From an uncultured Nitrososphaerota archaeon (GTDB taxonomy: Archaea; Korarchaeota; Korarchaeia; Korarchaeales; Korarchaeaceae): a stretch of 64,000 bases of DNA. The translations under genes and the position numbers were made by a program. Numbering within the stretch: position 1 is the first letter of the stretch; each line of letters opens with the position of its first letter. Under the pieces are notes generated by a model. It was not told the origin of the DNA and ran no database searches. It saw only the letters and a list, made by a program, of their open reading frames with translations. Location: NCBI GenBank assembly GCA_964618805.1, contig CAZUBM010000001.1, positions 192,010 through 256,009 on the forward strand, given 5' to 3'. Positions 1 to 64,000 of the stretch are shown piece by piece.

Positions 1-2
1 AT

Positions 3-593
3 CAAGAGATGAAACGATATGTATCGGAGGTAGTTTCGCGTATTAGAGAGAAATACGCGCTGGAATCTTTGAAAGATAACCCAGTCATAAGGGCCTATAG
101 AGACTTCTTTTGGAGGATAGGGATAGACCCTACTAAAACTAGGCCAAGTTCAGAAGCATTAATAAGGCGCATTCTAAAAGGGAAACCGATTCCGCGGATA
201 AATAATGTGGTTGATAGCGGAAATCTAGCTAGCATAATTACTCTAGTTCCAATAGGCCTTTACGACGTCTCTAAAATAGAGGGAAGGCTTACCCTGAGAA
301 TGGCAAGAGCAGGTGAAAGGTTCGAGCCAATAGGTTCTAGAGAAGAGGAGTTGACTGGAAAGGAGCCAGTACTTGCAGATGAAAGGAAAGTTATCCACCT
401 TTACCCTCACAGAGATTCAGAAAGAACGAAAATAGATGAAAAGACAAAGAAAGTGCTTATCGTAGCATGTGGCGTACCTAAAGTGGACTCAGAACTTCTG
501 ATGAGAGCTGCAAATCTAACTATGGAGTTAATTGCTAGATTTGCAGGCGGAAAAACTGTTGGAGGACCAACATGGGTACCAGAATCTCCATAG
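3..593 (+). CDS. B3/4 domain protein (PheRS-beta editing-domain-like), probably 5'-truncated by the window edge
   Basis: Motifs YRDFFWRIGIDPTKTRPSSEAL, INNVVDSGN, PIGLYD and RDSERT. The frame is open upstream of ATG 9. Confidence 0.85.
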   Translation, partial: QEMKRYVSEVVSRIREKYALESLKDNPVIRAYRDFFWRIGIDPTKTRPSSEALIRRILKGKPIPRINNVVDSGNLASIITLVPIGLYDVSKIEGRLTLRMARAGERFEPIGSREEELTGKEPVLADERKVIHLYPHRDSERTKIDEKTKKVLIVACGVPKVDSELLMRAANLTMELIARFAGGKTVGGPTWVPESP

Positions 594-693
594 TTACATA
601 TAAAAATCCCATTTCTCTAAAACAGGGCCCCTATATCTTTTTCATTTTAAATTTGGACAAATTTTTTACTCCACTCTATTCATTAGAAGGTGG

Positions 694-1773
694 ATGAAAT
701 CCAGAAAATTAGTAGAAATGGTCTACAGCGGACTTGAACCTAAGAGAGTGCCGGTACATTTTGAGACCGTTGAAAAGCGTCAAGAGGCAGCCCTAGGTGA
801 TGTGCTCCTTGGTCATGCTTGGGTTCCCAGATGGGGGGAATTCTTTGATGAAGGAGGTCCATTTAGAAGGGGAGACAAAGAGCTGACAAAATGGGTTAAA
901 GAGCTAGATATAGAAGGAAGCTATAATTGGCCTTCTGTTGAGGAAATAGTTCAGGAAACTCTCTATAAATTTAGGGAAGCAATTGAGAACTTCAAAGACT
1001 TAGATAAATTCATCGTATTTGAGGTTATAGGACCTACTGAGCAGAGTGAGTACTTTCTCTGCCCACCAAAACCTCCAAGCGGCTTTGATCTAGATCTTTC
1101 ATATCATATGTTTGATTTTGGGGTCCTAACCATTATGGATAAGGAAAAGGCTAAGGAACTCTATGATAAATTGGCAATCTACGTTCTTGAATTAATTAGA
1201 GCTGGCGCTGAACTTGAGTGGGTTGATGCTGTTAGAGTAGCTGATGATGCTTTCACTTACGAGGGCCCTATATACCCCGAGTGGTTCATGGAAAGCCTAT
1301 ATATACCCTGGCACAGAAAGTTTACGAACGAAATACACCGAAAAGGCAAGTATGCAATACTACACACCGATGGCAATGTTCTTACACGTGATTACATCAA
1401 AATTCTCTCAGAGATGTACGATGGCCTTCATCCACTTGACCTAGCTAAGAAAAGTACTGTTATGGATGCCATGCAATGGATAGACAGTGTAGTAAAGGCT
1501 AGGAAATCTCTTGAAAGGGCAACAGTCTTTCATACCGGTATACCCATAGACCTAATGATGCTAGGTGATATCTCTGTATCAGATGTCCTGCAAGTAGTTT
1601 CTACCTTTCTGGAGAAACATGGAAGGAGGAATCTAGTCCTTAGCGTAACTCATAGACCTTATCCTAAGAGAGATTTCCTAGAAAGCCTAGTGTTTGAAAA
1701 AGTGAAAGCTGTTAGAAGACTTGTTGGATTGCCTGAGGTAGATGCAACAGAATTAACGTTTCTCAACAAATAA
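694..1773 (+). CDS. Uroporphyrinogen decarboxylase/MtaA-CmuA superfamily TIM-barrel protein
   Basis: VRVADD..GP.YPEWF..LYIPWHRKF..EIHRKGKYAILHTDGN matches the C-terminal half pattern of the URO-D family. Confidence 0.6.
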   Translation: MKSRKLVEMVYSGLEPKRVPVHFETVEKRQEAALGDVLLGHAWVPRWGEFFDEGGPFRRGDKELTKWVKELDIEGSYNWPSVEEIVQETLYKFREAIENFKDLDKFIVFEVIGPTEQSEYFLCPPKPPSGFDLDLSYHMFDFGVLTIMDKEKAKELYDKLAIYVLELIRAGAELEWVDAVRVADDAFTYEGPIYPEWFMESLYIPWHRKFTNEIHRKGKYAILHTDGNVLTRDYIKILSEMYDGLHPLDLAKKSTVMDAMQWIDSVVKARKSLERATVFHTGIPIDLMMLGDISVSDVLQVVSTFLEKHGRRNLVLSVTHRPYPKRDFLESLVFEKVKAVRRLVGLPEVDATELTFLNK

Positions 1774-1886
1774 ATAATGCAATAACAATCCAAATTTACT
1801 CTCAAAACCTAGAGAGATAAGCTTAGTTTAAGTTTTCTATTGAGGAAACTCTTAAGACATATCAAGTAGGTTTAGAGATCTATATA

Positions 1887-1902
1887 ACAAAAGGCTTATA
1901 AT
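1887..1902 (+). promoter_or_regulatory. BRE/TATA-like promoter of tRNA-Thr
   Basis: ACAAAAGG-CTTATAAT lies about 25-30 nt upstream of the tRNA 5' end. Confidence 0.55.
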
Positions 1903-1926
1903 GAGGGAAGTATAAGAAGTGATCGT

Positions 1927-1999
1927 GCCCCGGTAGCTCAGTTGGCAGAGCAGCGGTCTTGTAAACCGCAGGTCGCGGGTTCGAGTCCCGCCCGGGGCT
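1927..1999 (+). tRNA. tRNA-Thr(UGU), intronless, CCA not encoded
   Basis: Acceptor GCCCCGG/CCGGGGC, D arm GCTC..GAGC, anticodon arm GCGGT-CTTGTAA-ACCGC, T arm GCGGG-TTCGAGT-CCCGC. Confidence 0.97.
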
Positions 2000-2182
2000 T
2001 ATAATTTGTTTAAAATTCGTTGTCAGATTTTATTTCTCAATCAAGACGGCCTGTCTCCACATCTTGAATTCGGCTATATTTGTCGAATAAATCCTCATGA
2101 GGAATTTATTAAAATATGATGTGAAACGATGCCTAACAGGAATCCAACAATAATCACTGCTAAGGATTAAGGCATTAGACCA

Positions 2183-4351
2183 TTACGATCTTTTTATCAC
2201 AAAGTAATTTGTCTTAAAGCACTTAGAACACTGAATGTAGACGCCGAAACGCCCCCTCTTCACTAAAGCAACACTACCACATTCTCTGCACCTCAATGGA
2301 GATTCTTGACAGTTGCCTAGACAACGCGTATACCTCAAATCTTTCCCCGATTTCGTCTTAACACTTCCTGAAACCAACGGAAGTCCGCAAGAACAAGATT
2401 CATCAAGCACCTCTTCTCCAGGAAAAAGATTGAAAGTAACGGAGCAGTTTGGATATGATGTACAGGCAACAAACCTACCGTAACGTCCCCTCTTTATTAC
2501 TAAGTTTCCTTCGCAGTTAGGACATTTACCAACCAATTTGGCTCTCATCCTATGTTTCTTAAGTCCTTCTGCTATCTCCTTACCTATCTCCTCCTCGTTC
2601 TTCTTAAATTCCCACATTATCTTCTTTAACGTGCCTAATGATGAGTTTATGAACTTGGAGTGGTCCAACTCCCCTAGCTCTATAGACCTCATTGCTTTAT
2701 CGAGCTGTGAAGTAAATTCAGGATCAACGATTTCTGGAACATGCTTTCTCAGCACATCGACAACAACTTCACCCAAAGGTGTGACCACGAAGCTCTTCCC
2801 CTCCACATACCCTCTCTCCCTCAATATGTCCAGTATCTGAGCTCTTGTGTTCTTAGTACCCAAACCAAGCTTCTCCATCTTCTTAATTAGGGAACGGGGG
2901 GTGTATCGTTTTGGAGGCTTTGTTTGCTTTTCCTCAACTTTAACCTCTACGCATCTCAGGAGATCCCCATTCTGAACCGAAGGGAGCAACGCCTCCTTCT
3001 CAGCCAAATAAGGGTAGATCCTCCTCCAACCTTTCTTCAAAATAGCCTTTCCTGTAGCCCTAAAGGGATGATTCTTTACATTGATATCTATCCTCGTCCT
3101 CAAATCCTTACCATCCGGAGAAAGTGTAGCTAGAACCCTCCTAGCGATGACTTCATAAACCTGCCTATGCTTCTTTGTTGGAAACTCTTCGGGAGATTTA
3201 GGGGCTCCAGTTATGTGAATGCAAGGATGTGCTGGATCCTCCTTTTTCCCTTCAACAGGCTTGTCCCTCATGTTAGCCAGTACCCAATCTGCTTCTTCTC
3301 TAAGGGGAGGATAGGATCGAATTATCTTAACCATCTGAATGAAGTCTTTCTTGCTCCACCCCTTGGGGTACTTTTCGCTCTCAGTTCCAATGTACGATAT
3401 ATACCCAGCTTCATAAAGCTGCTGAGCTATGCCTCTCCTCCTATCCGCAAGTGCTCTTGGAGAAAGACCTGTTATTGAACTCACTTCAACCTGCATGGAG
3501 GTTCCGTTAAATGGAGCTGGAGGCCTTACAACAACTTCTTTTGACATTACTGAGGCAACGCCTTTCTTCCCCTCACAATCCTCCTTTATTTTCAGGGCAT
3601 ACTCCTGGCTGTCAATTCGGTCCTTTCCTGGAGGAGGAAGCGCTTTTGCTTCAAAATTCCCTGCCACATGCTCAAAAAGTCCTATGACACTATAATAAGT
3701 CTTAGGGACGAAATTCCTAATTTCCCTCTCTCTATCTACCAAAATGGATAACGTTGGGCTTTGAACCCTTCCTCCACTCAATACTTTCACTCCTGTGTGC
3801 TTCCTGGTTGAAATGGTTAAGGCTCTCGTCACATTCGCTCCCCATTCAAGGTCCACTACCTGCCTGGAAAACCCAGCAAGTGCTCTTGGCCTGTCAAAAG
3901 GCTTTAGTTCTTGAAATGCTTCCCTTATTTCCTTAGGAGTTAGTGCTGAGAACTCCATCCTTCTAACGTCCTTTTTTCCTTCCCAACTCAACACCCTAAG
4001 TATCTCAAGGGCGATTGCAGAACCCTCTGTATCAAGATCTGTTGCTATAACCACCAAATCGGCATCTTGCCCTATCTCCCTTATAGCACGAAGGTACTTC
4101 CCCTTTCCCCTTATTTTTCTATAAATAAGCTCACTAGGTTCCATGATTATGGGATAAAACCACTCCTTTCCAGGGAAATCGAGCTCAACGACGTGGCCCG
4201 AAGCAGGAACGACGAAGCATTCATCGTTATTTGAGATAAAACTGAAGGTTTCTACCCTTTCAACCCTAGTTTTCTTGAATTTTCCATTAGAGAGGATTTT
4301 AGCTATTCTTTCAGCAACTCTCGGTTTCTCGGTGATGATGAGTATCTTCAA
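2183..4351 (-). CDS. topA: Type IA DNA topoisomerase with C-terminal C4 zinc fingers
   Basis: TOPRIM IITEKP and ATDLDTEG, SGGRVQSPTL, catalytic-Tyr region GYISYIGTES, GLGTKNTR and several CxxC. The likely start is TTG 4351, 6 nt after GGTG. Confidence 0.92.
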   Translation of the reverse strand: MKILIITEKPRVAERIAKILSNGKFKKTRVERVETFSFISNNDECFVVPASGHVVELDFPGKEWFYPIIMEPSELIYRKIRGKGKYLRAIREIGQDADLVVIATDLDTEGSAIALEILRVLSWEGKKDVRRMEFSALTPKEIREAFQELKPFDRPRALAGFSRQVVDLEWGANVTRALTISTRKHTGVKVLSGGRVQSPTLSILVDREREIRNFVPKTYYSVIGLFEHVAGNFEAKALPPPGKDRIDSQEYALKIKEDCEGKKGVASVMSKEVVVRPPAPFNGTSMQVEVSSITGLSPRALADRRRGIAQQLYEAGYISYIGTESEKYPKGWSKKDFIQMVKIIRSYPPLREEADWVLANMRDKPVEGKKEDPAHPCIHITGAPKSPEEFPTKKHRQVYEVIARRVLATLSPDGKDLRTRIDINVKNHPFRATGKAILKKGWRRIYPYLAEKEALLPSVQNGDLLRCVEVKVEEKQTKPPKRYTPRSLIKKMEKLGLGTKNTRAQILDILRERGYVEGKSFVVTPLGEVVVDVLRKHVPEIVDPEFTSQLDKAMRSIELGELDHSKFINSSLGTLKKIMWEFKKNEEEIGKEIAEGLKKHRMRAKLVGKCPNCEGNLVIKRGRYGRFVACTSYPNCSVTFNLFPGEEVLDESCSCGLPLVSGSVKTKSGKDLRYTRCLGNCQESPLRCRECGSVALVKRGRFGVYIQCSKCFKTNYFVIKRS

Positions 4352-4479
4352 AAGGAACACCTTATTTGGGATTGTTGGGAGATGGCCGATCATTTAAGGA
4401 TATTACTGATAGATTAAGAAATCCTTCATCGCTGTACATCTTTTCAAATACCCATATGGAACCCTTTTCATCCAATTGC

Positions 4480-5697
4480 TCAGGTTTCCACCCTAATCCC
4501 TTGTTCTTCTTCAACATTTCTGAATAATATGTAAAAGGCAGCTATGTAGATGAGATAAACTCCTGAAGTAAGATAGAGGGGAACATCAAGGTTGATGTTC
4601 TCCATAACATAACCTCCGATTTGTTGAGAAAAGGAATTAGGCAAGCTCCAAGCCAAATGAATTAACGAGGTTATGGAAGCCCTTTCATCCTCTGGAGTAA
4701 GCCTCATTAGGAGAGCAGAAAGTAAGGGACGAGACATGTTCATCAAAATAGTTCTCGGTATATATAGACCTGCAGCCACGTAAAAGCTCGGTGAAAATGG
4801 TATTAAAAGCAGCAGCGGTATGGAGACCCCTGAAGGTATTAATATACCCTTTATGATGCCCATTTTCTGGGCCAGAGGAGCACTTGCTAAGAAGGCAGGG
4901 GCACCAATCACGTTAGAAATGGCATAAAGAGTGCCTATAGGACCAGACTCCACTCCAAACTTAACGCTAAAGAAATAAGGGAGCAGTGGAATTGAAAGGC
5001 CTGCGCCAAAGCCAACAATTGCCCTCACAAAAGAGAACTTCGCAGCCAATGCCTTGGCTTTAAACCTAAAAATTGGCCTAGAAACAGGCCTAAACCTTTC
5101 TTTTACCAGAATTATTGGGATAAGAGAGATAAAACCCACAGATAAAGGGAAAAGCAAGGAGCACCTATAAGCTCCAAAATATCCTAAAGAGCTGTATCTA
5201 ACTATGAGTTCAGGAACCCAGCCCAATAACCCCCCGAAAGCCATTGCAATATTTCCGAGAAATGCGCTCAAACCATATCCAGCCTCCATTCCAGATTCTT
5301 CGACGGTCTCGGCAAATAGGGCATTCCAAGCTGGAGTAACTATAGCCCCAGAAATCCCGCCCAATAAGGCAGATAGCGTTATCATGTACAGAGAGGTTGA
5401 CACTAGAATGATTAGGGTCGATAGAGATCCGATTATAGAACCAATCACTGTCTGTTTCTTCCTACTTATCCTGTCAGCTAGCATTCCAGAAGGAAAGAGG
5501 AGAACAGTTGTTGTGATGCCCTGCAGGAATGAGTAATATCCGATAACAGTTCCACCATATCCAGCATGCTTTAAGAAAAGCTGCCATATGGATGCATACA
5601 AACCCCAAGACACACCTGACATTGTGGAAGAGATCAATAGAAGTTTTGCATCCATCCCCAATTGTGTATAGGCTGAAAGGTACTTCATTAGTTGCAT
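4480..5697 (-). CDS. MFS transporter
   Basis: About 12 hydrophobic segments and motif A (GMLADRISRK). Confidence 0.88.
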   Translation of the reverse strand: MQLMKYLSAYTQLGMDAKLLLISSTMSGVSWGLYASIWQLFLKHAGYGGTVIGYYSFLQGITTTVLLFPSGMLADRISRKKQTVIGSIIGSLSTLIILVSTSLYMITLSALLGGISGAIVTPAWNALFAETVEESGMEAGYGLSAFLGNIAMAFGGLLGWVPELIVRYSSLGYFGAYRCSLLFPLSVGFISLIPIILVKERFRPVSRPIFRFKAKALAAKFSFVRAIVGFGAGLSIPLLPYFFSVKFGVESGPIGTLYAISNVIGAPAFLASAPLAQKMGIIKGILIPSGVSIPLLLLIPFSPSFYVAAGLYIPRTILMNMSRPLLSALLMRLTPEDERASITSLIHLAWSLPNSFSQQIGGYVMENINLDVPLYLTSGVYLIYIAAFYILFRNVEEEQGIRVET

Positions 5698-5944
5698 CCT
5701 AATGACTCCTCCTGATTTGGCAATTTGATGTTTTCATCCGATCCAAAGATCCTATTGTATATAAACAAAACTCCCTAATTCTTAAATTAATGGATAACTT
5801 CATCATTCAAGCAGCCGATTGGAAGAACATACACGACAAGAAAATGCAAATCCTAGGGATAAAAGAGAAGAGCAGCTACCTTATGGCCTAAGACGAAGGA
5901 AATGGAACATATTTTAGATAGAACATTTGAAACCCTTGTTTTCT

Positions 5945-6295
5945 TCAGATTCTAGTTAATATGATCCCTAGCCCAAGTAGCATGGCTATTACAATTTCAA
6001 TTATGAAAGCTAATATGGCTATTGAAATCGCTTGAAACCATCCAATATCGAACCAAGATCTGATCAACCAGATCCAGACAATGAGGCCTATTAGCCATCC
6101 GATTATGGGAATTAATGAGAGTAAGGACGTAAGTATGGCTCCAATCAAGGCAAGCATAAGGACGGAAAGAAATCTTCTTTCTTTTTCCTTTGGAAGCACC
6201 ACAATTTGAGATGCCCAAAGTACTACTGCATTTATGATTAGACCTATAATGAACCTTAATAAGAGCCTTCCTGAACGAAATAACAGCATCTGCAT
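5945..6295 (-). CDS. Small 4-TM membrane protein
   Basis: Four hydrophobic helices (LIPIIGWLIGLIVWIWLIRSWFDIGW). Confidence 0.7.
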   Translation of the reverse strand: MQMLLFRSGRLLLRFIIGLIINAVVLWASQIVVLPKEKERRFLSVLMLALIGAILTSLLSLIPIIGWLIGLIVWIWLIRSWFDIGWFQAISIAILAFIIEIVIAMLLGLGIILTRI

Positions 6296-6360
6296 AACAA
6301 ATGCTCTTGAGTACTACTTATAAACGGTTCGAGATTTTCCAAAAAAATCTTATGAAGAGA

Positions 6361-7116
6361 TTATTTTTCTTCCTCTAAGATCCGTACAGTTTCTAGAGCT
6401 GCTTTTATTGCTCTTTCGATAGCTAAACTTCTTCTAGGATCATCCTCTTTAAAGACACCTTCTCGAGTGCTAAGATTCGCTACAACTCCAAGCACAGTGC
6501 CAGCCTCTAAACCTCTTATATGGGAGACTATGAATATCGCGGAGCTCTCCATGTCCAAGCTTGTTATTCCAAAATCCCTAAGTTCTGAAAGGAACTCTGG
6601 ACTTTCTGCATAAAATGAGTCATCAGTACTGATTATCCCGACATGATGCTTGTAGCCTAGCTTTTCTGAGGCAAGAATAAGAGCCCTAAGAACCTTGTAG
6701 CTAGGAACTGCTGGGAATCCATCAGGAACATAATAGTAAGATGTACCCTCATTTCTCATAGCTCCATTAGGTATAACCAGGTCTCCTGGCTTGACTTCTG
6801 GCTGAATTCCAGCAGATGTACCCACCCTTATGAAAACCTTAGCTCCGACATTTGCCAGTTCTTCCACAGCTATGGCCGCTGAAGGGCATCCTATCCCTGT
6901 GGAAGTGACAGAGACGGGAATTCCCTTATACTCCCCTGTATAAGTTAGGAATTCCCTATTTTTCGCGATTTCCTTTGCAGAATCCATGAACTCAACTATC
7001 TTGAGCACTCTCCCCGGATCTCCAGGGAGGAGGACGTACTTAGCTACATCTCCTGGTTTTACTTTGAGATGATATTGTAATTTCCCCCTAGAAATTTCTC
7101 TCTTGTCGACAGACAC
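6361..7116 (-). CDS. udp: Uridine phosphorylase / PNP-UDP family nucleoside phosphorylase
   Basis: Motifs QYHL, LPGDPGRV, STGIGCPSAAIAVEEL, IRVGT and DMESSA. Confidence 0.88.
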   Translation of the reverse strand: MSVDKREISRGKLQYHLKVKPGDVAKYVLLPGDPGRVLKIVEFMDSAKEIAKNREFLTYTGEYKGIPVSVTSTGIGCPSAAIAVEELANVGAKVFIRVGTSAGIQPEVKPGDLVIPNGAMRNEGTSYYYVPDGFPAVPSYKVLRALILASEKLGYKHHVGIISTDDSFYAESPEFLSELRDFGITSLDMESSAIFIVSHIRGLEAGTVLGVVANLSTREGVFKEDDPRRSLAIERAIKAALETVRILEEEK

Positions 7117-7476
7117 TATATCACCGACAAAGTTCGAAAGTGGTTACCCTTAAAATTAACAACTATAGTCTTTTGATAATGCATTTTAAAAGGAGCATGG
7201 TCTAAAGACTCAGTAAGAGCAGGAAACAAGTTAATCTAACTAGAAAGAGCCATTTATCCAACTATCAACTTATCATTCATTGAGACAAACGGGCATGAAT
7301 TCAGGTTTCATAAATGTTTAGTGTTCACGGAAGATTCCTTCTCAGGGGAAGAGGCACTTTCTTATATGTATGGACTGAATATTTTGCTTACCTCTTTTGC
7401 TTAAAGAGGAAAGTTATAAACAAATTCAATTAACTTAAATCAAAAGGAGTAAAAGTGGTTATTATCATTCGTTCTG

Positions 7477-8709
7477 ATGGCCAACATGTCCCGTATGTTG
7501 ACCACTAAGGTATGTGCTTTGTTCTTCCTAGCAGTGTTGTTAGCCGTCATTCTAACATTGTACCATGAGAAAAAAGAATATAGCCTTGTTAAATTGCTTA
7601 GAGAATCAGAAAACGATCCAAGAGCATTAACAGAAGCGTTAATGGTCTTGAAAGAAAGATTAGACTTAGAGGGCACGCCGTTAGTAGAGGGGAATAAGGT
7701 GATCTTCATTTACGTTAGCGATCAGCCTCTTGATGTATGGGTAGCTGGAGATTGGAACGGATGGAGCCCGTCGGTAGATCAGCTCAAAAGGTTAGGTCAA
7801 ACTGAGTTTTATTACCTTATAAAAGAGTTTCCTGAGGATGCAAGGTTAGAATATAAGTTTGTTATTGGAGAAAGGTGGATTTCGGATCCCTTAAACGAAA
7901 GAAGAGCAGTTGACAGGCCAGATTATTCTGTACTTACAATGCCAGGTTACACGCCCTGTCCATTCCTCTCTCAGCCATGGAACTATCTCATGGGAAATTT
8001 TACCACCCTAAATATTGAAAGCAAATATCTAGGGAGAAACGTCTCTTTTCACGTTTACACGCCGCCAAACTATCATAAATCAGGGAGATTTCCTACTATT
8101 TATTTCCAAGACGGGTCTGAATACATCAAATTCGGAGCTCTTAGAATTCTCGACATTATGATCTCTAAGGGAGAAATAAGGCCCATTATAGCTGTTTTCA
8201 TAGATCCAACATACAGAAACTGCGAATATGCTATGGAAGATGATTATGTTAACTTCCTTTCAGAAGAATTGGTTCCATTCATAGATAAAACATACGACAC
8301 GTCAAGGAAAAGGGAAGAAAGATGCCTAATAGGGGATTCTCTGGGCGGATTAATAGCTCTCTACACAGCATTAATGAAGTCAGAGATCTTTGGTATGGTG
8401 ATTACGCAATCTGGAGCCTTTGTTCCTCCTAGAGTCCTAACAGCCGTTTGCCCAAAGGCAGCTGGCAGAGATATATTTGAAATTGCAGAAAAACCTACTG
8501 TTATGAAACTTAGAATTAACATGCAATGGGGAAAATACGATCAGATCCACTGGATAAACCTATGTGAAGAGAATCAAAGAATGGCTGAGATTCTAAGGAA
8601 GATGGGACATGAAGTTAATACTGAGATTGTAGCAGAGGGTCATAATTGGGGTAATTGGATAAATCACCTACCTGAGGCGTTGAAAGAATTTTTCGGACGA
8701 AACTCATGA
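7477..8709 (+). CDS. Membrane-anchored esterase (CBM48/AMPK-like Ig domain plus Fes-like alpha/beta hydrolase)
   Basis: N-terminal TM helix, VAGDWNGW...EYKFVIGERWISDPLN, nucleophile GDSLGG and catalytic His in EGHNW. Confidence 0.8.
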   Translation: MANMSRMLTTKVCALFFLAVLLAVILTLYHEKKEYSLVKLLRESENDPRALTEALMVLKERLDLEGTPLVEGNKVIFIYVSDQPLDVWVAGDWNGWSPSVDQLKRLGQTEFYYLIKEFPEDARLEYKFVIGERWISDPLNERRAVDRPDYSVLTMPGYTPCPFLSQPWNYLMGNFTTLNIESKYLGRNVSFHVYTPPNYHKSGRFPTIYFQDGSEYIKFGALRILDIMISKGEIRPIIAVFIDPTYRNCEYAMEDDYVNFLSEELVPFIDKTYDTSRKREERCLIGDSLGGLIALYTALMKSEIFGMVITQSGAFVPPRVLTAVCPKAAGRDIFEIAEKPTVMKLRINMQWGKYDQIHWINLCEENQRMAEILRKMGHEVNTEIVAEGHNWGNWINHLPEALKEFFGRNS

Positions 8710-9581
8710 GATCTGGAGGCATATGGAGTGTACTCTTTTAGTACATACCTTAACACGGATCTAACTAAAAGATCTAATATGAAATTGATGTTTGAGAAAG
8801 TATCTTCTCCCAAAAGAAACATACCTCCAAGTCCAACCTCAAATAACCTTTCTCTGAGGTCGTTAGAGATGTGAGCCGTCCCAAGCTCAAGTCTGGCCTG
8901 GATCTCTTTTCTGTATCTGCTTTCTCTCAACAGAGGGGCAGCGCATCCAATGAGCCGGAGGTAGGAAAGCAAATACAGGATCATTCCCTCCCTAGAGTTC
9001 CTTGCCAATTCATAAGCCTCTAATTCCTCCCTCTCTGGCTTCAAAAGGTAAGATACGTAAGCTATTTGATCCTCCAAGAACCCTTTGTTAACGAGCAGTC
9101 TCGTAACCTCATAGTCTTTGACCGCGATAGATGATAAGTACACGATGTTGAACAAGTATTCGTTGCTTAGATCAAACTCAATCCCTAGAGATAGAAGGGA
9201 TGAAGGTATGCGGAATCTGTAGTACTCAGGCGATCCATGTAATACGGAATGGCCGACTTCATGTCTTATGCAACCATCCCTAACCAACGGTTGGACGCTT
9301 CTCAAAGAGTCCATCCTTAGTATTATCCTTGGTCTTCCCCTCCATGCATCATGAGTAGCGATAAAACGATGACCGAACTCCGCTGAAGCAATTCCTAAAA
9401 CAGCTCGCTCCTGTTTCATGAAATTTGATGCCGAATCTGAATCAGGGAATAGGTAGAGGTCAAGCTCAAATTTCTCCCTCTTTCCTATCCTTCCATAACA
9501 ATGTTGAATCAATTTGATGATATAGTCGAGTTCCTTATCATCTATTTGGCCGAACTTTCTCACTCTTATGATTACCTTCAC
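8664..9581 (-). CDS. Hypothetical protein with HExxH (putative zincin-like metallopeptidase)
   Basis: RHEVGHSVLH followed by KDYEV. Overlaps the convergent esterase gene by 46 nt. Confidence 0.6.
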   Translation of the reverse strand: MKVIIRVRKFGQIDDKELDYIIKLIQHCYGRIGKREKFELDLYLFPDSDSASNFMKQERAVLGIASAEFGHRFIATHDAWRGRPRIILRMDSLRSVQPLVRDGCIRHEVGHSVLHGSPEYYRFRIPSSLLSLGIEFDLSNEYLFNIVYLSSIAVKDYEVTRLLVNKGFLEDQIAYVSYLLKPEREELEAYELARNSREGMILYLLSYLRLIGCAAPLLRESRYRKEIQARLELGTAHISNDLRERLFEVGLGGMFLLGEDTFSNINFILDLLVRSVLRYVLKEYTPYASRSHEFRPKNSFNASGR

Positions 9582-9729
9582 ATTTCATCCCTTAAGGGAA
9601 AGAATATATGAGATAACACATCAGTCTAGATGACCTTACTAAGTAAGTCTTGCTAAACGAAGAATTTTAAGTCTAACATTTCTATGCAAACTGCCTGGAG
9701 TTAGATTACAGAAGAAGAGAGGTATAAGG

Positions 9730-11814
9730 ATGAGTAAAAGCATCATGTGCGTTGACATAGGAGGAACTTTTACTGACGTTATAGCTTTAAACATGGAGAC
9801 GGGAGAAATAGTAAGGGAGAAAATTCTATCGACACCTAAGGAACCAGAAATTGCTGTGTTAAGTGCAATATCCACAGTTCTAAAGAAGTTAAAGGGTAAA
9901 GAAGTTAGGTTCATCATACATGCAAGTACGATAGCTACAAACGCTATTTTGGGTCAAATAGGGCTTGAGCTCCCAAAATGTGCTATGTTAACTACGAGAG
10001 GCTTCAGGGATATCATCGCAATAGGCAGGCAACAGAGACCAGAACTCTACAATATTTTCTTTCAAAAACCAAGAGAACTGATCCAACGTAAGTACAGATT
10101 TGAAGTCGAGGAGAGGATAGGGCCCGATGGACATGAAATAATCCCCTTAAATAAGGGGGATGTCATAAAGGCGATATCTAGAGTAAAAAAGGAAGGAATT
10201 GAGTCTGTAGCAATCTGCTTTCTTAACTCTTATGCGAACCCAGCGCATGAGATCGAAGCTAAAAAGTTAGTTGAAAGGGAGTGTAATGTGTTTACAGTAG
10301 CTTCCAGTGAGATCTGTCCAGAATATAGGGAATATGAGAGATTTAGCACGGCTGTAGTGAATGCAGTTCTTATGCCAATTGTTTCCTCCTATTTGGGACG
10401 CCTGAGACAGGGCCTTGAGGAAATGGGATTAAAAGCTCCTCTCTTGCTGATGAAATCTAGTGGTGGTATTATTTCAAGTCAAAGAGCCGTGAAAATTCCT
10501 GCTGCAATCATAGAGTCCGGCCCAGCTGCTGGAGTTATAGCGGCAACGTTCTATGCAAAGCTAATTGGCTTAGAAAATGTTCTGAGCTTTGACATGGGAG
10601 GAACTACTGCTAAAGCTGGAACTATAGTAAACAGAAATCCAGAGGTCACTAGAGAGTATGAAGTAGGAGGTAAAACCCATAAAGGAAGGTTAGTAAAGGG
10701 GAGTGGCTACCCTGTTAGGTTTCCATTCATAGATCTTGCTGAGTGCAGTGCCGGAGGAGGTACTATTGCTTGGGTAGACGAAGGGGGTTTCCTAAGGGTG
10801 GGTCCCTTAAGTGCTGGATCAGATCCCGGACCTGCATGTTATGGGAGAGGAGGAAAGGATCCAACTGTAACGGATGCAAACGTCATTCTAGGTAGACTAA
10901 ATCCAGAATACCTGCTTGGCGGAAGGTTGAAAATTCACAAAAAGTTGGCAGAAAAGGCGATAGAGAAAAAGATATGCGAATTCTTAGGGTTAGATCTAGT
11001 GAAGGCAGCAAATGGCATAATAGAGATAGTGAACTCTGAGATGAGCAAAATCCTGCGCATAATGTCCGTTGAAAGAGGGCTCGATCCTAGAGAGTTTGCT
11101 CTCATGGCATTTGGAGGAGCTGGACCAATGCATGCATGTCAACTGGCTGAAGAACTCTCTATAAACCTCGTAGTCATACCCATAGATCCTGGGCTGTTTT
11201 CGGCTTGGGGCCTAATGGCAGCAGATATGACCCATGAAGCTTCTAGGCCATTGATGACAACCATGATCGATCACAAAAGGCTCGAAAACATCTTTAGAAT
11301 TCTAGAAGCAGAAGCAAGGAATGTTCTAGTTGAGCAGGGAATTGAGAAAGGCAAAATATTCACCTTAAGGGAGTTGGATATCAGGTATTTGGGACAGTCA
11401 TATGAGTTGCAAGTTCCAGTTCCTCTAAAGATAGACGAGAATTCTTTAAGCGGAATAATCAATTCGTTCCATGCCAAACATAAAAGAATGTACGGCTATT
11501 CGATGCCTGATGAGGAAATTGAATTCGTTAATGCTAGGGTAAGAGCCATCGGGAGCATTATAAGGCCAAAAATTCCAAAGCAGCCAATTCAAGGGCCTAA
11601 CCCTGACGAAGACTCCTTACTTGGTTTCAGAGAGGTTTATTTTAGCGCGAATGATGACTTCCTTAAAACCCCTATCTACAGTAGAGAAAGGCTGAAGCCA
11701 GGAAATACGATAGAAGGTCCTGCAATAGTTGAACAGTACGATACGACAATAGTAATTCCCCCTGGATGGAGTGCAAAGGTTGATGAATTCGGATCCCTGA
11801 GGATGGTGAGTTAA
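9730..11814 (+). CDS. Hydantoinase A / 5-oxoprolinase ATP-binding subunit
   Basis: VDIGGTFTD, ESGPAAG, DMGGTTAK, GPLSAGSDPGPACYG and FGGAGPMHA. Confidence 0.93.
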   Translation: MSKSIMCVDIGGTFTDVIALNMETGEIVREKILSTPKEPEIAVLSAISTVLKKLKGKEVRFIIHASTIATNAILGQIGLELPKCAMLTTRGFRDIIAIGRQQRPELYNIFFQKPRELIQRKYRFEVEERIGPDGHEIIPLNKGDVIKAISRVKKEGIESVAICFLNSYANPAHEIEAKKLVERECNVFTVASSEICPEYREYERFSTAVVNAVLMPIVSSYLGRLRQGLEEMGLKAPLLLMKSSGGIISSQRAVKIPAAIIESGPAAGVIAATFYAKLIGLENVLSFDMGGTTAKAGTIVNRNPEVTREYEVGGKTHKGRLVKGSGYPVRFPFIDLAECSAGGGTIAWVDEGGFLRVGPLSAGSDPGPACYGRGGKDPTVTDANVILGRLNPEYLLGGRLKIHKKLAEKAIEKKICEFLGLDLVKAANGIIEIVNSEMSKILRIMSVERGLDPREFALMAFGGAGPMHACQLAEELSINLVVIPIDPGLFSAWGLMAADMTHEASRPLMTTMIDHKRLENIFRILEAEARNVLVEQGIEKGKIFTLRELDIRYLGQSYELQVPVPLKIDENSLSGIINSFHAKHKRMYGYSMPDEEIEFVNARVRAIGSIIRPKIPKQPIQGPNPDEDSLLGFREVYFSANDDFLKTPIYSRERLKPGNTIEGPAIVEQYDTTIVIPPGWSAKVDEFGSLRMVS

Positions 11815-13473
11815 GTGGATCCTGTAACAGTTGAGGTCATAAGAGGAGGACTTGTTTATGCCGCTGAAGAAATGGGAATAGTCCTCAGAAAGACGGCTTA
11901 TTCTCACAACATAAAAGAGAGAATGGATCATTCATGCGCGATATTTGACAGCAAAGGAAGGTTAATAGCACAAGCAGAGCATATTCCGGTCCATCTGGGC
12001 TCTATGTCAATTGCTCTAAAGAATTGCCTGAAAGAAATCGATTTTCGCCTCGAAGAAGGGGATATGGTCGTCTTTAACGATCCCTATATAAGCGGAACAC
12101 ATCTTCCAGATATAACTATGGTAGCTCCAGTGTACGAGGGAGAAGAGCTACTTGGTTATGTTGTAAATAAGGCACATCACTCAGATGTTGGAGGGAAGAC
12201 TCCTGGTAGTCTTCCAGGGGATGCTAGCGAGATCTATCAGGAAGGACTAATAATCCCTCCAGTAAGGATTGTAAGGAGAGGAGATATAGTTAAGGACGTT
12301 CTTAAGCTAATATTGTCGAATGTGAGGACTCAGAAGATAAGAATGGGGGATCTTAGAGCGCAAATAGCAGCAAATCTATTAGGAATAAGAAGATTTCGAG
12401 AAATTACACAGAAATTTGGGATAAGTGTTGTTAATGAGGCAATTAACGACATACTTGATTACTCTGAGAGAAGAATTAGGAAAAAGATCTCAGAGATAAA
12501 AGAGGGGACTTACGAGGCTGAGGATTATTTAGAAAGTACTGGAACTGAGGAAAAACTCGTGAAATTAAAGGTAAAAGTTCAAATAAAGGGAGATGAAATA
12601 TCTTTTGACTACACCGGTACAGATACCCAAGTAAACGGACCAGTAAATGCCGTTCTTGGAGTTACCTTGGCTGGGATTTACTATGTCTTAATGTGTATCA
12701 CAGATCCGACCATTCCAATGAATGAGGGCTGTTTCAGGCCTGTTTCAGTAAAAGTCCCAAAAGGATGTATTCTAAATCCTATAAGGCCAGCTCCTGTTGG
12801 AGGAGGAAATGTCGAGACTTCTCAGAGAAATGTGGATGTCCTTTTTAAAGCCCTTTCCAAAGCAATCCCTCAAAAGGTTTGTGCGGCAGGTCAAGGCACG
12901 ATGAACAACGTCTGCGTTGGGGGAATAGATGCTTCGGGAAAACAATGGGTCTTTTACGAGACTATAGGAGGAGGATATGGAGGAAGGTATGGTTTAGATG
13001 GAGTTGATGGCGTTCAAGTTCATATGACCAATACGATGAATACGCCAATAGAGGCAATAGAAGCAGCTTATCCGATTCTGTTCTTAAGGTATGAGCTAAG
13101 GAAGGATAGCTGTGGAGCTGGGAAGTGGAGAGGAGGTTGTGGTATAATTAGGAGCTGGAAGCTTTTGGGAGAACGTGCTTCACTTTCTCTAATGGCAGAA
13201 AGACAAAAAATAGCTCCATGGGGTCTTTTCGGCGGGAGACAGGGGGCTACTGGCAAAGCTTTGATAATTAGGTCGGACGGAAGGAAGCTGGAATTATCAT
13301 CTAAATGTACAGTAACTATGGAAAAAGGGGATATATTCGTGATATTAACTCCTGGAGGAGGAGGGTATGGGGATCCAAAAGAAAGGGACTACAAAGCAAT
13401 ACTTAGAGATCTAGAAAACGAATTGCTATCAAAGGAGAAGATCGCTGAGGATTATGGTCTCTCACTTCCCTAA
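11815..13473 (+). CDS. Hydantoinase B / 5-oxoprolinase catalytic subunit
   Basis: HIPVHLG, NDPYISGTHLPD, HHSDVGG, NTPIE and TPGGGGYG. Directly abuts subunit A. Confidence 0.93.
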   Translation: MDPVTVEVIRGGLVYAAEEMGIVLRKTAYSHNIKERMDHSCAIFDSKGRLIAQAEHIPVHLGSMSIALKNCLKEIDFRLEEGDMVVFNDPYISGTHLPDITMVAPVYEGEELLGYVVNKAHHSDVGGKTPGSLPGDASEIYQEGLIIPPVRIVRRGDIVKDVLKLILSNVRTQKIRMGDLRAQIAANLLGIRRFREITQKFGISVVNEAINDILDYSERRIRKKISEIKEGTYEAEDYLESTGTEEKLVKLKVKVQIKGDEISFDYTGTDTQVNGPVNAVLGVTLAGIYYVLMCITDPTIPMNEGCFRPVSVKVPKGCILNPIRPAPVGGGNVETSQRNVDVLFKALSKAIPQKVCAAGQGTMNNVCVGGIDASGKQWVFYETIGGGYGGRYGLDGVDGVQVHMTNTMNTPIEAIEAAYPILFLRYELRKDSCGAGKWRGGCGIIRSWKLLGERASLSLMAERQKIAPWGLFGGRQGATGKALIIRSDGRKLELSSKCTVTMEKGDIFVILTPGGGGYGDPKERDYKAILRDLENELLSKEKIAEDYGLSLP

Positions 13474-13547
13474 AAAGAATCTTAGGTTACAAATTTAGGA
13501 TTCTCCTTGAAAAACAGCTCTAAGTAAAGAAATATGGAGGGAGCCTT

Positions 13548-13976
13548 ATGAGAATAAGAAAACTAGTTCCTGAGGATTATGAAGAAATAATAAAGCTCTG
13601 GGATGAAGCAGGGCTGCCCTATAAGCCTAAAGGAAGGGATAGCAAGGAGTCTATTGAAAAACAAATGAAAGAGAACCCAGAATTCTTCATTGGAGCTTTT
13701 GATGGTGAAAAGCTGATAGGGACCGTTATCGCCTCCTTTGATGGGAGAAAAGGATGGATAAACAGATTAGCGGTCCATCCAAAGTACAGAAGAAGAGGAA
13801 TAGGACAACATCTCATAAAGGAGGCTGAGACCATTCTCAAAAAGAAGGGTGCATGGGTAATCTGCGCTCTAATTGAAAGAAAGAATGAGCCCTCTTTGAA
13901 TCTTTTCAAAAAATGTGGTTATAAGATATCTAGCGATTTAATATATGTAAGCAAAAGGGAGAGCGACCTCGTCTAG
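13548..13976 (+). CDS. GNAT family N-acetyltransferase
   Basis: Acetyl-CoA motif LAVHPKYRRRGIG. Confidence 0.9.
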   Translation: MRIRKLVPEDYEEIIKLWDEAGLPYKPKGRDSKESIEKQMKENPEFFIGAFDGEKLIGTVIASFDGRKGWINRLAVHPKYRRRGIGQHLIKEAETILKKKGAWVICALIERKNEPSLNLFKKCGYKISSDLIYVSKRESDLV

Positions 13977-14112
13977 AGCAATTTGCTGAATTTCCGTTTG
14001 GGCTGTAGTCTCAGAAGAATTTATTCCATAATACCCTTTCTACTGATAGCCTCTAGTGACGAACATCTCATATGCAGGAAGATAGTACTTGATGTTAGTG
14101 AAAAGCAGTTTG

Positions 14113-14499
14113 TTAGACTAAGATGGATCGTACAGCAAGTCCTGCAACGAATAAAGTTATGCCTAAGACGACTAGAAGAATTCTAATCGCTATTAATACA
14201 TAGGAGAGTTTGCTAATACTTATCTCGATTTTCTGCTCACTTATGGCCTCCGATAGTCTTATCGCGACTCTTGAGCCACCAACTTTAACGGGAATGACTA
14301 CTTTACCTATAAGTGGGCTATCAACAGTTATATTGAATGAATAAGATGCAATAGGAATCTCTATCTCTTCAGGAAGAAGTTCTGAAACATCTATTTCAAC
14401 GCTACCTACTGAGGGAAAGAATATGGAACTAATGGCAAACAATCCGCCTAGAACAATGAGCATAAAAGGAAGAGCTTTCTCTGCCCAAAACAACCTCAT
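14113..14499 (-). CDS. Hypothetical membrane protein (2 TM)
   Basis: Hydrophobic N- and C-terminal helices flank a beta-rich loop. Confidence 0.6.
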   Translation of the reverse strand: MRLFWAEKALPFMLIVLGGLFAISSIFFPSVGSVEIDVSELLPEEIEIPIASYSFNITVDSPLIGKVVIPVKVGGSRVAIRLSEAISEQKIEISISKLSYVLIAIRILLVVLGITLFVAGLAVRSILV

Positions 14500-14589
14500 A
14501 ACATGAATAGTATCAAATTTGGTTAAAGGTTTTTCATGTTAAGGAACAGGATTTACACCCAAACTCAGGGTAATGGCAGATACGAGACT

Positions 14590-14991
14590 TTAGAGCTTGC
14601 CTTTCCCTGCTAAAACAATCATATATCTAGGATAACTCATGTTTCTAGGTAGGGGGATCTCTGCATTCAATATCATACTTGCTAGCTCCCTAAACCTCTG
14701 TTTGAACTGTCTGTATTCGTTCTTTTCCAGCACTTCCCTTCCTTTTTCCGTCAGGTGGAACCTCCTTTCACCGTTAGTCTTAACAACTTCCCTGAATATT
14801 AGTCTATAGAGAGTGCTCCTGCTGGCATATCTTCCAAGTTTTTTGATCCCTCCATATTTCTCATTTGCCTCTATAAGCATGAGAACAGCAAACTCTTCGT
14901 TCTCATATATCAGCTCCATTAATTTTCTTAGCAACTCGTTCTGAGAGTAAGGAAGTATAATGTGCTTGACCTCCTTGTGTGACATGTTCAA
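14590..14991 (-). CDS. Winged-helix DNA-binding protein
   Basis: SRSTLYRL...RFHLTEKGREVLE wing motif. Confidence 0.6.
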   Translation of the reverse strand: MNMSHKEVKHIILPYSQNELLRKLMELIYENEEFAVLMLIEANEKYGGIKKLGRYASRSTLYRLIFREVVKTNGERRFHLTEKGREVLEKNEYRQFKQRFRELASMILNAEIPLPRNMSYPRYMIVLAGKGKL

Positions 14992-15130
14992 TAGGTAAAT
15001 TCCAAAATCAATTTTAATTTTTTGGAAAAAACAAGCAAGTCCAACGTAGGACCATTAGGGGGTGAAATTCGATCGACCATAAGGGCGACTCAAGGAAATC
15101 CTTATTTGTATCGGAAGGAACCCTTCACGT

Positions 15131-15496
15131 ATGGTCTCTCTAAGCCCTCTAATAGTGATAAAACCAGGAAGCGCTTTGTATGAGGCGGTCATGGAACTGT
15201 TGATAATGTATACAACTGATGAGGCTTTAATCCTAGAATTTGAAGGTGAAGGAGCCTTTTTTGTATTCGGAACTGAGAGGTTTGTGTTTCTAGTAGGCGG
15301 AGAAGTTAAGGTCTATAGATTAGCTGATATAGCCAAAATGTTCGTAAAGGAGGGCGTAAAACCTGACTCAGCAACCACAGAACCGTTTTGGTATCCCTCT
15401 AAGTACTTAAATCAGTGGCTGAAGATATTAAAGGAACTGGGTCATGACTTAACCAAATGGAAGGTCGTTCCTTATGATTTAGAACAGAAAGAGTAG
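15131..15496 (+). CDS. Hypothetical protein
   Basis: 121-aa ORF with protein-like composition, divergent from the wHTH gene. Confidence 0.6.
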   Translation: MVSLSPLIVIKPGSALYEAVMELLIMYTTDEALILEFEGEGAFFVFGTERFVFLVGGEVKVYRLADIAKMFVKEGVKPDSATTEPFWYPSKYLNQWLKILKELGHDLTKWKVVPYDLEQKE

Positions 15497-15652
15497 GGAG
15501 GTAGTCTCTTCGTACCATTATAACTTTTTAAAGAGGAGAGATGTTGCTCATGCCATAAGTGCTTCACATACAACGTCGAAGAGAAAAAGCGGCGACATGG
15601 TTGCAAACCTTTTCAAAAACTTTCAGACAAATAAGTTAAAAATCGTGCTTAG

Positions 15653-16900
15653 GTGGGTTTATTCCTAACAATGAACCTTAAGATGAAACTATCGCCCATC
15701 ATCGAGCTGCTTAGAAATAGAAATCTAGCAATAATAGTCGTCTCCTGGATTCTTTTTGCATTGGCCGGACCTCTTTTCTGGCAGTTTGAATCTGATTATG
15801 CGAAGAGGCTGGGCGCCTCACCTGAAATAATTGGTATGATGAACTCTGCTTTCACCCTAATCAATATGTTAGTTCAAATTCCTGGAGGTTATTTAGCTGA
15901 TAAAAGAGGAAGGAAACGACTTGTTGCATGGGGGACTTTTCTTGTAGGTTTTCCAAACCTAATTAGAGCAATATCTGGGGATTGGAAGAGCTATTTCTTC
16001 GCAACAGCGATATCCGTTGCTGTTGGAAACATGTACAATCCAGCTCTTGCGGCAATATACCAAGATTCTCTGCCACCGGATTCAAGGGCCTTTGGAAGTT
16101 CTTTAATTAACGGCATTTCTTGGGCAATTCCCAGCACAATAAGCTCGCTTTTTGGCGGATATCTCTACGAAAGATATGGGTTGCTGGGCCTAAGGGCTGC
16201 TTTAGTGGTCAACGCATTTGTCTACTTTGTAAACGGAATTCTTAGATTCGGTATGAAGGAAACCTTGCAGAGAAAACCAGAAGCGCCTAAGCAAATGTCC
16301 TTCAAAGAGACCCTTTCAAGCCTAAAGAGGGTCTTTTCATGGGCTTATGGCTCAGTAAAAGTGCTTCTAACATTAGAAATCTTTTTTGGGATAATATCTG
16401 GAATCTCAGGGGCTTTTTGGCTATTATATGCCCTTTACGTGATAGGAGTAAGTAAGTTCCAGTGGGGAATTGTTGGTGCAGTCTACAATCTGCTGTATTT
16501 TCCTCTCAGCCTTTACACAGGGAAGATTGCAGATAAAAGGGGAAGAGTAAGGCAAATGAGACTAACACCTTTCATATGGGTGATCTCAAATCTGATATTC
16601 TTAACTGCTAAGAGCTTTGAAGCAGTTCTCATTTCTTGGATTCTAAGCGTTATAGGAGATGCTTTTTGGAAACCAGGCTTTTCAGCGATTTGGATCGACG
16701 TTATTCCAAGGAAGAGGAGAGCTAGGATGTTCTCCATTAGGACTATAGCAGGTGGAATATCTTCTGTCATAGCATACGCCTTGAGCGGCTTCCTTTACGC
16801 AAAGAAGGAAGCATATCCATTTGTAGTCGTTATTTTGATCGAGTTATCAATGATACCACTTCTTCTTTATCTAAAAGAGCCCGAAGTAAAGGAAATTTAG
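15653..16900 (+). CDS. MFS transporter
   Basis: GYLADKRGRK and GKIADKRGR motif A repeats, about 12 TM. Confidence 0.88.
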   Translation: MGLFLTMNLKMKLSPIIELLRNRNLAIIVVSWILFALAGPLFWQFESDYAKRLGASPEIIGMMNSAFTLINMLVQIPGGYLADKRGRKRLVAWGTFLVGFPNLIRAISGDWKSYFFATAISVAVGNMYNPALAAIYQDSLPPDSRAFGSSLINGISWAIPSTISSLFGGYLYERYGLLGLRAALVVNAFVYFVNGILRFGMKETLQRKPEAPKQMSFKETLSSLKRVFSWAYGSVKVLLTLEIFFGIISGISGAFWLLYALYVIGVSKFQWGIVGAVYNLLYFPLSLYTGKIADKRGRVRQMRLTPFIWVISNLIFLTAKSFEAVLISWILSVIGDAFWKPGFSAIWIDVIPRKRRARMFSIRTIAGGISSVIAYALSGFLYAKKEAYPFVVVILIELSMIPLLLYLKEPEVKEI

Positions 16901-17661
16901 GACACGATGTCCTCTAGATCACATTTCAAAGATATTTTCCTAAGCATTTCAGATGGTATTGAGAAGAGCTGTTGAGGATCCTCGACATATATGTAAAGGT
17001 GATATCGCTTTGACAATCTATCAAAGCTTGTCATGGCATACTCTGGCTTCATAGGAAGCTTCTCCTCGTACTCTAAAATTAATTCATCAAGAATTTTCTC
17101 TATTCTCTCAGTCCGAAAATCCCTAGGAAACTCAAGAGGCAGCATATAACAAGTTAAATTCCCACTTTTCCTTTTGAAATTCGTTATCCTGAGTCCCATG
17201 ACATCCTGATTGCTGATCAATACATGGCTGAGGGTTGGAGTAAGGATCTTAGTGTAATTGATTGATACTTCCTCAACTATACCTTCAATATTTCCCATTC
17301 TTACGTAATCTCCTATATTGAACGGACGTGAAATCAGGACGTATAGTCCTGCGATAAAGTTGCCTATACTTTTAGTGGAAGCAAAACCAATAGCCGTTCC
17401 TGCTAACGCAGAAAAACCGACAAACCAATCGCTTGGGAGACCTCCAAGCTCAAATAAGGCAGCAATCCCTCCAAGCACAACGATGAATCTGCTTAGAGTA
17501 GCCAAAGCGTTTTCAGCGGTAGGAGATAATCGTACCCTGCTTGCATACTTCTTTATGTACATTGTAAGAAGTCTCTCTATGACTGTAGTAGCGAGTAGAA
17601 TGGCGCATAGCTTTAAAGCTATCACCAAATAGGTAGGAACGCTCTCAATTATTTCTGGCAC
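16897..17661 (-). CDS. Small-conductance mechanosensitive channel (MscS family)
   Basis: AIGFAST.SIGNFIAGLYVLISRPFNIGDYV..GNIEGIVEEV. Confidence 0.88.
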   Translation of the reverse strand: MPEIIESVPTYLVIALKLCAILLATTVIERLLTMYIKKYASRVRLSPTAENALATLSRFIVVLGGIAALFELGGLPSDWFVGFSALAGTAIGFASTKSIGNFIAGLYVLISRPFNIGDYVRMGNIEGIVEEVSINYTKILTPTLSHVLISNQDVMGLRITNFKRKSGNLTCYMLPLEFPRDFRTERIEKILDELILEYEEKLPMKPEYAMTSFDRLSKRYHLYIYVEDPQQLFSIPSEMLRKISLKCDLEDIVS

Positions 17662-18029
17662 TTAGCATCACCAAATTATCATAGGAGTGCCCTTTGACGA
17701 ATGATTTCTCATTGAGTAAGGCATGGTTATTTAAGATTTCTCTTCTTCAGAAATAGCTTTCTTCAATGCTTTGCTTATATCTTCGAAGAGAGAAGATTTC
17801 AGGATTCCAACAAGCAAGATCAGCTTTCCAATAACGAAGACAGCATCGCTAAGAAAAGCTTTATCAAATCCCTTCTTTCTACCTTTTTATTAGTCTTCTA
17901 AGGGCTTTAGCAAGCAATATCATTTGAATTGTGGCAAAATATCTTTTTTGCATCTATTTTGGGAAAAATCCTCCTTCATAAATGCCCAGGTAATTTATCA
18001 TACAATAAAACAGATCCCCCAAGGTCCTT

Positions 18030-19322
18030 TTATACTCTATAGAGATATCTTCTAATTTCCCAATCGGTGACAGACCTAGAAAATTCAGCCCACTCTTCTT
18101 CAAGCATATCGAGATAAGTATCGCAGACATCCTTTCCTATGTATTTTTTGAGAACTTCATCGTTTCTCGCTTCATCTATGGCTTCCTTCAAGTTACAAGG
18201 CAAGGTATTGAATTTCTCAGGAGTCTCATACACATTCCAGTCTGTGGGATTTCCTGGATCCAAACTTCGCTCTATTCCATCCATTCCGGCTGCAAGTACG
18301 GCAGTAAAAGCTAAATAAGGGTTACAGGATGGGTCCGGAGCTCTGAACTCTATTCTAAAACCTCTATCCCTAGAAGTTGGAACTCTGACTAAAGCAGATC
18401 TATTTTTGTATCCCCAACAAATGTAAACTGGAGCCTCATATCCCGGAACCAGCCTTTTATAGGAGTTTATGGTTGGAGCTACAAAGGCAGATAAAGCCCT
18501 TGCATGCACCAATAATCCGGCTATGAAGTGCTTTGCCATTTTAGAGATCGAACTTTTATCATGATCCCAAAATAGATTATCTCCATCTAGATTAGATAAG
18601 CTTATATGAAGGTGCATTCCAGAGCCATTTATTCCCTCAAAAGGCTTTGGCATAAAAGTTACACGCAAACCAAATTCAGAGGCGATATTTCTCAGAATTT
18701 CTTTGTATATTAAGATAGAATCCGCCGTTTTAAGCGCATCAGAAAATTCAAAATCTATCTCGTGCTGTCCTGGAGCAACCTCATGGTGTATTGCCTCAGG
18801 TTTTATCCCTGCCTCTGATAAGGCCTTTGCGAATCTAATCTTGATATCCATTGCGTTGTCTTCGGTCAGATCAAAGTAACCACCATCATCGTGCTGCTTG
18901 CTTTCATTGAGCAAGAAGAATTCGACTTCTGCACCTACGTTGAAGGTTAATTCCTTTGTTCTAAGCAAGTCCATTGATCTCCTCAATATTTGCCTCGAAT
19001 CTTTCTCAAAAGGCTTGCCATCTGGCTTAAGAATATAACAGAAGAAGTTTCCTATGATCTCTCCCTTATGCATTGAGGTAAAGAAGCTGCTAAGATCTGG
19101 CTTCAGGTATAAATCCGATTCTTCTATTCCTATGAGTTCCAGAGAAGACCCATCAAAACCTATTCCTTCCTCCAATGATTTCTTAAGATCCTCTGAGGGA
19201 ATAAAAAGCCCCTTTGGTCTACCAGAAAGATCTACTGTCCTTAACATCAGAAACTTTATGTGCTGTTCCTCTATCTTTCTCTTAATCTCCTCAACAACCA
19301 TTTGCTCTTGAATTGTCACCAA
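18030..19322 (-). CDS. glnA: Glutamine synthetase type I
   Basis: GFDGSS, HHEVAPGQHEID, FMPKP..GINGSGMHLH, RLVPGYEAP, NRSALVRVP and RIEFRAPDPSCNPY. Confidence 0.95.
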   Translation of the reverse strand: MVTIQEQMVVEEIKRKIEEQHIKFLMLRTVDLSGRPKGLFIPSEDLKKSLEEGIGFDGSSLELIGIEESDLYLKPDLSSFFTSMHKGEIIGNFFCYILKPDGKPFEKDSRQILRRSMDLLRTKELTFNVGAEVEFFLLNESKQHDDGGYFDLTEDNAMDIKIRFAKALSEAGIKPEAIHHEVAPGQHEIDFEFSDALKTADSILIYKEILRNIASEFGLRVTFMPKPFEGINGSGMHLHISLSNLDGDNLFWDHDKSSISKMAKHFIAGLLVHARALSAFVAPTINSYKRLVPGYEAPVYICWGYKNRSALVRVPTSRDRGFRIEFRAPDPSCNPYLAFTAVLAAGMDGIERSLDPGNPTDWNVYETPEKFNTLPCNLKEAIDEARNDEVLKKYIGKDVCDTYLDMLEEEWAEFSRSVTDWEIRRYLYRV

Positions 19323-19488
19323 TTTCCTCAGATTGTCTGAAAGAAAGGCTAAACAAAAACTCCTCTGAAGTTAGAGCAATAACACTTCCTTTATTAAAGT
19401 ACAACGAATAAGCAAGAGGCTCAAAACTATTATAACCAACATTATAATATTTGAACCTTGACAATAATGCTTGGAAAAGTGATGATGT

Positions 19489-20424
19489 ATGAGCTTTTAC
19501 GTTGAAAGAACGGAAGAAGGCCAAAATGCATACAAGACTTTCCTTATCGAAGACCCGAAGATGATTACAATTCTTGGAAACGAAATTGCTTTGAAAATAC
19601 TAAAGGAACTAGGGAAGAAACCAGCTTGTCCCATGGATGTAGCAAGAAGCCTTGACGTTCGAGAACAGACTGTTTACTATAACATAAAAAAGCTAGAAGC
19701 CGCCGGCTTAGTGCGTGTAGTCGCTACAGAACAGAGATCGGGAGCCATAGCAAAGATATATGAGCCCGTAGCAAGCGTGATATCCATGAAGCTATTCCCC
19801 TCAGAGCCTATCAAGGACTTTAAAGCCAGACCTGCTGAGATAGATTTTCTACGGCCCTTCATAAGAGAAGGTTTTTTTGACTCACTCATAATCCTTGGAA
19901 GTCCAGATCCACATGGAAAGTATCGTTCTAGGGCCTCTGATGGCTTTTGTGCGATAAATCTTGCCATGTTCTTTGGCCAGTTTACAAGAGATTATAGGAT
20001 ACCGTTCTATAAGCTAGATACACAAGTAAGAGAGGTTGATCTAGAGAAAAACTTGGTAGTTGTTGGTGGTCCAAAGGCTAACATAATCAGTGCTAAGATA
20101 AACGAGCACCTACCAATATTCTTCGACTACTCTGAAGAACTTAGGGAGTGGAGCATAGTTTCATCTCTATCTAGGAAAATCTATAGGGAAAAGCAGGTAG
20201 GTCTTATTGCAAGGATAGACAGCCCCTTTAAGGATGATAAAGAGATCCTCCTATTTGCTGGAATGGGTTTCAGGGGAACAAGAGCTGCAGTGTTGGGTTT
20301 CATAAGGCATTTGGATCAGGTTCAAAGCGGAAATTTCTTCAATCCAAAAGTTATAGCTAAAGTAGTTAGGGGCGTGGACATCGATGCTGATGGGATAATC
20401 GATGATGTTGAATTTCTAGAATAA
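19489..20424 (+). CDS. ArsR-like HTH regulator with uncharacterised C-terminal domain
   Basis: N-terminal wHTH (KILKELG..PMDVARSL..EQTVYYNIKKLEAAGLV) and a C-terminal region with GSPDPHG and NLVVVGGPKAN. Confidence 0.75.
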   Translation: MSFYVERTEEGQNAYKTFLIEDPKMITILGNEIALKILKELGKKPACPMDVARSLDVREQTVYYNIKKLEAAGLVRVVATEQRSGAIAKIYEPVASVISMKLFPSEPIKDFKARPAEIDFLRPFIREGFFDSLIILGSPDPHGKYRSRASDGFCAINLAMFFGQFTRDYRIPFYKLDTQVREVDLEKNLVVVGGPKANIISAKINEHLPIFFDYSEELREWSIVSSLSRKIYREKQVGLIARIDSPFKDDKEILLFAGMGFRGTRAAVLGFIRHLDQVQSGNFFNPKVIAKVVRGVDIDADGIIDDVEFLE

Positions 20425-20444
20425 CTTCTGATTCAATAAATGGG

Positions 20445-21200
20445 CTAAGGCATTAAAACAGCTTTAAACAATTCTATAGATCTACCAGACGATGTGCAAC
20501 AGATCTCAGGCATTCTCTCTATTAATATCTGGGAGAAGTAGTTTGCAGCAAGTTTTTGGAACTCTACAGGATCAAATCCTGAGTGAACATCACCCATTTC
20601 TCTTCTAAATTCTTCAAACTGGTGTTTGCAAAGGTCAATTATGATAACTCGGCCGCTTGGCTTAACACTTTCTCTTAGGCTAGAAAAAGCATTTTTAACT
20701 TCCTTAACATGATGTAGTGTGAGGATTGAGATAATGACATCAAACTTATCTGGGAGAGCAAAATAACGAGAGGAGTAAAGGACACTCTCCCTTATTTTCT
20801 CCATAATTCCAATAATTGGAATTATATCTCTTCTCCTGGATGCAAGAACTTTAAGCATATCAGGCGTTAGATCCATCGCAAAAAAACTAGCATTTGGTAA
20901 GAAAGATCTGATCCTATCCATTATTTTTTCAGTTAGGAGACCAGTTCCTGCTCCAACATCAAGTATGTCAAGCAACCTATCGCTGGGAGGAATAGCTAAA
21001 GATTCTAGAACAGAATCCACTATTCTCTCGATACCTTTTGGCCCAAAGTAATCTAACAAAATCTTATCTCTCTTTTGGGCCTCTTTTAATGAGAAATGCT
21101 TAGCTTGACTAAGATAGTTTTCAATATTGTTTATCTTGAGTTCTGTTAGTAAATCCTTTAGATTAAAAGACTCTAAGTATGATTGCACACAGCTGTACAT
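20445..21200 (-). CDS. Class I SAM-dependent methyltransferase
   Basis: ILDVGAGTG, DLTPDML and FDVIISILTLHHV. Confidence 0.88.
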   Translation of the reverse strand: MYSCVQSYLESFNLKDLLTELKINNIENYLSQAKHFSLKEAQKRDKILLDYFGPKGIERIVDSVLESLAIPPSDRLLDILDVGAGTGLLTEKIMDRIRSFLPNASFFAMDLTPDMLKVLASRRRDIIPIIGIMEKIRESVLYSSRYFALPDKFDVIISILTLHHVKEVKNAFSSLRESVKPSGRVIIIDLCKHQFEEFRREMGDVHSGFDPVEFQKLAANYFSQILIERMPEICCTSSGRSIELFKAVLMP

Positions 21201-21678
21201 CTAGGGAAGTTGCATGTATTCTTTAAAAGACTCCTTTAGCAAAAATGCAAGATCTCTTTTTATTTTTCTAGAGAACATTTCCCTAAAATGAATATTTCCT
21301 AAAAAGGAGGTTGAAGAGCATAAGAGCAACTTAAGAAGAGGTTTTCAGATCATAATAGATGGAAGATCACTACAAAATGGTGATCTTATTAATAGGCTGC
21401 ATAAACCTTAGCCTTGATCCTAACTCGGAGGAGGCATCGAAGCATTGGATTCGAACAAAATCTGTTAAATAGGATCATAAAGACACTAAAAAAGCAATGA
21501 ATAACATAGTGAGAGATAAGAGTTTCTGGGGCCATAGAGATTGCCGCAATTGCGTTGTTGATGACCAAAGCATGTTTATGTTTCTGAGAAATGTAGATAG
21601 CTCAAATCAATTGACAGATCTTTGCCGAAATATGCAGGGATTTATTTAGTAAGAACAAAAGTTAGCAGTTGGTGAAAG

Positions 21679-22455
21679 ATGCAGGTAGATTTGATCCTCC
21701 CAACGGTATCTTTAATCTTCCTTAACTTTGTAGTTTGGACTTATCCTCGATTAGAGCCCAGAATGAAGCAATTTTTGGAAGAGGGAGAATTCTCGGTCAA
21801 AGATGCGCTAGCATTAGCTCTTGTTTTGGCAGGTGCCATCGTTATCTTAGCCCTATCTCCAAGCGCTCTCCTTCTAATTCTTTCTATGATAGGAATAGGT
21901 TTTGTTCTCAATCTAACTTCATTAATTATAACTGGGAACCGCTGGATTTCTGTGATTTTGCCGAGCACCTTTTATGTATGCTTCTTCTTTTTCTGGAACT
22001 TAAAGCTTCTGAATTTATTTGCGATAGTCTTAGCATTTGGGGCTTCATTGATCCTAGCAAACGTATTTACCTGGAAGTCTTCCCTAGCATTCGTTGCCAT
22101 CCTTACATTGATTGACATCATACACGTATTTGGCACTAAGATGATGGTAGAAGTCGGTCAAAAAGGAATTCAGCTTGGACTGCCGATTATGCTATTGTTG
22201 CCAGCCTATCCTGCAAGAGGCTACTTAGGATTTGGTCTAGGTGACTTGTTTGTAGCATCCCTAATTACAGTTAGAAACTGGGAAAAGTTTGGTGGAAGAG
22301 CTGGATTAGTAACCTCTATTCATATCGCTATATTCCTAGGGTTAATGATACCGGTTGTTGAAAGGTTTGGAGCATTGCCTGCTACCGTCTTTATCTCTGC
22401 TGGTTGGGTTACTTCATATATCCATATGAAAATTATGAGAGAAAGGAATTCATGA
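21679..22455 (+). CDS. Presenilin/signal-peptide-peptidase-like GxGD intramembrane aspartyl protease
   Basis: Multi-TM protein with first Asp in LIDIIHVF, GLGD, and a C-terminal LPA motif. Confidence 0.82.
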   Translation: MQVDLILPTVSLIFLNFVVWTYPRLEPRMKQFLEEGEFSVKDALALALVLAGAIVILALSPSALLLILSMIGIGFVLNLTSLIITGNRWISVILPSTFYVCFFFFWNLKLLNLFAIVLAFGASLILANVFTWKSSLAFVAILTLIDIIHVFGTKMMVEVGQKGIQLGLPIMLLLPAYPARGYLGFGLGDLFVASLITVRNWEKFGGRAGLVTSIHIAIFLGLMIPVVERFGALPATVFISAGWVTSYIHMKIMRERNS

Positions 22456-22666
22456 CTCCCTATTCATGTCCTTCAATCCTCCTGTCAATAGAAGATAAAG
22501 CCTTAGAAGATTAGATATAACCGCGGTTCTCCGAATCACTTAATGATTCTTTCTCCTCAATTAGGAAAGTTGCAAAAAGGTTCTTAATTCCCTAGATAAT
22601 TAAACTATGGCTTTTGAATAATATTTTATCGTTTCATAGCAGAAACAGGAATTGGTGCATTAAGAG

Positions 22667-23299
22667 TTGAAGGCGCTTATTACCGGATTCGAAAAGTGGG
22701 GTGAGGAACCGGGAAATCCAACTGAAAGGCTTGTAAGCATATTAGATGGTAAAAAAGTAAATGGCATGGAGATCCACGCATTTCTACTTCCAGTAGCCTT
22801 TAAAAGAGCTAGAAAAGAGATTATATCAAGGATTGAGCAGATAAAGCCCGATATCATAATTAACACTGGTCTGGCCGCCAGCAGACTTGTTATCTCTATA
22901 GAAAGGGTTGCCGTGAACATAATCGATGCAAGACTTCCAGATAACGATGGTGTAAGGCCAATAGACGAACCAATAGATCCGGAGGGTCCCTTTGCATATC
23001 CCTCAACTTTACCTACTAGAAGAATTCTAGAACGCCTAAAGTCGAGTGGAATACCGGCAAAATTATCTTACTCTGCAGGAACGTACTTATGCAACTTTGT
23101 CATGTACCTCTCTTTAAGAACGATAGATAAGCTTGGAATGCACTCTCTTGCTGGTTTTATTCACGTTCCGCACACACCGGATTTAGCCGCAAAGAAAGAT
23201 AAACCTACACCGAGTATGTCAATAGATTTGATGGAAAAGGCCATTAAGATAGCACTAGAGGAGAGCTCTACATATCTTTCTAATAGAATTAGAAGTTAA
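22667..23299 (+). CDS. pcp: Pyrrolidone-carboxylate peptidase
   Basis: LITGFE, ERVAVN, SAGTYLCN and GFIHVP (Glu-Cys-His triad). Confidence 0.93.
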   Translation: MKALITGFEKWGEEPGNPTERLVSILDGKKVNGMEIHAFLLPVAFKRARKEIISRIEQIKPDIIINTGLAASRLVISIERVAVNIIDARLPDNDGVRPIDEPIDPEGPFAYPSTLPTRRILERLKSSGIPAKLSYSAGTYLCNFVMYLSLRTIDKLGMHSLAGFIHVPHTPDLAAKKDKPTPSMSIDLMEKAIKIALEESSTYLSNRIRS

Positions 23300-23390
23300 G
23301 GCCAAATATCAAGCAATGAAAAGAGGAATGAAGTGATTAAAGCAAGCCTCCCCTATAAATAGAGGTAAGATCCTATCCAAACGATCTAAG

Positions 23391-24283
23391 TTGTCAGCAT
23401 CAAAAAGGACAATTGCTCTCACCGAGGCTCTTATCACTACGTTTCTATGGTCTTCTTCTTACATTTTGATAAAACGTGGGCTTGTGACCATAAGTCCCCT
23501 TCTATTTGCGGGCACTAGGTACTTTCTAGCCTTTCTTTGTCTCTTAGCTGTTTTTACTTTGACTAAGAGAGCCCTTCCCTCAATAGAAGGAAAGCAATGG
23601 GCTTATTTGGCATGTTTGGGGCTTTCAGGATATGCAGGAATGCCAGCATTCCAGTTCTTAGGATTACTTTATCTTGGGGCAACCGATTCTGCATTTATCT
23701 CGAACTTCAATCCCCTATTTGTTGCTCTCATTTCATGGATCGTGAAAAAGAGGTCTCATGGAAAAAGGCAGTGGACTGGGTTTTTTCTTTCATTAATTGG
23801 AGCTACTATCTATTTTTTCCTGAAATACAGCTAAGATCAAGGGATAAAGCCCTAGGTATAGCTCTAACAGCCATTTCTGGCCTCTTTTGGGGGATCTACA
23901 TGGTATTAGCTGAAAAAAGAACATCAGAAGAGTTAGATGTCCTGTCAAGAACGACAATCTCAATGGGTTTAGGAAGCGTTCCTCTTCTGCTCCTTTCCTT
24001 TTTAGTTGAGGGAACAAGGCTTGTCAAGTCATCTTGGATTTACATCTTGTGGTTAGGGATAGTGAATACAGCAATAGCCTTTACATTATGGATTCGTTCT
24101 CTCGAAGAACTTAGGGCTTTTGAGACATCAATCCTGCAGAATACTATGTTAATTCAAATAGCCCTGCTTTCTATGCTATTCTTGGACGAAGCCCTATCTT
24201 TTAACAAGATAATAGGCATGATCCTCGTGCTTACGGGAGCTATCTTGGCGCAAAAAACCAAAAAGGGCTCAAGGCAAATCTAA
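23391..24283 (+). pseudogene. EamA/DMT transporter split by a -1 frameshift at 23813-23819
   Basis: ORFs 23391..23834 and 23597..24283 join into a 10-TM EamA protein if one T is added to TATTTTTTCC. Could be a pseudogene, recoding or a sequencing error. Confidence 0.75.
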
Positions 24284-24308
24284 GGATTCTATGAAAATCC
24301 TAGAGGAT

Positions 24309-25001
24309 TTACTCGCGCTCCATCAAAGGAACTATGCGCTCAAGTACATAGTTGATGAAAGTCTCCTCATCTATCTTACTGAAAATAGTCACAACACAGT
24401 TTCTAGTTAGCCCAACAACCAATCCGTACTTCTTATCCTCAAAGACAACATACCAGATTTTTCCATGTTTGAGGTATTCGTGATATAATGTAGTATCTTG
24501 AAGAGCATTTCCATAGAGGGCCAGCTTATTTATGTTTGGCAAATCGACCTGATCGAAATATATAACTTTAGTAGCCTCAGGATTGGATTCATGTAGCTCT
24601 TTTAGAGTCTCATGAGTTATCTTAGCCTCTACTACGGCTCCTGGTCCTGGAATTATTATCTCACCAAGCTTTGAGGCTATGTTATTCGCTATTCTCCACT
24701 TTTCAACAACAAAAAGCAATGTTATTCCTTCTCTCTCGGTAAAAAAGAAGCCTGACTCCCTCGTGAATAGGTTGTATCTTAGCTCTCCTCTATAAGTCGT
24801 TGGGATGACCTTGTCCTCAGAGTAAATCCCCCACAAGAGGTCTTTTCTGAAGTCAAGCTCTCTTACTTCACTCATTAACTTAATCTCCTGTCCTCCATAT
24901 TCTTCAACTCTTTCCATTTTCCAATCTTTCAATTTTTCAGCAATCAGTTCTAATGGAACCCTTTCCTCCAACTTGAAAAGCTTTCCTGCTAAAACCATCA
25001 A
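24309..25001 (-). CDS. Hypothetical alpha/beta protein, divergent from the smc-like gene
   Basis: 230-aa ORF with normal codon usage and no recognised motif. Confidence 0.75.
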   Translation of the reverse strand: MMVLAGKLFKLEERVPLELIAEKLKDWKMERVEEYGGQEIKLMSEVRELDFRKDLLWGIYSEDKVIPTTYRGELRYNLFTRESGFFFTEREGITLLFVVEKWRIANNIASKLGEIIIPGPGAVVEAKITHETLKELHESNPEATKVIYFDQVDLPNINKLALYGNALQDTTLYHEYLKHGKIWYVVFEDKKYGLVVGLTRNCVVTIFSKIDEETFINYVLERIVPLMERE

Positions 25002-25305
25002 CGTAGAAATTCACAGATAATATTAAACAATATCTTGTGAAAATCCATGCTCTTCTCATGACCAAATTTTGGCCTTCAAGCACGAGACATAAAAATAAAG
25101 AATATTCATGATCTCATTCTCTAGATGATGATTTATAGATAAGTTGATGGTCTGAACAGGCAAATTAGGATATAATGGTAGTAAAGAGATGGGGAGGAAG
25201 AAAATAAGCATGACATCGGACGAACCCAGACCTACAAATTCTTTTTAGGTCAGGATAAGTTCATGTCTTCCAAGGTAGGAGAACGTATTATCAAGGAGAC
25301 CAACG

Positions 25306-27120
25306 ATGCCATCTACTTACATCAAGGAGGTTGTGCTAGAGGACTTCATGTCATACGAATACTCAAGAGTACCGCTTAAACCAGGTCTTAACATAATAAC
25401 TGGCCCTAATGGAGCTGGAAAGTCCTCAATAATCCTTGGAATAGCTGTCGCAATGGGTCAGACATACACTGAGAGGTCCAGAAGGCTCAGAGATCTAATT
25501 AGAAGGGGAAAAAATGTTGCTCGTGTTACCGTAGTGCTTGATAATAGGCCAGTTGATGGAAAGAGGCCCATTCCCTTTTCGAGAAAGGATGAGGTCAGAA
25601 TATCTCGATATTTGAGATCTGACGGAACATATTGGTTTGAAATGGACTACAAACCGATAGATAAGGCGGAAGTTGTCTACAGACTTTCTCGCCTTGGAAT
25701 AAATCCTAACAACATGCTGATTATAATGCATCAAGGGATGGTAAGCGATTTCAGTCGTCTTTCTCCACAAGATAGGTTGAAGTTGGTAGAGGAGGCGGCT
25801 GGATTACACGAATATAGAGAAAGGATTCTAGATGCTAGAAAAAAGTTAGAGGAGATCGTTAGTGAAGAAGAGTCCCTAAAGGAGCTGCTATCAAAGAGCG
25901 AAAAGACGATGGGATACTGGGAAGAGCAATACAGTAGATTGCTTGAGAAAAGGGAGCTCAGAGAAAAACTTAGAAAGCTGAGACTTGAGCTGGCATGGTC
26001 AAAGTGGAACTTACAACTGAAGAATGTTGAGAAGATAAGGACCAGGATAGCTCAAAGAGAGTTAGAAGCCAATAAACTGCAAAAAAGGCTGAATGAAGCA
26101 GAAAAAACGGCTAAAGAAGCTAGAGAAGAGCTAAAGAAATCATGGAAGTCCTTAGAGGAGGCCTTCCTTGATCTCTCCATCGAGGAGAGAGCGCTAGGTA
26201 GAATGGAAGCATCCTCAGGAGAATTGATAAAAGAAGCGATGAAAAGCGTGGAGACTGCAAGAGCTAAAGTAGAGGCCCTAAAATCATCGTTCTTCAAGAA
26301 ACAGGAGGAATTAATAGAAGCATCCGTCGAGAGAGCTTTAAGTGAGTTCAGGCTGAAGATGATTAGAAGTGAGATATCAAAACTTAAGAGAAAATTATCA
26401 GAAGCCGAGCAAAAACTCTTAGATATCGAAAATGAAGCTAAGAATCTAGGACCTAAAGTAGAGACAGAAAGATCTCCTGATGAAATAATACAAGAGATAA
26501 GGTTTGCCTCGGCTAGACTCTCTACACTAACCGATGTCTCAGATGACACGGAGCAAATGTATCTAAACTATTCAAAAATGCTTGAAGAACTCAGAGAAAA
26601 AGTAAGAATCCTTGCGGAGAACAAAAGAGCAGCAATCAAGGAACTAGAGGAGAGAAGTAGACTCTGGAGAAGGAGACTTAAGTCCTTAGTAAGTGAGATA
26701 AATAAGACTTTTAACGACATACTTGAGAGGCTTGACGCCAAGGGAGAGGTCAGACTAACGGATCTGGAGGATGTTGAGAAGGCTGGCCTCAGAATATTCG
26801 TAGGTTATAGAGGATCCCCCCTTGCTGAACTAGATCCTTTCACACAAAGCGGAGGAGAAAGAAGTACTGCAATTATAGCCTTTCTCCTCTCCCTTCAAAA
26901 ACAAATGAAATCTCCAATAAGAGTAGTGGACGAATTTGATGTTCACATGGATCCAGCCAATAGGGAAAGAATATTCGAGCAAATATTTGAGATTCTAAAG
27001 GAAGCAGGAGGACAGAGCATTTTTGTTACTCCTAGAAGACTGGTGGGATTAAAGAAGGGCACACATATCATCGTAGTCCAAAATGTTGAAGGAGCATCGG
27101 AGATTCGGGAAGTTAGTTAA
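25306..27120 (+). CDS. Short SMC-family ATPase, Smc5/6-like head
   Basis: Walker A GPNGAGKS, Q-loop MHQG, long coiled coil, signature QSGGERS, and Walker B/D-loop SPIRVVDEFDVHMD. Confidence 0.9.
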   Translation: MPSTYIKEVVLEDFMSYEYSRVPLKPGLNIITGPNGAGKSSIILGIAVAMGQTYTERSRRLRDLIRRGKNVARVTVVLDNRPVDGKRPIPFSRKDEVRISRYLRSDGTYWFEMDYKPIDKAEVVYRLSRLGINPNNMLIIMHQGMVSDFSRLSPQDRLKLVEEAAGLHEYRERILDARKKLEEIVSEEESLKELLSKSEKTMGYWEEQYSRLLEKRELREKLRKLRLELAWSKWNLQLKNVEKIRTRIAQRELEANKLQKRLNEAEKTAKEAREELKKSWKSLEEAFLDLSIEERALGRMEASSGELIKEAMKSVETARAKVEALKSSFFKKQEELIEASVERALSEFRLKMIRSEISKLKRKLSEAEQKLLDIENEAKNLGPKVETERSPDEIIQEIRFASARLSTLTDVSDDTEQMYLNYSKMLEELREKVRILAENKRAAIKELEERSRLWRRRLKSLVSEINKTFNDILERLDAKGEVRLTDLEDVEKAGLRIFVGYRGSPLAELDPFTQSGGERSTAIIAFLLSLQKQMKSPIRVVDEFDVHMDPANRERIFEQIFEILKEAGGQSIFVTPRRLVGLKKGTHIIVVQNVEGASEIREVS

Positions 27121-27286
27121 ATTTCTTTAACAAATTTAACTTAAATTGCAATATCTCCTTTACAAGGAACAGTGCCTAAGCAATAGGAATAAGATTATTT
27201 GAAGAACAAGAAGCCTTTCCTCATGGAAATCTTCCCTCAAACTTTTATTTTTTCAAGAATCACTTCACCGGCTCAGGTGGCTATTC

Positions 27287-27655
27287 ATGCCGACGCTTAG
27301 TTCTAATATTAACTCCCTTTTAGAACAGTTTGTAAAACGCACGCTCGGAATGGAGGCAGTAGCTCTGGTTACGATGGATGGCCTGATAATGGCCTCCTCA
27401 CTACCATCTGGTGCAGGAGAAGAGAGAGTAGCAGCGATGTCTTCTGCTCTGCTTAGTATTGCTTCAAGGATAACAGAAGAATTAGAAAGGGGAGAATTCA
27501 AAAGAGCTTTGGTAGCCGGTTCTGAAGGGTTCATCGTTTTAGTTCCCTCTAGTTCTGGTTTTCTTCTAACCGCGGTATGTTCTAAGGACGCAAGGCTCGG
27601 CATGGTACTTTTTGAAATAAATAAGCTAGCTACTTTCTTATCAAGGGAATCATGA
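27287..27655 (+). CDS. Roadblock/LC7 (MglB-like) protein
   Basis: AVALVTMDGLIMASSL..EERVAAMSSALLSIASRITEEL.RG...RLGMV. Confidence 0.88.
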   Translation: MPTLSSNINSLLEQFVKRTLGMEAVALVTMDGLIMASSLPSGAGEERVAAMSSALLSIASRITEELERGEFKRALVAGSEGFIVLVPSSSGFLLTAVCSKDARLGMVLFEINKLATFLSRES

Positions 27656-27852
27656 CCTACTTCTGACTAGGATGGAACTTAGAGCTCTTTTTTCCCTAAG
27701 GAAGGATATTACTTTATGGATTGTGCTGCCTCAGGAAATTTCCACTAATTAGTCAAACTAACTCTTATTCATGTTCTAGAGATTGTAACATCCTTTATTA
27801 ACGATAGTCAATTCACTGGTGTTGATCATCACTTACAAGTAAGGTGCCTCTA

Positions 27853-28659
27853 ATGAGGTCTAGACTAAAGAAGAGAAGGGAGATCTTGCTAAGGATCTTG
27901 GACTTATGCGAGAAGGCTATAAAGGAGGAGGCGGATCCCTTTCAAGTCGATGTTGTCCAGTTATTTGGGAAATTGAGGGAATTGCTTCCAGAATTGGAGA
28001 CAGAAGAGGAGTTTTACTTAGATCTAGAAGCAGTTTTAGGCCTTACTTCAGTAATTTTGAAGCAGGAAGAATGGATTCGATATAGATCATCCCTTATGTT
28101 CCTAGACCCTCTTTTGGTCCTTCTAAAGATAGAGAAACTAGGTGATAAAGACCTTGCCGATGTGCTGAGGAGGAGTTGGAGGCCGATTGTAGAGGCCAGA
28201 GGGGTTTCTCCACTATTCCTGGAAAAGGCAGTGGAATATTGGAGGACCCTTCCTGCTCTTGAGGAAAGAAGATTAGAATTAGGAGAAATGGAGGAACGGA
28301 CAGGAACTCTAACTCTTTCTGATCTAGCAACTTTAGGATTTGCTTCCGAAGACGAATTCTTATCTTTCCTGGAATCTGAGGAAGAGAGACTAAAGGAAGA
28401 AGCCAAGAAGAGGGGAGGAGAAGTTCCTTATTGGGAGTTTATTGGAGCTGAAACCTTTGAAGAGACTATAAAAAGAGCCTATCTTGTTAGTTTCCTTTGT
28501 AGTTATGGGAGGGCAACAATAAGGAGAGATCCTCTCTCTGGTGAGATGTGGCTCGTCCCCTTGAAGAAACCACTAGGTACTAAGGTTTCCCTCGCAATAC
28601 CTATAGATGAGGAGAGGTGGAAAAGGAGGAATGTCGGAGGAGGCAGAGCTAAGAGCTAA
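27853..28659 (+). CDS. Kleisin (ScpA/Nse4-like) subunit
   Basis: N-terminal DPFQVDV resembles ScpA DPWDIDI. C-terminal winged helix VPYWEFI...KRAYLVSFLCSYGRATIRRDPLSGEMWL. ATG 27853 is 6 nt after GGTG. Confidence 0.72.
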   Translation: MRSRLKKRREILLRILDLCEKAIKEEADPFQVDVVQLFGKLRELLPELETEEEFYLDLEAVLGLTSVILKQEEWIRYRSSLMFLDPLLVLLKIEKLGDKDLADVLRRSWRPIVEARGVSPLFLEKAVEYWRTLPALEERRLELGEMEERTGTLTLSDLATLGFASEDEFLSFLESEEERLKEEAKKRGGEVPYWEFIGAETFEETIKRAYLVSFLCSYGRATIRRDPLSGEMWLVPLKKPLGTKVSLAIPIDEERWKRRNVGGGRAKS

Positions 28660-29191
28660 GTTGAAGAGAGCGGCTCACATGCTCTTCTTCAGAACTCACT
28701 CTAAGCCAGGAGTCAAGGGATGGGAACTCAAAAAGGGCCTCGGAAAGAACTACCTTCAGGTAATTGACCTACTTAACAAGGAGTTGGAAAGGATAGGTCT
28801 TAGGATAGAAACGATCTCGCAGGAAGGAGGGAAGCCTAAGAACGAGAAAGATTTCCTTTACAGCAGCTTTTTCATAACCTTTAAGGACCCTCCAGACTGG
28901 CCTGAGGTACGAGGTTCTGGATGGAGGATAGATGAAATGGCAGCACTAACAGCATGCCTCTCTCTAATCCTCTCAAGAGGAGGAAAAGTTAAGAGAAAGG
29001 AGATAGATGAGCTACTTGAGAAGAAAATACCTTCTTGGAGGGCTAGAGCGATAACTGAGAGATTCTTTAGACTGGGATACCTTTCTCTTGGTGAAGAGGA
29101 CGGAGTTATTGTTGGTTGGAGGAGCAGAGTGGAGATAGATCTACAAAAACTCATGAATCTGCTTTTAGGTAGGGAAACAGAGGGTAATTAG
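28631..29191 (+). CDS. Tandem winged-helix KITE protein (Nse3/MAGE- or Nse1-like)
   Basis: HMLFFRTHSKPGVK..ELKK...LNKELERIGLRIETI and LSLILSRGG...ITERFFRLGYL...VGWRSRVEID. Overlaps the kleisin stop, with AGGAGG before the ATG. Confidence 0.68.
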   Translation: MSEEAELRAKLKRAAHMLFFRTHSKPGVKGWELKKGLGKNYLQVIDLLNKELERIGLRIETISQEGGKPKNEKDFLYSSFFITFKDPPDWPEVRGSGWRIDEMAALTACLSLILSRGGKVKRKEIDELLEKKIPSWRARAITERFFRLGYLSLGEEDGVIVGWRSRVEIDLQKLMNLLLGRETEGN

Positions 29192-29252
29192 ATAATTTTG
29201 AAAGTATAAACTTATAATTCAGCAAAATCCTAAAGTAGTTAAGGTGTAGTTC

Positions 29253-29669
29253 GTGAGTTCTGGGGTGCTAAAAACCGTAGGATCTTTTTTGGATAAAATG
29301 GGTGTTAAGTATGTCCTAGATGAGGAAAAAAGTCTAATATTGAGTAGCTGGTCCATAGAGGACAAGCCATTTACCGTGGGCATTTGGTCAGCAGGACCTT
29401 GGCTGATTATCAGGGGCTATATACTACCGAAATCTATGGTTCCCAGAGAAAAAGAGCTTCAACTTTACAAAAAACTGTTGAACACTCATTATAATTTAGC
29501 GGAAGTTAGATACGACATAGATGAGGAGGGAAATATAGGAACAACCCAATCAATCCCTTTAGAAGGGTTAAACATGAATAACTTCCAATCCGAGTTCAAT
29601 GCTGTTCTTTACGCTATTAAGTTCTTTCTAACAGACATAGCAGGGAAGTTGGGTATAGAAATCAAGTAG
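29253..29669 (+). CDS. YbjN/T3SS-chaperone-like fold protein
   Basis: FLDKMGVKY...LYKKLLNTHYNLAEVRYDIDEEGNI pattern. Confidence 0.55.
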   Translation: MSSGVLKTVGSFLDKMGVKYVLDEEKSLILSSWSIEDKPFTVGIWSAGPWLIIRGYILPKSMVPREKELQLYKKLLNTHYNLAEVRYDIDEEGNIGTTQSIPLEGLNMNNFQSEFNAVLYAIKFFLTDIAGKLGIEIK

Positions 29670-29850
29670 ATTAGATTAGGATTCATTCTACGATCCGATC
29701 TTCAAAAAGCTTGGACCTGCTTGATCTAATATATTCTTAGGATAGAATGAGTAAGTAGTCGCTTGATAAGGATCCAAAAACCCGACTCACAAACAACCTA
29801 CTATAGAAGTTTATTTGTTCTCAAAGCACTTGGCCAGTAGGGGTTATCAA

Positions 29851-30333
29851 TTGGCATTAAAAGGAGAAGATCTCATCTCATTCCTGAAGAAACAGGTTGA
29901 TCTGGAGAATATGATTGTAGAGGAAGGAAACAAAAGTGTTAAGGGCATAGAGAACGTTCTTGTACGGGAATTGATAAGAGGAATAGCTCTCGACTCCATG
30001 AAACATGCAAATATGCTAGAGGCAATGATAGCTCTAATATCGGGAGCTAAGATCTTTTTGTCCGAAGAAGAAAGAGAGAGAATTGGCACACAAATAAAGA
30101 GACATATAGAACTTGAGAAGAAGGCGATGGAGACCTATTCAACGCTACTTGACCAGATAACGGATGAAAAGATGAGATTGCTCATAGATTATATCCTTAA
30201 GGATGAGAAGAGACACCACAGGTTGCTTCTAAACATAGACAAGATGATAGTTGAAGCTGAGACTTTAAAGGAAGAAAGCCTATGGGAAATGATGTGGAAA
30301 TACTCAGTTTTCCACGGAGCTCCTGGAGGCTAA
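29851..30333 (+). CDS. Ferritin-like (rubrerythrin-type) four-helix di-iron protein
   Basis: Repeated E..(D/E)xxH ligands: LE...DSMKH and HIELE...DEKRHH. Likely start is TTG 29851. Confidence 0.78.
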   Translation: MALKGEDLISFLKKQVDLENMIVEEGNKSVKGIENVLVRELIRGIALDSMKHANMLEAMIALISGAKIFLSEEERERIGTQIKRHIELEKKAMETYSTLLDQITDEKMRLLIDYILKDEKRHHRLLLNIDKMIVEAETLKEESLWEMMWKYSVFHGAPGG

Positions 30334-30354
30334 CTCTTCTCTTAGTGAAGAAAA

Positions 30355-30942
30355 ATGAGAGGCTATAGGTTCTTCGTGACGGACATGGATGGAACCTTAG
30401 TTACGCTTGACATAGATTGGGACGAGGTGAGAGAGAAGGTAAGGGAAATACTAAGGACAGATCATCCCCTCAAACCACTTGGACCGAGCATTTTAGAGGC
30501 TACAGAAGGAAATGAAGTGCTTAGAAGAAAAGCATTCGAGCTTGTTGAGAACGAGGAAGTTAGAGCAGCACTTGATGCCTCTCCAGACCCAGAACTTAAG
30601 GCAATGCTTTCTAGACTTAAGAGAAGAGGAGTAAGGATGGCGCTAATTACATTTCAGTCCCTAAAGCCAGCCACGATAACGCTAAAGAGACTTGAGGTCC
30701 TTAACTTCTTTGAGTTCCTCATAACAAGGGAATACTCCCTAAACAGAAAGAAGCAGCTTTCAATAGCAATAAATCGTTTAAGAGCAGATCCTAGAAGTAC
30801 CGTCTTCGCTGGAGATTCTCCTTGGGATGTCTTAGCTGGTAAGGAGCTTGGTTGTTTCACTGTGGTGGTAAGAAGTAATATCGAAGGTGCTGATCTCTAC
30901 GTTAAAAGGTTTGTGGAGCTTGAGAAGGTCTTTTATGATTGA
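30355..30942 (+). CDS. HAD-superfamily hydrolase
   Basis: DMDGTLV and GDSPWD. Confidence 0.9.
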   Translation: MRGYRFFVTDMDGTLVTLDIDWDEVREKVREILRTDHPLKPLGPSILEATEGNEVLRRKAFELVENEEVRAALDASPDPELKAMLSRLKRRGVRMALITFQSLKPATITLKRLEVLNFFEFLITREYSLNRKKQLSIAINRLRADPRSTVFAGDSPWDVLAGKELGCFTVVVRSNIEGADLYVKRFVELEKVFYD

Positions 30943-33824
30943 TCTAATCTCCACTTCTCTCTAAATCTACTCAAAGCTAACTCCTTTCTCTCTTCATAGA
31001 TCAGCTCGTAAAATCTCGAGGAAAGCCTTGGTTCCTCGGCTAGGATTTTGTCTATTTTCTTCTTAGGAAGACCGCTTGCTATCGCTATGGCCGCTACTTT
31101 ACCGTATTTAGATATTAGAGAAACAGATTTTTTCAAATCTCTCCAAATTTTCTTGCTTTCTTTACTAAGTGCCCCTTCTCTAGCTCTAGTTAGAACAAGC
31201 CCGACCTCAAACTCATCTGCATCAGCCATGCCAATGAGCCTAGAACCGCATATTGGGCACCTTAGCACATCATCTAACCTGTGTAGCTCAATCTCTTCAA
31301 TGTACCCCTTGCACTCAAGGCACGCAAATGTTCTGGACTGGCTCAGCAGATCTACTCTCATCTTGGCTACCTTCAAAGTCCTCTTTCTTTCTAAAGGAAC
31401 TCTTTCTAACCTGCTTGTCATGAGGTCTATTCCTATCTTTGCAATAGGAGTCGGCTTTTCGAGTTCTCCTAAGCAGATTACTTCGATTTTTCCTTCACCT
31501 ATCATCTTTAACAATCTCCCTGCTCCCCTAAGATCTATGTCTCTCTCAACAGCTTCTCTAAAGGCCTCTTTGTAGACAGGAGTGTCTCTTAAGGCATCTA
31601 TCAGATTATCAACAAATTCTCTGCTTAAGGTAGCTTCCTTCTCCAACACCCCCATCTTCCTGGCGGCTTGTGTTATCCTAAATCTAAAGAAGCCGCTTTT
31701 CTCCATGGTCCTTCTGACAACCGGGGCAATTTCAGGTCCACTCCCCTCTTTAAGTATCGTTGAAGCTTCCTCAGGAGAAACCTGACCCTTAAGGTAGATC
31801 CTATAAGGGTCCTCACTTACAGCTACTGGCTTTGCAAATCTCTCAGTTAAAGCCTCTGATAGGAATCTAGAAAGTGCTCTGTTTATGAGGGTTCCTCCAA
31901 GGACATGGACTGTAACCAAATCTTTGTAAGCCTCAACAACGATTCTTTTATCGTTTGGAACGGGATAGCCTAACTTGCACTGCTCGAAAATAAGTTCTAT
32001 ACCTCTAGCTATGAAATCTGGCGTAGACCCATATCTCTCAGATAGTTCCTTTGCTATTTCTAAAAGGCCGTCTCCCTTCTCAAACTTCTCCTCCACAAAT
32101 CTCCTAACTAATCCTACTTCTTGGGCTGCCTCATAAGGAACAGGAATCTCCTCTCCCACCCAACTTGGAATGGCTCCTAAAGGATCCTTTGCGCTTTTCA
32201 CATATACGCGATCTTCGAAGACCTGAACAACTGTCCAAACCTCTCCGGCCATTACAAACTTAATCCCAGGTTTCCCATACTCAGCTACAAATGGCTCATC
32301 TAAGACCCCAACAGGCTCTTCTGTATCTTGGTCTATTACCAAATATTGCTTTACATCTGGTATCATTGAGAGATTCTCGAAATAATATGTGTAAATTCTC
32401 TCGGGAGGGCCTACTCTGAAGAACTCAGCTTCTTTAAAAGAGAGCCCAAGGAAGGGACTTCTCATGTGAGCCATAAACCTCAAAAGCTCCATAAACTCAT
32501 CAAATCTCAAATTTCTGTAGTTATATGCTCCTTTAACTATGGCATATGCCTCTTCTACAGCCCATCTCTTCTTTGTAAGGAGAAAGCCAGCTATCTCATG
32601 CATTAAAGCATCAAGAGGCTTCTCAGGAATCTTTACAGGTTCAAGTTCGTCTGACATAGCCCTTCTAGCCACAACAAGCGCTTCAATAGCATCGTCAGGA
32701 TTTTGAACTATAACTGTCCCCTTTGAAACAGCCCCTATCCTGTGTCCGCTCCTTCCAACCCTTTGGACTAAACGAGTAGCCTGTCTAGGGGAGTTGTATT
32801 GAATTACCATATCTATGGATCCAATATCTATGCCCAGTTCTAGGCTTGAGGTTGCTATTAAAGCCTTTAGTGTCCCTGATTTAAGGCCTCTCTCTGCTCT
32901 AAGTCTGCTTTCAAGGGCTAAGGATCCATGATGCACATTTATAGGTATGGAAACATCCCAAAGCTTGAATCTACTTCCTAAGACCTCTGTCATAGGTCTT
33001 GTGTTTGTGAATATTAAGCAAGACTTTGATGATTCAACAATCTCCTTCATGCAACGGAGTCTGGCTGCAACGTCCGGGTAGGTGTATAATCTTGATGCAA
33101 GTTTAACATCATCTGGGGTTGGCTTTGGATATGCTATCTTTACCTTCATTAGCTTTACAATGGGTACGTATATCATCTCACAAGAGTCTGAAGATCCGAT
33201 GAGAAAGCGTGCAACTTTCTCTGGACTACCAACCGTTGCTGATAGACCTATTATCTGGAAATCACCTTTTTTCAACCATTTTAACCTTTCAAGGGCCAAA
33301 GCAAGCTGAGCTCCCCTCTTGCTTTCGGCCAGCTCATGAATCTCATCTATGATAACGTGCCTTACGGTTAGTAAGTTCTCCCTCAGTTTTCTACCAATAA
33401 GCATTATCTGCAAAGTTTCAGGTGTCGTTACCATGATGTCTGGAGGCATATCTGCCTGAGTCCTCCTCTCTCTTATGGATGTGTCGCCATGTCTCACTCC
33501 AATCGAGAGATCTAGTTTACTGCACCACCACTGGAGTCTATCCATCAAGTCTCGGTTCAGAGCTCTCAGTGGAGTTATGTACAATACTTTGACGCCTCTC
33601 ACCCTTTTTTCCTCAAGAAGCTTGCTTAATATAGGAAGAAAAGCGGCTTCAGTCTTACCTGTTCCGGTTGCTGCTATAAGAAGAACGTTTTTCCCCTCCA
33701 GTATGGGCTTTATAGCTTTAGCTTGCGGATCTGTTGGTTCCATAAACCCTTTCTCTTCGACGAGTCTCCTGACTGGCTCTGCAAGCATTTCAAAAGCATT
33801 TGATTCGATAGAAGAGGATCTCAT
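30933..33824 (-). CDS. lhr: Lhr-family SF2 helicase with C-terminal zinc finger
   Basis: ATGTGKT, TPLRALNRD, DEIH, SAT, HHGSL, QRVGRSGH and CLEC/CPIC. Confidence 0.92.
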   Translation of the reverse strand: MRSSSIESNAFEMLAEPVRRLVEEKGFMEPTDPQAKAIKPILEGKNVLLIAATGTGKTEAAFLPILSKLLEEKRVRGVKVLYITPLRALNRDLMDRLQWWCSKLDLSIGVRHGDTSIRERRTQADMPPDIMVTTPETLQIMLIGRKLRENLLTVRHVIIDEIHELAESKRGAQLALALERLKWLKKGDFQIIGLSATVGSPEKVARFLIGSSDSCEMIYVPIVKLMKVKIAYPKPTPDDVKLASRLYTYPDVAARLRCMKEIVESSKSCLIFTNTRPMTEVLGSRFKLWDVSIPINVHHGSLALESRLRAERGLKSGTLKALIATSSLELGIDIGSIDMVIQYNSPRQATRLVQRVGRSGHRIGAVSKGTVIVQNPDDAIEALVVARRAMSDELEPVKIPEKPLDALMHEIAGFLLTKKRWAVEEAYAIVKGAYNYRNLRFDEFMELLRFMAHMRSPFLGLSFKEAEFFRVGPPERIYTYYFENLSMIPDVKQYLVIDQDTEEPVGVLDEPFVAEYGKPGIKFVMAGEVWTVVQVFEDRVYVKSAKDPLGAIPSWVGEEIPVPYEAAQEVGLVRRFVEEKFEKGDGLLEIAKELSERYGSTPDFIARGIELIFEQCKLGYPVPNDKRIVVEAYKDLVTVHVLGGTLINRALSRFLSEALTERFAKPVAVSEDPYRIYLKGQVSPEEASTILKEGSGPEIAPVVRRTMEKSGFFRFRITQAARKMGVLEKEATLSREFVDNLIDALRDTPVYKEAFREAVERDIDLRGAGRLLKMIGEGKIEVICLGELEKPTPIAKIGIDLMTSRLERVPLERKRTLKVAKMRVDLLSQSRTFACLECKGYIEEIELHRLDDVLRCPICGSRLIGMADADEFEVGLVLTRAREGALSKESKKIWRDLKKSVSLISKYGKVAAIAIASGLPKKKIDKILAEEPRLSSRFYELIYEERKELALSRFREKWRLDQS

Positions 33825-33923
33825 GCCCTATAATGAAAGTATAAACGTCTTATTTATTCTAACCGATCCATTGCAACTTCCTAAAGCGTGAGTTTATTAC
33901 ATTAACTAATATTTTAGAAGAAG

Positions 33924-34259
33924 ATGGGCCCTTCTAGACCGGAGAAGGTAGCTGTAAAGATAATGCTAATCATAAAGGGTAAGCATGTCTTAGGTGAGGG
34001 CAGAGTTCGGCTTCTTGAGGAGATAGATAAATTGGGATGCATTTCTAAAGCAGCAAAAGAGCTTAATATCCCTTATAGAGTTGCAATTCGCCACATAAGA
34101 AGAGTAGAAGGGATAATAGGGGAGAAGCTTGTTGTTACAAGAAGAGGTGGAAGAGGAGGGGGAGGTAAGGCAGAGCTGACTCCAATTGCTAAAAACATTG
34201 TGGATACCTATAAAAAAGCAAAGGATGCTGTAGATAGGGCTCTTAAAGAGCTTTCTTAA
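33924..34259 (+). CDS. Stand-alone ModE N-terminal-type winged-helix regulator
   Basis: GEGRVRLLEEID..GCISKAAKELNIPY...RGGRGGGGKAELT. Confidence 0.85.
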   Translation: MGPSRPEKVAVKIMLIIKGKHVLGEGRVRLLEEIDKLGCISKAAKELNIPYRVAIRHIRRVEGIIGEKLVVTRRGGRGGGGKAELTPIAKNIVDTYKKAKDAVDRALKELS

Positions 34260-34322
34260 GCCTATAAACGAACTCTTAAGCTTAAGCACTTTCAATTTAG
34301 ATTAAAATAGCTAAAAATTTTT

Positions 34323-35837
34323 CTAGATATAGTCAGGTATCCTTCTCAGGAGCATTCCCTCGACGGTAATGGGCTTCGTTCGCATAGCTATATTGTAAGC
34401 CTCCGTTAGTTTAGATTCTCTCTCTGCATAGATCGTCATCAACGGATTTCCTTTTTCTACCTTATATCCAACCTTCGCATGAAGCAAAACTCCCGCTCCT
34501 TTCTCAACAGGAGCTCCAGCAGCTAGTGCTATCTCTTTTATGGATTGATTATCGACATCCGTGACGTATCCGTCGCAAGGTGCGCGTATCTGAGCCGTAT
34601 ACTGTCCTACAGGGATATCATCTGGTTTAATGTTTGGGTTTCCTCCTTGAACTCCTATTATTTCCCTCATCTTCTTCAAGGCCTTTCCAGAAACCAAAGC
34701 TTCTTCGGCTAACTCTTTACCGCTCCCTCTTGCGGCAATGCCAGCCATTTCCAGTAAAAGGCCTGCTAGAGAAGTTGATTTCTCTATTAAGCTTGCTGGA
34801 CCCTTTCCTTGAAGGGCTTCCAATGCTTCCTTTGCTTCTAAGGCAGGTCCTACCGCATGTCCTACTGGCTGACCCCCATAAGTTATGCCGCACTGAACTC
34901 TAACCCCAAATCTCCTTCCAAGTTCCACAAACTGACTTGAAAAGAGTTCAGCTTCTTCAACAGTCTCTACCTTAGCTCCTTTTCCCGTTGGAATATCAAC
35001 GACTAGTGCTTTTGTTCCAGTAGCCAGCTTTTTCGACATTATTGAAGCTAGCATCTGACCTCTAGGATCTATTCCAAGAGGATGCTCTACTCTTATGAAG
35101 ATATCGTCTGTTGGAGCAAGCCCCAATCTTCCTCCCCAAACGATAGCTCCTCCAGCCCTTAGGGCTATCTCTTTAAACTCCTCAGCTGAGAACTCAACTG
35201 GAGCAAGCACTTCCATCGTATCTGCTGTCCCAGTAGGGCTTGTAATGGCTCTACTAGATGTCTTGGGTATTAAAACTCCCAGAGAAGCCACAATTGGCAC
35301 TATAAGAAGGCTAACTTTGTTCCCAGGCACTCCTCCTATGGAGTGCTTCTCAAAAGTAGGTCCTCCAAAATCTATTCTTTCTCCCGTCTCTACCATGGCT
35401 TTAGTTAAAGCCTCTATCTCGTCCATACTCATACCGTGGAACTCTTGAGAAAGCAGAAATGCAGCTATCTCTAGATCTGTTAGGTTATAGTTTACTACAT
35501 CTTCTATGATCGATCTTATCTCATCTGGAAGTAGCTTTTTTCCCTCCATCTTCTTCTTAATGTACGAAAAGGAAGCAGGTCTCCCACTTATGGAGAGAGT
35601 TATAGCATCACCCTCTTCTACCTCTAGAATTTCCATAAGCTCTTGCGAAAGGGCTGCAACACCAGGTTCTACTTGACTTCTAGACACTGAAAGAAAGGCA
35701 GAAGCTCTTTTTCTCATGTACTCCACTTTAACTCTGTCGTTCATCCTCATCCCTTGGCTGGCTGCATCTTTCTCGCTTATCAGGATGAGACGTCTTCCAA
35801 CGGGGAATCCAAGAGGTCTAACTTTAAGCTTCAGCAT
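34323..35837 (-). CDS. AMP phosphorylase (thymidine phosphorylase family)
   Basis: KHSIGGVPGNK, KTSSRAITSPTGTAD and SIMSKK, plus the archaeal N-terminal beta-barrel extension. Confidence 0.92.
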   Translation of the reverse strand: MLKLKVRPLGFPVGRRLILISEKDAASQGMRMNDRVKVEYMRKRASAFLSVSRSQVEPGVAALSQELMEILEVEEGDAITLSISGRPASFSYIKKKMEGKKLLPDEIRSIIEDVVNYNLTDLEIAAFLLSQEFHGMSMDEIEALTKAMVETGERIDFGGPTFEKHSIGGVPGNKVSLLIVPIVASLGVLIPKTSSRAITSPTGTADTMEVLAPVEFSAEEFKEIALRAGGAIVWGGRLGLAPTDDIFIRVEHPLGIDPRGQMLASIMSKKLATGTKALVVDIPTGKGAKVETVEEAELFSSQFVELGRRFGVRVQCGITYGGQPVGHAVGPALEAKEALEALQGKGPASLIEKSTSLAGLLLEMAGIAARGSGKELAEEALVSGKALKKMREIIGVQGGNPNIKPDDIPVGQYTAQIRAPCDGYVTDVDNQSIKEIALAAGAPVEKGAGVLLHAKVGYKVEKGNPLMTIYAERESKLTEAYNIAMRTKPITVEGMLLRRIPDYI

Positions 35838-35928
35838 GTTATATCAAACTTTTAAGCCAAACAGGGCTTAAAAAGATGTCTTTAAGCTCAAAAAGCTCTT
35901 AAAGCAGAAAGATCTGGGTTCTTAATAA

Positions 35929-36681
35929 CTATCCGAATAAGTTGTCCAAGAACATCATAACTGCAAAACCCATTACTGCACCGAAGGTAGCGATCCTCTC
36001 ATAACCCCTGCTATGACTTTCTGGAATCATCTCATCACTAACCACGAATATCATTGCACCAGCAGCAAAAGCCATTGCGATCGGTAGAATGGGTTTGACT
36101 GTTGAGACGAGTGAGATTCCCAATAACCCTCCTATGGGCTCCACAAGACCGCTTAAAGCAGCATACCAGGCCGCTTTTCTCTTATTGAAGCCTTCTCTTA
36201 GCATAGGAAAGGCAACAGCCATTCCTTCTGGTATGTTCTGAATTGCTATGGCTAGTGATACAACCAAACCAGTACTTATGTCTTCTCCACCAAAACTAAC
36301 TCCTACAGCCATTCCCTCAGGAAAATTATGGATTGTAATTGCCAAAATCATTAGGGAAACCCTAGACAGCTTGGAAGGAGGGCCCTCATACCCTTTAAAG
36401 ATGTGTTCATGCGGGATTAGTCTGTCAGCGATATCTACAAACATAGCTCCTACCAATAAACCAAGTACCACTCTTCCTATTCCAGCCAATTCAATAGCTG
36501 GTACTAATAGGCTGAAAGCTGAGGCAGCTAACATTACTCCTGCTGAAAATCCAAGCGCCGCATCTAAGAGCTTATCTGAAATGTTAGAGGTGAAAAGCAA
36601 GGGAAATGCTCCAATTGCTGTAGCTAATCCAGCTAGAAGACTGGCAAGAGAGCCTAGGAGGATTAAATTATGTGTTAACAC
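35929..36681 (-). CDS. ZIP family metal transporter (ZupT/GufA-like)
   Basis: HNFPEGMAVG, QNIPEG and MIPESH. Likely start is GTG 36681. Confidence 0.9.
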   Translation of the reverse strand: MLTHNLILLGSLASLLAGLATAIGAFPLLFTSNISDKLLDAALGFSAGVMLAASAFSLLVPAIELAGIGRVVLGLLVGAMFVDIADRLIPHEHIFKGYEGPPSKLSRVSLMILAITIHNFPEGMAVGVSFGGEDISTGLVVSLAIAIQNIPEGMAVAFPMLREGFNKRKAAWYAALSGLVEPIGGLLGISLVSTVKPILPIAMAFAAGAMIFVVSDEMIPESHSRGYERIATFGAVMGFAVMMFLDNLFG

Positions 36682-36950
36682 ATAACCACCTAACAACCCT
36701 TCATAAAAAAGAGGAGCTTTTCTTCCTTCAGATGATCTCTCTGTCATCTAATGATGTGGTAAGCTTGGCCAAAAACAGGGTGACATAGCCCTTAATTCTT
36801 GCAAAATGTAAAAGGAGATTATTGAAATAGGCTTTTACATATCGACTCATTGGAGCAATTAAGCAACTGTTGACACAAGGGACAAATTCGCTCGAGGAAA
36901 AGGGAGTAAATAGATCGAATATGTAAACTCCCCTCTGACCTAGATTTTTC

Positions 36951-37800
36951 ATGAAAAGAAGAAGGTTAGGACGGACAGAAAATATGAGTAGTATAATCAC
37001 CCTCGGCTGTTACGCTTTTTCAAGAATTTCACAGGAGGAAGCAGATCCGTACATAGAACTTGCACTTTCTCACGGAGTAAATCACTTTGATGTAGCACCG
37101 AGTTACGGTGAAGCTGAGCTAAGGATTAGCCTTGGTTGAAGAAAAGGAGAAATGAGGTTTTTCTAGCCTGCAAAACTCTAAAAAACTAAAGAAGAGGCCA
37201 AAATCAAGTTACTCTTAAGCTTAAAAAGGTCGATGTCAAATGGATAGATCTTTATCAAATTTACGCTTTAGATGATCAAAATGATCTTGAAAGAGTGATG
37301 GAGCCAGAAGGTGCGCTAGAAGCCATAAAAGAGGCCAAAGAAACGGGTTTAATAAGATATATTGGGATAACAACTCACAAACAGCCTACAATTATTAAGG
37401 CTCTGGAAAGATTTGATTTCAACACGATCATGTTTCCACTAAATTTTGTGCTTCGAAGGCATTGCTGTAAAGAGAATGACTATGAGCCTCTCCTTAGAAT
37501 ATCAGAAGAAAGAGATTTAGGAACAACAGCCATAAAGGTATTTGCAAAAGGGCCTTGGAAGACCAAAAGAAGGAAATACCAGACATAGTATGAGCCCTTC
37601 GATAAACAGGATGAAATAGAATTATGTCTGCGGTTTGTCTTATCTCAAGGGGTAACTACTGTAGCCTCTGCAGGGATCCAAGATTAATCCCTTTAATTTT
37701 AAATGCTGCAGAAAGGTTTAGGGAGATAACTAAATTGGAACAAGAGGAATTGATGGAATCAGCAGCAAGCCTAACTCCTCTCTTTCCTATGAAGAGGTAA
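36951..37800 (+). pseudogene. Aldo/keto reductase pseudogene
   Basis: MKRRRLGRT, GVNHFDVAPSYG, IDLYQ and IRYIGITTH lie in different frames. At least three frameshifts plus an in-frame TAG (37586-37588) where Trp is expected (T*YEPF). Confidence 0.88.
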
Positions 37801-37865
37801 GCTAACACTTCTCTTCTTGGTTTTTACTTTGTTAAAGTTTTATTCTTTCCTTATGGTAAAACAAT

Positions 37866-39323
37866 TTGGTGACCTTGAACAGAAGAATAGAGAAACATCC
37901 GATTCTTGAGTTTCCTAGGAGGAAGCCAGTTGTCTTTACATTTGAAGGGAAGAAAATTCGAGCTTACGAAGGGGAGAGCATAGCTGCTGCACTTTATGCA
38001 TCTGGCCTAAAAATTTTCACATGGAGCTATAAACGAAACAGGCCTAGAGGATGGTTCTGCGGGGTTGGAAAGTGTTCTTCCTGTTTGATGACTGTAAATG
38101 GAATACCGAATGTTAGAACTTGTATAGTGCCTGTAAGAGATGGTTTGAACGTTCAAAGACAAAAACAGGGACTAGGAACACTTCCTTCTAGCTTCAACGA
38201 GAATCTTGAAGTGGAAAAACTTGATGTCGAGTTGGCTGTGATAGGAGGAGGGCCAGCTGGTCTTTCTGCAGCTATAACAGCTAAAAGACTGGGATGCAGC
38301 ACAGTGGTAATTGATGAGAACTTTAAGGCGGGAGGTCAGTTAATAAAGCAGACCCATAAGTTCTTTGGTTCTAGAGAAAACTATGCGGGAGTTCGCGGAA
38401 TAGAGATAGCAAATATGTTGCTTAAGGATCTCAAAGAACTTGGAGGAAGCTGGCTTCTCAGTTCTACTGTTGTAGCGGATTACATTGAAGGAGAAAAACA
38501 CGTTCTTCTTGTACCTTCTGTTGTCGAACCTAAGGTTAGGGTAATAAGAGCTGAAAAGATTATTGTGAGTACTGGAGCAAGGGAGAATATGCTCATTTTT
38601 CCCAACAACGATCTTCCAGGAGTTTATGGAGCGGGCGGAGTTCAAACTTTGATGAACGTCTTCGGTATAAAACCAGGAGAGAGAGCGCTAGTAGTAGGGG
38701 CTGGAAACGTTGGTCTAATAGTAGCATACCAATTAATTCAGGCTGGAACAAGTGTTGAGGCAATAGTAGAGGCTATGCCTAGGATTGGGGGTTATTTCGT
38801 TCATGCAGCAAAGGTTAGGAGGCTTGGAGTGCCGATATACCTGAGACATTCCATAAAAAGGGCCATTGGTAAGGAATTTGTCGAAGCGGCCGAGATAGTG
38901 CAACTTGATGAGAATTGGAATCCCATACAGGGGACGGAGAGAAAAATTGAGGTTGACATGATAGTATTAGCAGTAGGTTTGACTCCGGCCTCTGAAATTC
39001 CAGCTCAGGCTGGATGTAAGTTAGCCTATATCCCAGAACTCGGAGGACAAGTAGCTATTCATGATCAAGATCTTAGAACAACGATATCGGGAATGTATGT
39101 TGCTGGAGATTCCTCAGGAATAGAGGAGGCGACCACAGCTATGTTAGAAGGAAAAATTGCCGGGGCTGATGCAGCCTTATCTTTAGGATATAAGCCAGAT
39201 GAAGCAAAAAGGATAAAGGATAAGGCTAAGAGGAATATATCCGAGTTTAGAAGGAGTCCATTTGGGGAGAAGCCAAGAAAAGGAAAGGAGAGGATATGGA
39301 GGATGATGGAGGCGATCCAATGA
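37866..39323 (+). CDS. Dye-linked L-proline dehydrogenase/sarcosine oxidase-type alpha subunit (2Fe-2S + FAD/NAD)
   Basis: RGWFCGVGKCSSC...VRTC, GGGPAGL, GGQLIKQTHKFFG and GAGNVG. Confidence 0.85.
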   Translation: MVTLNRRIEKHPILEFPRRKPVVFTFEGKKIRAYEGESIAAALYASGLKIFTWSYKRNRPRGWFCGVGKCSSCLMTVNGIPNVRTCIVPVRDGLNVQRQKQGLGTLPSSFNENLEVEKLDVELAVIGGGPAGLSAAITAKRLGCSTVVIDENFKAGGQLIKQTHKFFGSRENYAGVRGIEIANMLLKDLKELGGSWLLSSTVVADYIEGEKHVLLVPSVVEPKVRVIRAEKIIVSTGARENMLIFPNNDLPGVYGAGGVQTLMNVFGIKPGERALVVGAGNVGLIVAYQLIQAGTSVEAIVEAMPRIGGYFVHAAKVRRLGVPIYLRHSIKRAIGKEFVEAAEIVQLDENWNPIQGTERKIEVDMIVLAVGLTPASEIPAQAGCKLAYIPELGGQVAIHDQDLRTTISGMYVAGDSSGIEEATTAMLEGKIAGADAALSLGYKPDEAKRIKDKAKRNISEFRRSPFGEKPRKGKERIWRMMEAIQ

Positions 39324-39784
39324 AAGAAGCTGGGATCTTATCAACGGAGGAAGTTAAGAAGGTGACTCCTCCCATAGATAGAGCTGAAAAGGGGCCAGTT
39401 GCTGTCATAGAATGCTTAGAGGAAATTCCTTGTGACGCATGTGGGTGGGCCTGTCCCTCTGGCGCTATAATAAAGCAAGGCATTACGATCCCTCCTAAGA
39501 TAGATTATGAAAAGTGCACAGGATGCGGACAGTGCGTTTTAATCTGTCCTGGACTGGCGATCTTTCTAATCGAGCTTGTTGGAGAAAAGGCTAGGGTCAC
39601 TATTCCTTACGAACTCTTACCAGAACCACAAGTTGGGCAGGAGGTAACTGCTCTTGATAGGAAAGGATCTCCTGTTGCCAAGGCAAAAGTTCTCAAAGTA
39701 CTGAAGTCTAAGGACAAAACTATGGCAGTAACGATCGAAATTCCTAGGAAACTCTTCATGGAAGTGAGAGGGATGAGGCTATGA
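39320..39784 (+). CDS. 4Fe-4S ferredoxin subunit of the same complex
   Basis: ECLEEIPCDACGWACP and CTGCGQCVLICP. ATGA overlap with the upstream gene. Confidence 0.87.
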   Translation: MKEAGILSTEEVKKVTPPIDRAEKGPVAVIECLEEIPCDACGWACPSGAIIKQGITIPPKIDYEKCTGCGQCVLICPGLAIFLIELVGEKARVTIPYELLPEPQVGQEVTALDRKGSPVAKAKVLKVLKSKDKTMAVTIEIPRKLFMEVRGMRL

Positions 39785-40068
39785 GGGAAGAGGATCAAGA
39801 AGAAGAGATCGTATGCAGATGCGAGGATGTTTCACTAAAAGAAATATTAGAAGCAATCGATAAGGGATATACGACCTTAGATCAGCTTAAGAGATACCTT
39901 AGGATAGGGATGGGTCACTGTCAAGGAAGAACCTGTATGAGACTTGTTGCTGGAATTCTTGCAAAAAGGCTTGGAAAGAAGATGGATGAGATAGAATGGC
40001 CTACGGTTAGACCACCCATCTTGCCGGTTGAAATAGCGAAGTTGGCGGAGGTAGAGGTTGATGATTAA
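39781..40068 (+). CDS. BFD-like 2Fe-2S subunit
   Basis: VCRCEDV...GMGHCQGRTC...RPP. Confidence 0.87.
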   Translation: MREEDQEEEIVCRCEDVSLKEILEAIDKGYTTLDQLKRYLRIGMGHCQGRTCMRLVAGILAKRLGKKMDEIEWPTVRPPILPVEIAKLAEVEVDD

Positions 40069-41209
40069 GGAAAGAGTAGATGTAGCTATCATAGGAGGAG
40101 GAATAAGCGGGATAGCTCTCGCCTATGAACTTTCAAAGAGGGGAGTAGAGGTCGCTGTTTTTGAGAAGAGCTTCTTGGGTGCTGGATCCACCGGAAGATG
40201 TGGTGGCGGAATAAGACAGCAATTCAGTACGGAGGAAAACATCAGATTGGCGATGGAGAGCGTTAAAATATTCGAGAGGATGGAAGAAGAACTTGGTTGG
40301 GACATAGAATACTATCAAGGAGGATACCTCATTCTTGCTCATAATGAAGATGAAGTAAAACAATTTGAGAAGAACGTTAGACTGCAGAGAAGCTTGGGAC
40401 TCGATGTTCAATGGCTTGAGAGGGGCGAAATAAATGACATTGTTCCAGAACTTGATGTTGAGAGCATCGGTGCTATTGCTGCGACCTTCTGTCCTACAGA
40501 TGGTCATGCTTATCCTCCAAAAGCGCTTTTAGCATACGCTGAAAACGCTAGAAAGCTTGGTGCTTGCATATATGAGTTTACTGAGGTTAAGAAGATAATT
40601 ATTGAAGATGGAAGAGTAGCTGGAGTAATAACTAGCAGAGGGGAAACCAGATCAAAGTTTGTCGTTAACGCAGCAGGAGCCTGGTCTCCTCTCATTGCTA
40701 AAATGGTGGGGATAGAACTTCCGAATAAGCCCTACAGGCACGAAATTTTGATAACAGAGCCCATATCTCACTTTTTAGACCCAATGGTTATCTCATTTCA
40801 TGATAATGTGTACTTCAGGCAAACGATGAGGGGTGGCATAATAGGAGGGTGGGGAGATCCTGAGGAGAAACCTGGCTTTAATTTTACCTCAAGCTTCAGA
40901 TTTGTCACTAGGATGGCCAAATTGTTGAGGAAATATGTACCCTCTCTAAAACCCATAAGAATATTGAGGCAATGGGCAGGGCTTTATGACGTGACTCCGG
41001 ACGCAAAGCCCATCTTAGGACCCGTTAAGGGAATTGAAGGATTTTTACAGATGAACGGTTATTCAGGTCACGGCTTCATGGTAGCTCCTATGTGTGCCGT
41101 CTTGTTAGCTCAGTACATCACAGGAGAGCCTCTATCAATGTCTTTAAAGCCATTTAGCAGTGAAAGGTTTAAAGAGAGGGTTACAGGAGAAGTTTCAGTT
41201 GTTGGTTAA
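40061..41209 (+). CDS. FAD-dependent proline dehydrogenase/sarcosine oxidase beta subunit
   Basis: IIGGGISG, GSTGRCGGGIRQQF, WAGLYDVTPD and GYSGHGFM. Confidence 0.88.
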   Translation: MIKERVDVAIIGGGISGIALAYELSKRGVEVAVFEKSFLGAGSTGRCGGGIRQQFSTEENIRLAMESVKIFERMEEELGWDIEYYQGGYLILAHNEDEVKQFEKNVRLQRSLGLDVQWLERGEINDIVPELDVESIGAIAATFCPTDGHAYPPKALLAYAENARKLGACIYEFTEVKKIIIEDGRVAGVITSRGETRSKFVVNAAGAWSPLIAKMVGIELPNKPYRHEILITEPISHFLDPMVISFHDNVYFRQTMRGGIIGGWGDPEEKPGFNFTSSFRFVTRMAKLLRKYVPSLKPIRILRQWAGLYDVTPDAKPILGPVKGIEGFLQMNGYSGHGFMVAPMCAVLLAQYITGEPLSMSLKPFSSERFKERVTGEVSVVG

Positions 41210-41808
41210 AGCCGAGCGTTGGGTTTTCTTAGAATCATCTTCTTTAAACGGACGTAGGATCTGCTTATCGGTCCAGAAAGATGTACATTCGAAAGTATAA
41301 GGACATCCTCTCCTTCGATATTTGTAATCCAAAATTCAGCATCGATTACGGGTAAAGCTATTCTAGTTCCTCCTGAGGGTACAAACCTGAAGCCTTCTGC
41401 TTTTACTTTTTCCTTCCCAACTTTGAACTTCTTTGTACCCAAACTTTCTATTATTCCATAGCTTCGATCTTCTTGATGTCTAGTTGATATCCACTCTGCT
41501 TTAGCCTGTTCAAGATAAGAGACTAGAGGTCCAAGATAGAGTTCCATAAGTTGTTTCAGTTTAGAGCCAGATAAGATATTTCCTCCTATCCTTGCCTTTA
41601 GCTTGCCTGTGAAGTTGGTTCCTACGAAAATTCTCATTGATTCTCTCTCAAACGAACAAGATATTTGGAATTCACTAGGCCTATCACCGACTTGCTCCAT
41701 TGTCCACAAAACTTTGTCCCCATTCTGCTCAAGCTCTATCTCTAAGAAAGTAAAGAGCTTTATAGCCCAGTGTAGCGCTTTTTCTGGAATAGTTAGATCT
41801 TTACTCAC
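41206..41808 (-). CDS. Hypothetical protein
   Basis: 200-aa ORF with a GTG start 7 nt after GGTG. Confidence 0.65.
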   Translation of the reverse strand: MSKDLTIPEKALHWAIKLFTFLEIELEQNGDKVLWTMEQVGDRPSEFQISCSFERESMRIFVGTNFTGKLKARIGGNILSGSKLKQLMELYLGPLVSYLEQAKAEWISTRHQEDRSYGIIESLGTKKFKVGKEKVKAEGFRFVPSGGTRIALPVIDAEFWITNIEGEDVLILSNVHLSGPISRSYVRLKKMILRKPNARL

Positions 41809-41879
41809 AAGAATACACCATGTGCTCTTTCCTGATGAAATAGTTTAAATCATTTTACTTCCATCCAAAATAGGTTCTT

Positions 41880-43259
41880 ATGGAGTTAGATGAGGCTATT
41901 TCAATTGGATTAGATCTGGGAGCCGACTTCATTGACATAAGAGAGCAAGAAATACTAACTACCTCCATAGAGATAGTTAACGGAACTGTAAGGACTCTGT
42001 CTACTGGTAAAAAGAGGGGATACGGCATTAGAAGCTTTTATAGAGGGGCTTGGGGTTTTTCCGTAACTCATAGTAAAAGTAAAGATCTGTTAACAAGAGC
42101 TGTTGAGGACAGCGTGAGATTAGCAAAGCTTTCAGCGTCTTTAAAGGAAGAAAAGTTCGAGCTTGAGGGAAAAGGCTATAAAGGAAAGGCATCAGTCCCT
42201 CAAATCGAGCCTCCTTCTAAAGTCCCAATTGAGGAAAAATTGAAAAAAGCACTCGAGCTAGAGAAGTCTGCAAGAATAGACGAGAGAGTAAAGAACGTCA
42301 CAGTTCGCTATAATGATGTTACTTTGTATGAAGGGGTATTAAACAGCTTTGGAACGAAGGTTGAGCAGGAGATATCACGCGTCAATTCCTATGTCTTCGT
42401 GTTCGCGAGCGAAGCTGGAATTACAGAAAGGGCATTTGAAAGCATTGGAGGAACTGCCGGTTTTGAAATTTTGAGAAGCGATAAAGCAGCAATTATTGGT
42501 GAGAAAGCTGCAAGAAGAGCTGTAGAGCTTCTAAGTGCCAAATCTGCTCCTGCTGGCCAATATAAGGCTGTTTTAGATCAGAAACTGGCTGGTATATTCA
42601 TTCATGAAGCATTTGGCCATGCTACTGAAGCTGATTCAGTTTTGGCAAAGATGAGCGTGTTGGAAGGGAGAATAGGAACGCAGGTGGGATCAAAATTAGT
42701 AAACGTAGTTGATGATCCAACATTGCCAAACCTTTATGGAAGTTACCCCTTCGACGATGAAGGAACTCCTTCAAAAAAGAAATACCTAGTAAAGGAGGGC
42801 ATACTCGTTGGATTCATGCATTCGTTGGAGACTTCCTCAAGGATGGGGCAAGAATGTACGGGAAACGGCAGATCAATGAGCTACAGTAATCCGCCAATCG
42901 TTAGAATGAGCAACACTTTCATAGCTAAAGGTGATTGGAAATTTGAGGAGTTGCTTGAAGAAATAGATGAAGGAATTTACGCAAAAGGGGGAATTTACGG
43001 CTATACAGAGCCCTCGAAGGGCCAGTTCATGTTTAAAGCGGAAGAAGGCTGGCTGATCAGAAAAGGGGAATTGGTAGAGAGATTAAGGGAGGTAGCCATA
43101 GCAGGCATGACATTAGAGGTTTTACACAACATCGATGCTGTTGCCGACGATCTGGAGATGAGGATAGGCCATTGCGGTAAGGGGGGACAGTGGGTTCCTA
43201 CGACAGCAGGTTCCCCTCACATAAGGGTAAAGAGAATGATTTTTGGTGGTCTAAGATGA
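41880..43259 (+). CDS. tldD: TldD metalloprotease
   Basis: HEAFGHATEAD, DDEG, RMSNT and CGKGGQWVP. Confidence 0.92.
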   Translation: MELDEAISIGLDLGADFIDIREQEILTTSIEIVNGTVRTLSTGKKRGYGIRSFYRGAWGFSVTHSKSKDLLTRAVEDSVRLAKLSASLKEEKFELEGKGYKGKASVPQIEPPSKVPIEEKLKKALELEKSARIDERVKNVTVRYNDVTLYEGVLNSFGTKVEQEISRVNSYVFVFASEAGITERAFESIGGTAGFEILRSDKAAIIGEKAARRAVELLSAKSAPAGQYKAVLDQKLAGIFIHEAFGHATEADSVLAKMSVLEGRIGTQVGSKLVNVVDDPTLPNLYGSYPFDDEGTPSKKKYLVKEGILVGFMHSLETSSRMGQECTGNGRSMSYSNPPIVRMSNTFIAKGDWKFEELLEEIDEGIYAKGGIYGYTEPSKGQFMFKAEEGWLIRKGELVERLREVAIAGMTLEVLHNIDAVADDLEMRIGHCGKGGQWVPTTAGSPHIRVKRMIFGGLR

Positions 43260-44593
43260 GTAAGGATGAACTTCTAAGTTTTGGAGAGATGGCTGTTAAG
43301 AATGCACTATCTGAAGGGGTCGATCAGGCTGAAGCATTTCTATACAAGGGAAGATTACTCTCGATAACTGTTGAGAAAGGCGAGGTGAAAAAGGCTGAAA
43401 GCATAGTTGAGAAAGGCATAGGCATCAGGGTTGCGATAGGAAAGAAAATTGGTTTCTCCTACTCAACTGAGTTTGAAGAAACAGACATTGTTGCAAGAAG
43501 AGCCATTGAGAATGCAAGAGCTTCTCCTCCAGATCCGGACTTCAAGTCCTTTCCAGAACCAACAGAGCCTTCTGAGGTAGGAGAGCTTTTTGACAAAAGA
43601 ATAGCTGAACTTGGGGTAGAGGACGCGGCAAAGATGATAAAGGAGATGGTTGAATCGGCAAGGGTGGATAAAAAGGTTTACTCCATTGGAGGAGCCTTCT
43701 TCTCCGCAGCAGGCACCATGGCCGTCATAAATTCCTTAGGCATCCAGAGAGCCGATGATCTAACTCAAACCTACATCTACGCCTATGTCTCAGCAAAAGA
43801 TGGAGATGATATGAGTGCTGGCTATGAGTTTAATCAAGGCAGGCACCTTTCTGAGATTAATCCTAGCTGGGTTGGAAAAGAGGCAGCAAGCCTAGCCATT
43901 AAATCCCTAGGAGCTGTTAGGGTGGAGACCGGATATTATGACGTGATAATAGATCCAGTAGCGATGCCCTCTTTTATAGGCTTTCTGGTTTCCTCTGCAG
44001 CCAATGCGGAAAATGTACAGTATGGAAGGTCTTTCCTAACTGGTAAGCTTGGAAAGAAAATAGGAAGGGAAGAGATAAGCATTTTTGACGATGGGACAAT
44101 TCCTGGCGCGTATGCTAGTGTTAGTTTCGATGGAGAAGGAGTGAGCACAAGGAGAACGCCAGTAATTCTTAATGGATCTTTAATGAGCTACATTCACAAT
44201 TCTTATACAGCTAAAAAAGCAGGAGTCCAAAACACCGGGAATGCATCTAGAAGCTATGACTCCTTACCGTCCATAGATTCTCATAACGTAATCTTGGAAG
44301 CAAAGAGCCTTGAAGCAAAAAAGGAAGAACTCCTAGATGTCAAGAAAGGTATACTTTTCAAGGAAACTGGAGATAGACCAAACTTAGCAAATGGAGAATT
44401 TAGTGGGCTGATGTCCTGCGCATTTCTCATAGAAAATGGTGAAATAACGAAAGGACTCAAAGAAGCTGGCTTTGGCATTAACTTATTGGACTTTCTTACT
44501 AAGATCGACTTGATCGGAGATGAAAAGAGGCAGGTAGGGTCAACCATTTCACCTTCTTGCAGAATTAGAGATATGAGAGTTGCTGGCAAGTAA
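43256..44593 (+). CDS. pmbA: TldE/PmbA partner subunit
   Basis: FDGEGV and TGNA, no HExxxH. ATGA overlap with tldD. Confidence 0.88.
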   Translation: MSKDELLSFGEMAVKNALSEGVDQAEAFLYKGRLLSITVEKGEVKKAESIVEKGIGIRVAIGKKIGFSYSTEFEETDIVARRAIENARASPPDPDFKSFPEPTEPSEVGELFDKRIAELGVEDAAKMIKEMVESARVDKKVYSIGGAFFSAAGTMAVINSLGIQRADDLTQTYIYAYVSAKDGDDMSAGYEFNQGRHLSEINPSWVGKEAASLAIKSLGAVRVETGYYDVIIDPVAMPSFIGFLVSSAANAENVQYGRSFLTGKLGKKIGREEISIFDDGTIPGAYASVSFDGEGVSTRRTPVILNGSLMSYIHNSYTAKKAGVQNTGNASRSYDSLPSIDSHNVILEAKSLEAKKEELLDVKKGILFKETGDRPNLANGEFSGLMSCAFLIENGEITKGLKEAGFGINLLDFLTKIDLIGDEKRQVGSTISPSCRIRDMRVAGK

Positions 44594-44716
44594 ATTATAG
44601 CAAAAAGAAAGAGAAATTCTTGAAATATAATTACCTAATCTTCTGTCAGAAAAACGTGTTGAGTTCTGATCTCTAACACAGTGAAAATCTAGTTTGGTCT
44701 TTACTCTGATTTTTGG

Positions 44717-45415
44717 TCACTCATTTCTGTTGATGTAGCCATCATTTAGGTCTGAGGCAAGTTCCTTTCTAAAACAATTTAAAATTGCTTTGATCCTTTT
44801 CTGAACGTCTTCTATTGTGCCAGTTCCATCTACCTCTCTCAACACCCCCCTTTTTGCATAATATTCGATGAGCTGAGAAGACTCTCTTTCATAAACTTCA
44901 AGCCTTCTCTTCACCACTTCTTCTTTATCATCCTCTCTTTGGTAGAGGTGTCCGCCACAGATGTCGCAGATCTCATCATTTTTAGGCGGGTTAAATATTA
45001 AATGATAGATTGCACCGCATTTCTCGCATATTCTGCGGGAAGATAGGCGTCTAATGAGCTCTTCTTTATTTACCTTAAGGTAAATTGCTAAATCAACGCT
45101 AAGGCCTTTCTTTTCTAACCACCTTGTTAGTGCTTCAGCCTGCCTTAGATTACGAGGAAAACCATCTAAAACAAATCCCTTCTCGCAGTCAGGCATCTCA
45201 AGCCTATCCATAATTATCTTTATAGTGATTTCATCTGGAACAAGCTCGCCTTTAAGCACATATCCCTTAATTTTCTCTGCAAGAGGACCATCCCTCCGGA
45301 TAATATCTCTAAAGATCTCGCCTGATGCTATAACAGGAATGCTGAACTCTTTGGAGATTATCGTTGCATGGGTTCCTTTGCCCGAGCCTGGTGGGCCAAG
45401 CATTATGATCCTCAT
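44717..45415 (-). CDS. adk: Adenylate kinase, long type with Zn-binding LID
   Basis: GPPGSGKGT, LDGFPR, CEKC...CDIC and QREDD. Confidence 0.93.
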   Translation of the reverse strand: MRIIMLGPPGSGKGTHATIISKEFSIPVIASGEIFRDIIRRDGPLAEKIKGYVLKGELVPDEITIKIIMDRLEMPDCEKGFVLDGFPRNLRQAEALTRWLEKKGLSVDLAIYLKVNKEELIRRLSSRRICEKCGAIYHLIFNPPKNDEICDICGGHLYQREDDKEEVVKRRLEVYERESSQLIEYYAKRGVLREVDGTGTIEDVQKRIKAILNCFRKELASDLNDGYINRNE

Positions 45416-45647
45416 CGCAATGTCGCAAATAATTAGTTACAACTTTTAACTTTTCTTAACAACGCTTGTAGAGAAATCAGCTTACATTACCTTCGTTTTT
45501 CTAAACCTAGAACTATGGAAATAGGCACTGTTAGGGTAGTTCTAGCTAAAAACAAAGATACTTGTGACCAAAGATTTATTTCTGATGAATTTAACACGTA
45601 TAAAAATAAATTAAACTGTTCTTGATTGCTGAGAAGAAGGTTTCCAA

Positions 45648-46847
45648 CTACTTAAGCAAATATACACCTAAGAACAGGAAAAGGGTCGTCATAAGATCAG
45701 CAGATGAAGTAACCATTGGTACAACGAAGTTATCTGGATCCCATCCCCTTTTGAATGTTCCTTCAGCTACGATGAAGGATAGCAGAGATATTGCTAAAAA
45801 GCCAATAAGATTAGTGAAAAGTGAGAGCTTTATTAGAGTGAAGGCAGTGCCACGTACTAATTCACCAGAAAAGGATGCTCCTAGAAACCCTAATAAGCTG
45901 AATAAAACAAATGCTGAAATTTCTACAGCAACAGCATCCATTACAAAAAGCTGGATTCTCTGCTTAATAGAACTACTTAGCCCGATTGCTAGCTTAGTTG
46001 TGGTTATCGATCCTATAATAGATCCCATTCCTCCAAGAACGCTCATCATTGCAGGGTACACAGCAATCAGCCCAGGCAAAGCCTCAATTTTAAGTCGAAA
46101 TCTTGCTAGAACCGATCCACTAAAGCTTCCCAAAAGGCTGGAAGCGAAGACACTAGAAACCCCTTCTAAAATAGTCTTTCTAAAGAAAGACTCGGTAATG
46201 TGGATCTTACAAAAACCCAAAACCAAAACTGATGAAAGGAGTGAAAACAATGCTAAGAGAGATAGAAGCCCTCTTTCAATGACCTTAACCGCTATGAAAA
46301 AGATTGATGCTACTATAATATCGTTCATCATGGAAACAGCAGGATACACAACTATATCTGGATCAAATCCCCTTCTAAAGCTTAGAATAGCAACGACTAC
46401 CGTAATTGGCATGGCTAAAGCGACCGAAGCTAGGCAAACGAAGGTTGGCAGGAACAAGTAAATGAGTAAGTGATCTACTCTTGCATGTCCTATGCTTAAA
46501 TTAAGGAAGAAGGAGAAAAAACCCATTCCTAGCGTGTCTAAAAAGGCCAGAACAAATATAGATTTGAGTAAAAGGTAGAACTCTTTGGTATTTCCTGTAA
46601 AAGACGCTCTAGCCCTCCCGGTGTTTAGCATAGTCCCTAGCTTCCCAGAAAGAATTCCTCCTATATCTCCACGTATAGTTAAGACGGGAGGAAAAAGTGC
46701 TAAGATCCATGGAGATTCAATAAATCCGTAAGACAAAAAAGACACAATTCCTCCAGCAAAAACGCTACCTAGATTGAAAGTAAGAGCTAGTAGCGACTGA
46801 GTAGTGGTAGAAAGCATACTTTTGGATTGGTTCTTCCTGTAAGTCAA
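45648..46847 (-). CDS. MgtE/SLC41-type divalent cation transporter (two membrane repeats)
   Basis: Repeated P....GxxGxI and GFDPD/GWDPDN...D motifs. Confidence 0.8.
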   Translation of the reverse strand: MTYRKNQSKSMLSTTTQSLLALTFNLGSVFAGGIVSFLSYGFIESPWILALFPPVLTIRGDIGGILSGKLGTMLNTGRARASFTGNTKEFYLLLKSIFVLAFLDTLGMGFFSFFLNLSIGHARVDHLLIYLFLPTFVCLASVALAMPITVVVAILSFRRGFDPDIVVYPAVSMMNDIIVASIFFIAVKVIERGLLSLLALFSLLSSVLVLGFCKIHITESFFRKTILEGVSSVFASSLLGSFSGSVLARFRLKIEALPGLIAVYPAMMSVLGGMGSIIGSITTTKLAIGLSSSIKQRIQLFVMDAVAVEISAFVLFSLLGFLGASFSGELVRGTAFTLIKLSLFTNLIGFLAISLLSFIVAEGTFKRGWDPDNFVVPMVTSSADLMTTLFLFLGVYLLK

Positions 46848-46984
46848 TGTTGCCCCATGCCAGTGCCCCTCCTCTATTCAATGATCCATCCTCCTCCGTG
46901 GTCAAAGAAGCTTGACCTCTAAATCATTTAAAAAGTATTTGAATGACAATAGTCCTTCTTTGGAAATTTGCCATATATAGGCCC

Positions 46985-48202
46985 TTACATCCCTTCTACT
47001 CCGGAAAGAATCATTTTCTCGAAGCTTTCCCTCCCCTCCTTGTATCCACTGACCACCACAAGATCTCCACCAGCCAACACAAACGAGGGTGTTGGTTTGT
47101 ATATCCACCTGTCACCTCTCTTCACAGCTATAACCCTAAGACCCATTTCCTCCAAATTAAGTTCAGCAAGGCTGAGTCCTACAACTTTACTTCCGTCCTT
47201 TATATCTATCATAAAGACGATGTCCGCAGTTTCTCTCATAACTTGCTCAATTATAGGATGAGGCCTTACTCCTCCTAAAACAACCTCTGCAATTGATCTA
47301 GCAGCATCAGTTATGTTCTCCGCTGCTAAAGCTAGCCTAAGAAGGCCAAGAACTTTTTCTTCAGGAATTCCCTTTTCTCTTCCCAATTTTATTGCCTCCA
47401 GCTCTAAGTCGGTGTGAAGTAGATCAACTAGCAATTCTAGCTTTTCAACCTCTCTTGCTAAGTCTGGATTGAAATAAAGAAAACTTGAATGAGCTAGATC
47501 TACCGAAAGTTTAGCTAAGTCGATCAGATCTGCAAGCATACTTCCAAGTTTCTCCTCAGGAGTCTTAGCCTCCTCTTCTCCTAAGGGAGGAAGCTGGGGA
47601 ACCATGAACTCCCTAAGTTCACCAGAAGCTATGTTTCTAAATGCAGAAAGACTCTCACGATCCCCTCTAACTAATACAAGATCATTAGGCAACATTACGA
47701 TATCTGAAGGATCAAATATCCACTCCTCGCCTCTCTTAAGGGCTATTATATCAACTCCTATTTTGCCTTCTAAAGCCAATTCCTTTGGACTCTTTCCAAC
47801 TAAGATAGAGTTTGCACTAAGGGAGTACCTGCCTATCCTCTCTTCAACCTCTTCAAATGCTTCCGAAGCTATTCTTGGAATCCCTAGCCCCCTAAGGACA
47901 GTATAAGCTACATCTGTAGCTGCATCTGACATCTTATCTGAGTTAGAAGCTAGTACCCACAGGCCCAGCATCGCTTCTGCATCTTCCTTGTCTCTAGCTG
48001 CGATAGCAATTATCATAGCTAGTTGATGACATAACCTATCTATTCTCTCACTTAGTTCTACCACGTTTTGTGCGAGATCTTCATCGTTAAAAAGAGCTGA
48101 AGCATATGCTAGATCGATCATTAATTCAGATGTCGAAAGGATTTCGACTAGGAGATCCCTAGCAGGAATGGGCTTAAATTCTACCCTCTCTTCACCCTCC
48201 AA
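46985..48202 (-). CDS. Tandem (PhoU-like + TrkA-C/RCK_C) x2 protein
   Basis: Twice: xDLAxx....DLA..V.ELxxxxD helical bundle followed by S.xVGxS..EL.L...GxxxIAxKRG..WI..P. Confidence 0.8.
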   Translation of the reverse strand: MEGEERVEFKPIPARDLLVEILSTSELMIDLAYASALFNDEDLAQNVVELSERIDRLCHQLAMIIAIAARDKEDAEAMLGLWVLASNSDKMSDAATDVAYTVLRGLGIPRIASEAFEEVEERIGRYSLSANSILVGKSPKELALEGKIGVDIIALKRGEEWIFDPSDIVMLPNDLVLVRGDRESLSAFRNIASGELREFMVPQLPPLGEEEAKTPEEKLGSMLADLIDLAKLSVDLAHSSFLYFNPDLAREVEKLELLVDLLHTDLELEAIKLGREKGIPEEKVLGLLRLALAAENITDAARSIAEVVLGGVRPHPIIEQVMRETADIVFMIDIKDGSKVVGLSLAELNLEEMGLRVIAVKRGDRWIYKPTPSFVLAGGDLVVVSGYKEGRESFEKMILSGVEGM

Positions 48203-48277
48203 TTCGAAGGTCTCCCAGCTTTTGAATGGAAAGTTGTTATTTAAACCTCTATCTGGACAAGGGCTTTGTCCAAGCTA

Positions 48278-48709
48278 TTACTCCCCAACGACCTCTAAGA
48301 TCACTTTCCTAGGCCGAGGGCCATCCAACTCTATGAAAAGTATTCTTTGCCACGTTCCAAGAGTCAACTTACCTCTAACTAAAGGTATGGATATGCTCGA
48401 TCCGCTCAAACAGTTCAATATGTGAGCATGAGCGTTTTGCTCGCGAGCAATCCCACTATACTTAGCATTATGTCTGTAATCCCCTTGTATTGGGACTAGT
48501 TGAGTAAATGTCTTCAGGATATCATGCCAGAGTTCGGGATCGTTTTCGTTAACTGCTATAGCGGCAGTAGTATGTGGCTCCCAGATAACAACGAAGCCTT
48601 CCGAAATGCCAGAGTTTGACACGCTTTTTTCTACCTGGCTTGTGATATCTAATATCTCTAATCGCTTTGAAGACCTTATTCTCACTTCATCCACATAGAC
48701 TCGCATCAT
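48278..48709 (-). CDS. YjbQ/UPF0047 family protein
   Basis: PHTTAAIAVNE, NAHAHI and LGTWQRILFIELDGPR. Confidence 0.92.
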   Translation of the reverse strand: MMRVYVDEVRIRSSKRLEILDITSQVEKSVSNSGISEGFVVIWEPHTTAAIAVNENDPELWHDILKTFTQLVPIQGDYRHNAKYSGIAREQNAHAHILNCLSGSSISIPLVRGKLTLGTWQRILFIELDGPRPRKVILEVVGE

Positions 48710-49297
48710 ATTTCACCAAGAAAATTGAGCGGCTGGCCAGAAATAATAGCTTCTATTGTTGAGAGCAAAGTTTCTGCTGAAGTAATGCCTACGAACTTCT
48801 TTTTCAAAAGAACTTCTTGTCCCTACGAAAAAGTGCCTACGAACTTCTTGTCCCTCAGGATCGATGACGAAAATGGTGGGGATCGCTCTTACTTCATAGG
48901 TCTTTGCTGTGGCGCCTTTTATATCCAAAAGGACGAGCCAATCAAGCTCTTTCTTAGAAATGAACTTCTGAACTGTTTTCTTGCTCTCTCCTACATCTAT
49001 AGAAATGATTACAACTTCATCCTCGTTCACCATAGATTTTAGTTCTTTGAGGTTTCTCATTTGAATTTCGCAAGGACCGCACCACGTAGCCCAGAAATCT
49101 AAGAGAACAACCTTCCCTCTGAAGTCACTGAGCTTTACACTATGCCCTTCTAAGGTCTCCAATTCAAAATCAGGAGCGATATTGGCTTCAGGCTGAGAGA
49201 GCATGAAAAAAGCCAAGATTAAGAGCGTGCATATGATAAGTAGGACTAGTGTAAGCTTTAGCAGCGATCTCATCAGGTCTGGGACCAAAGCTGGCAT
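48706..49297 (-). CDS. Membrane-anchored TlpA/ResA-like thioredoxin, C-terminus frameshifted by a 31-bp insertion
   Basis: APDFEL, LLDFWATWCGPC and VRAIPT. The current stop is at 48713; removing the insertion gives a stop at 48706. Confidence 0.82.
48786..48855. repeat. Interleaved short direct repeats
   Basis: TGCCTACGAACTTCTT at 48786-48801 and 48834-48849; GAACTTCTTGTCCCT at 48810-48824 and 48841-48855. Confidence 0.9.
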
Positions 49298-49339
49298 AAA
49301 AAAGTTTGTCCAAAGAATGTTTCAAAAACAATAAATAAC

Positions 49340-50356
49340 TTATTTAGCCCTAAGGACAATTCTTCTGGTTAATATCTCTAATCTATAACGTTCAGAATAT
49401 TTCAAGCTCTTATATGATTCCTTAGCTAGCAGGATCAAGTGTCCCTCCACAATGCCCTTTAAACCCATTTCTTTCAGCAATTCGAAAACCTCTTCCTCGC
49501 TGGGAACCTTCTCCTTGCACTTGTTTGGACATAAAGTGCACTTACCCCAAATCCATCTCACATCCATGCATGGAACACCATGAGCTAAAGCATTAGCACA
49601 GCAGGCAGATCCTAATGCAATTAAGCCTTTCTCCCTAGCCATTTGCATTGCGAACTCCTTGAGATCTTCCCCTCTTATGTACCTCTGAGAGTTGTTTAAG
49701 GTTTTAACTCTCTTTAGAATGGGTTCTACGTCAATGCCCGCTTTCTTAAGCCTGCTTATTGTTGAATTGGTTACTCTTAAAGTTCCAAAGACAACAGATC
49801 TGAATCCAGCCCTTTTTGCTTCATCTAATATTTCTTCCATTTCAATATCTGTTACTCCAGGAATTATAGGTCTAACAAAGAGAGTTGGAATTGCTTCAAT
49901 AGAAAAAGCTATTTTTGCGCTCTCCATTCTCTCCAAAGGGGAAGGAGCTCCTTTCTCTATTTGCTTATACTTCTCTAAGGTAACAACAGTGACAAGAACG
50001 TTAATTCCTCTAAATGCCGGATTCTCTGGAATCAAACACTTCGTAGAGATCTGTATGGGATTTCCCAACGTCTTGAGGCTTAATATGAAATCGATGGTTT
50101 TCTTAAGAACCCTACCAGGTAATAAGGGTTCACTCAGACTACCAATGGCAAGAAAAACACCCATTTTTCCCCTCACGAAAAATGGATTCCTAATAATCTC
50201 CTTAACAAGCTCATTTCCATTAATTTCAGCAATTTTAGGCTCGAAGCCTATGTCCATATCCCTAATATAGCAGTAAGAGCAATCAAAGGGACAGCCTATC
50301 ACTGGATGTATTGTCAGACCACAGGGTCTCGGTTTCCTTTTAGCATAAGAGGACAT
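49340..50356 (-). CDS. Radical SAM protein (spore-photoproduct-lyase-like) with Cys-rich C-terminus
   Basis: GCPFDCSYCY, GSLSEP, QISTK, RPIIPG and a C-terminal CC...C...CTLCPNKC. Confidence 0.8.
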   Translation of the reverse strand: MSSYAKRKPRPCGLTIHPVIGCPFDCSYCYIRDMDIGFEPKIAEINGNELVKEIIRNPFFVRGKMGVFLAIGSLSEPLLPGRVLKKTIDFILSLKTLGNPIQISTKCLIPENPAFRGINVLVTVVTLEKYKQIEKGAPSPLERMESAKIAFSIEAIPTLFVRPIIPGVTDIEMEEILDEAKRAGFRSVVFGTLRVTNSTISRLKKAGIDVEPILKRVKTLNNSQRYIRGEDLKEFAMQMAREKGLIALGSACCANALAHGVPCMDVRWIWGKCTLCPNKCKEKVPSEEEVFELLKEMGLKGIVEGHLILLAKESYKSLKYSERYRLEILTRRIVLRAK

Positions 50357-50375
50357 CAGGTATGTGAAGTCTCAT

Positions 50376-51170
50376 CTAAACTTTAACAGTACCGAATTCT
50401 ATGGCTCTCACATAAACTTCCTCGAGTTTAGTTCTCTCCTTGACCGCCTTCCCTAACTTAATCAGAAATGAGGCAGGTACCTTCTCTACAGACAAAAAAG
50501 TTGGATCTATAAGCGTTTCGGAAGGGATGTATTGCTGAATTACGTATGCTATCCTATTTTTGGAACTAGATGCTAGTTCAGACACATAATCTGCCATTCG
50601 AAGGACATCTTCTTTGTTTAACAGAGTAGGAACGAATGTTGTCCTTATTTCGACGAAGGGAACATCCTTAATCCCCATCCTCAAAGATAAATCAACGGAT
50701 TCCACTAATTCTCTCCCCCTAGCAGGATCCAAACCAGTTATAGCGGCATATTTCTCTGGATTTCCTATGGGGCCCTTTAGGTCAAGAGCAAGATGGTCTA
50801 ACCCCAATCTTATCACTTTTCTTATCACATCGCAATTCGTTCCATTGGTATCGAGACTTATCTTCTCACCTGCCTTCTTAGATAGCAAAAAAAGGGCTTC
50901 GAGACCATCTGGTTGAAGCGTTGGTTCACCCCCAGTTACATGCACATATTTAACCAATTTTGAATTCTCTACCACTAAATCTACTAACTCTCCTACTTCT
51001 ACTTCTCTCATAACTTTACCAGTTACAACGTGGGAGTTTTGACACCATGGGCATCTTAGATTACAGTAATTAAACCAGATGGTAAAGGAAGGCTCTCCTA
51101 TTATATCAACAAGCGAGAGCTCCTTCCACCCAGCTACCCTAACTTTGACCCTCCTAAGGTCCCCCTGCAT
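50376..51170 (-). CDS. nrdG: Anaerobic ribonucleotide reductase activating radical SAM protein
   Basis: CNLRCPWCQN, VTGGEPTLQ, LDTNG and EIRTT. Lies directly downstream of nrdD; likely start 51170. Confidence 0.88.
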   Translation of the reverse strand: MQGDLRRVKVRVAGWKELSLVDIIGEPSFTIWFNYCNLRCPWCQNSHVVTGKVMREVEVGELVDLVVENSKLVKYVHVTGGEPTLQPDGLEALFLLSKKAGEKISLDTNGTNCDVIRKVIRLGLDHLALDLKGPIGNPEKYAAITGLDPARGRELVESVDLSLRMGIKDVPFVEIRTTFVPTLLNKEDVLRMADYVSELASSSKNRIAYVIQQYIPSETLIDPTFLSVEKVPASFLIKLGKAVKERTKLEEVYVRAIEFGTVKV

Positions 51171-51177
51171 TCCTCCT

Positions 51178-53067
51178 TTACCAACTCTCCCTTCCATAAG
51201 TCGCTCTGTTCTTGAATTCAGCTTTCTTTCCGGCATTCCACGTTCTAATAGGCCTATAGTATCCAACAATCCTGCTCCAGACATCTATCCGATTGCTACC
51301 ACACTTAGGACAGGTATCAAATACGCCTACAGAATGCCAGTCACATCTCTGACATACCGATATGCTAGGAGTAAAGCTAAAGTAGACGACATTCGTGTTC
51401 TCAACTATCCTCCTAGCTAGCTTTTTCAAAGCCTCTGGATCAGGGCTCTCGTTAAGGAAGAGATGCATGATAACCCCCCCAGTAAACTCTCTCTGGACCT
51501 CTCCTTCCCACTCAGCTCTAAGCGAAATTGGAACTGAGGCGTAGTAGGGGATCACGCTGTTGCTGTAATATGGGGCAGGATCTCCTCCTGGAATAAGTAA
51601 TTCTCCATTCTCGAACTTGTTGAGAAACTTCTCTCTATCAAGAATGGCTAATCTAGTCCCGGCGCTCTCTGCTGGAACCTCTTCTACATTATAAAGGCAT
51701 TCATCCTCATCTTCAAACTCCTCAACTCTTTTCCTGACATGAGATACTATCTTTTTCATTAGAGAGACAGCTTCTTTGATCTCCCCCTTATCCAAGTTAT
51801 CCCAAAGCGATGGATTGCCCATGAAGTTTGCCACAGCTTCTGGAAGGCCTACAAGTCCAACAGTGCTGTAGTGTCCTTTGAAATGTCCCAGATATCTCTT
51901 AGTAAGAGGCATTAATCCCTTCGCAAGGCTTTGCTTATATCTGCCTCTCCAAACCCTGAGAACTTCTCTAGCAACATCTATCCTCTCATCTAAGAGAGCT
52001 AAGAAATTGTTCCAATCTCCTCTAGCAAGAATACCTACTCTTGGCAGGTTTATTGTTACAACCCCTATGCTACCAGTTGCATCAGGGACTGCCCAAAGAC
52101 CCCTTGCTCCCCTGGACTTCCTAAGCTCTTCCTCAACATCCTCTAAAACCGATTTGAGCTCGAAGTTCTTCACCTTTTCTACATCTAAAGTAAGTCTGCA
52201 ACACATGCTGAAAAGACTCTCAACATCAGTTGCATTACCATTAAGTAGGTAAGCTGAACCCCTCTTAGAAAGTGCCTCAAAGAACAGGTCCGTAAAACCA
52301 TCCCACCTGCTTCCATTCCAGTCAAAGTTCCTGGTCACCATTAGAGTAGGAATTGGAAAGCTAAATGGCTGACCTAATGCATCTCCCTCCATAAGAAGGT
52401 TAAAAAGCTCTTTTGTAATTAAAATGGCTTCATCTAGATAGTCTCCAAGCTTTCCTGCGTATTTCCCGCCCACAACCGCATTTTCTTCCAAAAACTGTTT
52501 ATTTGTATCAAGTAAAACTGTTATATTGGTGAAAGCGGATTGAAAGCCTATTCTTGTTGGGTAATTTAGATCAAAGAGCATTCTCTGAAGCATCTGCTTA
52601 ACCTCTTTTGAAGAAGGCTTATCCTGCTTAACAAAAGCAGCAAGATATAAATCAAAGGCAGAAACTGCCTGAGCACCAGTCCATTCCTGTGCTGCTGTAC
52701 AGAAGAAACTAACAAGCTGAGAAACAGCAGTATCTGCATGTTTTGGAGGTTTCGAGACCATCGTTGGGGTAACCAGACCGCTAAGTAGGAGCTTTCTGTA
52801 AGACCAGCCCGTGCAATATGGTAAGTAAAGGGAATGAGGGAGTTTATGAATGTGGATATCTCCGGAAAAATGCATCTTCACTGCTTTTTCTGGTAAATAT
52901 TCCAGAAGAACGGATTCCTTTTTTAATAGCTTATCCAAGAGAAATTTCACAAAACCTCCGTATGAGATGTCGATATTGGCGTTTTCTTGTACTTCCCAAT
53001 CGAGTTTATCATAATAAGCCTTCTCCAAAGCAACGACTTCATCGCTCATGTCTAACTCAGCCTTCAT
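51178..53067 (-). CDS. nrdD: Class III (anaerobic) ribonucleoside-triphosphate reductase, no ATP cone
   Basis: ENAN, IHIH, YCTGWS, SMCCRL, EEVPAES, CxxC..CxxC and glycyl-radical SRIVGYY. Confidence 0.95.
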   Translation of the reverse strand: MKAELDMSDEVVALEKAYYDKLDWEVQENANIDISYGGFVKFLLDKLLKKESVLLEYLPEKAVKMHFSGDIHIHKLPHSLYLPYCTGWSYRKLLLSGLVTPTMVSKPPKHADTAVSQLVSFFCTAAQEWTGAQAVSAFDLYLAAFVKQDKPSSKEVKQMLQRMLFDLNYPTRIGFQSAFTNITVLLDTNKQFLEENAVVGGKYAGKLGDYLDEAILITKELFNLLMEGDALGQPFSFPIPTLMVTRNFDWNGSRWDGFTDLFFEALSKRGSAYLLNGNATDVESLFSMCCRLTLDVEKVKNFELKSVLEDVEEELRKSRGARGLWAVPDATGSIGVVTINLPRVGILARGDWNNFLALLDERIDVAREVLRVWRGRYKQSLAKGLMPLTKRYLGHFKGHYSTVGLVGLPEAVANFMGNPSLWDNLDKGEIKEAVSLMKKIVSHVRKRVEEFEDEDECLYNVEEVPAESAGTRLAILDREKFLNKFENGELLIPGGDPAPYYSNSVIPYYASVPISLRAEWEGEVQREFTGGVIMHLFLNESPDPEALKKLARRIVENTNVVYFSFTPSISVCQRCDWHSVGVFDTCPKCGSNRIDVWSRIVGYYRPIRTWNAGKKAEFKNRATYGRESW

Positions 53068-53415
53068 TCTCAGTTAGGATTCCAAACTCATTTAATAAAG
53101 GCTTGTTCATATGTTTCCGCTGTGAATAGTGTGAATTAGGTACATAAGAAGGATATACGATGTAATAACTTTTCTTGTTGGTCATATCCAAAATTGTTAG
53201 AAAATGATAAAACGTATTTATGCCTATCGCAAAAAATAATATATATCCCTGCCATATCGAAGTTATCCTTGCATTAAAAGAAAAAGCACGATAAGTGCAT
53301 CCCAGTTACATCAAAAGAGAATATGCCTCCTCTAAGGATCAGAAGGATTTTTCACTTAATACATTTAAGGAAGATATAACCTCTCCTCTCAACCTTCAAC
53401 ATTAAGGGTGATTAG

Positions 53416-53976
53416 ATGAGAGAGTATATCGTGTACTTTGAGAGACCAGGGAAAGAGTGGACTGATGAGGTTTTGAAAATTTGCAAGCAATATGCTGAAT
53501 CCAATGGAATTAAGGACATAGTTGTGGCTTCTACTACTGGAGAGACAGGAGCAAAAGCATCGGAGATATTTAAGGGATATAATCTTGTTGTTGTTACTCA
53601 TGTAGCTGGCTTCAGGGAGCCAGGAAAGGTAGAGTTGCTCGATGAATATAGGAGGAGAATAGAAGAAAATGGAGGAAAAATCCTTACAACAACGCATGCT
53701 CTAAGCGGTGTGGAAAGAAACATTAGAAAAAAGTTTGGGACCATAGGTCCTGCAGAATTAATCGCAAATACATTAAGACTTTTTGGAGAAGGAACTAAAG
53801 TCTGCGTTGAAATCGCTGTTATGGCCGCAGATGCTGCTCTCATTCCAGTTAATAAGGAAGTTATATGCATAGCTGGGACAGTAAGAGGGGCTGATACTGC
53901 TTTAGTTATAAAACCAGCGCATTCAACTAATTTCTTCGATCTTAGAATAAGGAGGATTCTATGTAAACCATTATGA
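53416..53976 (+). CDS. Pyruvate-kinase C-terminal-like (MTH1675-type) protein
   Basis: IVVASTTGETG, VVVTH, THALSGVER, KVCVEIAVMAADA and GADTA. Confidence 0.8.
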   Translation: MREYIVYFERPGKEWTDEVLKICKQYAESNGIKDIVVASTTGETGAKASEIFKGYNLVVVTHVAGFREPGKVELLDEYRRRIEENGGKILTTTHALSGVERNIRKKFGTIGPAELIANTLRLFGEGTKVCVEIAVMAADAALIPVNKEVICIAGTVRGADTALVIKPAHSTNFFDLRIRRILCKPL

Positions 53977-54342
53977 TGGGCTAACTGCAGGTCTATGCAG
54001 CCCCCGGTACATTATTTTTCTAAGCGTAAGAGTATATTTCCACTTTTTGATTTTCTTTAAAAGGCTAGCCCAAGTTTAAAACGAGGAGAAGCTGTGGAAA
54101 TAGGTGCTTCGAAAGTTACCTATGAAGCAATCAGAACCAACGTTAAAAGACTGATGAAATCAGAAGAAATTCATCCGAATTTAGACTCGGGAGCTTCATT
54201 AAGAAAACAGAGCATTCGAAACGCAGGCCTGCTTTATCATCAGAAAAACTGAATCAGGCGTTTAATTTACAGTTTTGTCTTTCAAATAACCTCTCCGTTT
54301 AAGGTGAGGTTACCCTTTCTAACAATCTCTGTCGCAATGTTT

Positions 54343-55617
54343 TCATATCTGAATCTCTTCTAGAGGCTTACCCATCGTTTCTATTCCCAGAAAAGCAACA
54401 GTCGCTGCTGATATCAGGTGAGCTGCAGCGAAAATTATGAAAGCGAAAGCGTAGCTATTTGTTAGATCTAGTATAAGCCCTACTAGGTAAGGCCCAAATA
54501 TACCTCCTACTCTTCCGAACGAATTGGCCCACCCCGTGGCTGAAGCCCTAATTGGTGTTGGATAAAGCTCTGGAGTATATGCATATGTTATCCCCCAAGC
54601 TCCTAAATTGAAGAACGAGATGGCTAGGGCTCCCGATAGAGCTTGAGTGTTTGTTCTAGAAAACCAGTAGAGCAGACTTCCAAGACCTGCTAATGCCATA
54701 TAGAGCGACAAACTCTTCTTCCTTCCTATTTTTTCAATAAGATAAGCTCTACTCCAGTAACCCGGGATCTGAGCAAGAGTTATCATAAATGAGTATTGAA
54801 GTGTCTTGATAAGAGAGAGGCCCCTCGCATAGAGGATCTGAGGAAACCAGGAGAATAGGCCCCAATATGCTAGCACTATGCAAAACCAGTGGATCCAAAG
54901 CATCGTCGTTCTTCTAAGATACTCTCCAGAAAACAACTCAGAAAGACCTACTTTCCTCCTCTTTTCGACTTTAAGCTCTACTCCTGCAATCTCGGCCAGC
55001 TCTTCAGCCTCTTTTTTCTTTCCCTTTATCAGCAGATATCTAGGAGATTCTGGAAGGAAGGATATTAACAGAGAACCCAAGAGAGGAAGGATTCCAAATA
55101 GAAAGATGGGCCTCCATCCAAGTGTGGGAGCAATAATCTTCCCTAAATAAGAGGCAAGCAACCAACCAAACGCCCAACTTGATTCTAGAAGAGCTACATA
55201 CCTACCTCTCACACTCGTTGGAGAGAATTCGAGCAAAAAAGTGCTTGCCGAAACCATGTATCCTGTAGCCCCTATACCAGCAAAGAATCTGAGAAAAACC
55301 ATGTCTATCCAACCTCTTGATGCTGAACAAAAAGCTGTGGTAATCGCCAGAATTGAAAGGGAGAAGATGGAGCATGGCTTCCTTCCTAAAACGTCAGCTA
55401 CCCTTCCAAACAAGGAGGCTCCAACTAGCATTCCAATTAGAAAGGAGTTGAGCAAGACACCAGTTTGAGTTCCTCCAAGCTCCCACTCACTCTTGATTAG
55501 CGGAAGTGCAAAGGAGATTAGTCCTGAGTTAGATGCCACGAACATCCAACCTAATCCTAAAATCAGGAGGATCTTGGTGTTAAAGGAAATTCTCATAGAA
55601 ATTTCCCTTACATCCAA
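54343..55617 (-). CDS. MFS transporter (sugar/aromatic acid/SV2-like)
   Basis: GRVADVLGRK, PESPRYL, YTPELYPT and ETMGKPLEE. Confidence 0.88.
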   Translation of the reverse strand: MDVREISMRISFNTKILLILGLGWMFVASNSGLISFALPLIKSEWELGGTQTGVLLNSFLIGMLVGASLFGRVADVLGRKPCSIFSLSILAITTAFCSASRGWIDMVFLRFFAGIGATGYMVSASTFLLEFSPTSVRGRYVALLESSWAFGWLLASYLGKIIAPTLGWRPIFLFGILPLLGSLLISFLPESPRYLLIKGKKKEAEELAEIAGVELKVEKRRKVGLSELFSGEYLRRTTMLWIHWFCIVLAYWGLFSWFPQILYARGLSLIKTLQYSFMITLAQIPGYWSRAYLIEKIGRKKSLSLYMALAGLGSLLYWFSRTNTQALSGALAISFFNLGAWGITYAYTPELYPTPIRASATGWANSFGRVGGIFGPYLVGLILDLTNSYAFAFIIFAAAHLISAATVAFLGIETMGKPLEEIQI

Positions 55618-55682
55618 TAACCGCTTTCTGTAAAAAGACTGACTGATTACTACCTATATTCCTTTAGAGCTTTTGAAAGAGA

Positions 55683-56100
55683 ATGTAAGCGTGGTTGATG
55701 TGTGCAGTTCTATCTGCGCTGTTTGCTGCTTTAGTGAGAATTGTAGGGAAAATAGGGGTGCAGGGTGTCGATTCTATTACTGCTACGGCTGTTAGGGCAG
55801 TAATAACGCCATACTTTCTGTTCTTTTCGCAACTAGGTTGAAAAAGACAGATTTATCTGGAGTAGACGCAAAGGCCTTGAGTTATATAGCACTAACAGGG
55901 TTATTTAGAGCGTCATCATGGACGGTTTATTTTAAAGCGTTAAGCCTAGGAGAAGCATCGCTTGTCATTCCTATAGACAGATCAAGCGTCCTATTCGCGG
56001 TAGTTTTTAGCTTGTTTTGGGCGAAAAAGCAACTCTCAAAAACAGCCTTGGGTTCCTCTGATAGCAATAGGAACAATCTTAGTGTCCTTACAAAATGTCA
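55683..56100 (+). pseudogene. Single-domain EamA family pseudogene
   Basis: ATG-TAA at 55683, then WLMCAVLSALFAALVRIVGKIGVQGVDS, YFKALSLGEASLVIPIDRSSV and FLGEK in different frames. The end is approximate. Confidence 0.75.
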
Positions 56101-56112
56101 GCCAATCCTCGT

Positions 56113-56126
56113 TAAGTTTTTTAAAA
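56113..56126 (+). promoter_or_regulatory. Possible TATA box for metG
   Basis: TAAGTTTTTTAAAA lies about 25-30 nt upstream of the GGGGGTGG RBS-like tract. Confidence 0.35.
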
Positions 56127-56163
56127 GAATTCGCTACCTTCTAAAGCCAAGGGGGTGGCTTAA

Positions 56164-57825
56164 CTCAAGTCAAAAAAAGTTGTTATTACGGCTGCGCTTC
56201 CCTATGCAAATGGTGAAATCCACCTAGGTCACGTAGCTTCTACTTACCTCCCTGCAGATATCTTCGCAAGGTATTGTAGGCTAAAAGGGTTAGAAGTAGT
56301 CTTTGTCTCGGGAACAGACGATTATGGGACACCAATCTTAATTGCTGCAGAGAAGAAGGGCATTAGCCCAGAGGAATTTGTCAAGTACTGGCATGACAGG
56401 GATGAAGAAGATTTCAGGGCTCTGGGAATCTCCTTCGATCTGTTCTATCAAACTCATTCGCCTGAAAACATAAAATTAGCCCAACATTTCTTCTTAGATC
56501 TCCTTAAGAAAGGGCACATATTTGACCAGGAAACAGAACAATGGTTCTGCCCGAATTGCAAACGCTTTCTCCCAGATAGATATGTTAAGGGGACATGTCC
56601 ATACTGTGGAGCAACCGATCAGTATTCAGATGCATGTGAAGTTTGTGGCCGCGCAATAGAACCTGGGAAAATTATAGAGCCCAGATGTGCTATTTGTGGA
56701 ACCCCTCCAATAAGAAAAAGTAGCAGACATTATTTCTTCAAACTATCAGCATTCTCCTCAAAGCTAAAGGAATGGCTGGAGTCGAATGAGCATTTACAGA
56801 AGGATGTAAAGAACTATGTACTGGAGTGGATAAAGGAAGGGCTGAAGGACTGGGACATAACTAGGGACATATCGTGGGGAGTCCCAATTCCCCTCGATGA
56901 GGCTAAAGAGAAGGTACTCTATGGTTGGTTTGACAATCATTTAGGGTACATCTCTTTCACTTTAAAGGCTCTAAAGGAGAAAGGAATAGACGGAAAAGAA
57001 TTTTGGAATTCATCAAGGATATACCATTTCATAGGCAAGGACATAGTATACCACCATTACCTCTTCTTGCCGGCCATGCGCATGGCTGAAGGCGATTACA
57101 AACTCCCAGACTTCATCCCTACAAGAGGACACCTTCTTTTACAAGGAAAGAAGTTCTCGAAGAGTAGAAAGTGGTACATAAGCTTAAGGGACTTGCTTAA
57201 CAGGTTTCCACCCGATTACCTTAGATATTACTTGACCTCGATAACCTCTTACTCACAAAGAGACGCTAATTTTGATTTAGATGAATTTCAAGCTAAAATA
57301 AACAACGAACTGGTGGCAAACATAGGTAATATGATCCATAGAGTTCTCACATTCATTTACAGAAGATTTAATGGAACTATACCAGAACCTAAACCTCTAG
57401 ATAATAAGGATGAAGAATTCCTAAACAGGTTGAGAAATCTACCATCGGAAGTAGGTAAATTAATGGAGACCTTAGAGTTTGATAAAGCCCTAAAGGAGAT
57501 AAGAGACTTCTGTGCGGAATGCAACAAGTATTTCCAAGCAAAACAACCTTGGGAAAGGGATGGAGAAACATGCCTTTACCTAACTTCGAATGCTGTAAAG
57601 GCGATTGCTATAGTACTTGAACCATTTATTCCAGAATCTATGGAAAAACTTTGGTCCTTGCTTGGACTCAGCGAATCCGTGCATGAACAGAACTGGGATG
57701 TAGCAGCAGAGATGACCCTTAGGCCAGGACACAAGATTCAGAGACCTAAGATTCTCTTTAAGAAGATAAACAATGAAGAAATAGAAGCCCTAAAGATGAG
57801 TCTAGGCGAAGAGAAACTCAAATAA
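56164..57825 (+). CDS. metG: Methionine--tRNA ligase (553 codons, non-canonical or defective start)
   Basis: Read by hand as an uninterrupted frame: ITAALPYANGEIHLGH, four CxxC knuckles, WDITRDISWG, HFIGKD and KFSKS. The ORF track shows only 57067..57825. Confidence 0.92.
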   Translation, partial: LKSKKVVITAALPYANGEIHLGHVASTYLPADIFARYCRLKGLEVVFVSGTDDYGTPILIAAEKKGISPEEFVKYWHDRDEEDFRALGISFDLFYQTHSPENIKLAQHFFLDLLKKGHIFDQETEQWFCPNCKRFLPDRYVKGTCPYCGATDQYSDACEVCGRAIEPGKIIEPRCAICGTPPIRKSSRHYFFKLSAFSSKLKEWLESNEHLQKDVKNYVLEWIKEGLKDWDITRDISWGVPIPLDEAKEKVLYGWFDNHLGYISFTLKALKEKGIDGKEFWNSSRIYHFIGKDIVYHHYLFLPAMRMAEGDYKLPDFIPTRGHLLLQGKKFSKSRKWYISLRDLLNRFPPDYLRYYLTSITSYSQRDANFDLDEFQAKINNELVANIGNMIHRVLTFIYRRFNGTIPEPKPLDNKDEEFLNRLRNLPSEVGKLMETLEFDKALKEIRDFCAECNKYFQAKQPWERDGETCLYLTSNAVKAIAIVLEPFIPESMEKLWSLLGLSESVHEQNWDVAAEMTLRPGHKIQRPKILFKKINNEEIEALKMSLGEEKLK

Positions 57826-57927
57826 AATGAGTTAAAGGAAAAACACACCTTTATCAATGCCTGAGTTGAAACATGAAGGACATCAAGCTCCTATATTTAA
57901 AAGCTTTAGATAGTTAAGCTTTATAGA

Positions 57928-58788
57928 ATGTCGGCTGAAGAAATTCGTGAGAAACTTAGAAAGCTTGAGAAATCCTTCATCGAGGGAAGAATTTCTGAAG
58001 AAACCTACAAGGAGTTAAAGGCGAAATATGAGGCTGAACTAGCATCTTTGGGCGGAATACCCACAAAACCAATACCCCCACCTTCAGAAGGGTTAGGAGC
58101 CCTGTTCAGCAGAGCTATAGATTTTTGCTCAAGCAATCCGGTAATTTTCATTCCACCAGTTCTTTCTGGAGTAGTCTCAGCGATTATCCTTATGATCTTT
58201 GGTGTTTCAGCACTTGGCATGTTTAGGGGCTTCAGGCCTCCATTTGGGCCGACTAGACCTGGAGCTATAGTCCCTAGCCCATGGCATCTCCTTATCATGT
58301 CGGCCTTGGCATTGATAGCTATAAGGATAATATCTCTGATCTTCGACGGCTGGATGATTGCGATGGTAAAGCAAAGGATTGAACAGAACTTCATAGATCT
58401 TAGTGATAGCTTTTCATATACTATATCAAAACTTGCTCCCTTGTTAGTGGCCTCTATCCTCGTTGGGATCATAGTCGTTGTTGGACTATTCCTTTGCGTA
58501 GTACCCGGATTAATTGCTGCGATTTTATTAGCCTTAACATTGCAGGCTGTAATAGTAGATGATTATGGAGCAATTGAAGCTCTTTCAATCAGTTATAACG
58601 TTGTAAAAAGGAACTTCTTCGAAGTGCTCATAGTAATAATCGTGCAGTTTGTTGTTATATTCATTCTTAATATGATACGATACGTAGGTCCAATACTTGC
58701 CATGTTAGCTGGAGCTTACTTTACTGTTCTCCTTACTCTGCTGTATTATAGTAGAAGAGCGCCTAAACCTTCGACAATCACGGTATAA
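57928..58788 (+). CDS. Membrane protein with N-terminal SHOCT-like domain
   Basis: LRKLEKSFIEGRISEETYKELKAK, a Pro-rich linker and about 6 TM. Confidence 0.72.
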   Translation: MSAEEIREKLRKLEKSFIEGRISEETYKELKAKYEAELASLGGIPTKPIPPPSEGLGALFSRAIDFCSSNPVIFIPPVLSGVVSAIILMIFGVSALGMFRGFRPPFGPTRPGAIVPSPWHLLIMSALALIAIRIISLIFDGWMIAMVKQRIEQNFIDLSDSFSYTISKLAPLLVASILVGIIVVVGLFLCVVPGLIAAILLALTLQAVIVDDYGAIEALSISYNVVKRNFFEVLIVIIVQFVVIFILNMIRYVGPILAMLAGAYFTVLLTLLYYSRRAPKPSTITV

Positions 58789-58790
58789 AA

Positions 58791-59111
58791 ATGGATCTAG
58801 AGACAGAAGAGAGGCTCATAGCTGTTCTTCTCTCTCTTTTTCTTTTAATATTTGCAACGATCGTCCCGATGGAGCCAGGACAAGAAGAGCTTCCTTTCCC
58901 TTGGATAAGCTGTCCATTTAGGTCCATAACTGGCAGACCATGTCCTTTATGCGGCTCTACTCGAGCTTTCATTCACACCGCTCATGGGCATTTTTCAGAT
59001 GCGTGGAAGCTAAATCCTATTGGCTTATTTGCCTATTTCGGAGTCTGGGTTCTATTCCTTTATGAAGCTTACAAGCTGTTGAGCAAAAGGTTTAGATCTA
59101 TCAGGAGCTAG
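58791..59111 (+). CDS. DUF2752-type small membrane protein
   Basis: CPFRSITGRPCPLCGSTRA...G....AWKLNP. Confidence 0.82.
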   Translation: MDLETEERLIAVLLSLFLLIFATIVPMEPGQEELPFPWISCPFRSITGRPCPLCGSTRAFIHTAHGHFSDAWKLNPIGLFAYFGVWVLFLYEAYKLLSKRFRSIRS

Positions 59112-60456
59112 AAATCCCTAACCAAGCCTTGTATTCACTAAAAAGAGCGTCTACCTGGGTCTTCCATGCTTTAAAGCCGTCAGGTGAATTAGGATAAGAA
59201 TAATAGAGTTCCCTTGCCTTATCCATGTAATCTTTCACCTTTTTCAGTCTAACCAATAGAGAAGGTCTAGATAATAGCTTGATTGCTGAAGAGACTTTTG
59301 ATATAAGTGTAGAGCCTAAATCTCCTCTATATCCTATTTCACCCACATCAACGGATGTTATTACGCCCTTTTCAAATACAAAGTTTAGCTCCTCATCGCT
59401 CATGAGCTGCAAGTACATCCTTAGGATATCAAGACCAGCCTGTTTTGCTCCATATAGCTCCATGTAATCGTTGTGATAACTCCAAAGGCCCTCCATTGAT
59501 GGATTATCTTGGGAAAGAGCTTTTTTAATGGCTTTGGCTGCAGCTTTTGCGCTTAGCATAGCTGGACCCATCCCTCCTCCATGGATCGGGTTTGAAGTAC
59601 AAGCTGCATCACCTATCGCTACGAAACCATTCCAAACCATGCAGGAGATAGTCCTTCTTGTTGGGCAAATCCCCCCTCCAGCATGTATAACCCTTCTAAT
59701 CTTTCCAATCCTAGATCTTAAGTATATTTCATAATTTCTTTCAGGATTTAGGCTTTTCTTACCTCCTTTCAAGCCTAAACCTACGTTTACAATGCTCTCA
59801 TTTTTAGGAAACCACCACCAATATCCTCCAGGAGCTATTATCGTTGAGAGGTAAATAGTGGCATATCCAGTTTCTATTTCCTCATCCATCTCTACTATCT
59901 CCCTGTAGCATACATCGTAGTCCTCGGGAGGAACTTTCTCTGAGGCAAACCACTCATTGGGTAATTTGCTTCTGACCGCCGCTGGAACTCCTGTAGCATC
60001 TATGACTACAGTTGCCTCAATTTCTCTCCTTCTTCTCGCCCTCAAATCAACGACTTCGAGTCCTTTAAGCCATGATCCATCTACAATTGGTTTTAAGACC
60101 GCATGTCTGTCAAGTAGCTTTGCGCCTGCATCTAATGCCATTGTCTGCAGTTTTTTAACAAAAGCAGGTCTATTAAGAGCATATCCTTCTCCTCCAACTA
60201 TGATCTCGTCCCTTTCATTTGGTGCGACGACCTTAACTCCTCTAAAAATCCCATCAAGTTCTCTCCCTGATGGATGAGGAATGCCTATTTTATCGAAGTG
60301 ATGCTTACCTATAGCATCACCGCAAACCTTCATAGTGTCATCTCTATGCTTTTGTTCGACGATTATGACATCAAATCCCTCAGATGCCAGAAAGTAAGAT
60401 ACAAGAGACCCGCCAATTCCTCCTCCAGCTACTAGTATGTCATGCTTCTCTTTCAT
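59101..60456 (-). CDS. Digeranylgeranylglycerophospholipid (geranylgeranyl) reductase
   Basis: VAGGGIGG, KVCGDAI, APGGYWWWFPK and IGDAA...NPIHGGG. Confidence 0.9.
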   Translation of the reverse strand: MKEKHDILVAGGGIGGSLVSYFLASEGFDVIIVEQKHRDDTMKVCGDAIGKHHFDKIGIPHPSGRELDGIFRGVKVVAPNERDEIIVGGEGYALNRPAFVKKLQTMALDAGAKLLDRHAVLKPIVDGSWLKGLEVVDLRARRRREIEATVVIDATGVPAAVRSKLPNEWFASEKVPPEDYDVCYREIVEMDEEIETGYATIYLSTIIAPGGYWWWFPKNESIVNVGLGLKGGKKSLNPERNYEIYLRSRIGKIRRVIHAGGGICPTRRTISCMVWNGFVAIGDAACTSNPIHGGGMGPAMLSAKAAAKAIKKALSQDNPSMEGLWSYHNDYMELYGAKQAGLDILRMYLQLMSDEELNFVFEKGVITSVDVGEIGYRGDLGSTLISKVSSAIKLLSRPSLLVRLKKVKDYMDKARELYYSYPNSPDGFKAWKTQVDALFSEYKAWLGISSS

Positions 60457-60551
60457 ATCTCACACCTAATGCTAAAATCAAATCAGATTGTTAGATGTAA
60501 CCTAAAAAGTGCATAGTGCGGAGAGTAAAACTAGGTGAGGTAAGCCACACC

Positions 60552-61035
60552 ATGAGCATAGAGGAGGACATCAGATTTGCCATCGAAAACAAGTTAAGGC
60601 AAACAATTGATAGAATAGAGGAAACTCTCAACCAATTGGTTAAGAGAAGGAAGCTAGGAATAGAGGACATAAGAAATGCATTAAGAGGGCTAAAACCTAG
60701 TTTCTATCTCCTTTCTCAGAAATGGTTCTTGAGATATTATATGTTCTACTCTTCATGGGACCTTTAGGATTTAATGGCATCAAGAAATTGCTTGAGATAA
60801 GCTCAAGGAGCCTCTCAGATAAGTTGAAATCCCTGGAATCTCTTGGTTATATAAAACGAAGCGTAACTCCTGAGCCTCCTGTAAGGGTAAGGACCACTTA
60901 CAAACTAACTAGAAGGGGGTAGAACTTTCTTTGTTAGCTCTTCCCTCGATTTATTACATGTCATCTAGGACCCTTCAGAAAAAGGGCTTGAATGCTGATC
61001 AAAAATTAAACTTACAAACCCTTATACTAGAATAA
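60552..61035 (+). pseudogene. HxlR-family regulator with two -1 frameshifts
   Basis: LSQKW / VLEILYVL..GFNGIKKLLEISSRSLSDKLKSLE..Y.LT / GVELSLLALP in three successive frames (shifts near 60724 and 60911), plus a GTAAGG tandem duplication. Confidence 0.75.
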
Positions 61036-61046
61036 GGGTGTCTTGA

Positions 61047-61286
61047 GTGGAGTCTGAGAAGGAAAAGAAAAAGCGTAAACCAATAAATTTTGTTATAAAG
61101 GAGTATGGAAAACTGAAGAATGATGTTGAGAAAGCAATTCGTGTCTCTATTAAGGTAAAAATCCACAAACCTGAATCTATAACCGATGAAGAATTTAGGG
61201 CATTAGAAGAGGATTCTGAATTCAAGAAGAGGGTAGAAGAGCTAGTTATATCATATATCAAGAGGAAAAGAGAGGCTGAAGGGTAA
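61047..61286 (+). CDS. Small charged hypothetical protein
   Basis: 79-aa ORF with a GTG start after GGGTG, 5 nt upstream of the permease gene. Confidence 0.55.
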   Translation: MESEKEKKKRKPINFVIKEYGKLKNDVEKAIRVSIKVKIHKPESITDEEFRALEEDSEFKKRVEELVISYIKRKREAEG

Positions 61287-61291
61287 TTAAA

Positions 61292-62584
61292 TTGATCCCC
61301 CAATCAGTTCAGACTCCAATGCTACTTATTTTTCTCCTGACCATCATAGCGCTGATAATCGAGAAATATCACATGGTAGTTGCTGCCATGATAGGGGCCT
61401 CTTTAACTATTTTCTTTGGATCCTTTATCTACAAAATTTTCACCCCAGAAGAGGCTTTCACGCAGTTTATCGATGGTTCTACGTTGAGACTTGTTCTTGG
61501 AATTCTTCTTTTGATGGAAGGCCTAGCAAAGTCCGGCCTTTTTCAATTTATAGGCCTTTGGGTTGTCAGGCTTGTTGGAAACCGCCCAAAAATTCTTTTC
61601 TCAGCTTTTATGTTTCTTACAGCCATATTAACAACCTCTATACCAAACCTTCCAGCAATGCTCATAATTGGGGCAATAACTGCTTCTATAGCCAAGTCCC
61701 TTAGGCTAAAGCTTAGAACATGGATTATGTATGAAGCCATAGCCTGTAATGCTGGCTCTATAGGTCTTATGATAAGCTCGATTCCTAATCTAATTCTGGC
61801 GTCAGAGTTTGGTTTCACTTTCTCTCAATTCATAAGGATCACCCTGCCCTTGTCCCTCTTGGTTGTATATGTCACAACTCTGATAGGCCTGAAGGTAGCA
61901 GATCTTATAGAAGAGGGAGAGCAAGAAGTAGATATTTCCTCTTTGGATCCTTGGCAAGCAGTCAGGGATAAAGGGATCCTAATTAGATCAACGGCAATCT
62001 TCTTGGCTACTATAGCTCTTTTCTTCCTCCATGAGAAGACAGGAATTCCTTTAGACGTAGTTGCACTTGGTGGAGCTGTGATAATGCTTTGGATAGGAGT
62101 AACAGAACCAGAGGAACTTTTCAGATCTATAAATTGGGGAGTATTCTTCTTTTTAGGAGCTTTTTACATCATCATAGGTTCTATGGAGAAGACTGGTGCA
62201 TTAGATGTTTTAGCAAAGGCCGTTGCACCCATATATGCAATGCAACCCCTTATTTCGCTTTCTGCAACCCTTTGGATAAGTGGAATAACAAGCGGGCTTA
62301 TAGACAACATTCCAGTGACTTTAACCCTACTCCCTGTTATAAAAAAAGCAGCAGAAGCCTCTCAAGCCCCTATAACCCGTCTAGCTTGGGCAACTGGGAT
62401 AGGAGCAAACTTAGGAGGAAGCCTAACATATTTTGCATCTCCTCCCTCAGTGGTAGCGATAAGCATATTAGAGAAGGAGGATCCTACGTTTTCTCCATCA
62501 GATTTTATGAAGTTGGGAGTTCCAATAACTATCGTGCAATTGGTAGTTGCAAATATCTACCTTTTCTTATGGCCTCTATTTTAA
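61292..62584 (+). CDS. ArsB/NhaD/SLC13-superfamily ion permease
   Basis: CNAGSIGLMISSIPNLI, SGLIDNIP and GANLGGSLT motifs. Confidence 0.85.
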   Translation: MIPQSVQTPMLLIFLLTIIALIIEKYHMVVAAMIGASLTIFFGSFIYKIFTPEEAFTQFIDGSTLRLVLGILLLMEGLAKSGLFQFIGLWVVRLVGNRPKILFSAFMFLTAILTTSIPNLPAMLIIGAITASIAKSLRLKLRTWIMYEAIACNAGSIGLMISSIPNLILASEFGFTFSQFIRITLPLSLLVVYVTTLIGLKVADLIEEGEQEVDISSLDPWQAVRDKGILIRSTAIFLATIALFFLHEKTGIPLDVVALGGAVIMLWIGVTEPEELFRSINWGVFFFLGAFYIIIGSMEKTGALDVLAKAVAPIYAMQPLISLSATLWISGITSGLIDNIPVTLTLLPVIKKAAEASQAPITRLAWATGIGANLGGSLTYFASPPSVVAISILEKEDPTFSPSDFMKLGVPITIVQLVVANIYLFLWPLF

Positions 62585-63138
62585 TCCGAGTTATCCTCTT
62601 TCTCCTCTGGAATGCCCGTTATTATAGAGGTTAATTGATTTACAAATCTGTCGAATTTCTCCTTAAACAGTTCATAACCGGTCTTTAAGGCGTCATACAC
62701 TATAATGGCAGCTAATACCAAGAACACTATGGAAAGGACTGTACCAATGATCTTACTTGGAAGGAAAGCAAACAATGGAGAGAGACCAAACCAAGCGAGT
62801 AATAGGCCTATCATATAGATTATGTCGTTGCCAATTCGTTTAAGACCGCTAGTCTCTTCAAAACCAAGAATTCTGGACAATCTGTCAGATATTATGTTAA
62901 GAAGGAACAAAAGGTTTACTACAACTCTTTGCCCAAAGTAAGCTATTGCTGCAAGCCTTATTGCATCCACAATCAATTTGGATGGTATTTGAAGGTTGAA
63001 TGCCTCTATTAAGCTATCTTGTACTTCTCTCCTCAAAAAAGAGAGAAAAGCCAATATAAGAGCCAATTTTATCGAATTTCCAATTAGACTCGCTAATCTC
63101 TTTCTGACCTCTCTTCTGCTCATAGATTTCATATTCAA
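62581..63138 (-). CDS. Hypothetical 4-TM membrane protein
   Basis: Four hydrophobic helices; convergent with the permease. Confidence 0.65.
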   Translation of the reverse strand: MNMKSMSRREVRKRLASLIGNSIKLALILAFLSFLRREVQDSLIEAFNLQIPSKLIVDAIRLAAIAYFGQRVVVNLLFLLNIISDRLSRILGFEETSGLKRIGNDIIYMIGLLLAWFGLSPLFAFLPSKIIGTVLSIVFLVLAAIIVYDALKTGYELFKEKFDRFVNQLTSIITGIPEEKEDNSD

Positions 63139-63278
63139 CGTTATTCGATGGTAAGATCAATAAAATAATTGTTTGTATTCGACAAAAGGATTGGAAAGAT
63201 TTTCTGGCAAATATTTTGAATTAAATAACCTATAAGCGTTATGAAAAGCTATTTAGACTCAGTATTTATTAAAATTAA

Positions 63279-63998
63279 CTACAGAATATCAATTCTTCTC
63301 ATAAGCACTCTCTTGCCTCTATAGTCCGGAAGAAGTAATGGAGCCCTTCTTTCAGTCTTGATGCCAGCCTCTTCGAGCCATTTCTCATATCTCTTCACAT
63401 GATCCAATGTCAATTTTCCAATCCTTGCGTTCTTAACGTACCTAGCTGCATTAATGCCAGCTCTTCTTCCAAAGACTAAGTAATCAAGTATAGAGTTTCC
63501 TATAAGTCTATTCTTCCCGTGAACCCCTCCTGTAGTTTCACCAGCAGCAAAAAGTCCAGGCACTGTTGTTTCACATCTTTCATTTATAACAATTCCACCG
63601 TTCATGTAGTGTAAAGTTGGAAATACTAGAACAGGATCTTTAGACGCATCTATACCAACCCTCTTAAACATCCTAAATATTGCAGGAAACATCTTTTTGA
63701 AGGATCCCTCTCCTCTTAGAATGTCTATCATAGGCGTATCCAACCAAACACCCCTCATTCCAGTAGGAGTCTCAACTCCATTATTCCTATCCCAGCACTC
63801 CCTTATTATGGCGGCCGCCTCAACATCTCTAGGTTCTAATGGAAATACAAACTGCTCTCCGTACTTATTAACGACTTGAGCTCCGGCACCTCTGACTTTT
63901 TCTGTAACGAGAAGGCCAACTATCTGCTCAGGATATGCTGCACCAGTAGGATGATACTGAGTAGCGTCTAAATCTCTTAATAAAGCTCCTACATGATA
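63279..63998 (-). CDS. Fumarate reductase/succinate dehydrogenase-type flavoprotein, 3' part (runs off the window)
   Basis: Frame open to the window end: QYHPTG, LVTEKVRG, PRD, LHYMNGG, AAGE and HGKNRLIGNS. Confidence 0.85.
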   Translation of the reverse strand, partial: YHVGALLRDLDATQYHPTGAAYPEQIVGLLVTEKVRGAGAQVVNKYGEQFVFPLEPRDVEAAAIIRECWDRNNGVETPTGMRGVWLDTPMIDILRGEGSFKKMFPAIFRMFKRVGIDASKDPVLVFPTLHYMNGGIVINERCETTVPGLFAAGETTGGVHGKNRLIGNSILDYLVFGRRAGINAARYVKNARIGKLTLDHVKRYEKWLEEAGIKTERRAPLLLPDYRGKRVLMRRIDIL

Positions 63999-64000
63999 AG

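What the first reader, a model, noticed from the sequence alone, without database searches (positions are those of the whole stretch)
25306..29191. Archaeal Smc5/6-like complex: SMC ATPase + kleisin + MAGE/Nse3-like KITE in one cluster
Seen: three same-strand genes. The ATPase head motifs (LNIITGPNGAGKSSI; QSGGERSTAIIAFLLSLQ..SPIRVVDEFDVHMDPAN) resemble eukaryotic Smc5/Smc6 more than canonical prokaryotic Smc or Rad50. ORF 27853 has both kleisin ends. The overlapping ORF 28631 has two winged helices whose end (LSLILSRGG...ITERFFRLGYL...VGWRSRVEIDLQKLM) recalls the MAGE/Nse3 pattern (LSLIF..G...F..Q.YL...WGPRA..E.....V) rather than ScpB. Established: eukaryotic Smc5/6 uses the kleisin Nse4 and KITEs Nse1/Nse3, and Smc5/6-related proteins are known in TACK/Asgard archaea (e.g. 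Sulfolobus coalescin ClsN). Inference: this is a minimal three-gene archaeal Smc5/6-type holocomplex for chromosome organisation or anti-plasmid/virus defence. Both partner genes would normally be annotated as hypothetical, and I know of no biochemical study of such a complex.
Basis: partly seen in the sequence, partly recalled or inferred. Interest (0 to 1): 0.8.

Follow-up and report, generated by a model that had tools for sequence, protein, structure and literature searches.

The report
Hingeless archaeal Smc5/6-like operon
This korarchaeal locus encodes the already published archaeal relative of the eukaryotic Smc5/6 DNA-maintenance complex (a short, hinge-less SMC ATPase, an Nse4-like kleisin and an Nse1/Nse3-like kite), here split by an extra Roadblock gene and flanked by an unknown gene that travels with the system.

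Summary
The window has a 604-aa SMC ATPase (25306-27120), a 268-aa kleisin (27853-28659) and an overlapping 194-aa tandem winged-helix kite (28607-29191). All three score best against eukaryotic Smc5/Smc6, Nse4/EID3 and Nse3/Nse1/MAGE, ahead of Smc, ScpA and ScpB.

It is a genus-specific insertion.

The class is published (Yoshinaga & Inagaki 2021; van Hooff et al. preprint), so this is a new member of a known kind. ClsN is not an example of it; ClsN is a zinc-hook ASRP.

This scan has reported the same operon type in at least ten other genomes.

Three features are not mentioned in the text I could read:
- The SMC has no hinge, no zinc hook and short arms.
- An unknown 230-aa gene (24309-25001, minus strand) lies divergently upstream. 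It co-occurs with the kite gene in 111 of 119 kite-positive genomes of a 251-genome sample.
- An Lhr-like helicase is a frequent downstream neighbour.

This genome shows no hinge-bearing SMC, ScpA or ScpB, so this may be its only SMC-kleisin complex. A chromosomal DNA-maintenance role is more likely than defence. No binding or function was tested.

The parts
24309..25001 (-). Unknown conserved 230-aa gene ('UP'), transcribed divergently from the SMC gene. Candidate fourth partner of the system.
   Evidence: No Pfam, NCBIfam, PADLOC or PDB sequence match. The family has 254 representatives, none longer than 289 aa among the 150 listed. It lies divergently upstream of the SMC gene in 26 of 80 kite-anchored loci. 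It co-occurs with the kite gene in a 251-genome sample: 111 both, 8 and 8 one only, 124 neither.
25306..27120 (+). SMC5/6-related SMC ATPase, 604 aa, hinge-less with short arms.
   Evidence: SMC_N E 1.5e-29, no SMC_hinge hit at E<=1. Best PDB matches are Smc5/Smc6. No cysteine in the protein. The centre, residues 240-340, is the least conserved part.
27287..27655 (+). Roadblock/LC7 gene inserted between SMC and kleisin; genus-specific.
   Evidence: PF03259 E 5.5e-13. Present at this position only in the window and in 2 of the 3 other same-genus loci, and in 2 of 80 kite-anchored loci, which are those same two genomes. It is one of 5 Robl_LC7 genes in the genome.
27853..28659 (+). Nse4-like kleisin, 268 aa (alternative GTG start at 27844).
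   Evidence: Profile against PDB: EID3/NSMCE4B 6.5e-6, ScpA-C 0.046, Nse4 0.42. Foldseek: Nse4 7qcd_F 2.7e-4. C-terminal winged helix 168-237 against ScpA C-WHD: Z 9.5, rmsd 2.6, 70 residues aligned.
28607..29191 (+). Nse1/Nse3 (MAGE)-like kite, 194 aa, two winged-helix domains, no RING.
   Evidence: AF2 model pLDDT 85. The Foldseek list is headed by Nse3, MAGE-G1, NSE1, Nse1 and MAGEA4. Profile against PDB: Nse3 E 0.02. One homologue is named 'MAGE domain-containing protein' by NCBI.
30933..33824 (-). Lhr-like helicase, 963 aa; a recurrent convergent downstream neighbour of the operon.
   Evidence: ORF; the name 'Lhr-like' is from my recall and an earlier scan note, not from a family search here. 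A homologue (phmmer E<=1e-20) lies on the opposite strand downstream of the kite gene in 23 of 80 loci, of which 62 have at least 3 kb of downstream sequence. In the window three genus-specific genes lie in between.

Best explanation
This is a korarchaeal member of the archaeal 'SMC5/6-related' SMC-kleisin-kite complex. Shown: the three proteins are an SMC-family ATPase with all catalytic motifs, a kleisin with a C-terminal winged helix, and a tandem winged-helix kite. Each is closest to the eukaryotic Smc5/6, Nse4 and Nse1/Nse3 proteins, and the three genes are tightly linked across many archaeal lineages. Inferred: two SMC copies engage through their ATP-bound heads. One kleisin bridges the neck of one SMC (N-terminal helices) and the cap of the other (C-terminal winged helix). 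Two kite copies sit on the kleisin's middle part. DNA is clamped on the engaged heads inside the kleisin/kite compartment, as in solved Smc5/6 and MukBEF clamps. Each arm is only about 125-150 residues, roughly 20 nm by my estimate, and ends in a short loop with no hinge and no zinc hook. The complex therefore probably acts as an ATP-gated DNA clamp or tether for chromosome maintenance and repair, not as a long-armed loop extruder. In this genome it appears to be the only SMC-kleisin complex. The 230-aa upstream gene probably works with it. The Roadblock gene is a recent genus-level insertion.
For: Identity of the parts is supported (details under parts).

Linkage: in 80 kite-anchored loci from Korarchaeia, Bathyarchaeia, Nitrososphaeria, Methanomethylicia and Hadarchaeota, kleisin and kite are within 20 nt or overlap in 80 of 80. 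An SMC gene is upstream in 77 of 80, within 20 nt in 70 of those 77.

Hinge-less: no PF06470 hit at E<=1. None of the 120 listed homologues (552-699 aa, median 637) carries PF06470 in the precomputed Pfam column. The same model finds hinges in other SMCs of 31 of 41 relatives. The protein has no cysteine. The centre is the least conserved part.

Sole complex: the own genome (93.7% complete) shows no PF06470, no PF02616, and no PF04079 above cut-off. A separate 688-aa Rad50-like gene lies next to a metallophosphoesterase.

Housekeeping character: exactly one kite match in 119 of 251 evenly drawn genomes (47%) of another phylum. Neighbours in the window are ordinary genes. No defence-family hit for the partners.

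Unknown gene. Lhr neighbour.

Literature: the SMC5/6-related aSMC clade includes a Korarchaeota homologue (PMC8665677, sections 8, 10, 14, 18 and passages). Operons encoding 'all three subunits' are described in bioRxiv 10.1101/2024.01.07.573240 (section 8 and passages).
Against: No assembly, DNA binding or expression was tested. No tree with eukaryotic sequences could be built here, so the Smc5/6 affinity rests on score rankings and on the two papers. The N-terminal head alone does not discriminate: Smc2 60.6, Smc3 59.9 and Smc5 59.8 bits. The kleisin N-terminal part (residues 1-84) matches only generic three-helix bundles, and the kleisin model as a whole is poor (pLDDT 61). In this genus the SMC-kleisin junction is open (148-714 nt gaps), so co-translation is not assured. 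The unknown gene persists in 9 genomes of a sister genus that lack the operon. Related genomes are not independent, so the co-occurrence overstates the link. The genome is incomplete, so a hinge-bearing SMC could be unassembled; one same-genus genome (G003, 75% complete) has a hinge SMC and no operon.
Confidence: 0.8

Rival explanations
1. It is an SMC-based defence system against plasmids or viruses, in the manner of Wadjet, Lamassu or the antiviral role of human Smc5/6, with the unknown 230-aa gene as a possible effector.
For: The SMC matches PADLOC models mad3 (2.5e-36) and LmuB (3.3e-31, nearly full length). Its short-armed, hinge-less build resembles LmuB (my recall). Human Smc5/6 restricts episomal DNA (PMC10586767, passages). 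The unknown gene has invariant acidic and basic residues.
Against: Kleisin, kite and the unknown gene have no PADLOC hit. No JetD- or LmuA-like gene recurs among the genes I screened for in 80 loci (SMC, kleisin, kite, the unknown gene, Roadblock, the 138-aa ORF and Lhr); I did not list all other flanking genes. The kite gene is present as one match per genome in 47% of a 251-genome sample, against about 5-10% for Wadjet and about 10% for Lamassu (PMC10586767). The window's flanking genes are ordinary. Canonical SMC models score higher than the defence models (TIGR02169, 8e-64).
Confidence: 0.1
2. It is a shortened, diverged form of the ordinary prokaryotic Smc-ScpAB condensin.
For: TIGR02169 (SMC_prok_A) is the best NCBIfam hit for the heads (8e-64). 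The kleisin C-terminal winged helix superposes well on the ScpA C-WHD (Z 9.5). ScpB appears among the kite's fold matches (2.3e-3).
Against: TIGR02169 reaches 216 bits against a 729-bit cut-off and lacks the hinge part. PF02616, PF04079 and PF06470 do not match these proteins. Smc5/6, EID3/Nse4 and Nse3/Nse1 outrank Smc, ScpA and ScpB in every ranking. Many relatives carry a separate hinge-bearing SMC as well: 51 of 119 kite-positive genomes.
Confidence: 0.05
3. It is a Rad50-like or ASRP/ClsN-like ATPase whose neighbours are unrelated.
For: Its length (604 aa) and lack of a hinge resemble ASRPs. There are weak NCBIfam hits to Rad50 (1.8e-20) and ASRP (4.8e-15).
Against: It has no zinc hook; the protein has no cysteine. 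ASRP scores 55 bits against a 300-bit cut-off. Rad50 is far down the profile ranking at 53 bits. A separate Rad50-like/Mre11-like pair exists in the genome. Linkage with kleisin and kite is near-universal.
Confidence: 0.02

Closest known systems
Archaeal 'SMC5/6-related' SMC + Nse4-related kleisin + Nse1/3-like kite operons (Yoshinaga & Inagaki 2021, PMC8665677; van Hooff et al., bioRxiv 10.1101/2024.01.07.573240)
   Same: The same three gene types in the same order and the same lineages (TACK, some Asgard and others). A Korarchaeota SMC homologue was already in the 2021 tree.
   Different: In the text I could read, the papers do not mention the short length or missing hinge, the 230-aa neighbour, Lhr or a Roadblock insertion. 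This locus has the Roadblock gene inside the operon.
Eukaryotic Smc5/6 with Nse4 and Nse1/Nse3
   Same: These are the best sequence and fold matches for all three proteins, with the same kleisin-plus-kite (not hawk) architecture.
   Different: There is one SMC gene, implying a homodimer, not Smc5+Smc6. There is no hinge and the arms are roughly a third as long. There is one kite gene and no RING (194 aa, one cysteine). No Nse2 or Nse5/6 homologue was seen or searched for.
Prokaryotic Smc-ScpAB
   Same: SMC homodimer, kleisin with a C-terminal winged helix on the head, a kite dimer, and operon organisation.
   Different: The hinge, ScpA and ScpB Pfam models do not match. Scores are lower than for Smc5/6-type proteins. 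The arms are much shorter.
Wadjet (JetABCD) and Lamassu (LmuABC)
   Same: SMC-like ATPase with kleisin-like and, in Wadjet, kite partners. JetB is a fold match of the kite (1e-3). The LmuB model matches the SMC.
   Different: No JetD or LmuA effector. Much higher prevalence, with one kite match per genome. No PADLOC hit for the partners.
ASRP family including coalescin ClsN (PMC9389158)
   Same: Archaeal, short, hinge-less SMC-superfamily ATPases.
   Different: ASRPs carry a zinc hook and have no consistent neighbours. This protein has no cysteine and has fixed kleisin and kite partners. ASRP model: 55 of 300 bits.

Membership tests
Archaeal SMC5/6-related SMC-kleisin-kite complex | SMC head closer to Smc5/Smc6 than to canonical Smc, Smc1-4 or Rad50 | tested here: met
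   Family profile against PDB: the ten best sequences are all Smc6 or Smc5 (183-195 bits), then Pyrococcus Smc 161, Smc2 142, Rad50 53. C-terminal head alone: Smc5 89 against Smc 48 bits. The N-terminal head alone is a tie. This is a score ranking, not a tree.
Archaeal SMC5/6-related SMC-kleisin-kite complex | Nse4-related kleisin encoded next to the SMC | tested here: met
   EID3/NSMCE4B 6.5e-6 is the best PDB profile hit. Nse4 7qcd_F is the best Foldseek hit. The kleisin is adjacent to SMC in relatives; in the window it is separated from SMC only by the Roadblock gene.
Archaeal SMC5/6-related SMC-kleisin-kite complex | Nse1/3-like (not ScpB- or MukE-like) kite encoded next to the kleisin | tested here: met
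   Foldseek ranks Nse3, MAGE-G1, NSE1, Nse1 and MAGEA4 above JetB, ScpB and MukE. Profile hit to Nse3, E 0.02. The kite gene overlaps the kleisin gene.
Eukaryotic Smc5/6 holocomplex | Smc5-Smc6 heterodimer joined by hinge domains | tested here: not met
   One SMC gene in the operon. No PF06470 hit. The profile's listed aligned stretches cover Smc6 residues 77-501 and 674-1056 and leave out the part between.
Eukaryotic Smc5/6 holocomplex | Nse1 with a RING domain plus separate Nse3; Nse2 SUMO ligase; Nse5/6 | tested here: not met
   There is a single 194-aa kite with one cysteine and no further domain. Nse2 and Nse5/6 were not searched for in the genome.
Smc-ScpAB | SMC hinge (PF06470), ScpA (PF02616) and ScpB (PF04079) signatures | tested here: not met
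   None of the three models matches these proteins at E<=1. None is found above cut-off anywhere in the genome.
ASRP / coalescin ClsN | Zinc-hook motif at the coiled-coil apex; ASRP model score | tested here: not met
   No cysteine in the protein. NF045487 scores 55 bits against a 300-bit cut-off.
Rad50 | Zinc hook and an Mre11 partner | tested here: not met
   No cysteine. The neighbours are kleisin and kite. A separate Rad50-like plus metallophosphoesterase pair lies about 30 kb upstream in the same contig, outside the window.
Wadjet / Lamassu defence systems | Effector subunit (JetD or LmuA) and PADLOC models for the partner subunits | tested here: not met
   No PADLOC hit for kleisin, kite, Roadblock or the unknown gene at E<=0.01. 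No such gene was seen among the genes I screened for in 80 loci.
Any SMC-kleisin complex | Physical binding of kleisin N-terminus to the SMC neck and C-terminus to the SMC cap, and of kite to kleisin | not tested

The most novel reading that the evidence does not exclude
The widespread archaeal Smc5/6-type machine is really a four-part module: hinge-less SMC, Nse4-like kleisin, Nse1/3-like kite, and a previously unnoticed ~230-aa protein of no known family. It works without any hinge or hook linking the arms. If so, it is a natural experiment showing that DNA clamping by heads, kleisin and kite is enough for the ancestral Smc5/6 function. The fourth protein would be a loader or regulator playing the part that Nse5/6 plays in eukaryotes.
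Probability: 0.3. Interest if true: 0.7.

Novelty: new member of a known kind. Interest (0 to 1): 0.4.

Why it matters
Smc5/6 is the least understood eukaryotic SMC complex, and its archaeal relatives are known only from phylogenies. A minimal homodimeric version of about 1860 residues in a 2:1:2 assembly, from thermophiles, would be an attractive object for structural and single-molecule work. It would also let one test directly whether a hinge is needed for DNA clamping, entrapment or translocation. The co-occurring unknown protein and the recurrent Lhr helicase neighbour give concrete leads to its cellular role in repair or replication stress. For this window specifically the gain is modest: it is one more member, with a genus-specific Roadblock insertion.

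Tried and rejected
- Complex prediction on two copies of the SMC arm (residues 175-450, alignment A3) scored 0.35 against a mark of 0.42. That is no verdict, so whether the arms or apices pair stays open.
- The look-up of sequencing runs listed four DNA holders and no RNA holder, so nothing can be said on expression.
- The protein-atlas search on the unknown gene and on a homologue found no model for either. The only named leads were CENP-L (0.83-0.84) and RdgC (0.78-0.79), below the 0.9 level. I recall that these two share a fold; this is untested.
- For the unknown gene, the profile search against PDB gave 0 hits at E<=10 and Pfam on 18 members gave only scattered single hits.
- VIA-align on the kleisin model gave only generic three-helix bundles for residues 1-84, so the 'N-terminal kleisin end' is unproven.
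- NCBIfam gave nothing for the partners.
- A 'phylum' search around the window's own genome reached only 29 genomes, so I re-centred on a Bathyarchaeia genome.
- Phrase searches containing 'SMC5 6' found nothing because of how the slash is indexed. That blank is not evidence.
- Searches found no biochemical or structural paper on the archaeal complex and none on its missing hinge.
- No tree with eukaryotic SMCs was built, because no tool supplied those sequences.
- My first count of loci with the unknown gene (27) included the window by a string-comparison slip. The correct number is 26 of 80.

Full report
**What is there.** One search shows a same-strand run of genes:
- an SMC-like ORF at 25306-27120 (604 aa);
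- a 122-aa ORF at 27287-27655;
- a 268/271-aa ORF at 27853/27844-28659;
- an overlapping 194-aa ORF at 28607-29191;
- a 138-aa ORF at 29253-29669.

A 230-aa ORF (24309-25001) is transcribed divergently upstream. A 963-aa helicase ORF (30933-33824) lies convergently downstream.

**The SMC.**
- Pfam gives SMC_N (1.5e-29) and no SMC_hinge at E<=1.
- NCBIfam's best model is archaeal SMC (TIGR02169, 8e-64), but at 216 bits against a 729-bit cut-off, matching the two head halves only. Rad50 and ASRP models are far below their cut-offs.
- Against PDB sequences the single protein hits yeast Smc5 best (2.7e-31), ahead of Pyrococcus Smc (6e-27).
- With heads only, the N-terminal half is a tie: Smc2 60.6, Smc3 59.9, Smc5 59.8 bits.
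- The C-terminal half clearly prefers Smc5: human 89, yeast 64, Pyrococcus Smc 48 bits.
- A profile of 58 family members (A3) puts Smc6 and Smc5 in all ten top places (183-195 bits), then Pyrococcus Smc 161, Smc2 142, Smc3 120 and Rad50 53.
- All catalytic residues are invariant in the family.

**The SMC has no hinge.** The 120 best homologues are 552-699 aa long (median 637), and none has PF06470 in the precomputed Pfam column. Heads take about residues 1-170 and 455-604. The remaining ~285 residues are charged and helical, with breaks only at G203, around 298-305 and at 382-391. The centre is the least conserved part. There is no cysteine, so there is no zinc hook. I read this as an antiparallel coiled-coil hairpin of roughly 20 nm with a plain loop at the tip. 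That reading is an inference from sequence; no model of the SMC was made.

**The kite.** It has 28 homologues, all unnamed or 'hypothetical' except one that NCBI calls 'MAGE domain-containing protein'.
- The profile (A1) hits Xenopus Nse3 (7dg2_C, E 0.02) and human NSE1 (0.56) in PDB.
- The AF2 model (pLDDT 85, two winged helices) gives this Foldseek order: Nse3 5.6e-6, MAGE-G1 1.7e-5, NSE1 9.5e-5, Nse1 2.9e-4, MAGEA4 7.7e-4, then JetB 1e-3, ScpB 2.3e-3, MukE 4.9e-3.

**The kleisin.** It has 14 homologues (alignment A2).
- The profile hits the C-terminal winged helix of human EID3/NSMCE4B (6.5e-6), then Pyrococcus ScpA-C (0.046) and yeast Nse4 (0.42).
- The AF2 model is poor overall (pLDDT 61) but good for residues 165-240.
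- Foldseek's best hit is Nse4 7qcd_F (2.7e-4), then the ScpA C-WHD (TM 0.80 on the target).
- VIA-align gives the ScpA C-WHD at Z 9.5 and Scc1-C at 7.5-7.6. Residues 1-84 match only generic three-helix bundles.
- So the C-terminal kleisin end is shown. The N-terminal end is compatible but unproven.

**Linkage.**
- In 18 loci from 40 relatives, SMC, kleisin and kite are adjacent in 14. Two more have the kite 2.4 kb downstream without a kleisin hit, and two show only the SMC in the stretch fetched.
- A scan of one genome per species found at least 550 stretches encoding a kite relative. The best 80 loci span Korarchaeia (Methanodesulfokora), Bathyarchaeia, Nitrososphaeria, Methanomethylicia, Culexarchaeum and Hadarchaeota. 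At least 12 of them are the same contigs as in the first set.
- Kleisin sits directly before kite in 80 of 80 loci, always within 20 nt or overlapping.
- An SMC gene precedes the kleisin in 77 of 80, within 20 nt in 70 of those 77. Exceptions: L093 and L120 have no SMC in the locus, L130 is at a contig edge, and L102 has a 3.2-kb insertion.
- The window's genus is among the exceptions to tight spacing. The Roadblock gene occupies the junction in the window and in two of the three other same-genus loci; the third has a 148-nt gap.
- Roadblock appears at this position nowhere else in the 80 loci, and it is one of five such genes in the genome. I take it as a recent insertion, not a subunit.

**Other SMC-type genes in the genome.** The genome (2.18 Mb, 93.7% complete) shows no hinge domain, no ScpA, and no ScpB above cut-off. 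It does have a 688-aa Rad50-like gene beside a metallophosphoesterase.
- Most genomes of the same family carry a 758-833-aa hinge-bearing SMC as well.
- The window's genus mostly does not: none was found in G000, G001, G002 or G004. G003, 75% complete, has a hinge SMC but no operon.
- In 251 evenly drawn genomes of the phylum of a Bathyarchaeia carrier, 51 have both a hinge SMC and the kite, 68 have the kite only, 49 the hinge only and 83 neither. Having only the Smc5/6-type system is therefore common.

**The upstream 230-aa gene.** It has no Pfam, NCBIfam, PADLOC or PDB relative. The family is compact: 254 representatives, with none of the 150 listed longer than 289 aa. Members from different classes are 43-52% identical.
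- It lies divergently upstream of the SMC gene in 11 of the 18 relatives' loci.
- It does so in 26 of the 80 kite-anchored loci: 21 within about 300 nt and 5 at 0.65-2.3 kb.
- In the 251-genome sample it is present in 119 genomes, and the kite in 119. They overlap in 111, with 8 kite only, 8 unknown-gene only and 124 neither (phi 0.87). In 39 of the 111 it is within 6 kb of the kite gene, and in 38 of these it is divergent and upstream.
- Against a strict dependence: nine genomes of a sister genus keep a more diverged copy without the operon, and four more distant relatives have a diverged kite without it.
- Related genomes are not independent, and I could not correct for phylogeny. I rate a functional link as likely and a physical subunit role as possible.

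**Lhr.** In my 80 loci, a homologue of the window's 963-aa helicase lies convergently downstream of the kite in 23. Of the 80 loci, 62 have at least 3 kb of downstream sequence. In the window three small genes lie in between. I did not run a family search on the helicase; the name is recalled.

**What it does.** The system has one kite match per genome in about half of a broad sample. It sits among ordinary genes. Its partners match no defence family. No effector-type gene recurred among the genes I screened for. Wadjet and Lamassu are quoted at about 5-10% of genomes (PMC10586767, passages). I therefore favour a chromosomal DNA-maintenance or repair role over defence. The mechanism given under Best explanation is inferred from solved relatives. 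Nothing about binding, ATPase activity or DNA was tested.

**Comparison with the literature.**
- Yoshinaga and Inagaki (PMC8665677; sections 10, 14, 18 and passages read) defined 'SMC5/6-related aSMC' homologues: 80 sequences, mostly TACK, from a length window of 500-1500 aa. A Korarchaeota sequence branches with the Smc5+6 clan.
- Van Hooff et al. [quoted passage not shown]
- Word searches within these two texts found no mention of a missing hinge, short length, Roadblock or a further conserved neighbour. Their supplements were closed and may contain such details.
- I found no biochemical or structural study of the archaeal complex.

**Earlier notes of this scan**. At least ten other windows from other genomes were read the same way: hinge-less archaeal Smc5/6-like operon, class already published. 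Two of them note the unknown ~228-aa neighbour. I had reached the hinge and neighbour observations from my own calls (39, 47, 60, 63, 64) before that look-up. I tested the Lhr lead afterwards.

**Verdict.** It is a new member of a known kind. What remains of interest belongs to the whole family, not to this window: the hinge-less build, the co-occurring unknown protein, and the absence of any experimental work.

Noticed in passing
window 27287-27655 (+): A Roadblock/LC7 gene sits inside the operon between SMC and kleisin. It is found at this position only in this genus (the window and 2 of 3 other same-genus loci). It is one of five Robl_LC7 genes in the genome. There is no sign that it belongs to the complex.
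   Followed up: yes
window 24309-25001 (-): A 230-aa protein of no known family lies divergently upstream of the SMC gene in many lineages. It co-occurs with the kite gene (111 both, 8, 8, 124 neither in 251 genomes). Language-model leads to CENP-L and RdgC are below the reliable level.
   Followed up: partly
window 30933-33824 (-): A 963-aa Lhr-like helicase is a recurrent convergent downstream neighbour of the operon (23 of 80 loci). Here it is separated from the operon by three small genes.
   Followed up: partly
window 29253-29669 (+): A 138-aa CesT_Tir_1/YbjN-like protein (PF22550, E 1.3e-6) lies directly after the kite gene. It was found only in the same-genus loci.
   Followed up: partly
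window 23391-24283 (+): Two overlapping ORFs in different frames (147 aa and 228 aa) look by eye like the two halves of one membrane transporter (my reading of the translations; no family search run). This could be a frameshift or an assembly error.
   Followed up: no
G000:C1 about 182.7-186.7 kb (L011), outside the window: A 688-aa Rad50-like ATPase (SMC_N, SbcC_Walker_B) overlaps a 386-aa metallophosphoesterase, presumably a Rad50-Mre11 pair. The Rad50 is unusually short.
   Followed up: partly
G027:C41:75427-79843 and G028:C25 (relatives of the same class): These genomes carry two kite genes, each near an SMC-like gene (one of 628 aa, one an open frame of 932 aa). No Pfam hinge was found in either genome. 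This may be a second, longer hinge-less Smc5/6-type operon.
   Followed up: no
relatives of the same family: The hinge-bearing SMCs of this korarchaeal family are themselves short, 758-833 aa against about 1180 aa in most other archaea sampled.
   Followed up: no
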